64,000 nucleotides of DNA. Source: Convolutriloba macropyga (lineage: Eukaryota). The notes beneath the pieces are model-generated. The model was not told the DNA's origin and did no database searches. It saw only the letters and a list, made by a program, of their open reading frames with translations. Numbering within the stretch: the stretch's first letter is position 1; every line of letters begins with the position of its first letter. Below, one piece after another: positions 1 through 64,000 of this stretch. The translations under genes were made by a program, and so were the position numbers. Where the stretch lies: assembly GCF_964194025.1 (NCBI RefSeq), contig NC_134472.1:62496001-62560000 (forward strand), in the 5' to 3' direction.

Positions 1-743
1 CTAGGACATATGCTACCATCATATATAATACTATAAAATAATTTTATGACTATATACTGAGAAATATCGACTCGAGAATTGTGAAAATAGTTGCTACAAT
101 TTCGCGCAATTTGTGACACCTGGACAACAGTTTTAAAGACAATTTAAAGGCACTTCAAAGAAAATTAAAGACAATTTCCTGTAAAGCATTAATTTCACAA
201 GAGAGTAACTACAATAAAAATACTGCAAGGGTGCCACATGTAGGATAGAATAAATAATCAACTAATTTTCTGACTTGCATTTGAGGTGTTTTTTTTCTCA
301 ATTATGCGTCATTTTTTATCAACTGTTTTTCAATGCACTAGTAATTTACAACTCTGCAAGAGTATATTTGAAGTAAGTAAGTCCGGCATTTTAGATGAAG
401 CACTTTTACCAATTCTGATGAGTACAATTAGCCAACTGGAACTCAGATATGATCACCACTTTTTGCGAAATCAGGATTTGTCAGTGAAAACTTTTCATCG
501 TTTTTCACCAGACACATTTCCAAACGAATATTGACGCAATTTTCCATCATTTTCATGATATTCCCCCAAAAATTATTAGGTAATATTAACTTTCGTACAG
601 TTTTGCATAATCATGACAGTTAATACTTTAAAGTTTTAGCTTAATAAATGAGGAAAAGTGCGAAAATGTGTTGAAAGTGACCTTGCTTTCAGAAAACAAA
701 TGTCAATATCTCAAATCCCCGAGTTGTTAATACCAGGTAAAGT

Positions 744-1003
744 TTATGATTTGCCAGTTTGTTCTAATTGGGGTGGCACGTTTAAGAAACAGCTGGGCTG
801 TCTTGACACTGTGGGTGTGCTCTGAAATAGGATGTCACTTCCGGTGGAATGGTGGATTGATTCCTCCTCCTGCTCTAGGAAGAGGGCATTGGGTTGGGAG
901 TGAGATCGAGAGCGTGATATAATTGGGGAGAGCAGGTCCATCTGGCGTGTCTTCACAAACAGCTGAGAGGGGGGCACTCTTTGCTGCCTGGACATCGGAG
1001 TGC
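744..1003 (-). CDS. KCNQ: KCNQ terminal coding exon 14
   Basis: tttag|GC ACT CCG ATG: phase 1 matches the exon 13 donor; [10 protein letters not shown]...EQTGKS then TAA; GC-rich island in AT-rich flanks. Confidence 0.75.
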
Positions 1004-4000
1004 CTAAAATACACGGTTATGCCACCAATAAAAAAAATGGCTCAGAAACGCATAATTGATCGTTTTTTTAAACAACAACTTCAGAAAGCAAGATGAAAAA
1101 TTTCGCTGAAAAATCTTTTACTAGATGAGCAAAATTTTTAGCATAAAAATTGTATCCCGTGAAATGCATCTTTTTTCAGCCCGTGTCAGTTCATCTGTTT
1201 TATATTTCCATTACCGCGCCAATCCTACATATCAGCCTTGTCCGCGTTTGCGAACATGTTGGAAGAGATTTTGTCACCACTTAGCACGTGGAAGAAATAT
1301 GATTAAATTGTGTTCAACGGTGTAAAAGTTGCGGACAACCTTTAACAAATTACTTCACTGATCTCGCGTTTTTGCGTTTTTTGTCATCAATGTCCGCAAT
1401 TTGTGAGCAGGGGTATCGTCAATGTCCACCATTTTGAGCATGCTTATTCGATTTTAATTTTGTGCTTTGCTCCAGATTGAGTTTTAATTTGGTTTGCGGC
1501 CATTGATTACATTATAAACTACAAAATCAATGACGGAAATGTGCGTGTGTCTTGTTCACAGTTTTCACATGTAGATCAAAGCGTACAAAAAATGAGCTGC
1601 AATTAACTCACCATTATGTTTTCTTTATTTTAGCTCATCCAACAGAGAATTTGGACTGAGTGGTGATCATTCATTTTAATGGCGTCAAGCACTAACTGAT
1701 GCATCAAAAATCAGACATTACTGTATTTAGCTTCAGACTGTCTTGATACAAAACCCTCAATTCTGAATAGACAATATTCGAAATTTGATTATTCTAACAA
1801 AAAGCCTCGGTGCAGTTTTTCTTCATACAAAAAAATTAGATTTTTGGATATTTTAAGAAAATACGCCAGTGCTGTTTGATATTATACATAAACTTAGTAT
1901 TCTGATAATTAAAATAAGAAACCCTAGTGCTATTTTGTTTTCACTCACTGATATTTGGGTCCTAAAAAAGAATGATAAAATGATCAATCTATTGCAAATA
2001 AAAAAGAAATCAAATAAAAATATAGTCCTTAGCTCATTGGCACATTGAATATAACTAAAAAGGTTAGAAAAAACGCAAATAAAAAATAAAGGAGTTAGTT
2101 TTAATTCAATATTTTTGTATGACACGTAATTCAACGCATTACGGACGCAAGTTATTTTACCACGATAAAGCTTTTGATAAATGCAATTTTTTGATAAATG
2201 CCATTGGGGGATTGATTAATGATTGTTGTCGTTTTTGATAATTTCAGTGGTTAACAAACAATCTCCACATTCTGCTATTTTTATGCTTCTATTAACATTA
2301 TGTTTTCTCCTATCTTTAATCGGATTTCGTTGATTTTCAGGAAACGGGTCCAATGTCAAAGTCGCAATAAAAAAATTCGGATAATAAAGACGCGGATAAT
2401 AGTGACCTTAATGATAGGGAAACTAGCAGCGCATATCAGTGAAAAAGACACCAAATCTGCGGCAGTAAGTGACGCTCAAATTCTGGAATATAGTTACCTT
2501 AGCACCGATATTAGTGGCAAAAATTTTTAAATGATAGTAACACAGATCCTTCCGTTTTTCCCGCTTGTCACCATTTTACTCAAACTGATTTCCCTTACTT
2601 TCACTGTTGTTTGCAAAAACCTAGAATCTTTGATCCTAAACATGTTGATTTGATCTGAAACATGGTTAGCGGACAATGGTGACATTTGCAATCAAATTTT
2701 CTGGCTCAAAAAGTAGGTTTGGCAGTGTAATGCTTTGCGTTTTTCCGGACAGTTTGTTCTAATAAATTTCAGCTTTTAAAATGTGAAACTAAATAAGCAT
2801 CTTTGCTGAAGGTATTGATGATTTTCGAAATTATGGATATATTTATTGAATGAGCTCAAATGGTGTTTAAATCTTGAAAAAAATATGGGCAATTTACGTC
2901 AGAAAAAATTAGGCAAATAGGATGTAGATAAAAGTAAATACGCTGTTGTTAATCAATTCGACAATTTGAACTGATGTAAGGGCAATGCTTGATGCTATGC
3001 CACATGTTTACTCTCGTAGGCACAGGCAAAATAATGACATTTATATGCTTGGACCTTCGAATATCGAACCATAAAAGTAGACCATCAAAAAAATAACAAA
3101 ACTACACAAGCAAAATGGATGAAATAATGTCTCCAAATTGTTTTTACTGTCGTAGATTTCTCCTGTGTTGATTTTATGATTCTCTTGGTGCAGTTTTTAA
3201 TAATAATTTTTGCTCATTGCGACGAAATTTTTTACCTTTTCTTGTCACTCTCCCTATAGTTGCAGCCGACTTATACACTTTTTTTGTACGCGTTCATTTT
3301 TTAGCTCTCTTCTCTTTTGCATTATGCCTAAAAGATCTTTCGAAGCTTGTCAATTGTTTGGTAATCCACATATTATAATTCTTTCAAAATTAATAGGGAG
3401 GAAAAAGAAAATCACATTGAAGTCGTGTGATCCATAGTCCTGTAAATTTGCTGAATCAATGCTTATATGCTTGGTTGCAATTTTAGCGTCCATTTTTATG
3501 GTTAAAAACAATAGAAAATAGAAATATTGGTCATTAATATATTGTTAAAAGAGCACCGACTGAGATTGGAATACACATTAAAACAACAATTTTGAGCAGA
3601 ACTAACAGGTTGAGTTAGATACCCGGATGATGGTGTCAGAGCAAATCAGCGCTGAATCAGTTTTGAAACATTCTGTCTTATTTCTGGATGGCTAGTACTC
3701 TGTTCATGTCACAATTTACACTGGCTTGTCTTCATTTTTGAGTAAAATTTACTGTATAAAAGATATATGCTCTGCTTAACTCTCGCCTACAAAGTTTGCT
3801 ATATCTGCGATTCTCACACAATTTTCTGAAAAAAGCTCTTATCTTGTAACATTCTTAAAGTTTTTCAACAGTCACAGCTTCTGAATTGCCAAGTTTGGAA
3901 CCTCCGGTTCGAGAAGCAAAGAGGCCAGGAATATCCTGTACCTGACCCAGTCGAGACTCGGACCCCCGATCTGTAGCCCAATTTGGTCTAACTAAGCCGT

Positions 4001-7000
4001 TTTTGGTCGAGGATCTCAAACAATGTGGGTCGAAAAATGTGAGCATACCTTCATCCTCGCTGCTACTGATGGCATTCTGTACGTGCATGTTGTGGACAGC
4101 TTGTGTCTTGTCCTTCCTGTACATGTATATCAAGTGGTCCAGTTTCCTCTCCAGATGTGTGAGCTGGTTCTCTATCTTGACCACCCTGGCAGCCACTGTC
4201 AGTTTGGAGAAGCTAGACTCTTGCTTCTTTCGGTCCTTCTGGCCCACAATCAGAGCAAATCTGGAACAAAAAAAGATTTTTTTTACTCCATTTGAAAACA
4301 GTTTTTACGTCTTTTAGCTTCTCTACTGTTAACAAAAAAGTTTTGAAATGAATGAAGCTTAAATTAAAGCAATATATCTTCGCGAATTGGTGCAAAAAAG
4401 GTTACTTTAGTTGACGTGACCATAACTTACCTATTGACTACAGTTTGGTGCCGGCATCAAGAAAATAAAATTTATCAGAAAAACGAAAAGATGAAAATTA
4501 ATTTATAACAGTTTTATAAAAAAACAGTGGCAAACATGAATTCCTAAAAGCGTTTCACGTGTGTCTTCTATATAGATGGGTAAGAAAAAACAGTCTTGTA
4601 TTTTTTCAAACTTTGATTGTATGGAAATAGATGTAAAAACAGCACAACTTTGACCCAGGGAGTGAAAGGCATGTATATTTGGAGAGAATGGCTGACCAAA
4701 AATCTGACGACTATTATCCTAATCCAGTTCTTGGAAAATCAACAATATACATTGCCCAGAAGTTCTTTTGAGCACAAGAGAGAATTAAACTGGTGAAGTT
4801 TTAGCAGGTCTGAAATTTCAGACCCCCACATGGCAAAACGTTTTCAGAAGGGCTTTTCTGACATAGAGGGTTCACATGAAGGTTCTCAATGTAAGTATTT
4901 TTGTGAATTAGAATGAATCGATCGCTTAGCACTCAGACAAAACCTAGTTTTCACAAAACTTAATAAATTTCTCACTTAATTAGCACGAACGAATTTTGCG
5001 ACCCAAGTCCACAAAACCCCGGGTTGCTCATCATACAAGTAGTCATGTTTAGTAGTCATAGTAGGTCATATATGATTCCTAGTAATCATACTACGTCAAA
5101 TATGATTTGTATGACTTCTTAGTAATCATGCAAAGTTCAAAATCAAACTTAACCCCAAAATGCTTAAATCAATGCGACCTAAACTACTGATAACGAAAAA
5201 CCTCAATCAGTGCAGCCATACTTTGAGAAAAAAATTACTTGGTACTCGTAATAGGTCATATATAATTTTATTGAGTTCTTAGTAGTCACACGCGGATCGT
5301 TAACAAAAGTTTAAACGATGCAACGCATTCGGAAAATAAATAGAGACTTTCGAAAAGGAATAAAAAAAACCAAAGTTGACATTAGCAACAGTTGATAAAT
5401 AAAAAAAATGGTTTCAATTTTTGGTTATCACACTATAATATATATATCAAATAGATTTTTGTATGATTTCTTCGTAATCAAACATTTTTTCAAATGGTTT
5501 TTTCAAGAACCAGAACAATTGATAATGGCCAATTGATAAAGGAACTTAAAATAATCTGCAGATGCAATGTTTCAGCACTGAATTAAACTTTTACACTTGA
5601 AATGTGCTAGTTCAGCGCTTAAATGCTCTGACACTCAAGTCCAGGCCAATAAACCCCATTATTGAAGGAAACAAAAAGGAGCTCAAAATTAAAAATTAAT
5701 TTCAAAATTTCTGGAATCTGCGAATCAGAGTTTTCAGTTTCATTTTCAAGACTGCTTTTGACAATTTTCACAAAACGCAGCCCGATTCCAGATAACTGAT
5801 TAATCGTTTTTGTATGATTTAAGATCACTGAGTTTTGTTTTTTGAATTTTGATGCCAGTCCTTGTATATGCATTTTTATATGTATCGTTCTGATATAAAG
5901 ATGTTTATTTTTTTTTGCTTAAGACCAGACAATAATGAAGCTATTGTTCGAATGATGGGGAAAGCACAAAAACACTTTTCGTATCTTATTGGCCACTTTT
6001 TAATCCTAAGTTTACCCTAAATCAAATAAAAAACCTGAAAGCCTATGAACTTCTTGAGTTTTATAATAATCGTACATTTTCCTGGAGTTATTTCAGCGGA
6101 AAAGTCATCATACTCCCCATTCAGATTACGCCCCAGATCTTACATCGTCTTCGGTTGAATTGTGAAGCGTAAGTTCTCAAATGTTCCCTCATCCCCCCAT
6201 TTGTCCCCTACTCTTACACCGGTTTTCCTCCTATCTATGTTACTATCAACTGTTACACCATTGGGGCTATCTAGACAGCAATTGATTTGAAGTGTTCTAA
6301 CTTGGACTGTATGTCTTTGACTCTGGTGATGAGGTCCACATGTCCACTCGCGTACTGTTCTATCACATCCTTCACATCGTATGGCTTGAGAGCCTCTTTG
6401 AATTTAATTCTGGCTCTGAAGTACTTCATTCTCCTGATGAATCTAATCGCTATCTTGTGTTTAGGCCGCAACTTTGTTAGTCTTTTCGGTGCCTCTTCTG
6501 AAAAAAGTAAAAGAACTATACACAACAAAACAACTCTTTTAAAAGACGTGATAATTCAACAGAAAATTTGTACCAAGAATCTTCCATCAGCTTTCACTTA
6601 CTTTTTTGTCAATTTCTTCATAACACTTCTCTATGCTCAAAGTAAATTTTAGTGTGTTCTTCTAAATTTTTGCTAAGTCCGACGTTTGACCCCGTTTTGT
6701 CTGCAATTTTGTCAAATTGTTACAAAAACATTTTGGTTAAAAGTGAGCAAAAAGTAAACAACAATCGAACTACACTTGTTATTGTATGAACTAACCTTGT
6801 TCGTTCTCTGACTCGTTGAAAGAGTTTTTCCTGGAGGAGGGATTACTGAAGAACCCCCCTGGGAAGTATGCCTCGAAGTTGAGACTAAGTATGGATCCCT
6901 TCCTCCCATTGGAACCCACCCCACCTGTTCCTGGTGTATCTGAAAGACAATGCAACAACATCACTGACCTAGACAGCTCTTTAGCTCTTTAAAAGACTCA

Positions 7001-10000
7001 ACACTGCCGGAAAATAGCCAACTTTGACCACCCACTGACCGACGTTGGAATTAAAAAAGCTGCGAGGTTTCTAAGTTTTAACCCAGGTTGCCCACCTTAG
7101 ACGAAACTTTAAAACTTATTTCTTACTAGGACTTATAAGGTGCCTATTAGAAAATCGATACAACGTTGCTAAAAAAAGAATTTTAGTGCAGGCCAGTAAG
7201 CCAAGGGTAAAAACAACAGCTGACTTTAGTTTGGGGTTTGGGACTGTTTTGTTCACTCTCAATTTTTTATAGATTACTGTGAACCCAAATTTATCAAAAA
7301 ATTGAGCAAAACAGCTATCTCGTAAAAAGTATGCGAATGGATTTTTATTTCGTTGGCGTTTTCAGTCCTGCGAAAACAGTTTTATTGGCAGTTAATAACC
7401 AGTTTTCAAATTTGGCGTTCTTCATCTATGGCTATGTTCACTTTGTAGCCGAATAATTTTTGGAGTGTTATCTCACTTGAACAAAGTACAACTATTTGGT
7501 TAAATGCTTTCATGGCTTTAGTTGAAGCTCATAGACCTTAATTATGTTTTTACTGCATTTGCACGCCATCTTTTCTTTTTCCAGTTTTTTTTTCAACTCC
7601 TCTCATTGGGTAAGTCAAAGAGAAATAGTTATTGGACCACTGTCCCCTCTTATTTGGTGGCAAATAACTGGAGCTCTGATTGCTATTATCCTACAAGACT
7701 GATTGTGAAGTTACTATTTTTTAAATTTATTTAATTCATTCTTTAATTTTTTTAAAATTATTTATACTACCAGGGTGCAGCTGAGTGAAGTTGTGATGGG
7801 CTGTTGTGTTCTCATGGTGAGCAGAAGAAGTGGGATTGTGGTTGAGGTTGAGAGATGACCTGCAGAACTTCTTCCCAATGTTGTTGGGAGGGGGTTTGCC
7901 TGTCAGTGACATCGAGTGACCATTGTTGGAACTGTGAGTATGGTTCTGATTATGATGACCACTATTGTTGGTGCCTGACTTGTGGCCCTTTCGACCTCTA
8001 ATTGAGGGAATACGCTCGATCAAGTTGCCCCCTGTCAACTTCCTATAATAGATTGTTCAGATTACAAACTATTTGAGAAATCTATTGACGCCATTCCAAC
8101 AAAAACAAAGAAATTGTTGTGCCAACTCCAGTCGAGACGTAGACTTATGGAAAGACCGTCCACTCTATAATATTAGCTATGAAAGGACTACTCGGCAGAT
8201 ATTTGTTATGGAAAGGACCCTTGAAAATAACATAATATTGGGAAAGTTTGTCAAATACTAATCGGTGATTTGCAGGAAATTGTGTAGCTTTGCAGTAGGT
8301 GACAATGTTCTAAGATTTTAAAAGATAAAAAGCGTCAATCTGTTGATACGATGACGAAAATTTACTACTCCACGGCCTTTTTCGGCAAAATTTTTGCTGT
8401 CCGGTCGGAACTGGACAGCAAAATTTAATTCGAGATAACGTCCAGCAGCACTTCGAAATCATTTATGAAGCTGTGCAATCAAATATAAGCCTGTGATGAT
8501 TTTGGACGTTTGTGCTTACCTTGAGAGTGGGTTAGTGGCTGAGCCGAAGAATATGTTGTTAGTGATTGAGTTTTGGTTGTTGTGTTGTGCAGATGGGGAG
8601 AATGATGAGGAGTGGTGGGTGGGGGGAGGGGTGACTACATGGATAGTCCATGTGGCCACTGACAAGGACTCCTCCCCTGCTGCGTAACATCTCCACACAC
8701 ACTATAACAATAGTTAGCCAGTAACCAACCTGAATTACAGCTACTTATCAAAAGGTTCCAGTCCACTGATATTGTATATGAACAGACCTTTCATCAACCC
8801 CAGCTTGACCCAAAAGGGTGCGGTTGACTATGCTTTTACAAATTGGCGTCGCGAACTTCTCAAATTGGCGACATCTCGAATTGGAGAAAGCTTTTTTAAA
8901 AATAAGGTGTATATGGGAGTTGTTTATACCAAACAAAAATTGAGTCGGAAACAGTATCAAGTTTCAGTGTCTCTATTAAGTGTCAAAAGTTTTCTTTCAA
9001 ATTTTTGTTTAAAATAGAAGCATTTTCTTCATAATATTGATTAGCAATTGGGTCAGGATCATATTCAGGGAGAATCGAAGAACAGATTGAAGTTCTCCTA
9101 TATATGTGGATTTCTAAACAACAAGACTATTTAATTCAGACTAGGTTACTCAAATATTTGAAGAATGAGGAAAATTGCGCATCGTCATTATGAAAAACAA
9201 TATTATGACAGAATCTTAAAAGAGGATGCATCATCTTACAATATTTTCTGACAGAACCTAACAAGATAAACCTTCGTGGTACAAGAATCTTACAAGAGGG
9301 CCATTCGCTTTACAAGATCTTTTCTTGTAACGCAGTGAAGTTTACTCTATATCCAATTTGTTCTTCAAAAGAAACTCAATTGTGCTTTTTAACTTCTATT
9401 TCAACGAGAAAGTCTCTTAAAAGGTCACAAAAACAATTATTGTTATTAGAACTTCAATTGTTGTAGCAAAAAGGCCTTCTCAAGACTCTCAATAAGTTCG
9501 GTGACAAATGATTTTGGTTTCCGTCACTTTTTGTGCTTTCGTGACGTGATACTCCGAGGGTACTGATGCCTTTTCAGACGCTAAGAAGCAGTATTGAGTT
9601 GAGACTCCAATTTGTTGAAAATGACAATATATATTTTAAGAGGGATGACAAATCTAAGACAAAAAAATTGATTGCAAAAAAATATCGGCATAAGCAGAGA
9701 ACAAGTCGGTCAAAATATTTGTTCATACCTTAAAGTGGAGATGTTCTGCCCCACAAGTAAGTGACAGAACAAGAGTCTATGATAAAAAACAGGACGATCA
9801 AAAAACATATTGCTCTTTTGTTTCTCAGATAGTTTAGGAAATTTACAAATTCATTTTTGATCAGATGCTGTTTAATTCTTTGGTAAGAACAACAAGCATT
9901 TTATGTCTTTCCTAGTTGAATAGAAACCAAGTTTTAATTTACTTTTGAGTTTACAGATAACGACAAACCTACGAAGGAGCTTACCAGAAGGCTTCGCAAA

Positions 10001-13000
10001 TTTTGTCATTAAAAATTTAAATAGCTTTCCTTTTAACGCAATGAAGTTTACTCTATATCCAATTTGTTCCTCAAATAAAGTCAATTAAGCTCGCTAATTT
10101 CTATCATAATGAGATAATTTCTTGAAGGGGCAAAAAAAATAATTATTGATATTGGAAAAGATTTTGGTTTCCGCTTTTTGTGCATTTGTGCCGTGCTACT
10201 CTAAGGGTATTGGTGCCCTTTTCAGATGCTAAAAAAACTTTTCTGTCTTTCAAATTTGCAAGAATCTTACAAGATAACCATTTGTCTTACAAGAATCTTA
10301 CAAGATAAAAAACCATCCAGCCTCGACCAGGGTTGCCTAAATAACTCTCCAAAATGTATAAAAGAAGCACATGTCAACGCGAGCACTTGCACCAAGTTCA
10401 CTTGATAGAAAATGAAAAAAATTGACATCATCCAAAGATATATGTCATTGCCACTTGTTTCTGCCTATTGAAAAAGGTTTGGTTTCGGAGTGATTGTATG
10501 GGACATTTGTAGTTGATATGTTGTTTATTCAGAAATAGCTTGGTCAGATCAACAAATTCTCGTTAAAAGTTTTTACCATTTTTGTCAATTTTGAAATGCA
10601 TTAATAAAAAAATCTTGTTCTTTAAACTCTACTTTGCTTATTAGCTGTGCAATGATCACGACTTGTCAAGTCTTGATCAAGATTTGACTCAAGACTTGCC
10701 AAGACGTGACTTAGACGTGATCAGTAGTGATTAGTCAATTCAAGACATGTTAATTACTGGAGAAGTACTGATCAAGACTTGAAATTCGTTCGGGAAAAGA
10801 ACGTCCGTCGACCAAAACTTGGATAAAAAACGTTGTATAAAAATTTAAGAATAAAGTTAAGAAAGACTGTTGGTCGACCAATATTTGGGTGCACAAATTG
10901 CTGGTGTACGAATATTTTGGGTACTAGATAGAAAACAGACTTCCTGAACCATTATTTGTTCGATCGATATTCGGGTTCAAAAAGAGCGCTGGACGACCGC
11001 TATTTGTGCTTGACAAGAGTGCAGTCGAATAATCCTGGATATAAACTCATGGAGATGTTTTGGCCATAACTTGTCACTTTTAGAAATTACGAAAGAAGAT
11101 CTCATCTCTAACCTGCAGTAGAGTGGCAGCTGGATGTCTCCTGCGTGCAAAGTGTTTCTGTCTCTGCTGTTCTTGCACTTTCAGGGCAAACCCACTCCCA
11201 AGGATACCCTATCACACCCACAACAAATACTTGCAATCATCATTAACAGTCATCTGTTGATACTAATTAAATGAGAGCTATGAAATTTTTGGTCTTTTCC
11301 AATATCACCCTCACAATTATAGCATAAATTCCCGTTTTATGATATAGGTGGGAAGGGAAATGATGTGATCACTAGGCTGGGTGGGAGATGAGGCATTATA
11401 ATGGAAAAACCACTCCCAGGAATAACTTTATAACACCGAAGCGCAATTGTAGTTTTTACCCCTACCTCGAAACTGAGCATAAAAATCGACTTACTTTGAT
11501 TTTGAATAGAATGATACAAGGTTTTACCAATAAAACTCATTTTTATTTTTTCAAAGAACTTAACAATAGGAAAAAAATAACAACCAAATTAAATTGATAA
11601 TGACTTCAATTTGAAAAATATCCACCTATCTTTTCATTTTAGTTTAAAAGAAATGAAACATTTATTCTAATTCTCATTTTAATAATCATTTCACTTCCTC
11701 AGTTAAAAAATCTAGAGGGGAATATCTTCTTTTGGAGCTGTTTTTCATAGACGTAATTGAGACGACTAATTTTGTTCGAGATAGAAGGCAGCATAGCACG
11801 GCTACGCAGTTCCTATTATATACTTCAATCATTTTCGAGGAATGTTATTCAACAAATTAGGTAGTTGAGTGTTATTCTGACGATTTGCTGATCAGTTTGA
11901 TTGTGCCAAAAGTAGCAAATGAAAAAAAACATGAAACAGATTCAAAACAGTATTTCAAAGTATTAATAGTTTTGCAAGAACATCAATCATAACTGATCAT
12001 TTCGAACAACGTTCTTCTATAAACAATCGGTTATAATACACAACTATGTGCAATATAAAGCTCAATATTGAGGTTTAACTTGGTAGAACCACTAGACATA
12101 TATAATCAAATGACTGAAAAGAGAAAAAATCAGTACCAATTCAAAAAGACGTTGACTGCTAGTTTTAATTGTTTTGATTGTCTGGTTTGTTCATTTAAAA
12201 AAAACACTATTATACCCTAGATCTGTGAATATAAGATTTAAATATTTACAGAGAAATGCAGCGTAAATCAATAACAAAATGAACTGAGGAAACATTAAGA
12301 AACTGAGAAAAACACCAAGTTTAAATACCAAAACAATATTATTTGAACCTGAAGGATTTCTGCTATACAAAATGTTCTCAGTTGTCTACATGTGTTTATA
12401 CAGAAAAAGTTTTTTAGTTTAATTTTGCAGTTGAGTTATTATGCACTGAACACAAAACTGCGCAAAATTGAATTGTGTACTAGAACACCTTTTTGGTGAC
12501 ACTTTGCTTATGCATTTTTCAAGTTGAGATTTTATTCAATGCAATTTTTTAGATAAAAATTAAACGTTCGCAAACACAGGGTGTCATGATGAAAGGCGGT
12601 TCTACTGTTTTTTAGTAAGTTGTGATAATATGTGGCGGTCTTGTATTCGAAAAGCATCAAGATAGGAAGAAAACCCTATTGGATTTTTAGATCTGAAGAA
12701 GAAATCTTTTTTATTTGGATGAAAACAGCTTTGATAGCCCAATTAAATTGTTTTTAGTGTTGTTATGGAGTTCTGATAAAAAAACAAAAGTACTGAAGAA
12801 CATTAAAAATGGTCATTTTATTACCCCTGTCCTATGATATTTCGAAGCGCATAAATGTATTTAATTCCATGTTCAATTTTCAACAGAAATGTGTTCTATT
12901 GCTTTTGGTACTTAAGTCCTGTGTTAATTTGAAAACCGAGGTTTTTCACTACTTTTGTGGACTTTATAAAATATTTTCCTACTTTTATAATTGTTTCATC

Positions 13001-16000
13001 TGGAGTTTTCGTTTCAATGAAGACAAGGAGTTCAGTTTTGTCAGAGTTAAGCTTTAGATTGTGATAGTTTAAAGAGATGACACATCTGTCAATATTCATC
13101 TCAAGTTTTTTGTTGCATTTGACAATTTCAGTTAAGTTTTCACAATGGTAAATTTTTATGCATACAACTTATATGTAATTATCCATTTTTCCGGGCGTTT
13201 TCCATTCAGCAAAAACATTTTAATTAAATGTTAAGAAAAATATATACACACAATTTATGTACAACCATCCGGTGAAGAAAGTTTATATACATTAAGAAAA
13301 AGTTTGAGTTCTTGTTAAAATTGAGTTTTGGAAATCACTTTATTAAAACATTTCTTCAGCGTCAGGTGGACTCAGCCATTTCAAGTGCCGTGAAGGACTT
13401 CTACTGGCTGATATCGACATTGTACTTGAATTGGTCGTTTGACCTCTTGGCTAGCCTCGTAGAGTATGAGGGACGAGTTTCAATTTCTTCAGGTAAGTAA
13501 TCTCTTATAATAACTGATCAATACTAAACAAACATAAAAGAAACAAAATAATAACAAATTTGTAAGATAAAACAAAAAAAAGAAAGAATCAATGTTCTTT
13601 GGTGGGGCTCGAAGCAACTTCTGCGCATCTGCTGATCGGTAAGCGCACTGGACCAAACCATTTTACTTGATGCTTCATTTTACTGTAACTTTTCTTAGAG
13701 TTCATCCAAATAGAATATGTCTTCTGGTTCAAATCAAGTCGTAGAATCTCATCACTTTAAAGACGAAGAATTTCGTTGTTGTTATTGAAAAAGAAAAAGA
13801 TTTCGTTTAAATTGAAGATAATAGGATTGAGATCTAAAACAAATGTGTTTTCAACGTCAATTAAAAGAAGTAATGATGTGATAAAAAGTGCTACGCTGAC
13901 CTTAACCGTAAAACCACTGAAACCAAACCGCCTGCAGCACAAAACTATAATATTAGACTTTTCTGTTGCTTAAATAAATCAGTGGAGTGTTGAGTAAAAA
14001 AAATAAAATGGATGAAAGTTATGGGATGAAAGCTTTGGTAATCTGTTCAGCCCCGGATTTGCTAAGCGAGCGGCTGGCTGAACAGAAGGAGACAAAGGAG
14101 TCAAATGGAATAAAAGTGAGTTGTATCTGGCCCCGAATTGACTAAACGAGCGGCTGGCCATATACTCGTGACATGTCTGATAAATTTAAGAGACGCATGT
14201 GTCCGAAATATAAAATGTAGGAAAACATTCGCAAGTTAATACTTCGCGTCTTCGAACTGCTGTCGATTCGACTTTACAATTTCGTTTTCTCGTATTTCAC
14301 CGCTGCGCCATTTTGGTCTGCTGTAACACGTAAAGTAAACCTTTTTGAGCTAGCTGTAGGTAACTGATGCTTTTTTCGAGATAGAGCATAAACCAATTAG
14401 CAAGAGTTGAAGAGAGTTGGACTCGAACAGTGGTTGTTGGTACAAGGTTTTTTCCAGTTCACCCCCCTCAAAACCGCGCTGCTGGCTGACAATTTGCTGT
14501 TTTTTCGTTTGCTATTTCGTATGTTTGTTTTTTTTCTCTGCCCAGATTTCAAAATATAGTTGCACCTCCTTTTTTCCCGGTTTTGTCTTCGTATTCTTGT
14601 TGATTATTTTCCCAAGTTTTCCCTTGACTTCAGTCCGACTACCGATTTTTAATGGAAAACGATTAATGATCTTGAAACTAGGGATACGCTGGGGATCGAT
14701 CCTTGTTCTGTCATTCGACAGTATTTTGATCTTTTATCTACGCCGAACGTCCATAGTGCGCCAGTTAATCATCATTTTTTTAAGTATTGAAGGTGGTCGA
14801 GAGTACTTTTGCAAGTGTTTAGCGGGCACTGCCGTTTTTTGTGTTTTAGATCTATTACAGATTGTTTGTTGTGTTTTATTGCCCGACTAATATACCCATT
14901 GGCTGGTTTAATCTGTAGTTCTTTAATCATTTACATGTGTGCCTCTTCATGGAGCTTTTGGACCCTGTAATATCTTGGTTTTCGTAGGCAAATCCTAAGG
15001 GCTCTATTTTGGACGTTCTGTATTTTATTATTTATTGCTTGGGATTGGTCCATCCAGCAGGCATTAGAATACAAAAAATCGTTTGGAACCAAGTTTTATA
15101 TACCAAAGGAAGACTTTCTTCGTTAATGTTTAGATTGCTAAGTCTCCACAGTTGAAATAACCTCCTGTTTGCTTTCTTCACTAAATTATTGCAGTGATCG
15201 TTCCATCTGAGATGAGGAGTGAGAGTGATACCCAGAAACTTAAGTGATATTGTTTTTCCAATTGGTACGCCTATTATTTTTAGGTTGAGTTCAGACTCAT
15301 TCTTTGTTGGGTTTTTGAAGATCATGTACTGGGTTTTAATAGGATTTATTTTAATTTTCAAGAAGTCACACCAGTCTTTGAGGCTATTCAATGATGATTG
15401 CAGATTGTTTTGAATTAATTGTGTTGAGCGAGATCTGTAGTACAAGGCAAAATCGTCAGCAAACTGTGAGATCTGTGCCTTCAATTCTGGCAATCAGCTA
15501 TCGTATATAAGAAAGAGAATGGAAGCAATTACGCTGCCTTGGGGCACTCCGGCTGTCGGGCAAAAGCTGGAACGTACGGTGGAATTTATCTTTACGTATA
15601 CATTCTTTTGTGACAAGAAAGAATTTATCCGCTTAATAATTGGGATTTTTAGCTTAATTGAGTATAATTTGTGGATCAACCCTAGACGCCATACAGCATC
15701 AACTGCTTTTTCAACATCCAAGCACACTAAACTAACCATTTCCGACCACTGAAAAGCTTCACTAACGTGCTGAGTGAGTTTGATAAGGTTGTCTGTGGTA
15801 CAGCGATGTTTCCTGTATGCGCTCTGAGTTTCGCCAAAAACATTTAGACCTTCGCAGTGTTCTAAGACAATGTTTTTCACAACAGTTTCACACACGTTGG
15901 CGAGGCAATTTGTAAGACTAATGGGTCGATAATTTTCAGCCTTTGAGCAGTCTTTGTCTTGCTTTGGTATCATTTTTATCTGCGATTCCTTCCAATTTAC

Positions 16001-19000
16001 TGGAACATACGAGTTGTTAATTGAGCTAGAGTATAGAAGGCAGGCTAGGGCTTTAACATTTCTTGGTAACTATCGGAGTAGTTTGTAGCAGATTTTATCA
16101 GGACCTGGGCATGATTTTCTCGATTCTCTCAAAATTTCACCAAATTCATTTGTTGTGATCACAACACAAAGCTGCTCGGTGTCTACAACTGTGCCTATAA
16201 CCGCTTTTGTCTGATTTTCAATTTTATCTCAGTGTTCAGCAATTCCTGATGAAACTGGTGTGTGATCTTTCATGGTATCCTTTAGCAATTGTTTGAACAG
16301 CTCGCTTTTTTCCTGATCAGTGACTGCCTGCGACTCTTTATAGTTTAAATTGGGATAGTCTCCAGTTTTCTGTTTTGACTCGTGATCATTTGTTAATTCT
16401 TTTGTTGCTCTCCAAAAACCTTTGCTGACCTTATCGCCTGCTCGTTCAAAAATTTTTGCTCTTTTTCTTTCTTCTGATTGCCTAATTGATCGTTTGATTT
16501 TTTTGTAGATAAATTATCTCGGTTCTTAGAGACCTAAAATCTTCGCCGAAAGCACTTTTGAGCTCTCTTCGCTTCCTTCTTTTCAGTTTTATCAATTTTG
16601 GTGTCTCAATACTGTAAGGGAACTTGTTTTTGATTAATAGGAATCTTCCAGCGATTTATGTATTAATTCAACCAGGCTAATGCTAAACTGATTTAGATCA
16701 TCCTTTCCCGGATACTGCGCAGGCCAAAGAATCGATGATCTATAAGACTTTCTTGTGTTTTCTTTAAATATTCTGAGGTCAATTTTAGATTTCAATTCAA
16801 ACATTTTGATTATTTTGAGGTTCAACGTTGTAATTGTGGTTCTATGGTCACTACCTAGATCCTCTGAGACTTCAAAATTGTTAAAATTGGTAAAAACTGT
16901 ACTTTCGCAAAAGTGCAGATCGAGCATATTCCTGCTTTTTCAGTCAACCGATTGGTATGTGTAGTGACCGTTGTTTAGCAATTTAAAATGGCCTTTTTCA
17001 ATTAGATTTAAAATCTTCTCGCCGTTTTCGGAATCATAGGAGCAGTTAATTTCTTGGTGGGGAGAGTTGAAGTAACCACATACAAAAACCATTTGACATT
17101 CTTTCTGAGAATACTTTTTCCAGTGAAAGTGGTTTTCCAGGTGAATTGTAAACAGATACTATCCAAAAGTCCCCAAAAAGCGGTAGCGTGATGCATATTT
17201 TCAGTATTTCTAAGGTTTTCTATCGGTAATCGTTCTCTTTTTCAACTGGTTCTACTCGCTATATGACAATGTTGTTCTTTATTAAGATAACGGAACCATG
17301 GTGACCGTTGGCATAAGTTTCTGTTGCAACAATATAATTACTGAGAGGGGTTGTCTTCTGCCATTTTTTCACTTCATTTACGCAAAATATATCTGTCTTT
17401 TTCAGCCGAAAATAAAATCAGATCGTTTATTTTGTTGTTTAGACCTCGACAGTTCCATTGCAAAATTTTAAGCTAATCCATTTTCGGTAAAGTTTTGGCT
17501 GTTTGCTAGGCTGTTAGGTGGCCTTGTATTAACAGAGATGATATTTGCACTCTTAATGCTCTCGTGCATTCTTTGAGCATCAATTTTTTCATCGAAGATG
17601 CGCGAGGCGCTCTTAGAGACAATGTTTATTATATCACTGTAGGACATGGTATTGAGAACTGTTTGTATTTTACTCAGTACTTCGGCTACTAAAACAGCTA
17701 TTTTTCAGTTTGTGGCGGGAGTTCAGTGTTTTTTGTGGCTTGAAGGTCTTTGCTACGTCAGAGTATTTGTTCTCATTTATCTTTCTTGAAACCTCGGTTA
17801 GATTTTGCTGACAGGCCGGACAACCGCGATAAACTGTCGCATGCGCACCACCACTGTTTGAACACTTAGCGTTTTCTTTTTGAACAGTGCATTCTTTAAC
17901 ACTGTGCTCCTGCGAGCATCGGAGGCATCGAGTGGCTTTTCTGCATTCTTTAGCAGAGTGACCAAATTGTTGGCATTTGAAACATTGCCTTACGTGGGGT
18001 AGTTCTCGGCATGCTTCACATCGGTATACCTGCCAACCTATTTTGACACCATGCTTTTGAGCTGCACTAACATGATTATTGGAATCAGTTATGACTCGAA
18101 TTAATTTTGTTGGTTGGCCAGTTGCTCGGCTTGTTATTCGTGTAACTTTGCTGACATTCATTGCGTTGATGTTTAGGAGCTCAGCTTTTATCTCATCTTT
18201 ACTAATGCCGTGATGCACATTTACAATTACGAAGCTTGGTTTGGTTTTTGGCTTTGGAAGATTGTTTCTGACATTCACAGTAGCATTTGGAAAGGCTTGA
18301 GTTAGGTTTACGGTCAGCATTAGGCATTCTCTAGAAGCGAGGTCCTCAGGTTGGATAAAACAATTGGTATTGGTCTTCAACTCTCTTATGTGCTTTATTT
18401 TGACCACTGGAAAGTTCGGTCTGATTGCTCTCGCAAACTGTATTTGTGATGGCCTTGGATCAATAGAAACAACAATTGGTCTAACGTTGGTGATTGGAAT
18501 TTGTGATTGTTTTCTGAACCTTTTTCTTTTACTTCGCACTTCATTAAAATCGCTTTCATCTTGTGTTGTTTCGTCGGCTGTCATTCTGGCTTCAGATAAA
18601 AGCCTTTCAATTTGGCTCATTTTAAAACTCAGCCTCAAGGAGGCTCTGACTTCTCGAAAAATTCTCTAATAAGATTTTGAAGATGAGGGATAAAACTGAG
18701 CAAAAAGTAAAGACTTTTGAGCTTAAGACTTTGAAGGGGAGAATAAAACTTGAAGAAAAGGTAAAAGAAAAGTCGGGATTAAGAAGAAAAGTCAGGATTT
18801 TAAATCTTAAGCAAGTTTTAGTGAAAAATCTCTTTTAGTGAAAAAGTTTAAGAACTTCAACAGGGTTTCCTCAGTATCAGGGGTTACTAGCTGTTAGCGT
18901 TCATTCTCCTTGTACCGGTAATTACCTGAGGAGGTGTAAGAAAGTAACTTGAATTAGGCATATCACCATTAGGCTAAATTAAATGTTAAGAAAAATACGA

Positions 19001-22000
19001 AAAGTTACGGGCCCGTTGTTAAATTACTGCAAAATCACTGTTAAAACCACTTGATTTTTAAAACAACTAACCGCATTATCTCGTTTTGTTTTTGATCCGG
19101 GTCCACGTTAAAGGTTGATTTACAAAAAGCGGTCAAAAAAGCACTAAATGTAGTGAATTGTTGCAAGAGTTGTGTTGAAAACAATAAGTTATCTGTTATT
19201 ATTTTGCTCACCATATACTGGACATAGCTAGCCATTATGTATAGATCTGACAAAAATTGATAAAGAGCCATATCAATCAAAACAATCAACCAAACCGTGA
19301 AAATTGTTTTTCAATTTTATAAATGCAACCAAAGCCTGAGCAGTAATCTAAACTTTCAGTCTTGAAGCTAAGTGCTAATATTGATTTTGTGTAGTATATA
19401 GTTATTAAAACTGTCTGTCAGTCACAAATGAGCTCAAACTAAAACTAACCGCATTGTCTCGTTTTGTTTTTGATCCGGGTCCACATTAAAAATTGATTTT
19501 AAAAAAGCGGCCAGAAAAGCACTAAATGTAATGAATTGTTGAAAGAGTTGTGTTGAAAACGATAAGTGATCTGTTTTTTTTTACTGCAAATATGTAGCTA
19601 AAATTAGCAATAAAAAAGGGGAAAAAATTTGGCGCCTCTCATTTCACAAAAACAGATACAACTGATTTCATATCTGTGTGTGTAGAGTAATTTATATGAC
19701 AGCAGTGAATATTTCGAATAGATTTGCAGCTGAAAATCTAGCGCTAGAAATAGAGATAAATGTGAATGTGACTAACGGCAGGTAGAGCAAAGAAAGAGAT
19801 GCCCATGATCGCGAAGAAAGAGGCCACTATTTTGCCACCACTCGTAGTAGGCACTTTGTCACCATACCCAACTGTCGTCAGGGTCACCTCAACACACATT
19901 ACCTCTAACTATTGATGATGCAGAACCAAACAACTAGAAAACGTTCAAATTTTAAGGAGACTGATATTAAACTGTGCTCCAAGTTGTAGTCTGTTTGCAT
20001 TCTTTTTTGCTCATCGAGGCTTAAAACACTCACGTGCACATTTTAAAATGCCGGAAGTCTGCAGTGCCAGAAGTTAAAATGCCAGAAGTTGCTAATTAGG
20101 CAGAAGTTGAATTTCGTTTACTTTCGTCATTTTAAAACGTTCGCGTTTCGTGTTTTAAGCATGGTTAAGTGACTCTGAAATTCTGACTTAATATCTCGAA
20201 CCGCTTCGCCGTTCTCGATAAACGCCAGAAGTTCTCAGTGACTTCAAACAGAGTTAATTAACCATTACTTCTTCTCTAACCGTCTCTCAATTTCGTGAAT
20301 ACTATTTGATTGCAATTTCGATTCATCTCACACAATGAAAATGAACTGGTCTATTCGATACGCAAGAGTTTCACAAAATGCATAATTGTTCCATGTGATG
20401 TAATTAACAGGGTTATGAAAATCATTAACTTAATATAAACTTAAACAAGGCGGCTCAGCTGTGATATGCCAATGTGAAAAAAGCGAGTCAAGACGAACAG
20501 CAAAATCAAACAACAACAAACATTAATTACATCAAAAAATTTTGTCCGTTTTAAAAAACAAAATATATTAACAAAGTCAACATACCGTCAGATGAACCTA
20601 AAATTAAACAAAATAAATTATAAATCACCAGAAAAGATATGGACCAGTCCATAAAAAGGTTTGGTAACAATTGGACAAAAAAGAACAGAAACAGTAAAGT
20701 TTAAAAATTCGCTTATTTTTTTTAAAACAATTAACTTCAAAGTAATTAAAACCATTAGAGATCAAGTAAAATATGCCAAAGGCTTACAAATACCAATGTT
20801 TTCATTGAAGGGCATTAGGACTTGTCCTTATTCATTTCTTAAATCGGCTAAAAAGAACAACAAAAAACAACAAACAAAAATTCAATTGAAACTTGCCAGA
20901 AAACTCTCTCAAAACCGTCAAGCCATATTTTGACCCTCAAAAAATATTCGTTTGCTCCTTCTTCAAACAACGATAATGTAGTGTTTGGCCATTTATTAGT
21001 GAGACTAGGTAACAAGTAGACAAAAATGAGAAAAGGGGCAAAAGTATGTAATAATTTTTTTTTTTTTCTTAACAAAATTATATCCAAAGTCATGAAAAAC
21101 ATTAATTACAAAATGAAATATTCGAATAGGGTCGTTTATTCAATCAAAGGAATTCTTTGTTACCTGCAATTATCCAGAAAAAATCTTGTGTCTACAAAAT
21201 GGCGCCAAACATGACAAAAATCAAATTAATTTACTTTTTTTTGTGAAAAACCGGAGTCGAAGTCAGTAAGGTCATAACGCATTCTTTAAAAAAACAGATT
21301 TTAGGAAACCATTCCATTTTGACGCCTTCCCCTGACACCCATAATGTTATATTTGACCAGTAGTTAACGAGATTAGGTACCAAAAAGAAAAATAAAAATA
21401 ACAAACTTGCGAAGTTAAAAAGTTTTTTATTTTTAGTTTTGGAAAACGATTGTCTTCAAAGTCATGAAAGCCATCAGCTATCTACTGATATCAGAATATC
21501 GGCTCGTCAATTCTTCCATAAAAAGTCAGTGAAACTTATCAGAATATAGGAAATTTTTTTCTACTGAAATGACAAAGTAAAAATGACAGTTAAAACAAAA
21601 TTAAAGAATTCAATTAATTTTTTGAAGAAAGAAGTGTCGAGGCTGTTCAAACGATAATCTATATCTTTAAGGTATTTAATATGTTCAATTGTGTTTCATT
21701 TTAAACGCCAAAAATGTGCTATGAGAACTGTCAGTAATGTGATAATGTTACTAGAAAACGTGAAAAACTGGCAAATTTCTAAAAACAAAAAAAATCTGAA
21801 ATCTAATAGTATCAAAGCTAGAAAACAATAACTTCAGGCTTAAAAACGCAATCGAGACTAAATTTTTAATCATTAGAATGAAGAAGCATTCTTCCTTCGC
21901 TGACACTAAGCTGCAAGTTGACCAAATTAGGAAAAAAAGGAGGAAAAGCTCATTAAGCCATAATATATTTAAAAATCAATAATTTTTCGAAGTCGAAACG

Positions 22001-25000
22001 ATCATAAACGTTCCCGTAAAAAACAATAAACGTAAAAAACGTAAAAAACATAAAATGATTTAGATTGGAGTTGCTTAGGAAGCCAATTGGACCAACCACT
22101 CCTGAGCTTTCATTTGATATGCTCTGTTCTTTATTATAAGAAAAGGTCTTTTTTTTTTCAAAAAAAAGACCGATTGATTGCAATCCGATTTCTTTTTGGA
22201 TTGTAACAGTCTGAGAATGTACCAAAACTAGCCCTGCTAATGCTTATTGTCCGTTAGGAACTATTGATTTTTCGAATATTGTAGATATAGATAATTTGTT
22301 AGTTGAAAACTCAAAAAAAAAATTCTGCATTTTTGATACTAAACAAGTAAAGCTAGCAAAAAACGGCAAAGTTTTAATTACAGAGCACTCTCAGCGGAAG
22401 TTGATGTAGGAATAGCCCCCTTCTGATTTTCTGATTCTAAAAAGAGTGTATTAGTGTTGTTTGGGGGTGTAGTGCCTGCAAATTTTTTATCAAAGTGGAC
22501 TAAAGTAGCTTATTTCGTGCTGTTTTTGATGAAAAAGGCTGAACTTTGAAACCTTTATCCAGAGTTTTTGACCGAAGAATTAAATCAAAATAATCAACAA
22601 GGCTTGTTTGTCCTTAAAAATAAAATCAACGACACAATTCTTAAAAATTTCGACAAATTTTAGCAAAGTTGACGAAAAATTATGCGAAAATTTCGGAAAA
22701 TGTGAATAAAACAACGTGAATTCACTCTACTTTTTTCAGAAGTTTAAAGCACGATAACTCCCTGTTGAAAACGAAAATTTAAAAAATGTTTTTAATTCCA
22801 TATTCTACGCTGGACGAGCTTTCTAATGATACCAGTCTCATTTCTCTACGATGAATATATCGATCGGCGAAAATTGACTGAACAAAAAAAAAACCCATTT
22901 GAGTATATAGTTCCTCCCCCCTCAAGAGGGGTCGGAACAATTAAGTTAAGACAAAATGAGAGTAGATTTAATCTAGCACAACTTGTCTGTCGTTTTGGTT
23001 ATGAACCACCTAATAAACATCAACAAACATTGACGAGAAACCAAGATATCAGATTTTTGCAATATGACGATTCTTCAATGCCCCTTCTATAGACTTCTTT
23101 TCCCAGAAACTGATCCCCTCGAGTGGGTGGTGAGCGGTCCATTTGAAATCATTTTTAATAAGGAAGAGTCGATCAAAAGGCAGCTACAAAAACACTTGTT
23201 ATGCCCTTATACGGCGCTTTGCTAAGTTTGGTAACCTTTCTGAGGCACCATAATATTCTTAATAAATAATGAAAGTTTCGCCCATGATTTCCTCTGCTAA
23301 CCACGAAGTCGAAATAAGTACTTAGCTGGACTCTAACTTAAAATACTCCCTGATTCAAATTGCAAATTTCCAGCCGGAAAACGAACTAAAACAAAAACGA
23401 ATATAGGACTCGTATTTGCAATTGTTCAGTACTAATTTACACTTTGTATTCGGATCAGGAGGCAAACCGAGTTAAATGACCTTCGTAGCAAACTGAAGAC
23501 TGTAATTAGCGAATTGTTGTTCACTAATGTTGGCCAACCTTACATTTAGTCGATCAACTTGCTTGTAAGACACGAGGGTACTCGGTTGACCACCATAGAC
23601 AAAAAATTAGGATGCAGAGGGATACCCTAAATTTTCAACCTTAGTAAAAATCGCTTGCAAAATATATACATAAAATGAGCAAAATTAGGAGACTAGCTTA
23701 GTAGCTATTTTTCCAAATTTTTTCCTCCGTTTTTGCGAAATGGAGATTCTATCAAGTTAAAAATTAGGTGACAAATATTGTAGAACTTTGGGATCTAATC
23801 TGTTTTGGCCCCTCAGCTTAAAGAGCTTATATTTTTTACGCCCCAGGCGCACGTGCTATTTTTATACATAGTGACGTGCTATATGACAACATGCAATTTG
23901 TAATTGGGGGCGTAAAAACACTGGCGGGGGGGGGGGGCGAAACAGAAAAAATCCGAACTTTTTTGCTTAGATTAGGTATCTACTTTTTGCATTAAATGTA
24001 TCTATAATCCGCAATTGTGTCTAATTTATTGCGCGCTTTTGAGCATGCAAAAGTGATATAAAGTTTTCTTTATCGAACACGAGAAGTTGGTTTAAAATAA
24101 TACACATAAAGGGCTCAAACAAATTTACCAATCTGTTCATTATGCAGAAAAATCTCCTTGACAAAACATATTTGTTCCGTAGGTCGGGAATCCGCAATTA
24201 AATTGTAGATCGGGAATCAGCATTACACCACCAAGACGGAAAAACATCATACCCAAACAATATCCCCGAAGAAAACTATTAACCTCACCTGAGAATAACA
24301 TCCCAAAGGAGGCATTCAGTGGGATCAAAATGCAAAAAACTCAGAAAACTCAAATGCATATTAACTCAATTAGAAAACAAATCCCGTGTGAAATCTTATT
24401 GTCGAAAGTTTATTGACTTTAAAAATTTAAGAGAAACATATTCAACAAATTAGTCGTGGTAAATTTTTGTTTTTAGGGTATTTAGAAGAGTGTCAACGTG
24501 ACTGTATTCACTAAGGATGAATGGAAGCATTTTTGAGAAATGATAGTAGACAGCTGGCCAGACATGTGTCAAAAGACGCATGTATATAGACACAAAAAAT
24601 AGACGCAAAACGGAGGAAATTTTCAAAAAATAACAACTGAAATTTTAAATAATTTGATTGTGATACATTTCGATTAGAATGAAATTCCCAAATGGAAAAC
24701 TAATAAGAAAATTTCCCTTGTTAGCCTAAAAAGATCCCCGTAAATGTCCGCTAGAAAAAGCTTTGGGAGTGTGCGCTGATGTCAAACCCAAGTCCACACC
24801 TAAAATTAAATATAAATCCCAATTCCCCACCTATAATCAATTAAAAACTTTTTGGTAAATTTGAACCGATATGGTATTTTATTAACCTTCCTTGTATAAC
24901 AAAAATATCAAACTTTAACCAGTTTTATTACCTTTTTTAAAAAATCCCTCAGAAAATTTCCATTTCCCGACCGACTGATCAAAACAATAAAAAAATTATT

Positions 25001-28000
25001 ATGATTTTGAGACCTATTTGGTTTATTATTAACCCTTAAACCACTTTTGATAATTTTTAATTGATATCAATTAACAAAGGTTTAAACCACCTAAAATCAA
25101 GCACAAGTATCTTTTTTTCGCAATTTTTTTGCATTTTCATTGGGTTAACATAGGAAAACAAGCAAGAGATACACAGGTCGGTCAGAACTGCCGGTGACGA
25201 TTTGGGTAAACCCCGCGGCGTTATGAACTTTATGAACTTACTAAGACTTACATGACGCCTTAGACAAATTATTAGGGCGCCGAATATAGCCGTAATAGGT
25301 TTTCGTTGGTGCCGTATTTCAAAAGAAAACTCGCCGTTATCACATATTTAATGTCTCAAAAGTACATTTAAACTCATTGTTTTTTTTCATTTTGATACGT
25401 TTTGCAGAAACAAATCTTGAATGAAAGCCAGTTGCGAATCCGTTTGAAAATGACAAATCTTAGTACGCCGTCTTATAAGGTCGTACTAAGATTATCAAGA
25501 TTTCAACTGCATGTTTTTTCTCATATTTTTTCTGCTTCAAAAATCGTCTTTAGGCTTACAGTTGTAGCAAAATAGTCAAAATGTGTCAGACGATTCTCGC
25601 ATTTTTAAAATTTTTTAAAAATGTTTATAGCTTATTAATCGTGTTCTGGTGTTTTCAATCGGGTCTCAGAGTTGTCCAAACGTAACCTCAATAACGTAAG
25701 GTTTTTGTGTGGGTTACAAGTCAAATTTTCATGGTGCTGCTTGTTTAGAGGAAAAGCAAAAATAAGAACTTTGGGTTAAAAATAACTAGGTTGCGTGGAG
25801 TAAGTGCACCAAAGTTGTTTTATTAGAGAGAATTTTTGGAACCTAGTTTTTTAGCCTAGTGCTCAGATCACTTCTCAAATAGGTTTTTGCATTTCCGCCG
25901 TCCGTCGCCGGTCCGCTGCTCGTAAGAGGAATTCGGAGGGAAACCCACACAAATATACTGGAAAAAGTCTCCAAATTCGGTTTCACAACTCTGCAACTTT
26001 GCCGACAACTCTGCAACTTTGCTGCAATTTGCCGACAACTTTACATCCATCATTATATTTAAAATACCTTAATCTTAATACGGTCGTAGTGAGGCACCTT
26101 AGAAATCTTAGTACAACCGTAGTACGGCACCGTACAAACCTAACAAGGCCATAGTACGGTTTTTCTAAGATTTAGTCGTCGTAGTACGGCCTTACTAAGT
26201 TTTGTCTGGTCAAGCTGTGTAATATCAGTGCACTCATTTTGTTGGCGCTCTCAAGTCTCATTTTTTAAAAAAAAATATCTCGCAAAAAAAATGCAGGTTC
26301 AGACAATTGTAGCTTCATTACTTCTAATGAAGACTGTGCAAATGTTTGTTTTTGGCCACAAGTAGATAATCAATCAATCTCCTTCACATTTTTGCTCACT
26401 TGTTTAAAAAACAGCTTAGAAAAAGTAGACTTACGATTCCCCACCATAGACAGTCGGCGTATGTCTGGAATTGGGGTTCCGGATCACTACCTCTCTCCCT
26501 TCCACTTCCACCGGACGTGGTGGAATAGTTGCTGTGTGGTGAAGTGTGTGAGTTGGGATGAGATGAGTGTGCGCTGGTGGGAGTAGAGGGGGGTGTATTT
26601 TCCAAATTGTACATGAGGAGCGAGGCAAATATGAGACCCAGGAACCCAATGTAGAAAGTAGTCACCAGTTCCTGAAACAGCAACACACCCGTATTATGTT
26701 ACCCAGGTTAGGTCACAAACACAAGTTGTGAAAAGTTTCATAGACCTATCAAGAGAGATAAAGTTAAAATTGAAGAAGTTGATATTTTTGCTCTTTGCCT
26801 ATATATCTTAGCAGAAAAAAACGAGCTGAAGCAAGTAGTCTATATTGTGGCATTTGTTCTATTTTACCTATTGTGTTACGGGATTAAGTTGAATCTCATT
26901 ACACTTTTTACTGAATTGATGTTTAAAGAATGAACTTACAATAAAAATGAAGGTCCATATTTCATGGCACTTTGTTAATGGCTATGGAAATTTATCTCAG
27001 CTTTGTAACTGTCTAAAAAGCCAACTATGGGCCTTGATTTCAGTTATCCTAGTTTCCTACTGCAATCCATATGCCTGATAAAAATGGATTTGTACGACTA
27101 TCCAGATGTTTGTATGATGAACCCGAGAAATATTTTTGATGACCAACTCTGAAAAATAGGAAAAACTTAATTGTCCGTGAAGATATATGGTTTGTAAGTT
27201 GTAGAAAATTAAATAAAATTATAGAAACTTAATTGTGTAAAATTGTAGAAACAATTAAGTTTCTATAATTTTATTTAATTTTCTACAACTTACAAACCAT
27301 ATATCTTCACGGACAATTAAGTTTTTCCTATTTTTCAGAGTTGGTCATCAAAAATATTTCTCGGGTTCATCATACAAACATCTGGATAGTCGTACAAATC
27401 CATTTTTATCAGGCATATGGATTGCAGTAGGAAACTAGGATAACTGAAATCAAGGCCCATAGTTGGCTTTTTAGACAGTCAGTTACAACAATTTTTAGGG
27501 TTGGTCATCAAAAATTTTTAGGGTTGGTCATCAAAAATTTTTAGGGTTGGTCATCAAAAATTTTTAGGGATGGTCATCAAAAAATATTAGAACGATTTAA
27601 CCGTCGATTTCTTACGATCCAAAAGGATATTTTATGAAGAAGGGATAACCTGTCTGTGGAGGTATATGACACTTCCTAGCAGTCTCCAGGTGCCTCCCCT
27701 TCTATCCATGCGCACTATCCTCAGTATCTGCAGGAATCTCAGTCCCCTGAGGGAGGAAGTGGCGAATACCTTCTTGTTCTCTGTCCCTGTCACTATTATG
27801 GCCACACTGATCACACAGATCATTATGTCTGAACACAAATGCCAATTTAGATGTCACGTAACAGATTTGTCTCCATCCTCATTAGTTAGCAAATGGGTAA
27901 AATAGAACAAATTTTCAGAAATTAACTGGCTTAAGACTAATATTATGTTTTGGAACCATTTTCAAACCTTTGTTGGATAAATTAGAGTTTTGAAAAAGAA

Positions 28001-31000
28001 AAAGCGAATTCGACAAGTCAAAGACAAGTCTTAATAGACACATTTCACACGAATAAAAAACAACAACACGGCATGGAAAAAACCGAAAACTTTTGCAACT
28101 ATTTCTCAAACTAAACCATTATTATGCCATATCTGAAAATTAATCTGCAATTAGCTGAGATTCTGACATCAACTTAAGCGCGGTTAAATCGAGAACAGCA
28201 TAGCTGTTCAAAATTTTAACCAATTTTTAGAGTTACTTCTGAAGACTCACGTAAAACGTGATGTCAAAGTCTCTACCACAGGTCAAAAGAATTCAACAAC
28301 TTGAATTTGAAACTCAAATTGGAAAAGAAAATCTAAAAAATTTGGCTCATTTTTATAGTACTTATCTGTGGGGAAAAATAAAAAATAATTCACTTGATTG
28401 GTATGTGAATCAATTTCGGTTCCAGATCCCGGATGTGATTTTCTAAATTTGTTATTTTTCATGAGAAATATGCATGGCCATAGTACAATTGAGTTCAGCC
28501 CTTTAAAGGCAAAAAAAATTTAACTTTTGATATCAGATTGATTGATCAATAGAAAAATGATAGTGCCAGAAACAAAATTACATATAGAATAAATTTTTGT
28601 GCCCCGTACTTATCGACCCAGCCTTAGAGCTAATCAGGCGAGTTATTATTTCGCTTTGTGACACTTCAAAAAACAGAAAACTTCCTTGTTTTTCTATAAT
28701 ATCACAAACTATCACATAGTTGCTTCAATCTTCATCACTGGTGGTTCAGTTTTTCTTATTTCTTTTTTGTAGTCGTCCCGCAATATGATAGTCGTTCACT
28801 ATATAAAATGCCCAGTCACTTCCAGGCGTCAAAAGTTACCGGAACAGTCGCTGTCTTTTCATCTGTCTTCAACAAAATGAGTTAACACAAATGGAAAAAG
28901 TCGGTAGTTTCACTCTGCGTCCTTGTAGTAATTCGACAGCCAGGAGGTTCCCCTCTCGTTTTTAAAGTGTTGCGAAATGTCGTCAGTGCCCTCTGCAAGA
29001 AGGCTCCAGAGAAAACGTTAATGTTAGGACTCCACGCATGAGGTACCTTCTTGTCTGTGTGAATTTTTCACTCAGCTATTCCATTAGCTCTTCGATGATA
29101 CACTGGTGATTTCGTTTTTCTAATTCCCGTACAAGACACCACTGTTATAGATCACTAATTATAAAAGATCATAAAAACACCACTGTTATAGATCACTAAA
29201 GCAACTAATAATAAACTCGTAACTGTTGTCAGATAATAAGTTCTGAGGTTTCCAAAATCTTGCACGGATTTTACTACGATATAGTTTGACGGTTTCAGAT
29301 GTCATGTTTTCAGCGGGATGGCATTTATCCAGCCTGAGCGCGAGTCAACAATTACTAAGACAAAACATTGGTCGTTAATGAAACCTCACTCTATTTGGAG
29401 AGGTCCTCCATCATTAAATTGTGGCCATGTGAAGACTGTTTTTTGTCAGACTACACCTCGGCATCTGGCAGTTCTTACATGTAATTACAGAATCGTGAAC
29501 CTCATGGATGATGGGATTCTCATATAATTTGTTTCTTTTTGTCGAACAGTAAAATTTCAAGAAATTTTATGTTGGTTAGTTGTAAGAAATTTTTGATCTC
29601 ATAAATCAACCATCCCGTTTCGACCCGGGTATGTTTAGAAACATCTATTATTAAACTTTCGAGACACAGAAATTACGTGCCAAACGAAAGTGGGAAAAGC
29701 GGTTTATAAAGCGCAGCATTAATGCAGCAGTTGTCATGTGGTATCATTTTGTGATGATGCTGATGATTTAATGTAGATTCAGTGTTCTGACTAAAATTGT
29801 TCACAGTCTGACCTAGGAATGTGAATGGTTGTTTTATGAATCTGAGTCTGCCCAGAAGTGTCTGGAACCTGCTTCTGCATCCAGCACTCCACACTCTCAA
29901 TACCAAATCCACACTGAAGATCACTATCAACACTATCTCCTATAGACAAACAACAAGTGAGATTTATTTTATTACATTATAACTGATTATATATTACATT
30001 CAAAGATTAATTATATTAAAATGAAATTGGCGTTGCCCTAGTCTAAGCCTGGACTTATGAAAACACTCAAACAGTTGAGCAAAAAGCTAGCATAATTTTT
30101 TTGGGTCGAGCAAAATACCATGTGGTTAGTAATGTCAAAGGGAGGGGGATATAATGTGCAAGACCCAACTGAATAGGGGTTTTAATAGGGTATAGGTTGC
30201 ATAAAATTGATCATCGTTTCGATAAATCGAAAGATGCAAATTGAAAAAAAGTATTGTTAAGATTTTAAAAAATAAAGTTTCAGGGTTTTATTCTTCTTAA
30301 AGAATCGATTGCACCTAAGCCCAGTTGAGAGCAAAGACGTGGATTTTAGTAACAAAATGTGGAATTTAATTACACCCACTGTGGAGTTCAGGTACCGTAG
30401 TTACCGGATTTGTTAATCAAATTCAGTTTTTGATAAGAACGTATTTCAGCAAAAATTGGGAAATTAATTTTTGAGGGATTTCGGTCTGCAAAGGATGTAG
30501 CCTGAATTCCGCCCTTGAACGTAACCAAATTCCGCGAGTGCAAAGTCAACCAATATCATTTTAGGTCTGCCTTAATGTTTTAATGCTAAATTAATTTAAC
30601 TGAAAGTAATTTGGAGTTTCCGCGCTCTTGTCCCAGGTGGAAGAGTCTTTCTTCAATTAAATTAGCGCTGTTTTGTTCACGTGAGTAAGCAAATTGTTTT
30701 AATATATGAGGAGAAAACAAGATTGTTTTATTTCTAAAAATACCCAGCTCAACTCATTAAACTGGGCTTTAGACGTGAACTTTTCTGCCGCAGAAATTTG
30801 CAGCAGCAAAGCAAAAACAGGCCAAGATGAAAAGCAATATACGAAACAAAGTTTTTAGAAGTCTGATAAATCCGTTTGCACAATAAAATAATGTTTTGAC
30901 AGTTCTCAATAAACTGCGGAAACAAAGGGCATCTGATGAGAAATGTCATCGGACGTCCAGTTCGAGCTATTAACTCTATGCTAAAAAGAGAAGTTCGGAA

Positions 31001-34000
31001 GATTCAATGCAGATAATATATATAAACTCCGAAACGTACAAATCAACAACGTATAAGCATTCAGCGTTCAATTCGACAACGTATTAGTATTATAACGTAC
31101 ATAGCAACAAGTGAGAGTTTAGACGGCAAGGTTTTTGATGCTCTTTTACTGGTTTTTTGTCTGATGTTTTTTGACGTCAGAATCGGTTCATAGTCGATCA
31201 ACAATCGTCTAAAGAACCTAAAAATATTAAGCCGAAAACCGCCTTATTCGATACATATCATTGTATTATTTACTTAAAATTAGGTTATACGAACTTTTCC
31301 GGAACCTTTTGTGTATATTAGACGCAATTCTATACGTAATTTAAATACTCGATTCTGATTGGCTAAGAAAAATGACGCATTTTGTTATATTTCTCGCTTA
31401 GATTTATTTAGTTACTAACATCCTCCGGCCCAGAAGAAGATGCTGGGAGAATGGGTACTAATTTTACAAGCGGGCGAACGAGCGATCCGGTAGACGTGCG
31501 CAGGACGGCGGAGCGCGCGACGCTGTCGGAACCGTAACGGAGTTCAGTAATCCGAGCAGTGGGGTAGTAACCCCTTGGGTTGGTCTCTTCAACTACCCAT
31601 ACCAAATCACCGGTCTTTAGGTCAAGCTCGGCAGGCGTCTGCCACTTGGAACGTCGGTTCAGCGCTGGTACGTACTCTCTGATCCAACGAGACCATATAG
31701 CGTTAGCGTAAGACTGCGCGCGGGCGTAACGCTTACGATGATCAAACTCATCTACACCAATGATGGAAGGAAGACTACGTGCTTGGTTACCGAGGAGAAA
31801 GTGATTAGGTGTTAATGCGCCTAGGTCGGACGGGTCGGCACTTACGGGCGTTAGCGGACGTGAATTAAGTGCATGTTTGACCAGACAAAAAGTGGTACTT
31901 AAAATCTCATCTGTGAGGCGACGCGTTCCAAGGATTGTGTAAAGTACGCGCTTGAAACTACATACTAGCCTCTCCCAGATGCCACCTTGGTGTGGCGCAC
32001 TGGGCGGATTGAACCTCCACTTAATGCCTTTGTGGGCAAGTTCGACGGCGATGTTGATGGTATTCCACTTCTCGATATTCTCGCGTAGTTCTTTTTCCGC
32101 GCCAACAAAGTTAGTGCCATTGTCTGACCAATTGATGGCAGGTGTACCTCGACGGGAGACAAAACGCTCCACTCCCATTACACACGAACTGGCGTCCATG
32201 GAAGGAACAATTTCGACATGAACGGCACGAGTAGTTAAGCATGTGAAGAGGAAACCCCACCTCTTCTCGGTAGTCCTACGTACAGTAACATAAAACGGGC
32301 CGAAGTAGTCGACCCCGGTGTTCGTGAAGGGAGGAGACTGGTATGCGAATCTTTCTACTGGGAGGTCAGCCATAATGGGTTGAATAGTGGCAGCGCGGAA
32401 CATTCTGCACGTGACGCAATTGGATTTAATTGAACGCAGTGAGGATCGTAACTTAAGGATGGTATAACGTTCTTGCATTTTAGCCCTCAGGTAGTCAATA
32501 CCTTGATGATGATGTTTAACGTGGGTGTGCCTGAGGAACAACTTTACAAATGCATGGCGTGCGTCAAGAACGATAGGATGTTTTACATCAAAGTCAACTT
32601 CGACCAACCGTTTGATGCGGCCGGCCGATCGGATTAGACGATTTGGCCCAATAAAAGGAGATAACGGAGCAATGCGGCTACTCCGTTTAACGGGTTTGTT
32701 TTTGAGGAGAATTTTTCTCTCTGCATTGAATGACCCCCCTTGCACAAGATACTGGAGATGACGCTCGGCTTCGTCAAGCTCCGTGGGGTCTATGATGCTA
32801 CCATCGGCATTACGGTAACATTCGTGAGAAGATAACAAGCGGAGTGCGTACGCTGTTATCCGTAGCAACTTCTGATAAGAACTGTACTTATCAAGGGGAT
32901 TAGTTGCGGGGGTGGTTCCTTAGTTGACTTGGTTACAGATGCGGCCAATGATGTATTGGTTTCCTCAGTTTCCTTAGTTACTATACCAAGTTTGATATTT
33001 TTAACTACTTCGATTTTTGGTTCGAACGGGAATTCATTGGTTCTTAAGAAATCTGGACACCTCACCCAGCTACTTGATTCCAAACCCTCAGCGGACATAC
33101 CACGAGTACCGGCATCTGCTGGATTATCGCTTGAGGCAACGTGGTTCCATTCGTCAACGCTAGTGTGTTCTAAAATCTCGCATACGCGGTTTGCAACAAA
33201 TATTGGCTGCTTGTTTGTGGAGTTGAGCCACTGCAAGACAGTAGTGCTGTCAGTCCACATATAAACTTTGTTGACATGCACAGTAAGGGCTCGACAGATA
33301 TCTTGTTTCAACCGAGCGGCCAGTAAAGCAGCATGCAGCTCTAGCTTTGGAATTGTCATCACCTTCATAGGTGCTACGCGAGCTTTACCCAGGACAAATG
33401 CAAGCTCTGTTTTTGGCCCACTAGACGTGTTTGCCTGAGCTCGGAGAAATGCAACAGCGCTGAAGTCCTCTTGGGAACTATCGCCAAATATGTGTAGTTC
33501 CAGGTGTTTAAAGTTTCCCGAAAAGTAGCTCCTCGGTTTAGTGATTTTTGCAAGCTTGGGTAGTTCTACACTCCATTCGAGGAAACTTTCAACAGTGTCT
33601 TTTGGTAATTCTTCATCCCAGTGCTGCCTGCTGACACGCCAGATGTCCTTTAGTAACAATCGGGCACCAACAGTAAATGGTGCCACTAGGCCGATGGGAT
33701 CAAACACCTTAGACACTAGGCTCAATACCAAGCGTTGTGTTAAAGACTTAGGTACTGTACCCAAGGTACCCCGACTCACAACTAGAGTATCATTGTTGTG
33801 ATCCCATTTCAACCCAAGCACGTGCGAAGAATCCTCCTTAGATGAGGCAATTAATTTTGGTTCGGTAGACTGAGTTGACCCATCAATTCGATCAGCCAGA
33901 TTTGGTACGTTGCTTACAAACTTAGTAAGCTTGAACCCACCTAGATGGAGAAGATGTACCAACTCCTTCGGTCTTTTGAGAGCCCTCTCAGGTGACTCCA

Positions 34001-37000
34001 CCGAATCCAAGTAATCGTCCATGTAGAAGTTTTCTAGGACGGCTTTGGTTGCTTCCGGGTACTGATTAACATTGTCTCGGGCCGTGCGTTGCAGTGCATA
34101 GTTAGCGCATGTGGGCGAGTCTTTAGCCCCGAATATATGGCGCGTGTATTGATACACTACAACATTTGTTGTGGGGTCCTCCAGCCACAAAAAACGCAGT
34201 GATGGCTGGTCCCAATCAGGGACACCCACTTGGAGGAACATACCCTCGATATCTGCGGACACGGCAAATTGATGTTGACGGAACCTAAGTAGTACATGGA
34301 TTAGGTTTTGGAGCAGGTCGGGGCCAGTGAGCAAAGATTTATTCAAAGAAGTACCGTGAAATTTTGCTGCACCGTTTATAACCCTACGCACTTTCCCCGG
34401 TTTGTTCGGGTTGATTACGGGATGATGTGGTAGGTACCACTCTTTATCTGACCACTGCTCGACCTTGTGAGCATCAGGGACTGTAATCAAGTAACCTTTT
34501 TCCAAGTCTTCACGGATGGTATTAGCATAATTTTCTTTCAATGATGTAGCCCTCGAGAGCCGCTCTTCGAGAGATTTGAGCTGTACCAGTGATGAAAAGT
34601 AGTTATTCGGGAGCTGGACGTTGTCATCAGCCCATAACATACCGACATCGTATCTTTGGCCGTCATGGAAAGTTGTTGTTTCTAGTATTTCCTGCGCGCG
34701 AGCATCCGCTGCGGATCGTGGGTCAACTTGCTTGAACGCGCCGTACGATTCCATATCATGCCAAGATTTAACCTGACAAGCTAATTCAAAATCCTGTTCA
34801 ATATTGGTTTTGAAACACGTCGACACTAAACTTGAACTTGACGGGAGTGGGCCACTTAAAACCCAACCTATGGGTAAGCGGACAGCGAACGGTGGGCACT
34901 TTTCGTCGGCTGAAAAATACTCTAACGGGCGGATGGCATGGTAGACATCCTGTCCAAGTATCATCTTAATTTCTCCATAGCTATATCTTACTGGATCTAG
35001 AACTGCCAAATGTGGGTAAGTTTCTTGCATGGACTTGACGTCAATGATGCCGGAACCTACGTTTAATGTTTCCCTCACGTAGGGACGCACAGTGAATGCT
35101 ACGAAGTCTTGGTCTTTATGAGGTGTCACAGTCAATTGAACCACCTTTGTGTCTATGAGTTCTTCCGTGTTTATACCCTTGACGGTCAGTTTTAATGCAG
35201 TACCCTGCAAACCGAGTCTAGCTGCGAGACTATCGGACACCCAAGAGTTACTGCAAGCGGTATCGCATAAAACCAACGCCGTAGTACTAGTGCCAGAAGA
35301 ATAAGAAAGCTTCAGTTCCGTGACCTGAAGGAGGCCTTTAACATCCGTCACGGATGACAAAGTGGTTGTTTTGCTTGGTTGCTGTTGACCCGTAGATGGC
35401 CTACTTGTACCTGCGTTCGACTTCGAAGTATCGATGTTCTTGTTTGTTGAGGGCTAAGCTGGAAAAACCCTTTCAGCTCCATGAAGTAAGGTGTTATGGG
35501 AGCTGTTGCAACCATCTTTCCTACATTTACGGGGACCTGGGCATTGCCTAAACATGTGTTTATCACGCAAACAAGAGAAACAGAGCTTTGCATCAGCCAC
35601 GACCTTGGCTCTCTGCGTGGGGGTCTTTTCCTTAAAGACACGGCATTCCCACAACCGGTGGCTGCCTTTGCATACAATGCAACTAGAGATTGATGTTGAC
35701 GGAGATCTCTGTTGCGGCTTAGGGTTACTCTTCTGTTGCGTATTTGCAGCAAATGCCTTTGAAGCAACTTTTGATCTTGTTACTGAGTTGTTGGTATCCT
35801 CAGTCCTTGCTTTAGTTGCGGTATTCTTCATTAAATCGTGCGCTTCGGCCTTCTCTTTTAACCAATCGTTGAAATCAAGAAGAGTAGGTTTCACCCAATG
35901 CTTTTTGACCGTGAAGAGTGACCATGACTCCTTCATATTGGGTGGTAGCTTCTGTACGGCAGTGTTGAGAAGCGCAGCACTCTTTAAATCCGAATCATAT
36001 GACACCGATTTAAATACCCCGACAAGACTTGAAATGCACCCCGAGTAGTTAATGATGTTATCGCTATTGTGCATCTTCAGTGGTGGAAAGCTGTTGAGTT
36101 TGTCCAAATGTGCACTTACAACCGCCTGTGGTTGGCCAAATTTACGTTCTAAGGTCCTCAGTGCGTTTTTTGACATTGCGCCGCAGTAGGCGAACTCAGC
36201 TATAGCTGTTTTAGCTTTACCTGTTACGAGGTTCTTAAGGTATGTCAATTTTACATCATCAGTTAAGGACTGAGAGTCAATTGCGCTTTTAAACTGACCA
36301 TACCATTCGTGCCACTGTAGAGGATACCCACTGTATTGTGACAATTTCCATTCGGGTAGTGGGTCATTCCTCTTGCTAGATAAGGCGTCAGTGAATGCCT
36401 TAATCAAGCTTGCATTTTCAGATGGTGGCGTTGGAGCGTGGGATGCGGTGGGCCACTCCAACACAATGGTATCGGAGCAGTATGCCCGTATGTTGGATGT
36501 ATAACCGGCGTGACGAAAGGTGGCGCGATGTTAGTAGTTGTACTAAAGGGGTTAACAGGGATGCTACAGTTAGCTGCGTAGTTGCTATTTGGATTATGTT
36601 GTGCACTCATTTGCAAGGTGGCATGGCTGATAGCAGGGTTAGCTGTGCTTGGGGGTAGGTACGGTTGAACATTTTTGAAGATGGTAGCATTATTTGTCGC
36701 CTGGTTTACATTTGGGGGCTTATCCTGAGGAAAACTCCACAAGTTTAGATCAAGGTTACAGTTCAGGGGAGATTTTTGTGCTGTAGGACACGGTACCAGG
36801 CGGGTTTGAGGCGATTGGACAAAGTTTTGCTGTTGAATGTTTGGGACTGGTAGGTATGTTGCTGTGCTCGCTGGGATGGGCAACGGAATCACGGGAGGCT
36901 GAGGATTAAATAATTGTTGAGGCGGGATTACGGGAGTTGGGTTCAAGAGTGGGTTTAGAGGTGGAGGGACCTTATGCGGGGAATGGGCAATAGGGATTTG

Positions 37001-40000
37001 TGTTTGGTGTGTAATGTTACTTTGAGGTGGATTCAGTTGTTGCGGATTATGAGGCTTCGACATATGTAATTGACAAGGTACAGTGGAGCTTTTTGGACCC
37101 AAGAACTGATTTACCTGTGGGTTTGCTGAAAAATCAGGTACAAAAATGAAGTTCGTTGGTGCCATAACGGGTGTCGGTGGCCGAGGAGGTTGCATAGGTG
37201 GTTGAGGTGGTGGGAGTGCGACATTTTGTCCGTCGATTGGTACTTGGTTCACGTCACCACTGCCTGAGGGACTATGTGCCCTTTGATCAATGAGTGATTG
37301 CTGCAGTTGAGCCTGGCGATATTCCCGATACAAAGCTTCCTGCTGGGCAACAGAAATTGCAACTCTTGGCCGTGTGTACTGAGAAAGCATTTCAAGATGA
37401 TTTAAGTTATCGGCAACATTACTTGGGTTTTCTGGAGGATTACTAGGGGAAGTATCTTTAACAGGAGGGTCGGCGGTTGCTGAACCAGGACGAGAAAAGT
37501 TTAACTCACTTGAATTACCTGCTGGAAACGAATTTACCCAATCCTGAACAAGTCCCTGACTTCTATCTGATCCCCTATCTTTAAACAAATTCAGTTCACT
37601 TGAGCGTAGACTAAACAATGAGTGATTATCCATTAAATCAGCCTCATCTAATTTAGCTGCTGCAACACGCTGGCGGTGGTCTTCCTCCAATTCTTGAAGT
37701 GCCATCTGTTCCATTTGTATTTCAAGCTCCTTTTTTCTCATGGCAATTTCGTGTTTTTGTTTAGCGAGGCGCATGGCAGCTTGTTCTTGTTTCTCGGCCT
37801 CTTCGCGTTTTAGTTTTGCCATGAGAAATTCATGTTTACGCTGGCTAGACATTGTTGATGTTGTTCGGCGTGAACTTCTCTTAGATTGGCCTTGAGGATT
37901 AACGCCCTCACATACGGTGTCTCGGTCAGAAACTGAGTCAATATAGCTTCTAGCCGCAAGCAAGAATTTATCATTGTTCTTGGTTTAATCATCCAACCAT
38001 TGCTCAAGGACAGGGTAAATTGAATCTGGGTTCTCCGCTTTACTGGCTAAGTCAAATAGTTCTTCATTCTTCTGCACTAGTTTACTGAAAACATCCTTCA
38101 AGTTAGAATCCAAGCGTTCAACTTTAACCCTCCTGTCTTGACGATCTATGGCATCTGTGATGTCCATATGGATGTTACATAACTCAGATTCGAGATTAGA
38201 TCTTGCCCTAAAGAGCTTTTTCAATTTTTCTTGCTGTTCGGCCATGATATTGAAATGGCTAATTTATCAATGTAGAGTAACTTCCAACCAAACACGTGGA
38301 ATGAGGGTTATACCGAACCCAAACGACGATGACTTGATAATCAAGACGTCGAAGAGCAGAAAAGAAGTTACCGAGTGATGAATTAATCGGCCAAAGTGAG
38401 TAACAAAGTGGAGAGGGCGTCTAACGTGCTTGAAAGCAACGTGAGACAAAACAGGAATACATGCAACCGGGGAAAGAGGACTGGATGGAAGAAGCACGAC
38501 GAAACGGGAAACGAAGCGGACGGGGCGGAAAGGATGGGCGAACGGCTTGCAACGCAGCAGGGAACGGAATGGAACTGGAGAAAACGCGGGTAGTAAACGG
38601 GTAACGCAACGGACGGGACGGAAACGCTGAACGAGCGACGCACGAAGAAACGGGAAACGAGACGGACAGAACGTAGGGGTTGAGCGAGTAGCGCGCAACG
38701 AAACGGAAATACGGAAAGGAACGGGCGGGAGACGATTAAGCAACGAGCGGGGAGGTCGGGAAGTACTATGCTAGCAGACTACAGCAACAAACTCAACCAA
38801 ACAAACTAGACGTAACTCCAGAATAAACTTAAATCACACCCTAGGAAGGAGGAGAGATGCTACTGCAAGAGGCAAACTAGCACAAGTCATTATGGGGCTT
38901 AATATATACAAATAACGAACTAATTTACCACAAAGCAATAGTATACTAAATGGATGAAAAGAGCAACGAATTTACTAGCCGTAACTCCAGAATAAACTTA
39001 AGTCACACCCTAGCATTAATCAAACCTAAACAACCAATCAGCATACCAATAATATTAAACAAACTACAGCAAAAGTTAATTAATATGCAGCGCTTTTGTA
39101 GTCTATGAAGGCTGGGAAAGTGAAGAAACAATCTAGCCAAAACTCCAGAATAAACTTAAGTCACACCCTAGAAGGCAACAAACCAAACCAACTAACAATC
39201 ATACAGTTACACGCAAACATACAGCAGCAAAAACTAATATACTACAACAGGGGGGCTAGTAAATTAGTAAAGTTGAAAAAGTCCAGGACAATCCAGCCAT
39301 AACTCGAGAATAAACTTAAGTCACACCCTAGAAAGCTATAAGACCTAAACAACAAACCAGCATACTAGCATACTCAACTTACTACAGCAAAAGCAACAAC
39401 ATACTTCATCACATATGACATACTTCATCGAAAATCGGAAAAGTAGCGAAGAAAACGAAAAGCGAAGTTTTGGGAGAGCGACGTTATTGGAAAAAAACGG
39501 AACACGGAGAATTGGAAAGATAAAGAACGAAAAGAACGCGGACGAAAAACGGTATATAAACGAGCGACGAGAAAAATTATGGGAATTCGATAGTTTTTGT
39601 AGGCCGGAGGTTGTGAAAATTTTCACAACTTTTTCTGTGTAATAAGTTTCACTCAATTAACGAACCTTCTTGCTGGAATTATTTTTTTTTGACAAATTTG
39701 TCAAAATTTGATGCATTTGTCCAATTTTTCCAAATTTTGGTCAATTTTTTGCAAATTTTTGATTACGGAACGGTAATCCAGTAAAATGGATGGTTTTAAG
39801 CTTGAATATACGGTTTATCATTATTCGGTATTGATTTTCTAAAGTTTTCAGAATTGCATCAAAATTGACCAAAATTTTTCAAAATTGAACAATTTAGCAT
39901 AATGTTTTCTCGGTTTTCTCTATATCAGAGGTAATTTTTTGATATACGATCCCACTTAATCACATTTTACAAATTTTCGACAATTCGACCAAAAGTTTTT

Positions 40001-43000
40001 CGAAATCGATGTTTTTTCGTCTCAAAAATTATGTTTGTGCGGTTATTGGTGACGGACTATCTTTATCGATGAGCTAATCCGGTATTAATAATAAGGTATT
40101 ACATTCCTTTTAGGGGTTGGAGTTTGCCGTCTAAATTTAAAAGTTTAGCTAATGCAATAACGAGTTTAGTTCATGTGTGTTTTGTTTCTGTCTTACAGTT
40201 TTTTGCATCCACTCAATTTTGATTGTATGCATCTCCATCGACTGGGCTCAGTTTTTTCTCAACATCGGTGTTCTGGGAGAAGCTGGCACCTGGCCCCTCG
40301 AATCGCACATGAAATGGGAAACAGCTTCCCGATTAACCAGAACCCATGTTGTTTCGGCAGAGCACAAATTCTTTTTTGCTTCACCCACATGAGCGGTAGT
40401 AATCTCAACATTATCAGTAGGGTTTGAGTTCCCTACAGAGTCAGAGGACCAAAAGTAACAGCTCAAATAACTTAGCATTGTGTGTAATAGGAATAATTTT
40501 GTTAGGCAGAATGAAATATTGAATATTTTCTGATCAACTGCTTCGACGCTCGCCAAGTCAGATGTAGTTTGATGTACTTAGCCGGGAGCGGCACTAATAT
40601 TAACTCTGCTAAAAACAGAAGTTCGGAAGATTCAATGCAGACAATATATATAAACTCCGAAACGTACAAATCAACAACGTATAAGCATTAAGCGTTCAAT
40701 TCGACAACGTATTAGTATTATAACGTACATAGCAACAAGTGAGAGTTTAGACGGCAAGGTTTTTGATGCTCTTTTACTGGTTTTTTGTCTGATGTTTTTT
40801 GACGTCAGAATCGGTTCATAGTCGATCAACAATCGTCTAAAGAACCTAAAAATATTAAGCCGAAAACCGCCTTATTTGATACATATCATTGTATTATTTA
40901 CTTAAAATTAGGTTATACGAACTTTTCCGGAACCTTTTGTGTATATTAGACGCAATTCTATACGTAATTTAAATACTCGATTCTGATTGGCTAAGAAAAA
41001 TGACGCATTTTGGTATATTTCTTGCTTAGATTTATTTAGTTACTAACACGAGCCCCATTGAAGCCAAGAGACCATTCTTAACCGTTTTTGCAAACAAAAA
41101 ATAGCCAAGAATAACCGACATCCTGAACAATATAGTCAAAATCTTGAACAATTGAAAAATGACAACTTATTGCAGAATTTTTTCATGGACCTTTCGTCAT
41201 ACAGACTGTTGTTGTTTTCTTTTGGTATCTTGAATATCATGAAAAGAAGTTGCACAAAAATTTGCCCTCCATGGATGCAACTTTTATATTCTTGAATATT
41301 ATATCTATGACGAGTCGGAATCAAATAGCGAGTCGGAATCAAAATTTTTCTGGAATCAAATATCTCCAGACCGAAGATCATGAACGCACAAGGGGGGCGG
41401 CGCGCGTAATTAGTTACTCTGGAAATATCGAAAAACGCTCGAAAGTCTGAACATAAGCATTTTTGGTCTAGCAGTGTCTGGGTGTCCGTCTGGCACCGCA
41501 ACCAGTTCACGGCTCCACAGTGTATTCTAAAACTTTTATTCAATCTGTGTTAGTGGTGGGGATAAACAAATTATCATTCTGGAAGTTGATAAGCACACTT
41601 TAGAAAGCGCAATTGATCAATGGTTGAAAAAAATGGTGTCTCACCAATTTGTGTAGAATTTTGTTGGCCTCTTCAGAGAAACTTGTTGGTTCGTCGCTTG
41701 CATTGTCCATTTCACCATAATCAGAATTGATTTGTGTATATAGTTGTTCACGGTCATCAGGCACTTCCAACTCCCCCTCCTCGTCAAAGTTAGACTCAGA
41801 TTTGGACACTACAATTTACATACCAAATAAGGAAAGAGCTGGCACGAACCATGAAATTTGATCTCGAATTTTGCTTTCTGTAAATTTCATGGATGATAAA
41901 CTTTCATCTTGCAAGAACGCAAGAAAAAAACCGTTTTGCAAAAATTATTCAATTTCCTGCGAGATAGTCTAAAACTAACGCTTAGAATAATTATTTTTTT
42001 CTACAATATGTAAACTGGAAAGTCAAAGTTTTTTTTCAGAATAAATGGCTGATTCTTTTTATTCTCTATTTGATATATCATTTTTCTCTCTATCATCAAC
42101 AAAAAATATCTCCCGCAGCCCATCATCCCTGCTTAGTCTAGTTTTGTATGCTTCAAAACTAAAGTTTACTAAGCATACTTATGAATGATGCTATTGCTGT
42201 CATCATTGAAAACCAATCCTTATAGAAGCATGTAAACATATAAAAACATGTAAACATATATCACCAAATATTATAGTTATTACCTGTTCCCTGAGAAGGT
42301 TTGAGAGAGGGGTATGATTGCGATGATGCAGGCGTAGTTGGACTGATGCTGCTGATTTTTGTTGTCAATGTTGTTTTCAGCTGTTGTTGTTTGTTTTTCT
42401 GGAGGTGTTGTTTGTTTTCTCTTCTTTCCACCTCGGCTGAGCTGATCACACTCAGCAGCAGACAGATGAAGATTAGGGCAAATCTAAAATATCCAGACTA
42501 TAACAAATTGAACCCGTATCAAGTTCAAACCACATTTATTACAGACCACTAATCAGAATTTCAATTGTCCGAATTGAGATCCAGATCCTATTAGCTCCAG
42601 AACAATCACCTCTCCCGTCCCGTGCGCTATAAGAGGCTCTGATCAGATGATCCAAGCAAATTTGCTCCATTTTATAGCCTGATTCTATAAAATTTTTCTA
42701 CACACAAGGATAAATTTGAACTTCTTGGAATTCATTAATAGCCGCCGCCAGCCTCTCAAAGGATATTATTTAGGCGCTCTCCTTTTTGGCGCTCTCCTTT
42801 TTTACAATTCAAAGAGTTTGAATTGTATTGTATTGGTGCGCTGTCTTTTTTACGACTCGAAGAGGAGTTATGGTGATCTATTTTTTTAAATTCTTAATCG
42901 ATCCAGTTGTTCTAAATAAGGATGTAAAAGTCAATGTCGCACGTGCAAAAAATGTGGTTTTCCTTTGCTGCTTAACAAAAATGTCAAGTGAAGAGAAAAG

Positions 43001-46000
43001 AGATTGACGTTTTTGTTGATACCGGCCTTCAAAAGAGAGCAAAAAAAGTAAGTGTGAAAAAATTTGCACTAAGTGAGCAAAACTTTTTGACCTCGTGCGG
43101 CTTTTTTAAAGGAACTTTTTTTTATTGAAGCAAGCTCCAATTCGTCAGTTAAAAGTGTTTGCCTATATCATCTAAACCAGTAATTGTGCGTTTTTACTAT
43201 CTGAAGCAAATCATAAACCTTTATTTCGAATTTTGAGTTCTTTTTTTAAGTTTTTCAGTATTGGACACTCATATTAGCACTTTTTGTGTTGTATAACAAA
43301 TTTTAAAGACTTTGGGGAGTTTTTTGTTCTAAGTTAGTTTTTTCAGTTTTTGGCCATAATTCCATTTAATAATTATTAGTTCAGAATTGTTTTGTTACAG
43401 ATATTTGATTAACTTTAAGCAAATTTTGTCCGATTTTCTTTTTATAATTGTTTCCCTCTTCTGCGTTTGTGCTTCTCGATTGAGTTTTTCTTGTGCAATC
43501 TTTAATTTAGATATATTTTAGATGTGATCCTTGGAAAATTTCTTTGAAGTTTAGACAGTTCACTTTTCACTGAAATCAATAATGCCATTTCTAAAGGTTT
43601 TTTTAGTTAATCAAATGCTTGCTTCTTATTTAATGTTTCTTCCAATTACCTGTAATTATCAGTTTGACAAGATATTTCGCTAATAATTGTTTTGGAGTCC
43701 TCTGTTGCAGAGATTTTTAAATCAGATACTTTATCCAGTTTTTTAGATAGTTTTCAATTCTTAATTTTCCCTTTGGTTTTAATATAGTTAATATGATTCA
43801 GTAGGTGGTCCATTAAGTCAGTTAGGTGGCCAAATTTTTGTGCGAGTCGCTTCTGGATTCCTCCGGCTATATTTTAAGATCTGTTCACAACGTTTCTTAA
43901 TTTTTGAAGAGGAGTGAAGGTTTTGGTTACGCCCAAACAAGAAGTCGAGCAAAAAAGCTAGTGGTTTGGCGGGGTGAAATTTTGTGCTCCATTTTAAAGT
44001 AGAGTGAGAAAATGATGTATTGTTTAAACAATAATTAGCATTCTCGCTAGTTGGTTTTTTGTTCACATGCGGAATTTCGACTTTATTTTAGAATTTATTT
44101 CGATTATTGATCCGCCAATTTCTTTTAAATGCTTTTTCTCAATTTCATCCATAGTCCATTCTAGGTATAGTTTTTTGTTTAGTCAAGGAAACTTTTTTTT
44201 TGAATTGTATGTCAGGACTTGTCCTGTTTTGTTTTTTAATCGATATACCTATTGATTACGTTTTTTGTTTTACATAAGTCAAAATTTTCATGCTTGAATT
44301 TTGACTTATCTAACTCTCTGTTTCAACTGAATGGATTTTAAATTTTTCTACGCACTGAATTACGCAATGTAGTGAATTCGGTCAATGTCAAAAGAACATA
44401 ATTAAAAACAGCGAGGTAAACCAATTTAGCCCCATCAGCTTATATCAGTGTTAAGCTTAATAGTTTTCAGTTTAGAAATTGAATTAATGTTTTTAGGAAT
44501 CCATCTGAAACTGCACGCCAAATAAAAATTCTTTTTGACAGTGAAAAAAGAACAAAAAAATAGGTCAGTTATTATGTTATAAGTTTTCTTTTTCTGTTTT
44601 AACACCGATGTGCATCAAGTGCGCCAACGGCGGCTATTTTCCAGGCTATGTTAATTTTTTTCTATACAATACGTACGATCCCCTAGTTCGGCCAGAACAA
44701 TACGCAAAAATTAACAGCCATCCGCCGTCAAAGTACAGATTACATTCAAAACTAGTTACATTTTAAACCTAGAAACTGGTAGTTTAATTTAACTCATATA
44801 TGCTTCCCATATAAGTTTGAAGCCATTGGCGAAAATTCAATGCATATATTGTAACTGCTACTCTCATATCAATGATAAGGAAAACTTTACAAATTCCACT
44901 TCGTTTCCACGTCTTCAAATCTGTCCTCGTATTACAATTTTGCAGGTAACTTTTGCAAACTGTATCATCCCCTATAGTGTAAACTTTGGTCCCAACAAAA
45001 AATGGTTCAGTTTTTTTTAATACCAAATTAAGTAGCTTGAACAAATCAAAAATCAGAAAAAACAAATAACAGAACATTCGCTGAAATTTTTGCTTTTTTA
45101 AATCCTACAAAATTTCAACAGACAGGGGAATTATAAACTTCGTGATTATGAAATACCACAGAACAACTATTAGGTGTTCGAATAAGAAACTCAAACTTTG
45201 TTTAGGTGCTACATCTTTTTTTCATAAAGAACCTTATTAAATGTGCAATCTTTGTAAACTGTTTTTCTCTTTCAATGGAGTCAGATATCTATCACCCATG
45301 TAATCGCAATCAATTGAGGCAATCGAATGATCAAAGAATTAAGAATTAACTTTTTATCCGTTTTGTAACTCAATTGATTACAAACTTCGTCCTCCGTTGT
45401 AAAATTTGGAGGTTTTTTTGAAGTCTATTCTTCTAACAAAAATTCAAATTTAAAATAAACTATACAATCACTCCAAAATTTTTAACAGAGACAATACAAA
45501 ACAACCAGCAAAAAACTGCTCAAGTATGTCAAAGTAATATGACACAATTGTAAAAATTCAACTGGTTTTTGTCGTTTTCCAAGTTGTCCTTCTACTGCTA
45601 GTTACGTGGTTTTGCACGTCTTTTTCTAAAGGACAAAATTACACTTTTTTGGCTGTAGATAATGACCTCGACAGAATGTGATTGGTTTCCCATAACGTCA
45701 ATTTCCAGCGTAGAATTGGTGTACGTAAGAAGTCACGTACGCCTGAGGAACCGTGGATTATATTGTGCAAACAAATGAAACTGATGCGAACTTGCAACAT
45801 ACTTCCTGAGTCGTATATACGTTGTAAACCTAATCAGGTAATCGTGTTAGTAAAAGTAGATCGACGTCCAGTTTGAGTTCCAATTCAAGTATTTTTTTGA
45901 AATATTGATAGTAGTTATTAAATTCATTTACAAACGTGAATAAATTGACAGTAATCTTAAAAAGACTATTTATTTCCGGTTATTTCACTTCTGCTGTTTG

Positions 46001-49000
46001 TTTTGTCCTTGAATGAATTTCCTTTTTAGCAAGCTTGGCTGCAACATCGCTGGCCGTGTTCTTCATCGTGAAAAGATCATTTTGTATCGGTAGTGCACGA
46101 GAGCGCTCCCTACTGCTCTTTTGTTAACTCCGTCGTTTGTTCGAGCTTCTGTCGATCGAATCGCACCGTCTTTGATGATATCTGACATTTGAGATAGATT
46201 ACAATATCCTTGCTTATCACAGCCTCCGGTCACCCAAAGTAAATTGCCCTCCTTAAGAATTTCTTGTGCCGTGGATCGCAATTTTTGCAGATGATTGTTG
46301 GTCAGTAAAATTTACACGCATCTCAAGGATAATCGTAAGCTAGAAAAATTTTTCGGCGCATGAAAATTAGGGTAAGCACAAACTCGTGTTTGCGAGCATA
46401 ATTTGAATGAGATTCGATGTCTCTAAGCCATCAACGGTCTGGCCTTCAATGTGCGGCCAACAGGACAAATCCTATTTGAGAGAAAACAAATCGCCAGCAA
46501 CTGAACGGTTCCCCGACAGCTAGTACATTGCTTTCGTGCATCCCGTTGAAATAATCTGAGCGAAATCGCTCGAAATTAAACTGAGTTCTGATAGTTTTTC
46601 TGGCTCTTCTTCTAGTGCTATTCACGTGGTTGTACATGTCAAACCTGCATCCCTCATTGGCTGTAGGTATCGATTTCAACATAGTGTGAGTTGTTTTACA
46701 TAACATCACTTTTTCAGTTTGTTGGCGTCATAGGATGCAACGTACCTGTGTTGAGCAATTTAATATTCTGAACAAGTGCAAGAATTCGTCGCAATTCAAC
46801 CGTAAAGAATCTGATGCGAAAGTACTTCTTAAGCCGTATATAAATGCAACACTAATCTGGTGACAGTGAAAGTAGATCTAGTTCCGGTTTAAGTTCCACT
46901 TGTGTTATATTCAATTTTTAAAACTAGCTTCTAAATATTTTGTCAAACTGAAGAATTCTGTAGAGCTTTGATTAGAAATAAGCGTTAAAATTGTGCTTGT
47001 CATGCTATTTTGAATCTGCTGTTTAATTTCCCCTGACTGCGCTCGCTTTTTATTAGTAAGCTTGGCTCCAGTAGAGAAAAAGTTAAGCTCACGTTGGTGC
47101 AAAATTCCGTCACGCAAATGATAACCTTTCATATTTATGAGGAGAGTTTCAGGCGAGCCCGAAGTAAACCAAAGTAGAAATACACAGAGAAAAAAGAAAG
47201 CCGACAGTTATGTAAAAAATCATATAATCTCAGGAAAATTTAACGGTAGCAATTGTTACATTTGGAACAAAATCAACTTTAAGTGCAAGAAATTACAAGA
47301 CTCTAAAACCGACTCTAAGGTACTTCTAACCTTGCGCATCTTATAACTGTTGCTTTGCTATGAATATCAGAATCTTTTTTCAACTCGAAGACAATGCATG
47401 ACCTCACTGATGAGATTGGATAACTGATTCGAAAAGCTACTCAAAGTTTTAAAACCATTTTGTCAAATTTCTAAAAATATGAATCAGTCTGTTGTGTTGC
47501 AAACAGCAACATAAGAAATTTAGCAAACATTCTATAAAAGGAATACAGAGGCAAAAAAAAAACATTTTGCCTCCGTCAGTTAAAGGACAAAAGCGTCAGT
47601 TAAAGGAGCCACTGAGATCTCTTAAATCTTATCTGAGATCTCTTAAATCGTATTAGTTCTTTACAATCGCCTTGCACAATGAGCTATTTGGACAAACTTT
47701 TGAAAGCCCGCCAGTGCATCAGATTTTCAACGACAGTTATTTTCTCATCATTGTTTAAAGAGTTGCAAAACTTCTCACCTCTTACTCTGAAACTCATAAA
47801 AAACCTATCTCAACTTCAACTTTTTTCACCACAAAATTGCATTTTATTAAATCTGAGCTTCTTTTTTCTCAAAAGTAGGCATAATATATTTTTTGTGAGA
47901 GCTGGCTACCATGATCAATGGTTGGCAGGAATCGTGCAATTTCTCAGCTCATGAAAAACCAACCTTGAAATTTGCCCAACCTAAAAATAAATTCTGACTT
48001 TAAAACCACCGAAATCATTTTAAATTGATAAGAAAGGTTGAATGAGTAAATATTGGTTTTCATTTGGTATCCCTAAGAAGACGGGATCCTTGGTTTATTA
48101 ACCGGCAGCCGGGTTCCTTCCAAGAGAATAATAGTGAGGATACTCTGGACGCATGATGGCCTGCTCGTAGAAGATTTGGATAGCTATGTTAACTCAAGTA
48201 GATTAGACGGTTGAAGCAAGTATAGACTCTTCGCTTCAGCTTCTTTGCTTTTCTTGTTTGTTAGTTGACCCAGCATATGGTTACTTGAATTGAGAACCTG
48301 GAGTGATTCCCACTCTTAGAGTAACCGTTCTATTTAATTGCAAGTAACATAATTGAGAATCATAGTATATCACTCAAAATAGGCATACATGAAACGTATT
48401 TATATTTTAAACTGTTCGTGATTGAGCGAAGAACTATAACGCTTCAATCTTCACTTTAAGATTGAATGAAGGGCTTGCTATAACCCTGCTTTCCATTTAA
48501 GAGCAATAGGCTTGTGAAATTACTAGCCTTTACAGTATTTGTTTATTCCACTAAGAAGACTTGTGGAGTTGTGATAAGGATCGACCTCCGTCCTAAATAT
48601 ACAAATTCTATATATGACCAGTCGAGGCCACATCAATGGTTCTTGGGACGGATTTTAGGCTTTTTGAGCGAATAAATTTCACGATGAATTGCTGTTGATT
48701 TCACGGCTTTTTTGATAATTTGCGGACGAATTTCTGTCGGTTTTTTTTGTCTGGTTGTATTGCGGAATGAACTGCGACGAAATCTTCGCTTCAGTTTCTT
48801 TGCTTCTTCAGTTAGTTAGTTGAATTGAGAAGTCATGCGTTTTCCGGACTTAATTTTGACAATTTTTGGCTATTTTTGAATTTTTCCTGACCTATTTATC
48901 CTTTTTTATACTACGAACTCCTACGGCGATTAGAAATAATTTAGTATACTCATATCAACAGATAACAAGCAAACCGGATCTTTTCCGCTAGCGCCCCCCC

Positions 49001-52000
49001 AGTCCTATATGGCCGAAACTTAGGCACCCCCCAAATATTATTGTTGTGCTCCCTTCTGCAAAGGTTACTTATGATCATGATTACGTACCTAGTACAATAC
49101 ATCAACAACCTCATTTGCAACATTTTTCAGGAAAATCAAAGTAGTAGACCCCTTTACAAAGCACGTAATTCCTAAAAACGCAATGAGAACAAGTTTTTGG
49201 TTGATGTTTACATTATACGCAGTTCGTTATTATTATGCACGTATTAATTTCGNNNNNNNNNNNNNNNNNNNNNNNNNNNNNNNNNNNNNNNNNNNNNNNN
49301 NNNNNNNNNNNNNNNNNNNNNNNNNNNNNNNNNNNNNNNNNNNNNNNNNNNNNNNNNNNNNNNNNNNNNNNNNNNNNNNNNNNNNNNNNNNNNNNNNNNN
49401 NNNNNNNNNNNNNNNNNNNNNNNNNNNNNNNNNNNNNNNNNNNNNNNNNNNNATAGTTTTACTAAAATTTCTCTAATTTAAACAATGGAATAAAACATTC
49501 ATAAAAACACACCTTGTTACGATTATTACTAGAAAAATTACCACTTAAATTTCAAGATATTTATCCTCCAATGTCTGCGTTTAATACCCTTGTAGTTTCT
49601 TCATCTTTTTTCCTACAGGCGGTTATTCAAACTGTTGCCCTCTCAACATGAGTGTTTGACTGTACCTTAATTGGGTAACAGCGTGACGTATTGAATGAAA
49701 CAAAAGAGAGAGAAAAAGCCAATTTACTATCTGAAATGGGACATTCAATTCGCACAAAACAGTCCCTGCTGTGTTTGTTCCTCTCTCTTCTAACTCCTTC
49801 TTGCGCTCCTTTTGTCTTTTATTACTCTCTTCTATACTCACTTATTTTTTGCAATCAAGAAAGAGGCCTAAAGAAAGAACCGCGTGCTGTTCTTTGATCT
49901 CTATTAGTTGAAAAGTAGATCATTTTCCTCTCTATCAGTTAGAGTAGACAAAAGAGACTAGCGCCGAGCAGTCTTGAATAAAAGGGCAGAAAGCAAACTT
50001 GAATTCAGTTTTATAAACTGAAGAGCGACTCCCATCAATGTTAAGTTGCATATTAATTTATAACCTGATCTTTGGTATTACCGAAGTCCTCTGAAAAATA
50101 AAAATTAGGCAACCTTTGATGAAAATATTTTGAGAAAAACATTGCCTAGCATTGAAAAACAATAAAAAACATTCCCCTACGCTACCCGGGTCGAGGTTTG
50201 GTGGTGAAATTTTCTAAGAGATGCAGTAAAATGCGGTGAAAAACAAATTTCACCGCGTATTTCTTACAATCTTTTTGCGGTAAATTATTTATTTTCACCG
50301 CGTTCTCAGTATTCTTACAAAAATGAAATTTGCTTACACGCACGCCTTCAACTTTTTATTCCACTGCTCCAACTGTCACTTAGTTCTTTGATCTTTCTTG
50401 TGAATTTAAATCAAATTCAGCAAACGTTGGAAAGCAACTGCGGTAAATTTTTGTGAGAAATGCGGAGAATTACGTTGTGATTTTTTTAAAGAAATGTGGG
50501 GAAATGCGGTGAATTATTTTTTTCACCGCATTCACCGCATTTCTTACATTAATTTGCCACAAAAGTTGATGCGGTGAATTTTTGTAAGGTAAATGCGGTA
50601 AACTTTGCGGTGAAACTTTGCAAAAAATGCGGTGAAAGGTGGTGAAACATGTTTTTTCAGCGCATTCACCGCAATCATCGCATTTCATACAAAAACTCAC
50701 CGCATTCACTGCTTTTCTTTCAAAAATTTACCCAAAAAACCTCGACCCGGTTAAAAACGAGGTATTGGTTATTTTTGCTGAGTAGAAAATCTTTGCTTTA
50801 AAGGAAATTCTCTTTTCCCAAGAGGATCTCAAAACTATGAAAAAAAGTATCGAGCATACAGATTCAGACTTAAACACAACTTATTAAATATTTCCTATCT
50901 ATTATGAAAACGAACTATACTCTGATCGGACAAAACGTAAATAAAAAGTATAAGAAATGCATCGCACAATTTACTTGATCATTGTTCAATTGTTTCATGT
51001 AAAACTCAGTATTAATTGCCTACCTCAGAAATATTCGCTTTTTTATTTTAGCAAAATACCACTTACGAATCTAAAAACATGGAGAAAAAATTTGTATGGA
51101 ATACTGGAAAAACATAAAAAGGAAACTTCGCAGTAGCTACTCCATTATAGATATACCATAAAGCAACAGAGATAAGGAGTTTCTTTCGTAAAACCAAAAT
51201 ATTTAAACGACCAATTCACGACTAGTAATACTCTTTCTTTTTCAAGAATAGCAAACTGATATTGATTTTTCTGGGAAAAATATTGCATAAGAACAAGTGA
51301 ACTCTGGATGATTTGTTCCCATGTTTCCGGCGTCAAAATTGTTCACTAATCTCTAAGAGGTACGGAAAATTTCCCCAAACAAGAAAACTGTCCACACTTT
51401 GTCAACTGAGAGATCATGGACAACTTCCACAAAAACCTGCTTCTTTAACTCATAGAACACTGTAAGAGCAATTACCACTCCACATGCATCCCATGTGTCA
51501 TACAAACGTTTCACTGCGCTTCTCAATGAAAACTGGGATCAATTTGAAAGCCTCTCGAGAAGCGTCAAAGCAGGTGCCAGACCTCCGGCGGATTGTCACC
51601 AGCCAGCTAGATACTTACATTTACACTTCGACGACAAGGTACCACTTATGTTACTTCTTATCTTACTGTATTCCATTGCCAGAAAACAAAAAAAACGACC
51701 TGGATAACGCATTAGAGCAAATGCACAACCACTAATCCGGACCAAGTCAACGTCAAAACTTTGAATTACACACACAGAGACAAAAATTTGATCCTTTAAA
51801 AGGGGGCAACTAGACGATTTCCGAACTGTCTTACAAAGTTTTGAAATTTGTTTTTAGTCGATTATATCGTAGCCAGAATTGAGCATAACGACGAGAGGGG
51901 CATACATGTCCGTGACACATTTATACAGGGATATTCCCCGCGAACACAAAAAACATATCCTCAGAGAAAAAGACAGAAATAACTACGTACAATTATCAGA

Positions 52001-55000
52001 AGACGAAACAAATCAGGAACCATATTATAATACGGTCTTGCATGTACCAATAACGCCGCTTTCAGCCAAGCATTTGAGAAATTCATGGCTGTAGAAATAG
52101 CCGCATCAGTTTCACAAGGATCACCACCAAAATGGATTAATAACAATCTAAACAAGTCTAATAAAGCTTTTACCGTCAAAAAAAGAAACAACACAGCATA
52201 TGCCCCTCTATCGAGGAAGAGAAAGAACGTCAAGCTCAAGAAGGCTACACAACAACGAAAGTCTCGTTCTCCAACGCCAACAAAAAACTTTTAAATGGTA
52301 TACAATAGTCAATAGCAAAGCAAAGTGACTGCACTGATTGGCAAGCACTCCATCATTAAGCCAGACCGCCGTTTAAATAGCAGTAAAAAAACTGAATAAC
52401 CTGCATGCTATTGTACAAAATATTTTCTACTGTACAACCAGCTGAAAAGGAATTGTTCTCTTGATTCTCTTTCTATTACGCAGAATCGCTATGAAAGCCA
52501 GTGCTGATACCGGAACAATAAGTCCCCGCACCAACAAAATCAGACGTTACTGTTTCCACAGCACCTCTGCAACAATCCCAAATGTTTTTCATGACCTACT
52601 TAGATCTCAAAATTAAACAAAATGAGCTCAAAGATGGCTTTATGGTTTTCGTCAAAAGTGTCTGGAATTTTGTTTGGACTTCCCTGCATCGACAAATATG
52701 AAATAACAATCCACACTCATACCGTCTATCTACACATTCTTGATTTTAAATTTTAGCTGAATTTGAACCTGAAATCAAATGGACTCGGTTACAAGCGAAA
52801 AGTTCTTTTGAGAAAAAAACCACTGGGATTCACGTCCAAAGAAACTAATCGAACTGACGCCCTATAAAACAGTGGAAACAGAAGATTAAAATGGAATATA
52901 AGATATTGCAATCAAATTCGAGACATCGGAGTTTCCCTCACAGCACACAAGAGAGAAGATTGAAAAATCAAATCAATTTATGACTGTCAACACAGTGGAT
53001 GCAGCAATCGCAGACGAGCAAAATATGTTACTTGCCACTTTCAAAAAAATAAGATCTGAACAAGCTCGCGACAGTAACCCAGCAGAATCAAAGTTACTAA
53101 AAAGGGATAAGGCAACAAACAAAAATATCGAAACACAGAGTAGCAAAAGAGCAAACAACTCAACTAATAAAAAACTACAACACCAAATTTGATTTCCAAA
53201 CAGTAGACAACTAAAGACCTCTCTGAACTCTCCGGACTAGAAGAACGAATTCACGACGAGCTCATCCGTTTCAAAAATGCGAGTCCATCCACCTACTGAA
53301 TAAAGCTGAGGGCAACAAAACTTTTTCGGAGGTGTTTAGCCGGCACAAAAAGTCATCGGAATTGAACAAACGAAAAAGAATAGGAAAAACTATTGGAATC
53401 CAATTGCATCGTCAAGAGGCATCTCCTTGAATTTGAATAAAACTTCAATTTCTCACTAAAATTTACAACCGGCACTAACAAAAAAGTATACTTGAACAAT
53501 CAAAGAGTTCTCAAGGGCGATCTCAAGAACGATTTTTTTCAAGGACAATCTCGGCCCTGAAGAACCTGACTTACTACATTCTAGTGGCTTGATCACCACA
53601 CTACATCTCAGTAGAAGCTCATCTCCAATTTTTACCAAACCGCAATTAAACTGATAGAACTTCTTAAAATCGATCACCCAATACGGAATGTCTACTGCAG
53701 CAACATATTGTCAATAGCAACCCTTGCTACCGCAGGAGGCCACCATGAAAAAAAAATTCTGCGAAAAGCGTGAAAGGCTCATATACTAATCACTGCCACT
53801 GGCAACCAACAGTCATTACTCTTGATGACCTTTAATTTCGCATCGCGATTAAATGCAGTCAAAAGGCCAGCTTAAAGGCTGAGCAGAAAAAATGTCTGTG
53901 CTATCAGATCATTCGTGGGACAAAGCCTGGACCACGTAATCCCCAATGACAAGTCTTTTCAATGCGTCTAGGACTTTGGTGTAGAAGCTCATGGCCTCCA
54001 ACTTTTTCAGCAAGAAAAGTCAGCAATCTTTACCTGTGTTATTGAATGCGGAAGGAACCTACCTAAACACACGAAAATGCTCCTTTGGTCTCCGGAAAAT
54101 TCAGTCCTTGGAAAAGACTGGCTTTTAGGTGTTTAAGGATCTTTTATACAAGAGCTCAAGGAGATCTGCTTCCCTTCTATAGTTTACTGATGAAGAGAAA
54201 GCTCTATAGATAACAGTATTTGAAACAAAAAAGAACGCAAAAAAGACAAATAGTCACACAGGATCTACAATCAGCTTGCAAAATTGCTATGACAACCAAG
54301 AAGCAACCAAAAGATGTCACTATGGTCGAGGCATCTTTTCATGTTGCCAGTTTTGCACTAGCTATAGATGACTACACTAAAACAGCAAAAGAAACAACTA
54401 AAAGCTAAATATGCTCCTATGAGGTTTGACTCACGTATTTTCAAAAGGAGCCAATCGGAGATAAGAATTTGCTGCCAAACACTTCATCCGTGATACATTT
54501 GCAAATAATTTTTCCGGGATATGCGAAAAACCAGTACTAATTCTGACTGATAACAGAGGCCTCGCAAAGTTTTTCGAAACAAAGATATTCCCACCAACGC
54601 GTTGGAACGCATTGGATCATGTCCTGATCTTTGACATCACAATGGGACATATCTCCGGAAAAGCCAGCTTAGCTACAAAATACATTTCCGGGATACACTT
54701 CAACCCAAAGGAGGAAGAAACGCTGCAAAAATTTGAAGATACCTATCAGCAAAATCCAATTCGGCACCACCGTTTATGCCCTGGACAATTGAATGAGCAA
54801 ATGTTTAGAGGGAATATCTGACGATAACAACACTAGGACGAACTATGTTTTTCGAACCAAAAAGTAAAAAAAATCAATAATCGATGACGAGGTCCACATT
54901 CAGCAAGAAAACAACGCACCTCCAATCATATATGAAATTAGTCCAAAGGAAGTCTTCGATACAGACGGACATTCGCCCTTAATCCTACCAGCTGAATAAC

Positions 55001-58000
55001 TAAAAAGACCCCGGCTTCAAATAAGTGATTGTGTTGTTTGGAAGAGACCCACCAACAACCAGCCATTTTTGTCAACAAAATTGAAAAAGTATCCGAAATA
55101 TAATATATTGCTAAGTTTGATGATGTGCTGCATAAAATACTTTACCATCATACAGGCGGAGTTTTACCAAACAAAACTGTGATCCTTTTCATTTGCGAAA
55201 TTGAGTTATTTTCGGCATTTACAACAGCGTATAGAGCGGACATGGAAAAGAGTCGAGAACCATCCCCGATTTTGAACGCTTTTCTCCCAATTTCACAGAA
55301 GCGCACTCGACACTTAATACATTTTTATTATCGAAAATAGATGTCTTCTAGGAACATTTATTTGCGATGCCTCAAACACCAACGCTTGCAAAACTTATTT
55401 ACCTTTTCTTTCAAAAAATTTTTTTGAAACTCTTTTATGTACTCCCAAGCTGTTACCAGAAACACGCTTTCAGACATAGTCAAAACCACATGGCTACAAA
55501 GAGAGGCGTGACAGAAAACGCTTGAATTTTTAGATACCCAAGACTAGCTATTTCTTCTTTGCTAACTTGCATTAGGCTCTCGCTCAATCAAGTCCAAAAA
55601 ATCACTGATGTGCTTCCGGGACAATATCAAAAGCCCTCAATGTCTTTTAAAATCATCAGACTAAAAAAGCAGTGTTTCCTGTTGTAGTTCAATATAACTA
55701 ATCACCCTCAACTCCAATCGAATTTTCTTTCATATTAAAGGTCCAGCCCATTGAAGCGACCGACCAAGCCGTGATATGGGTACAGAATGGTACGGATTCG
55801 CAAAATCTGTTCATTAGCAGATAAGAACAATTTGATAATCAGACTCATACTAAAATTATTCTAACAACTTTATTCAGGCTGCTACAAAAGTCATCAGTAA
55901 GTCTAACTATCAAGCGGAATCTAGGCCAAACTTTTTTCCGCACTAAATCCCTGCCCATAAATTACTAAATTTAGCTTTAACTGTTGCAATTTAATTACTT
56001 CTATGCCATCCAAAGTTCGCATTTTTTTCTAAACAACTTCTGAAAGAAAACTCGACTCTTAATACATTTACTTCAAAAACTAAATCAAACTGAACAAATT
56101 TATTCTATGTCGAGTGTTCTCACAGTCAATTAAAACTCTCACACAAAACGCCTGCAAAATTTGGTCTTATAAACAATATAAAGCTTATCAGACATTCCAA
56201 TGAATTGCATTGGGATTATGTATTAGAAGATTTTACAGTCAACAGTTGTCGGGTCACACTAAATTTCCCTGAAATATAACAATCTAAATCGTTGATCTAG
56301 TAAAAACAAGGCTTCAGTCTATTGACGAAACAAACGTCTTTTGAGAGCTCAGCTTTGAATTGAGTGGAACAAAATATGACCCCTAAACCAACTCCAAGAC
56401 TAAAATATAAGGAACAAATTCACAAATTACAAATCCAACTTTTTATATATTAAAAGGAACAGGAGACCTTTAACTAAAAACACCGATTCTCGTCAACCCA
56501 CCTCATTTTTGGTCAAATAATTCTCACTGAGCGCAGAAAACAGGAAAGACACCATGGCACCATATCCAATACTTTCAATAACTACAAAAACTTCATCAAA
56601 ATTTCTGAATTCTTACTGCTAAATATCTCCATTACACTACAACTAATGAAGGAACACCAATCTACCAAAAGCGTCAGCTTTTTATAATCTAGACTGAAAA
56701 TGCTGCAATGATTATTTGAATTGACAATCTAATCCCTGGTGCTCCAGACTCCCCTAGCCACAAGCATCACACAGAGTGCCGAAAAGGAACAAAACCAACA
56801 TAATCGCCCTCAATTTTAAAAGCGCCATCGTTTCGACAAAAAATAAACAGGGAACCATTCCTTTGAACTTGATCACAACAAAAATATGTCAACAAGATCC
56901 AACACAAAGAGCCAAATGTTCCTTTTTTCCTCATTGAAAAACTTAACAAAATTCAAACAAAGACTCAAATTCATGCCTGAATGAGTTTTTCAACCAACAA
57001 AAAGTACTGCTCTCTTATAGGACAAAAATTTTGATAAAAAATATAAAAAATAATTGAATCGAACAATATTTTCATTTACCGTTAAATTTGATTCTTTTAA
57101 TTTTCAGTTCATTTTAAGTACTTCAGAACTTATGAGCTCTCCTCGTATTAGCAGAACACCAGACACTTAGGAATCTAAACAGTTGAAAAATTTTTGTAAA
57201 AAGAAATGTATTTGTGTCCATTTCTATTGGAAACCCTTAACTTATGGAGGAAATTTCCCAGCAATTCACACAGTACCGAGTAACCATATGGTGACATAGA
57301 TCATGAGGGTTCTTCTGGAAAAATCAAGAACTCTTAACGAAACAAAGTTAAGACAGTTGAAACACTCAAAAAGAAAATTACTTTCTTTGAAAAAGGCCAA
57401 AATGTTGTTGATTCCTCTGGAAAGATTATCAGAGAAAAAGAAACCTTTTTCCAAAAAACCAATTTTTCCCCTGATGTTCAAGAGGTAAGGATTTTTCATT
57501 ACCAGACACAATGGCTAAAACTTGATAAAACTTAAACTTCCAGATGTTGACGTACACAAGCTTATCGAGGCTTGTACCACACAAATGCAAACTGTTAAAA
57601 CTTGCCAATTTTGTCAGTTGAAAGTTAATAAAAAGGTCCACAAGAATTGTTCCTTTCATCCATAGGACTTTCTAATTCGACGACTCGATTTTCTAACTGA
57701 CTTTAGTGGCTTGCAAGCAAACTTTGGAATTGATGCTGGAGCAGGGATTGACACTAACGATGAGAGAGTGTACAATGAGCATCGTTGTGGAAAAATTAAA
57801 ACTGGGCAAACCAAAATCAGGGAATTTGTACAGGGAATGCCGTACAAGTGAAGTTCTCACCAAATAATTAGTTAATATCTGGGTAAATGTCCGATGCTCC
57901 ACTATCAAAAAAGATTCTCAATAGACCATCTAGTTCCGGGGCCAGCTAATACTACAGTCATGTACACATTTGCAAACACCAATAGCCCTGCATTCACTCA

Positions 58001-59557
58001 AACAAATGAAAATATAATGGCAGCAGGCACAGCTTCAACTCAAGCACCAGTTTTGTCTAGTGGAAAATTGGTCTTTGCATATAAACGTAACATTTTATCA
58101 AAAAGAAAAACTCTTTAAGTGTACACTATCTTTATCCAATTATATCGCCTTTTATTTCAAAAAAATTGCTTTTCTTAACGTATCCTTATTTTTGTCGTGT
58201 ACAAAGTGGACAATGTCGCCGTTTTAAAAAAAAATGCATGCTATTGCACTTTATTGGAAGATTTGCAACCTTCTCTAGTTTTCCGACACTAACCATCCAT
58301 CTGAAACATTTTAGACAAATACATTTTTTATTTGAAAAACTTATCTGAAAAGCGATATGTTTGCATCAAAAATTGTTGGAAAACAGGGCATTTTGTTTCA
58401 AATGTAAGATCCTTCATTCAAAAGATTAGAACTAAAATGACAAAACAACTTATTTTTTTAGAAAAAACTGTGTAATGAAAAATTGAAGAAAAAAAATATG
58501 AAAAATACTATTCAAACTGAAAAATTTTAGGATTAGAGACAATCTTTAAACTGGTTTTCAAAAAAAATGAAAAATTGGTTTATATAAAAAAAAAACAAAT
58601 GAAAAAGCAAACAAAAATCAAAGGAGATGTTTTGTCTTGCGACTTTGCTTAAGTTAATGCAATGGTTGCTGCTAATTGCGCATTGAGGTGGAACTGGACT
58701 GTGGCGGAATAGAATTGACTGAGTTGCTATATTCGTACAACATTTGGCTGATTTTTCGGCGCATACTTGAAAAATGAGTTAAAGGCCCGCATCTTTTAGC
58801 GTTGAATGCAGTGAATATTTGTGAGATTTGTGGTTTTTAGCGTTGAAATTTTTTTTCACCGCATTCACCGGTTTTCTTGGACAGCTCTCACCTCCTGCAT
58901 GTTAACAACTTCTTATTCCACTGCTCCATCTGTCACTTACTTCAATGATATTTCCTGTGAATTTAAGATAAGCGTTGAAATTAGCGGTGAATATGTGTGA
59001 TTTGCGAATTTAGATTTGCAATTTTATGGGTGAAATTTTTTGCACCGCAATTTGCTGGTAGGGGTGAAAATTTTCTCGCGTTGAGAGCAAATCTTACACT
59101 TTTTACTCAAATTCACCGCAAATCTTACATCTGTTAACGATTCTTAGCGGTGACACCTCGACCCGGGTACAAACCCCCCCCCCCCCCCCCCCCCCCACTT
59201 CATGCTCACTGTATAACACCATGATTCTTACTCAACGTTTACATCAATTGTGCAACCAATTTAGGAGAAAGAAAAATTCGTTCATAACCCGGTGATTTCA
59301 GACAGATGGCCAAGAGTGATTTAATGCAATAAGAAGTTAAAGATAGAGGGCTTTATTTCACATTTTGCTCATGAAAAATTATCTAAAAGTGAAACTTACA
59401 CAGTGACATGGTAAGTGATGGACAGGAATCCCTGTGGTCTCTCTAGGAACGTATAGACTGCATTCTGCATACTCCTGTATCTAGTGTTGTACTTGGACTG
59501 TCTCCTCACATATCCCTCCCGCACTCTCCTCCCCATAAGGTTCAATTCCATGTCCAT
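744..59557 (-). CDS. KCNQ: KCNQ (Kv7) family voltage-gated potassium channel, 14 coding exons, 845 aa: join(59557..59400,42483..42284,41808..41645,29939..29813,27828..27650,26671..26435,19887..19777,11208..11113,8701..8520,8042..7771,6939..6796,6497..6302,4260..4049,1003..744)
   Basis: The spliced translation has the KCNQ hallmarks in order: [16 protein letters not shown]4 [29 protein letters not shown]5 [52 protein letters not shown], helix [11 protein letters not shown], helix [14 protein letters not shown], helix D coiled coil. All 13 introns are GT-AG, phases match, and the exon lengths sum to 2538 nt. Confidence 0.93.
4049..4260 (-). CDS. KCNQ: KCNQ exon 13 (helix D tetramerisation coiled coil)
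   Basis: [13 protein letters not shown]...[24 protein letters not shown]...SSSEDE; acceptor tccag, donor gtatgc. Confidence 0.85.
6302..6497 (-). CDS. KCNQ: KCNQ exon 12 (helices B and C)
   Basis: [65 protein letters not shown](K); acceptor ttcag, donor gttaga. Confidence 0.92.
6796..6939 (-). CDS. KCNQ: KCNQ exon 11 (A-B linker with RKGS and RKNS basophilic kinase motifs)
   Basis: The phase-1 reading is [48 protein letters not shown], a different frame from the listed 6712..6924 ORF; acceptor ttcag, donor gttagt. Confidence 0.78.
7771..8042 (-). CDS. KCNQ: KCNQ exon 10 (His/Asn-rich A-B linker)
   Basis: [35 protein letters not shown]...QLHP; GC-rich island; phases 2/1 fit both neighbours; acceptor tatag, donor gtagta. 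Confidence 0.78.
8520..8701 (-). CDS. KCNQ: KCNQ exon 9 (helix A IQ-like motif, TW motif)
   Basis: [22 protein letters not shown]...; acceptor tatag, donor gtaagc. Confidence 0.9.
9205..10333. repeat. Decayed MITE-like repeat with AATCTTACAAGA sub-terminal motifs and an internal duplication
   Basis: 9329-9584 resembles 10035-10233; ends CCTCGACCAGGG, similar to the TIR of the 50185 family. Confidence 0.6.
10795..11040. repeat. Degenerate ~33-bp minisatellite (GTCGACCAATATTTGGG-like units), preceded by a CAAGAC-rich tract at 10660-10780
   Basis: About six recognisable diverged units. Confidence 0.5.
11113..11208 (-). CDS. KCNQ: KCNQ exon 8 (S6 end, pre-helix A)
   Basis: [32 protein letters not shown]; acceptor gatag, donor gttaga; 96 nt. 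Missing from the ORF track. Confidence 0.95.
12560..13150 (-). pseudogene. Old CR1/L2-like LINE fragment (RT C-terminal region)
   Basis: [14 protein letters not shown]...[10 protein letters not shown] matches the LKLNxxKTE...VKNLG pattern that follows the YADD motif. Boundaries uncertain. Confidence 0.6.
13600..13662 (-). mobile_element. tRNA-derived SINE-like head or tRNA pseudogene
   Basis: Minus strand has A-box-like TGGTCCAGTG and B-box-like GCTTCGAGCCC, ending CACCA and followed by a T-rich tract; no intact cloverleaf. Confidence 0.5.
14042..14167 (-). other. Two tandem related stem-loops in the LINE 3' UTR
   Basis: 14042-14086 has an 11-bp perfect stem and 14123-14165 an imperfect one; both enclose the near-identical CCCCGrATT..CTAArCGAGCGGCTGGC. 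Confidence 0.75.
14190..17481 (-). pseudogene. LINE ORF2 (AP endonuclease plus reverse transcriptase), multiple stops and frameshifts
   Basis: [16 protein letters not shown] at 17481; GSDH (16634..16927 ORF); [48 protein letters not shown]; possible C-terminal Cys/His motif near 14200-14240. Confidence 0.9.
17670..18620 (-). pseudogene. LINE ORF1 (gag-like nucleic-acid-binding protein); C-terminus probably frameshifted
   Basis: [45 protein letters not shown]; first Met at 18620. Confidence 0.88.
18883..18967 (-). ncRNA. Candidate degenerate HDV-like self-cleaving ribozyme at the LINE 5' end
   Basis: P1 GGUGAU/AUUACC; P3 ACC-UCCUCA-GGU; P4 GUACA/UGAAC with one mismatch; J4/2 GCUAA; distal P2 GUUACU/AGUAAC. 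Proximal P2 pairs poorly. Confidence 0.35.
19065..19575. repeat. Diverged ~135-bp direct repeat (19065-19197 and 19443-19575)
   Basis: Both copies read AACTAACCGCATTrTCTCGTTTTGTTTTTGATCCGGGTCCAC...AAGAGTTGTGTTGAAAAC. Confidence 0.9.
19777..19887 (-). CDS. KCNQ: KCNQ exon 7 (selectivity filter, S6)
   Basis: [37 protein letters not shown]; acceptor ttgag, donor gttagt; 111 nt. Missing from the ORF track. Confidence 0.95.
25210..26210. repeat. Decayed MITE-like element with CGTAGTACGGC / CTTACTAAG motifs in inverted arrangement
   Basis: Motif clusters at 25230-25320 and 26075-26205 are partly reverse-complementary. Confidence 0.45.
26435..26671 (-). CDS. KCNQ: KCNQ exon 6 (S5, expanded turret, pore helix)
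   Basis: [25 protein letters not shown]...[14 protein letters not shown]; acceptor ttcag, donor gtaagt; 237 nt. Confidence 0.95.
27008..27479. repeat. Perfect long inverted repeat: 229-bp arms (27008-27236, 27251-27479), 14-nt spacer
   Basis: The arms read as exact reverse complements. Confidence 0.96.
27491..27582. repeat. Minisatellite, 4 x 23 bp ATTTTTAGGGTTGGTCATCAAAA
   Basis: Direct reading; the fourth copy has one substitution. Confidence 0.95.
27650..27828 (-). CDS. KCNQ: KCNQ exon 5 (S3, S4, S4-S5 linker)
   Basis: [60 protein letters not shown]; acceptor ttcag, donor gttatc. Confidence 0.95.
29813..29939 (-). CDS. KCNQ: KCNQ exon 4 (S2, S2-S3 linker)
   Basis: [42 protein letters not shown]; acceptor ctatag, donor gtcaga; 127 nt. 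Confidence 0.93.
30968..31420 (-). repeat. 3' LTR of BEL/Pao element (453 bp)
   Basis: Matches the 5' LTR; preceded on the minus strand by the purine-rich GGGCCGGAGGA; the integrase stop codon (31408) lies inside the LTR. Confidence 0.96.
31408..38245 (-). pseudogene. BEL/Pao gag-pol polyprotein, broken by two in-frame stops (37985, 35454) and two frameshifts (~36460, ~32880)
   Basis: Gag core [16 protein letters not shown]...LERKFG; three Cys/His knuckles ([42 protein letters not shown]); protease LCDTAC; [25 protein letters not shown]; RNase [22 protein letters not shown]; integrase H..H/C..C, GVDYFGP, SDNGTNF, GIWERLV. Confidence 0.95.
31421..31431 (-). promoter_or_regulatory. Polypurine tract of BEL/Pao element
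   Basis: GGGCCGGAGGA directly abuts the TG of the 3' LTR. Confidence 0.75.
38806..39331 (-). repeat. Array of four conserved ~39-nt repeats (31-nt cores at 38814, 38983, 39141, 39301) with diverged spacers, in the BEL/Pao 5' leader
   Basis: Core AACTCCAGAATAAACTTAAGTCACACCCTAG with 0-1 mismatch per copy; periods 169, 158 and 160 nt. Confidence 0.95.
40581..40596 (-). promoter_or_regulatory. Primer binding site of BEL/Pao element (tRNA-His-like, TGG changed to TAG)
   Basis: TAGTGCCGCTCCCGGC lies 1 nt after the 5' LTR; its first 8 nt resemble TGGTGCCG, the complement of the eukaryotic tRNA-His 3' end. Confidence 0.55.
40598..41048 (-). repeat. 5' LTR of BEL/Pao element (451 bp)
   Basis: Direct repeat of 30968-31420; I counted about 6 substitutions and one 2-bp indel; minus strand TGTTAGT...GTTAATA. 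Confidence 0.96.
41645..41808 (-). CDS. KCNQ: KCNQ exon 3 (acidic half of S1-S2 loop, start of S2)
   Basis: tgtag|TG TCC gives [15 protein letters not shown]...[12 protein letters not shown]; donor gtgaga; restores phase 0 into exon 4. Confidence 0.82.
42284..42483 (-). CDS. KCNQ: KCNQ exon 2 (S1 and first half of expanded S1-S2 loop)
   Basis: tttag|A TTT GCC gives [26 protein letters not shown]...PSQGT; donor G|gtaata; phase 2 in, phase 1 out. Confidence 0.85.
49253..49452. other. Assembly gap (200 N) within KCNQ intron 1
   Basis: Run of N. Confidence 1.
50185..50751. mobile_element. MITE-like non-autonomous DNA transposon with TA target duplication
   Basis: TIRs CCCGGGTCGAGGTTT / AAACCTCGACCCGG(T), TA on both sides, many internal TGCGGTGAA/TTCACCGCA motifs. 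Confidence 0.85.
51400..55900 (+). mobile_element. Highly decayed Ty3/Gypsy-like LTR retrotransposon internal region, antisense to KCNQ, in intron 1
   Basis: Fragments in the expected order: gag-like ~51500-51850; protease ADTG at 52503-52514; RT-like SSPIF near 53620; RNase H-like [12 protein letters not shown] (~54325) and LTDNRGL...[29 protein letters not shown] (54543-54690). LTRs not found. Confidence 0.7.
58790..59167. mobile_element. Truncated second copy of the same MITE family
   Basis: Ends ACCTCGACCCGGG-TA; shares the internal TTATTCCACTGCTCCA.CTGTCACTTA segment and GCGGTGAA motifs with 50185-50751. Confidence 0.75.
59400..59557 (-). CDS. KCNQ: KCNQ coding exon 1 (N-terminus, S0, start of S1)
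   Basis: [52 protein letters not shown](V); donor GT|gtaagt, phase 2; in-frame TGA 10 codons upstream of the ATG. Missing from the ORF track because it is short. Confidence 0.88.
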
Positions 59558-62044
59558 TGCTGTATCCACACAGTCAGTACTGAATCAGTGCTGCCCAGTT
59601 CTGTATCTTGAGCGTTAATTTAATTTCGGTAGCGAATAAAAGACTGAGCAGTGATAAATACTGCAGACTGTCAGCACTGAGATCTATAACAACCAGTCAG
59701 TGCTTAATAATAGACTGATCCGTAATGGACTAACATTACTGTGTATCAATGTCAGTACTGAATAATAGACTGATCAGTAATGGATAAGAGGAAATAGGGA
59801 GTTGAAGTGCCGATGATGACCAGAGATGGCTAATGCATCAGTCAAGTTATCCATGTCACGGGTAACTTAATAAGAGAAATTTATATTAACAGCTTTCAAA
59901 TGGTTAAATTCAGCACTGATTTCTTTGAAACGACGCGACGTAAAAATTACAAGAAGAAAAATTTGGAATAAATTTTATTTGTGGTCCTCAATTGTTCTCT
60001 GTCGTTGTTTACTTCTGAATTTAATTATTTGTTTGTTGTTTGATCGTTTGATTATCCGATTTAATATAGATCAAAGGAAAATATAACAAATTATTCCAGG
60101 AAAAATGCTTTTAAAGAAAGAGAATATCGTCAACTGAAGTTCCATTTTTAGTTGTTTCGGAATTCTGCAGTTTCTCGTTTTTGTTTCCTGTTTATTTAAC
60201 CTTTATTTGGGTTAACATCAGTCAATTACATCAAATTAGAGACAACGTTTTCTTGTAATGGTGCTAATGAGACCAACTGTCACATAATGATAAGCTGTTT
60301 TTGTAGTTGTACTGGAATTCGTTTGCTTGTTGTTTGTTTGTTGTTTGTTTGTTGTTCGATTGATGATCGTTTTTAAAAAGTCAACACAAATCCATTCTTT
60401 CAGGTTGATTTTGGTTTCTTCAGGTAGCTGTTCTTCGAATCAGACGTGCGAGGAATTGTGATAACAAAACAGCAATCAAATAACAAATTGGATTGTTTTC
60501 AGCAGAGTAAAAGCGGCATTCCTGATTTTTCTACTTCTGTCAACGAACCCAAGTGTCAAAAACTGCTTCGTCACCCTGTGAAATGAAACGTGATACATCT
60601 TAAAATGTCAAGTAATATACGCAAATATGAACTATCTCAGTTTTGTTGAGAACAAAATAGAATATATTTTAAAGTGTAAGAACCGGAGTTTCAGTAAAAA
60701 TTGTTTTTCGGAAAATGTTTGAATTACAAGGATCAACAACAGCTAATTAACATTATATATCAGATAGTGTGAATAGTCTATCAATAAGTTTTTCAGTCTG
60801 GTGTCTGGTTACAGTCCAACAGAGTCCGTTTCATTGTAGACGGATATGATTGGCAGTGACCATGTCACCGCTAAATGTGATGACCCGGTATCACACTGTC
60901 CGTGGTCGGCGGGTCACATTTGGCTCCAGGGTATTGCTGAAACCTGCATTTTATTGGTACGTCATTTCCCGACTGACTTTTGTAAATTGGTTTGCTTCTT
61001 ATACTTGATGGGTTTCAGGTTCTCGGGTCCCTGGGAGTGGGTGGATTGGCGACTATAGTTCTCTTCCTGTTGGATACTCTTCGTAAAGCTCAAATTAGAG
61101 GCTCGTAAGCTCCTTCCCCTCTGCGCTTTTGGTGTTTTAGAGGTTTTTTAAATATGATTGAGGAACTGGTTGACGATCTGGATCAATGTTGCATAACCAA
61201 CAGTTTTATCCACCATTCTTAAGTACCCTTATTAGCCTTCCTTGGTTGGTCTGATCCGCGTACCGTGTTGTGTCCGTAAAATGGCTAATAAATGGTTTGT
61301 CGGTTAGACTTGCAAGTTTTTGTTGTTGCTTAGGTTGTCATTATTTTGGTCTTCTGAATTTAAATTTACGAATTCTACTTTCGATGCATTCACTTTGTTT
61401 TTGTTACCAGTTTTTTTGGGACTGCCTATTCCATGTTTGGTTCAGCTTGCATCGGTTACTGTAGGGTTTCGCCGCTATTTGTATTTCGTTGCCTCACATT
61501 ATTTGAGTAGCTGCTGATTGTTTGGGGTCAGTGTTGAAAAATTAGATGACACCAAATTGGTTGGGGTGACCAATTGTGGGTCTTCTTGTTGTAATTCCTT
61601 CACATCCATGTTGTTTTGCTCCCTGATTTTTGCTAGGGGACACTATTCTACCCTTCCTAGTGAATCTAAGAGAGTTATTCCGATTTCCGACTTTGAAAGT
61701 TTTGTAGTTGAAAGTATTGTAAATAAAAATTTCTGGGCTGAATTGTTAACGTATACTTTGCGTTTCATTTTTTTTGGACCAAGGAAAACTGAGAGACCAT
61801 TTTTGAAGCTGGTAAAATGTCCTTTTTCAACTTTGTAAGACACGCGGTACCTGAAATCGAGCTGCGTTAGGTCCTTTAATTAGAACAGAGTGAAAAGTTG
61901 ACATTTTTGTTTATGTGTTCACTTATATGCGGTCCATTTTTAGTTGTGTGGTACGTTTGTCCGTTGGTAATATAAACGTATTGGCTACATTTGAATTTTA
62001 TTATTTTTTAAAAAAGAAGTACATTGTTTTTTTTAAAAGTTTAT

Positions 62045-64000
62045 TGTCATGAAGTATATCTCTAATCGAATGTTAATTCAAACTTTGATACAAAATTTGG
62101 TGGTGTTATCCTCCTGCCAATGGTTTTATTGATCTGTTTGGCACCATTCCTGTTGTACCAGGAGGCACGTGCTAAAACTGTGACTTTGAACACCAAGTCA
62201 TAATGTTGATTACATAGATGTAATTCAATGGTTTGGAAATGGATGACTTTTTCACGGTAGCAAAAGAAGATCTGTGAAGCAAATCTCACGAAAGTTTTAA
62301 CTGTTGACAAAGGGTAGCCAGGCATATCGTGCCAAAGTAACTATAACTCAAGGTTCTTTTGTGAAACACCACCAACACTGGCGTCAGCGAAGCAAGCTGA
62401 TTAGTTTGCTTCTCTGACGTCCAGCCACAGCATCGCCAACACTACACATTCAAAATTAACTGAAGGCGGAACACCGCACAGTTTTTTCCTGGTGACTCCC
62501 CCTAACCAAGCTCGAACGCGCAACCTCAAGGCCAAGGCAAGGGCGAAGGCAAAGACAAAGACCACGAATCATCCCAAAGACCAAGACCCATCCCCCCACC
62601 GGACAATAAAGGCCCCCCAGCACAGTCAACATTTCAACAACACAAAACACAAAGCAGAATACAAACCTCCTGACAGCAATGCCGAACAGAACCATGCAAC
62701 CACCCGTTTTAAAAGCAAAAATCAGGGTGATGGGGGAGAAAATTGCGAAGAACCTGCAAACCATGAGCGAATTGATTGACAGTGGGAACATAAACGCAGC
62801 AAAGAATAATCATGAAAAGGCAGCGGAAACATTTTCGGAGTTCGAGGAAACCAGTTACAAGTTGATTTCACAGCTTGACGAAGGTCAACACGAGGAGTAC
62901 ATCGGAAAAATCACTGACACGTGGAACAACATCGACGACATGAAAATTAACATTCAGAATCACCTTTCGCAAGAAAACACCACCACAAACTTCAACACAC
63001 AAGACAACAACGAGACAACAGTAACAGCCAACTCGACAGCGGATAACTCAGCAACCAACAACAACATCAACACTAGAGCAATTGGACAACAGCAAAAATC
63101 CGTTAACAGAAGCTTACACAACGAACAACCAGAAACTAGCAATTCCGCTCAACGTGACAACCTCAACAGCTTTTGGTATGATAGAATAGCTTACTCAAGC
63201 AGCCTAAACGACCAGCAGAACAGAGTTACTGGAATGGGGGACACACAAACATTCAATTAGCCAACAGAACAACCATAACAATTGTCAACAACGTTATCAC
63301 AACCAGTTCCATTCTATATGCCTTATGTGGAAGCTCTTCCAAAGATGGATCTTCAGAAGTTCAACGATGATCCGAGCAAAGGGGCAGATTGGTACAGCCG
63401 TTTCAGTTTCATGATTGGAGACACTCAGCTCAGTGATGGACAGAAGATCGCCTATCTACAGGGTTTTGTAATTGGAAAAGTCAAAACAGCAATTGAAGGA
63501 TTTGCCTGCAACGGTCACCTGTTCAAAGATGCAATAAACGTGTTGAAACAGCGGTTTGGGAACCCAAACGTCATCATCAGCAACTTGTTGGAGAAACTCA
63601 TCAACTACAGGCCACCAATGAGATCTCATCCTTGGACAATTGTAAATTTTTCCACATTCATTAACACCATGACAAGGACACTACAAGAACTCAACTTCGA
63701 AGCCGATCTCAACAGCACGACAATCTTGAAGCATTCAACCGACATACTACCTTACAGCGAAGAAATCAAATGGAATCAGTTTGTTTTACGACAAAGAATT
63801 CAGCAGCCGACACTTGCAGACTTCAACCAATGGATTAAAGAAATAGCAGAAGCACATGAACGCTCAACACATCAAGGACGAAGCAATAATAGTCTCAGCA
63901 CAAACAGTGATACACATCAACGAAATTTAACTTAAATGGAAACCGACAATTTTATCAACAACCAGCTCATCCAAACAGGGAACAACAGCAGCAACAACAA
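62045..64000 (+). mobile_element. 5' part of a second, distinct BEL/Pao LTR retrotransposon (runs off the window)
   Basis: ...AACA (62377) followed by PBS-like TGGCGTCAGCGAAGC (62379), then BEL gag. LTR start uncertain (TG at 62045 or TGTT at 62071). Confidence 0.8.
62679..63935 (+). pseudogene. BEL/Pao gag with in-frame stops at 63258 and 63933
   Basis: Two in-frame ORFs; LPKMDLQKFNDDPSKGADWYSRF...LSDGQKIAYLQGFVIGKVKTAIEGF...LKQRFGNP aligns by eye to the gag core in 35454..36464. Confidence 0.85.

Follow-up and report, generated by a model that had tools for sequence, protein, structure and literature searches.

The question raised by this locus is why four short and nearly identical segments recur at regular intervals in the untranslated leader of a retrotransposon, on spacers that have drifted far apart, and whether they are the remnant of a tandem duplication or a repeated signal that acts as RNA or as DNA. 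The window, by which we mean the whole stretch of Convolutriloba macropyga DNA analyzed here (64,000 nucleotides), carries one copy of this array on its minus strand. The genome matches a RefSeq protein of Convolutriloba macropyga at 97-99% and a protein of Symsagittifera roscoffensis at 59-64%, in keeping with a Convolutriloba acoel as its probable source. We characterized the host element, the anatomy of the array, its distribution among other genomic copies, and the pattern of variation within it, and weighed the possible functions against each other.

The array is located in the leader of a complete BEL/Pao element

The array is carried by a complete LTR retrotransposon of the BEL/Pao superfamily, which lies on the minus strand of the window and is organized as follows (window coordinates in ascending order, so that the sense direction of the element runs from the bottom of the list to the top).

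30963-30967, no strand assigned: target-site duplication CGAGC on the low side, repeated at the opposite end of the element (5 bp)
30968-31420, minus strand: 3' LTR, a direct repeat of the 5' LTR
31408-37963, minus strand: coding region with ORF1 (coiled coil and P/Q-rich part), gag (DUF1759 and two CCHC knuckles), protease, RT, and integrase
35541-35681, minus strand: two CCHC-type zinc knuckles (nucleocapsid-like) in Gag
37856-40597, minus strand: 5' leader (untranslated), about 2.7 kb
38400-38760, minus strand: second leader repeat block, pyrimidine-rich on the sense strand (9% A) and CpG-rich, with units of about 46-53 nt
39688-39892, no strand assigned: AT-rich stretch containing repeats of 10-bp period and inverted repeats of 32 nt
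40054-40597, minus strand: LTR-proximal leader segment, non-homologous between subfamilies (a mosaic module)
40598-41048, minus strand: 5' LTR
41049-41053, no strand assigned: target-site duplication CGAGC, high side

The two LTRs (451-453 nt) are about 99% identical, being about 5 substitutions and one 2-nt indel apart. Pfam domains appear in the expected order, DUF1759 (Gag), Peptidase_A17, RVT_1, integrase zinc-binding, and DUF5641, with E-values of 2e-38 for PF05380, 5e-21 for PF18701, and 1e-14 for PF03564 and a weak match for PF00078. The LTRs, the target-site duplication, and the domain order all agree with the original prediction, made from the letters of this DNA, of a BEL/Pao host that carries the array in its leader. 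Upstream of gag, ORF1 spans 519 aa, comprises a coiled coil and a P/Q-rich part, and had no Pfam match. The coding region of the window copy is broken into four overlapping frames; many other copies of the family have a single open frame of about 2,285-2,311 aa. Since those copies keep an uninterrupted frame, the family looks recently active, and the window copy is a broken member of it.

The 5' leader contains 39 ATG triplets and no long ORF. The array starts about 1.3 kb downstream of the 5' LTR, with the cores about 1.3-1.8 kb into the leader; when the partial unit described below is included, the four full units and this partial unit span about 1.1-1.8 kb downstream of the 5' LTR, upstream of gag, so the array is a tandem repeat placed between the 5' LTR and gag. 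The second repeat block (about 400 nt) comes after the array in the sense direction. An Rfam scan of positions 37800-41100 on both strands, with E-values up to 1, returned no match.

Four conserved cores are separated by strongly diverged spacers

The array itself is composed of the following parts, in which the hairpins are predicted structures and the cores are lettered in sense order.

38806-38844, minus strand: hairpin core D, the 4th in sense order
38975-39013, minus strand: hairpin core C, identical to the commonest genomic form
39133-39171, minus strand: hairpin core B, its stem weakened by a change private to the window copy
39293-39331, minus strand: hairpin core A, the 1st in sense order, with C at position 26 and a U.G pair at 2-38
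39332-39470, minus strand: partial fifth unit, spacer-like and core-less, homologous to spacers A and B
39352-39391, minus strand: secondary conserved boxes, TTGCTGTAGT and GTATGCTGG on the sense strand, recurring at 39212-39231, 39052-39073, and 38772-38791

A 46-nt block is found four times in the window (38799-38844, 38968-39013, 39126-39171, and 39286-39331). Its copies are 83-89% identical to the reference copy, and their start-to-start distances in ascending coordinates are 169, 158, and 160 nt, matching the periods of 158-169 nt given in the original prediction. The 39-nt cores, of the form CTAG...CTAG, match each other pairwise at 34-37 of 39 positions (87-95%). The near-invariant 31-nt cores noticed at the outset are sub-cores of these, each at most 1 nt from the commonest form, and the CTAGCC-like sequence said to precede them reads CTAGAC, CTAGCC, CTAGCC, and CCAGCC on the plus strand.

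The spacers between the cores have a mutual identity of 50-62%, and they are, as had been claimed, far more diverged than the cores; however, the accompanying claim that they share mere scraps did not hold, as homology can still be traced among the partial upstream unit, spacer A, and spacer B, which align at 60-62% identity (shuffle-based z 3.7-6.5). For spacers C and D, identity has fallen to the random level of about 52%. BLAST self-matches of the array reach 70-73% across about 262 nt. Because these spacer alignments and self-matches make the units homologous, the array derives from an old tandem duplication of about 160 nt, with the core as the only part retained. Tandem Repeats Finder did not report the array, because its units are too diverged. 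On the sense strand the spacers consist of 44-48% U, with A and C scarce; G+U-rich runs recur in them and contain few lineage variants. The secondary boxes TTGCTGTAGT and GTATGCTGG are weaker than the cores and likewise have few shared or lineage variants.

Two familiar kinds of repeat were considered and rejected. An ordinary satellite or minisatellite of about 160 bp would have spacers diverged to the same degree as its cores, whereas here divergence is uneven along the monomer (87-95% identity in the cores, 50-62% in the spacers) and the arrays consist of four units. A CRISPR-like repeat-spacer array does not fit spacers that are partly homologous to one another and 64-92% conserved between subfamilies.

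The four-core layout is kept across an abundant family

A search of the 1.18-Gb assembly for a 32-nt core pattern, with up to 3 mismatches allowed, gave 4,417 occurrences, against 0 for the reversed control, so that chance is excluded, the repeat is real, and the family is very abundant. These roughly 4,400 cores correspond to about 1,100 arrays genome-wide. Exactly four cores are present in 55 of 63 sampled arrays; all 30 of the closest copies share both this number and the spacing, and a second set of 30 copies, belonging to another subfamily, has the same layout. The array is thus present in other genomic copies, its absence from which had been named as grounds for abandoning the prediction, and the repeat number hardly varies between them (55/63 with four cores). 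Among the 63 arrays, those with two or three cores are single copies. The largest core count per locus in this sample is eight, formed by two adjoining arrays, and the sample contains no long arrays. Contigs from four DNA sequencing runs contain the array and rare joints that skip one or two units, the latter at very low depth. Two candidate data points were discarded: a two-core array (L034), taken up as a possible subfamily with fewer units, proved to be one deleted copy, and the contigs of ENA assembly ERZ25071359, taken up for a cross-species comparison, proved to come from the same genome, with one locus 100% identical.

Four cores are also retained in subfamilies whose coding DNA is only 72-74% identical to that of the window copy, with core spacings of 160, 159-160, and 168-170 nt and one to three changes per core; across subfamilies, the array spacing ranges from 158 to 171 nt. 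Between subfamilies the leader module is 82-83% identical, compared with 72-74% for the coding region, and orthologous spacers are 64-92% identical. Homology between subfamilies is lacking in the ORF1 region and in the 550 nt of the leader next to the LTR, which makes the elements mosaics. The comparison with related families, which the original prediction had proposed as a check, thus gave a divided answer: the core is kept in the subfamilies at 72-74% coding identity and is absent from families at 62-67% Pol identity (L033, L035, and L036). Judged from these matches, the array is restricted to a clade whose Pol identity is 69% or more. In two of the core-less families, this part of the leader is occupied by different tandem repeats (41 bp x 27, 26-27 bp x 12-32, and 81 bp x 11). 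The leader repeats of other BEL/Pao families in the same genome are unrelated to the array, and their per-unit hairpin is inconsistent.

Shared variants are depleted in the cores and most of all at stem positions

In order to separate decay from inheritance, variants were classified in 55 aligned four-core arrays as private (found in one copy, mostly post-insertion decay) or shared (present in at least two copies and for the most part passed on by propagation). Private variants occur at 0.44 per column in the cores and 0.52 in the spacers, a difference that is not significant; since they are about equally dense, the mutation input into cores and spacers is similar. Shared variants in the same 55 arrays occur at 0.205 per column in the cores versus 0.526 in the spacers and are thus 2.6 times rarer in the cores (p 2e-13), and pairwise diversity is 0.027 versus 0.065. 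Within the core, shared variants occur at 0.125 per column at paired positions versus 0.41 at unpaired positions (p 3e-4). Because private density is alike while shared variants are depleted in the cores, and most at the stems, this comparison shows that the cores are under purifying selection, with the stronger constraint at the predicted stem positions. Selection had originally been proposed as the cause of conserved cores against drifting spacers, and the test of shared against private variants agrees with it.

Variation between lineages falls at positions 5, 6, 21, and 26, all of them predicted to be unpaired, and at 38, where U-A alternates with U.G. Conversion between units has also taken place: the two linked variants of unit 1 (positions 26 and 38) are found in unit 2 of about half of the copies. 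Conversion alone, however, does not explain why shared variants are depleted at positions predicted to lie in the stem.

The cores are predicted to form hairpins on the sense strand

The core is predicted to fold on the sense strand into a stem-loop of 14 base pairs, including 3-4 G.U pairs, with the apical loop UUU(A/G)UU. The folding energies are -10 to -15 kcal/mol, and the z-scores (-1.5 to -3.7) are modest. The antisense strand of the core gave no fold, so the sense-strand hairpin originally described folds as stated and does so on that strand only. When the whole 770-nt array is folded, cores with an intact stem pair with a probability of about 0.9; the paired cores number 3/4 in the window copy, 4/4 in a second copy (L031), and 2/4 in a third (L032).

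Variants in the stems were then sorted by their effect on pairing. Pairing is kept by 9 of 14 shared variants versus 14 of 51 private ones (p 0.024) and, with transitions only, by 9 of 10 versus 14 of 26 (p 0.06). Three isolated double changes restore a pair, namely, U-A to C-G at 2-38, A-U to G-C at 16-25, and G-C to A-U at 17-24. Covariation among the 98 distinct cores is nevertheless not significant, as these 3 double changes compare with 1.1 in shuffles, and 42 of 500 shuffles reach 3. The suggested covariation check therefore yielded pair-restoring changes but not significance at this shallow divergence; within the clade of at least 69% Pol identity to which the array is restricted, the sequences are too similar for covariation to show. 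Double mutants taken genome-wide are pair-compatible in 3/3 cases at 8-33 and 2/5 at 12-29, and this total of 5/8 against about 43% expected by chance carries no signal. Apart from positions 5, 6, 21, and 26, the loop and bulge bases are as invariant as the stems, so that whatever reads the element would read sequence as well as shape.

A selected RNA module is tentatively favored over a DNA module

We tentatively favor reading the array as a cis-acting module, maintained by selection, in the genomic RNA of the element, and this module may well present its hairpins as a multivalent platform; that the constraint acts on RNA, and which ligand is involved, are points that we infer. In this model, an old tandem duplication of about 160 nt would have left four 39-nt stem-loops on U-rich, weakly structured linkers, and together the four hairpins would provide a multivalent binding platform in the genomic RNA. 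The likeliest ligand would be the element's own Gag, through its nucleocapsid part with two CCHC knuckles, and the array would then help the full-length RNA to be selectively packaged or to dimerise. Taken as a specific claim, a packaging and dimerisation signal read by the two-knuckle Gag nucleocapsid is conceivable but rather unlikely. A second option at the RNA level would be a host RNA-binding protein that acts in export, translation, or stability.

The original prediction had left the choice between a repeated RNA signal and a repeated DNA signal. Of these, the RNA hairpin is mildly favored, because shared variants are rarest at the stems and mostly keep pairing, and a DNA role is a serious rival. 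Several observations were also counted on the RNA side, namely, the sense-only fold and the pairing of about 0.9 in cores with intact stems; the presence of four cores at the same spacing in the subfamilies at 72-74% identity, with unit-loss variants as single copies; and the leader position upstream of gag, the CCHC knuckles, and the U-rich spacers. On the opposite side were counted the nonsignificant covariation, the p value of 0.06 for transitions only, and the neutral result for genome-wide double mutants; the invariant loop and bulge bases, which fit a sequence-specific DNA site equally well; and the modest z-scores of the fold, the blank Rfam result, and the leader repeats of other BEL/Pao families, which are without a consistent hairpin.

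At the DNA level, the cores would be four phased sites for a host factor, spaced at about the nucleosome repeat and forming an enhancer, insulator, or chromatin-targeting module. By analogy with other elements this is a realistic possibility, albeit a doubtful one. Repeated 5' UTRs of LTR retrotransposons offer insulator, enhancer, or HP1-binding precedents (PMC8872304, PMC5408687, PMC3286476). The primary sequence of the core is conserved, most loop bases included, the core contains an 8-bp palindrome, ACTTAAGT, and the spacing of 158-171 nt is held across subfamilies; moreover, other BEL/Pao families have different multimerised repeats in their leaders, as expected of regulatory sites with fast turnover. 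However, a duplex site predicts neither that the variable positions are those predicted to be unpaired nor that shared stem variants tend to keep pairing. The strand asymmetry of the module, which is G+U-rich in the sense direction, would be meaningless for a double-stranded site, and an 8-bp palindrome arises by chance within 39 nt in about 1/8 of cases.

It is improbable that the array has no function and is simply a decaying tandem duplication whose cores are kept alike by gene conversion or by template switching of the reverse transcriptase. The units do derive from one duplication, at least one conversion-like event is recorded in the linked variants at positions 26 and 38 of unit 2 in about half of the copies, and rare unit deletions exist. 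Such a process alone nevertheless does not explain why the stems are three times more depleted of shared variants than the unpaired positions of the same 39 nt, why deletion variants were never amplified, or why the leader module is 82-83% identical between subfamilies where the coding region is 72-74% identical. The least credible reading, that the hairpins are cleavage signals that release spacer small RNAs, as the original prediction had also suggested, or are small-RNA precursors or targets, has the repeat-spacer look in its favor, but the spacers are unlike a variable payload, since their identity between subfamilies is 64-92% and three of them share homology, and a hairpin of 39 nt is too short for a pre-miRNA, which rules out that version.

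The reading as an RNA module matters beyond this family. In BEL/Pao elements, which rank with the most abundant LTR retroelements found in animals, we know of no cis-acting RNA signal. If the hairpins do act in packaging, they would be the first cis-acting RNA signal defined for the BEL/Pao superfamily, and one built by tandem duplication. The family is highly successful: it has about 1,100 arrays, and in many copies the frame of about 2,290 aa is still uninterrupted. Natural variants that break the stem or restore its pairs are already present in the genome, and the element under selection is sharply delimited to 39 nt; for these reasons, function of LTR-retrotransposon 5' UTR repeats at the RNA versus the DNA level becomes directly testable. 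If the array is instead a DNA regulatory module, the insulator and enhancer class of insects would extend to acoels.

Comparison with known repeat modules

Tandem repeats inside retrotransposons can seed satellite DNA (PMC7004042, PMC3648361). The array resembles such seeds in its unit of about 160 nt, which is typical of satellites, and in its position in an untranslated part of an LTR element; it differs from them in having at most eight cores per locus in our sample and in the strongly uneven divergence along its monomer.

A different comparison is with viral packaging signals. Retroviral psi stem-loops are multihairpin RNA packaging signals, and the alphavirus packaging signal consists of 4-6 repeated stem-loops with a conserved loop motif. 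The array shares with both the presence of several similar stem-loops with a conserved motif in a (predicted) genomic RNA, which a capsid or nucleocapsid protein would read, and the Gag of the element has CCHC knuckles. In contrast to these signals, its hairpins are 120-130 nt apart rather than clustered, a relation by sequence or Rfam is absent, and packaging is a candidate role here.

The closest parallels are found in the 5' UTRs of other LTR retrotransposons. In Drosophila melanogaster, 19 of 49 families (39%) have tandem-repeat 5' UTRs, some of which are insulators, enhancers, or HP1-binding sequences (PMC8872304). The 5' UTR of ZAM has 2.3 units of 307 bp and that of Tirant two to six units of 102 bp (PMC5408687), such 5' UTR repeats have been noted in mosquito elements too (PMC3286476), and the 5' UTR of roo, which belongs to the BEL group, is depicted as containing two tandem-repeat blocks (bioRxiv 10.1101/2022.09.05.505575). 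Because 5' UTR repeats are known, roo included, the general architecture is not new, for BEL/Pao or otherwise, and the original statement that it was undescribed for BEL/Pao leaders was too strong in view of roo and the 19 of 49 Drosophila families. Like the Su(Hw) insulator of gypsy and the modules of ZAM, Tirant, Idefix, and roo, the array is located between the 5' LTR and gag, is tandem, and keeps a short motif in each unit. It also shares with the modules of these five elements that it is family specific and turns over quickly between related families (PMC8872304, PMC5408687, bioRxiv 10.1101/2022.09.05.505575). It departs from them in being old and degenerate, with 39 nt kept per 160-nt unit, and in having a number that is nearly fixed at four, where theirs is variable. 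Their modules are understood as protein-binding sites in DNA, whereas the constraint on the array follows a sense-strand hairpin. What is new here is thus an old, degenerate repeat with a sharply bounded 39-nt core, a copy number nearly fixed at four, and a constraint that follows the predicted hairpin of the sense strand.

Mosaic structure of the array-bearing elements

The BEL/Pao elements that carry the hairpin-core array are mosaics (window 40054-40700 and 36404-37963; related array-bearing copies L031, L032, and L034). Subfamilies whose array-bearing leaders are 82 to 83% alike are non-homologous over the final ~90 nt of the LTR, over the 550 nt of leader nearest the LTR, and over the ORF1 region (36404-37963), which is wholly absent from the two-core deleted copy L034. 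The summed depth in sequencing contigs was 100 to 700 for the subfamily-specific leader segment 40164-40646 versus 45,000 to 560,000 for the array; no other part of the element is therefore nearly as widely shared as the array. Three features of the minus-strand element, among them the ORF1 frame, lie outside the array.

36404-37963, frame of 519 aa, upstream of gag
38400-38760, second leader repeat block, immediately downstream of the four-core array
39688-39892, AT-rich stretch, TTTGTCAAA-like repeats with a 10-bp periodicity

The N-terminal part of the 519-aa frame is coiled-coil and is followed by a long P/Q-rich tail; the frame had no Pfam match, and in intact copies it is joined in frame to Gag-Pol. 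The second repeat block is CpG-rich and consists of units of ~46 to 53 nt, with a pyrimidine-rich sense strand containing 9% A, and the related copy L034 (8506-8687) has four units of 46 nt. The AT-rich stretch contains a pair of inverted repeats of 32 nt each, 88% complementary and separated by 112 nt.

Duplication and variation of the cores

Head-to-tail repeats of the array-bearing segment or of the entire element occur at several loci of the genome (G000); their periods are ~1.7, 2.4, 3.1, and 4.0 kb.

Contig C18, 34284-37443, head-to-tail repeat (sampled loci L024, L025)
Contig C9, 49807802-49810096, head-to-tail repeat (sampled loci L045, L046)
Contig C7, 33577210-33583518, head-to-tail repeat
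Contig C9, 20037987-20045924, head-to-tail repeat

Repeats within these loci have private core variants in common and are therefore products of segmental duplication that followed insertion. Genome-wide, single changes in the cores include the transversions C>A and G>T at roughly the frequency of the transitions C>T and G>A (25 C>A and 25 C>T at core position 12; 18 G>T and 19 G>A at position 29).

Leader arrays in distant families

In L033 (4357-6507) and L036 (6105-8031), two of the genome's more distantly related BEL/Pao families, neither of which has the core, the leader position of the four-core array is occupied by different long tandem arrays, with 27 units of 41 bp, 12 to 32 units of 26 to 27 bp, and 11 units of 81 bp.
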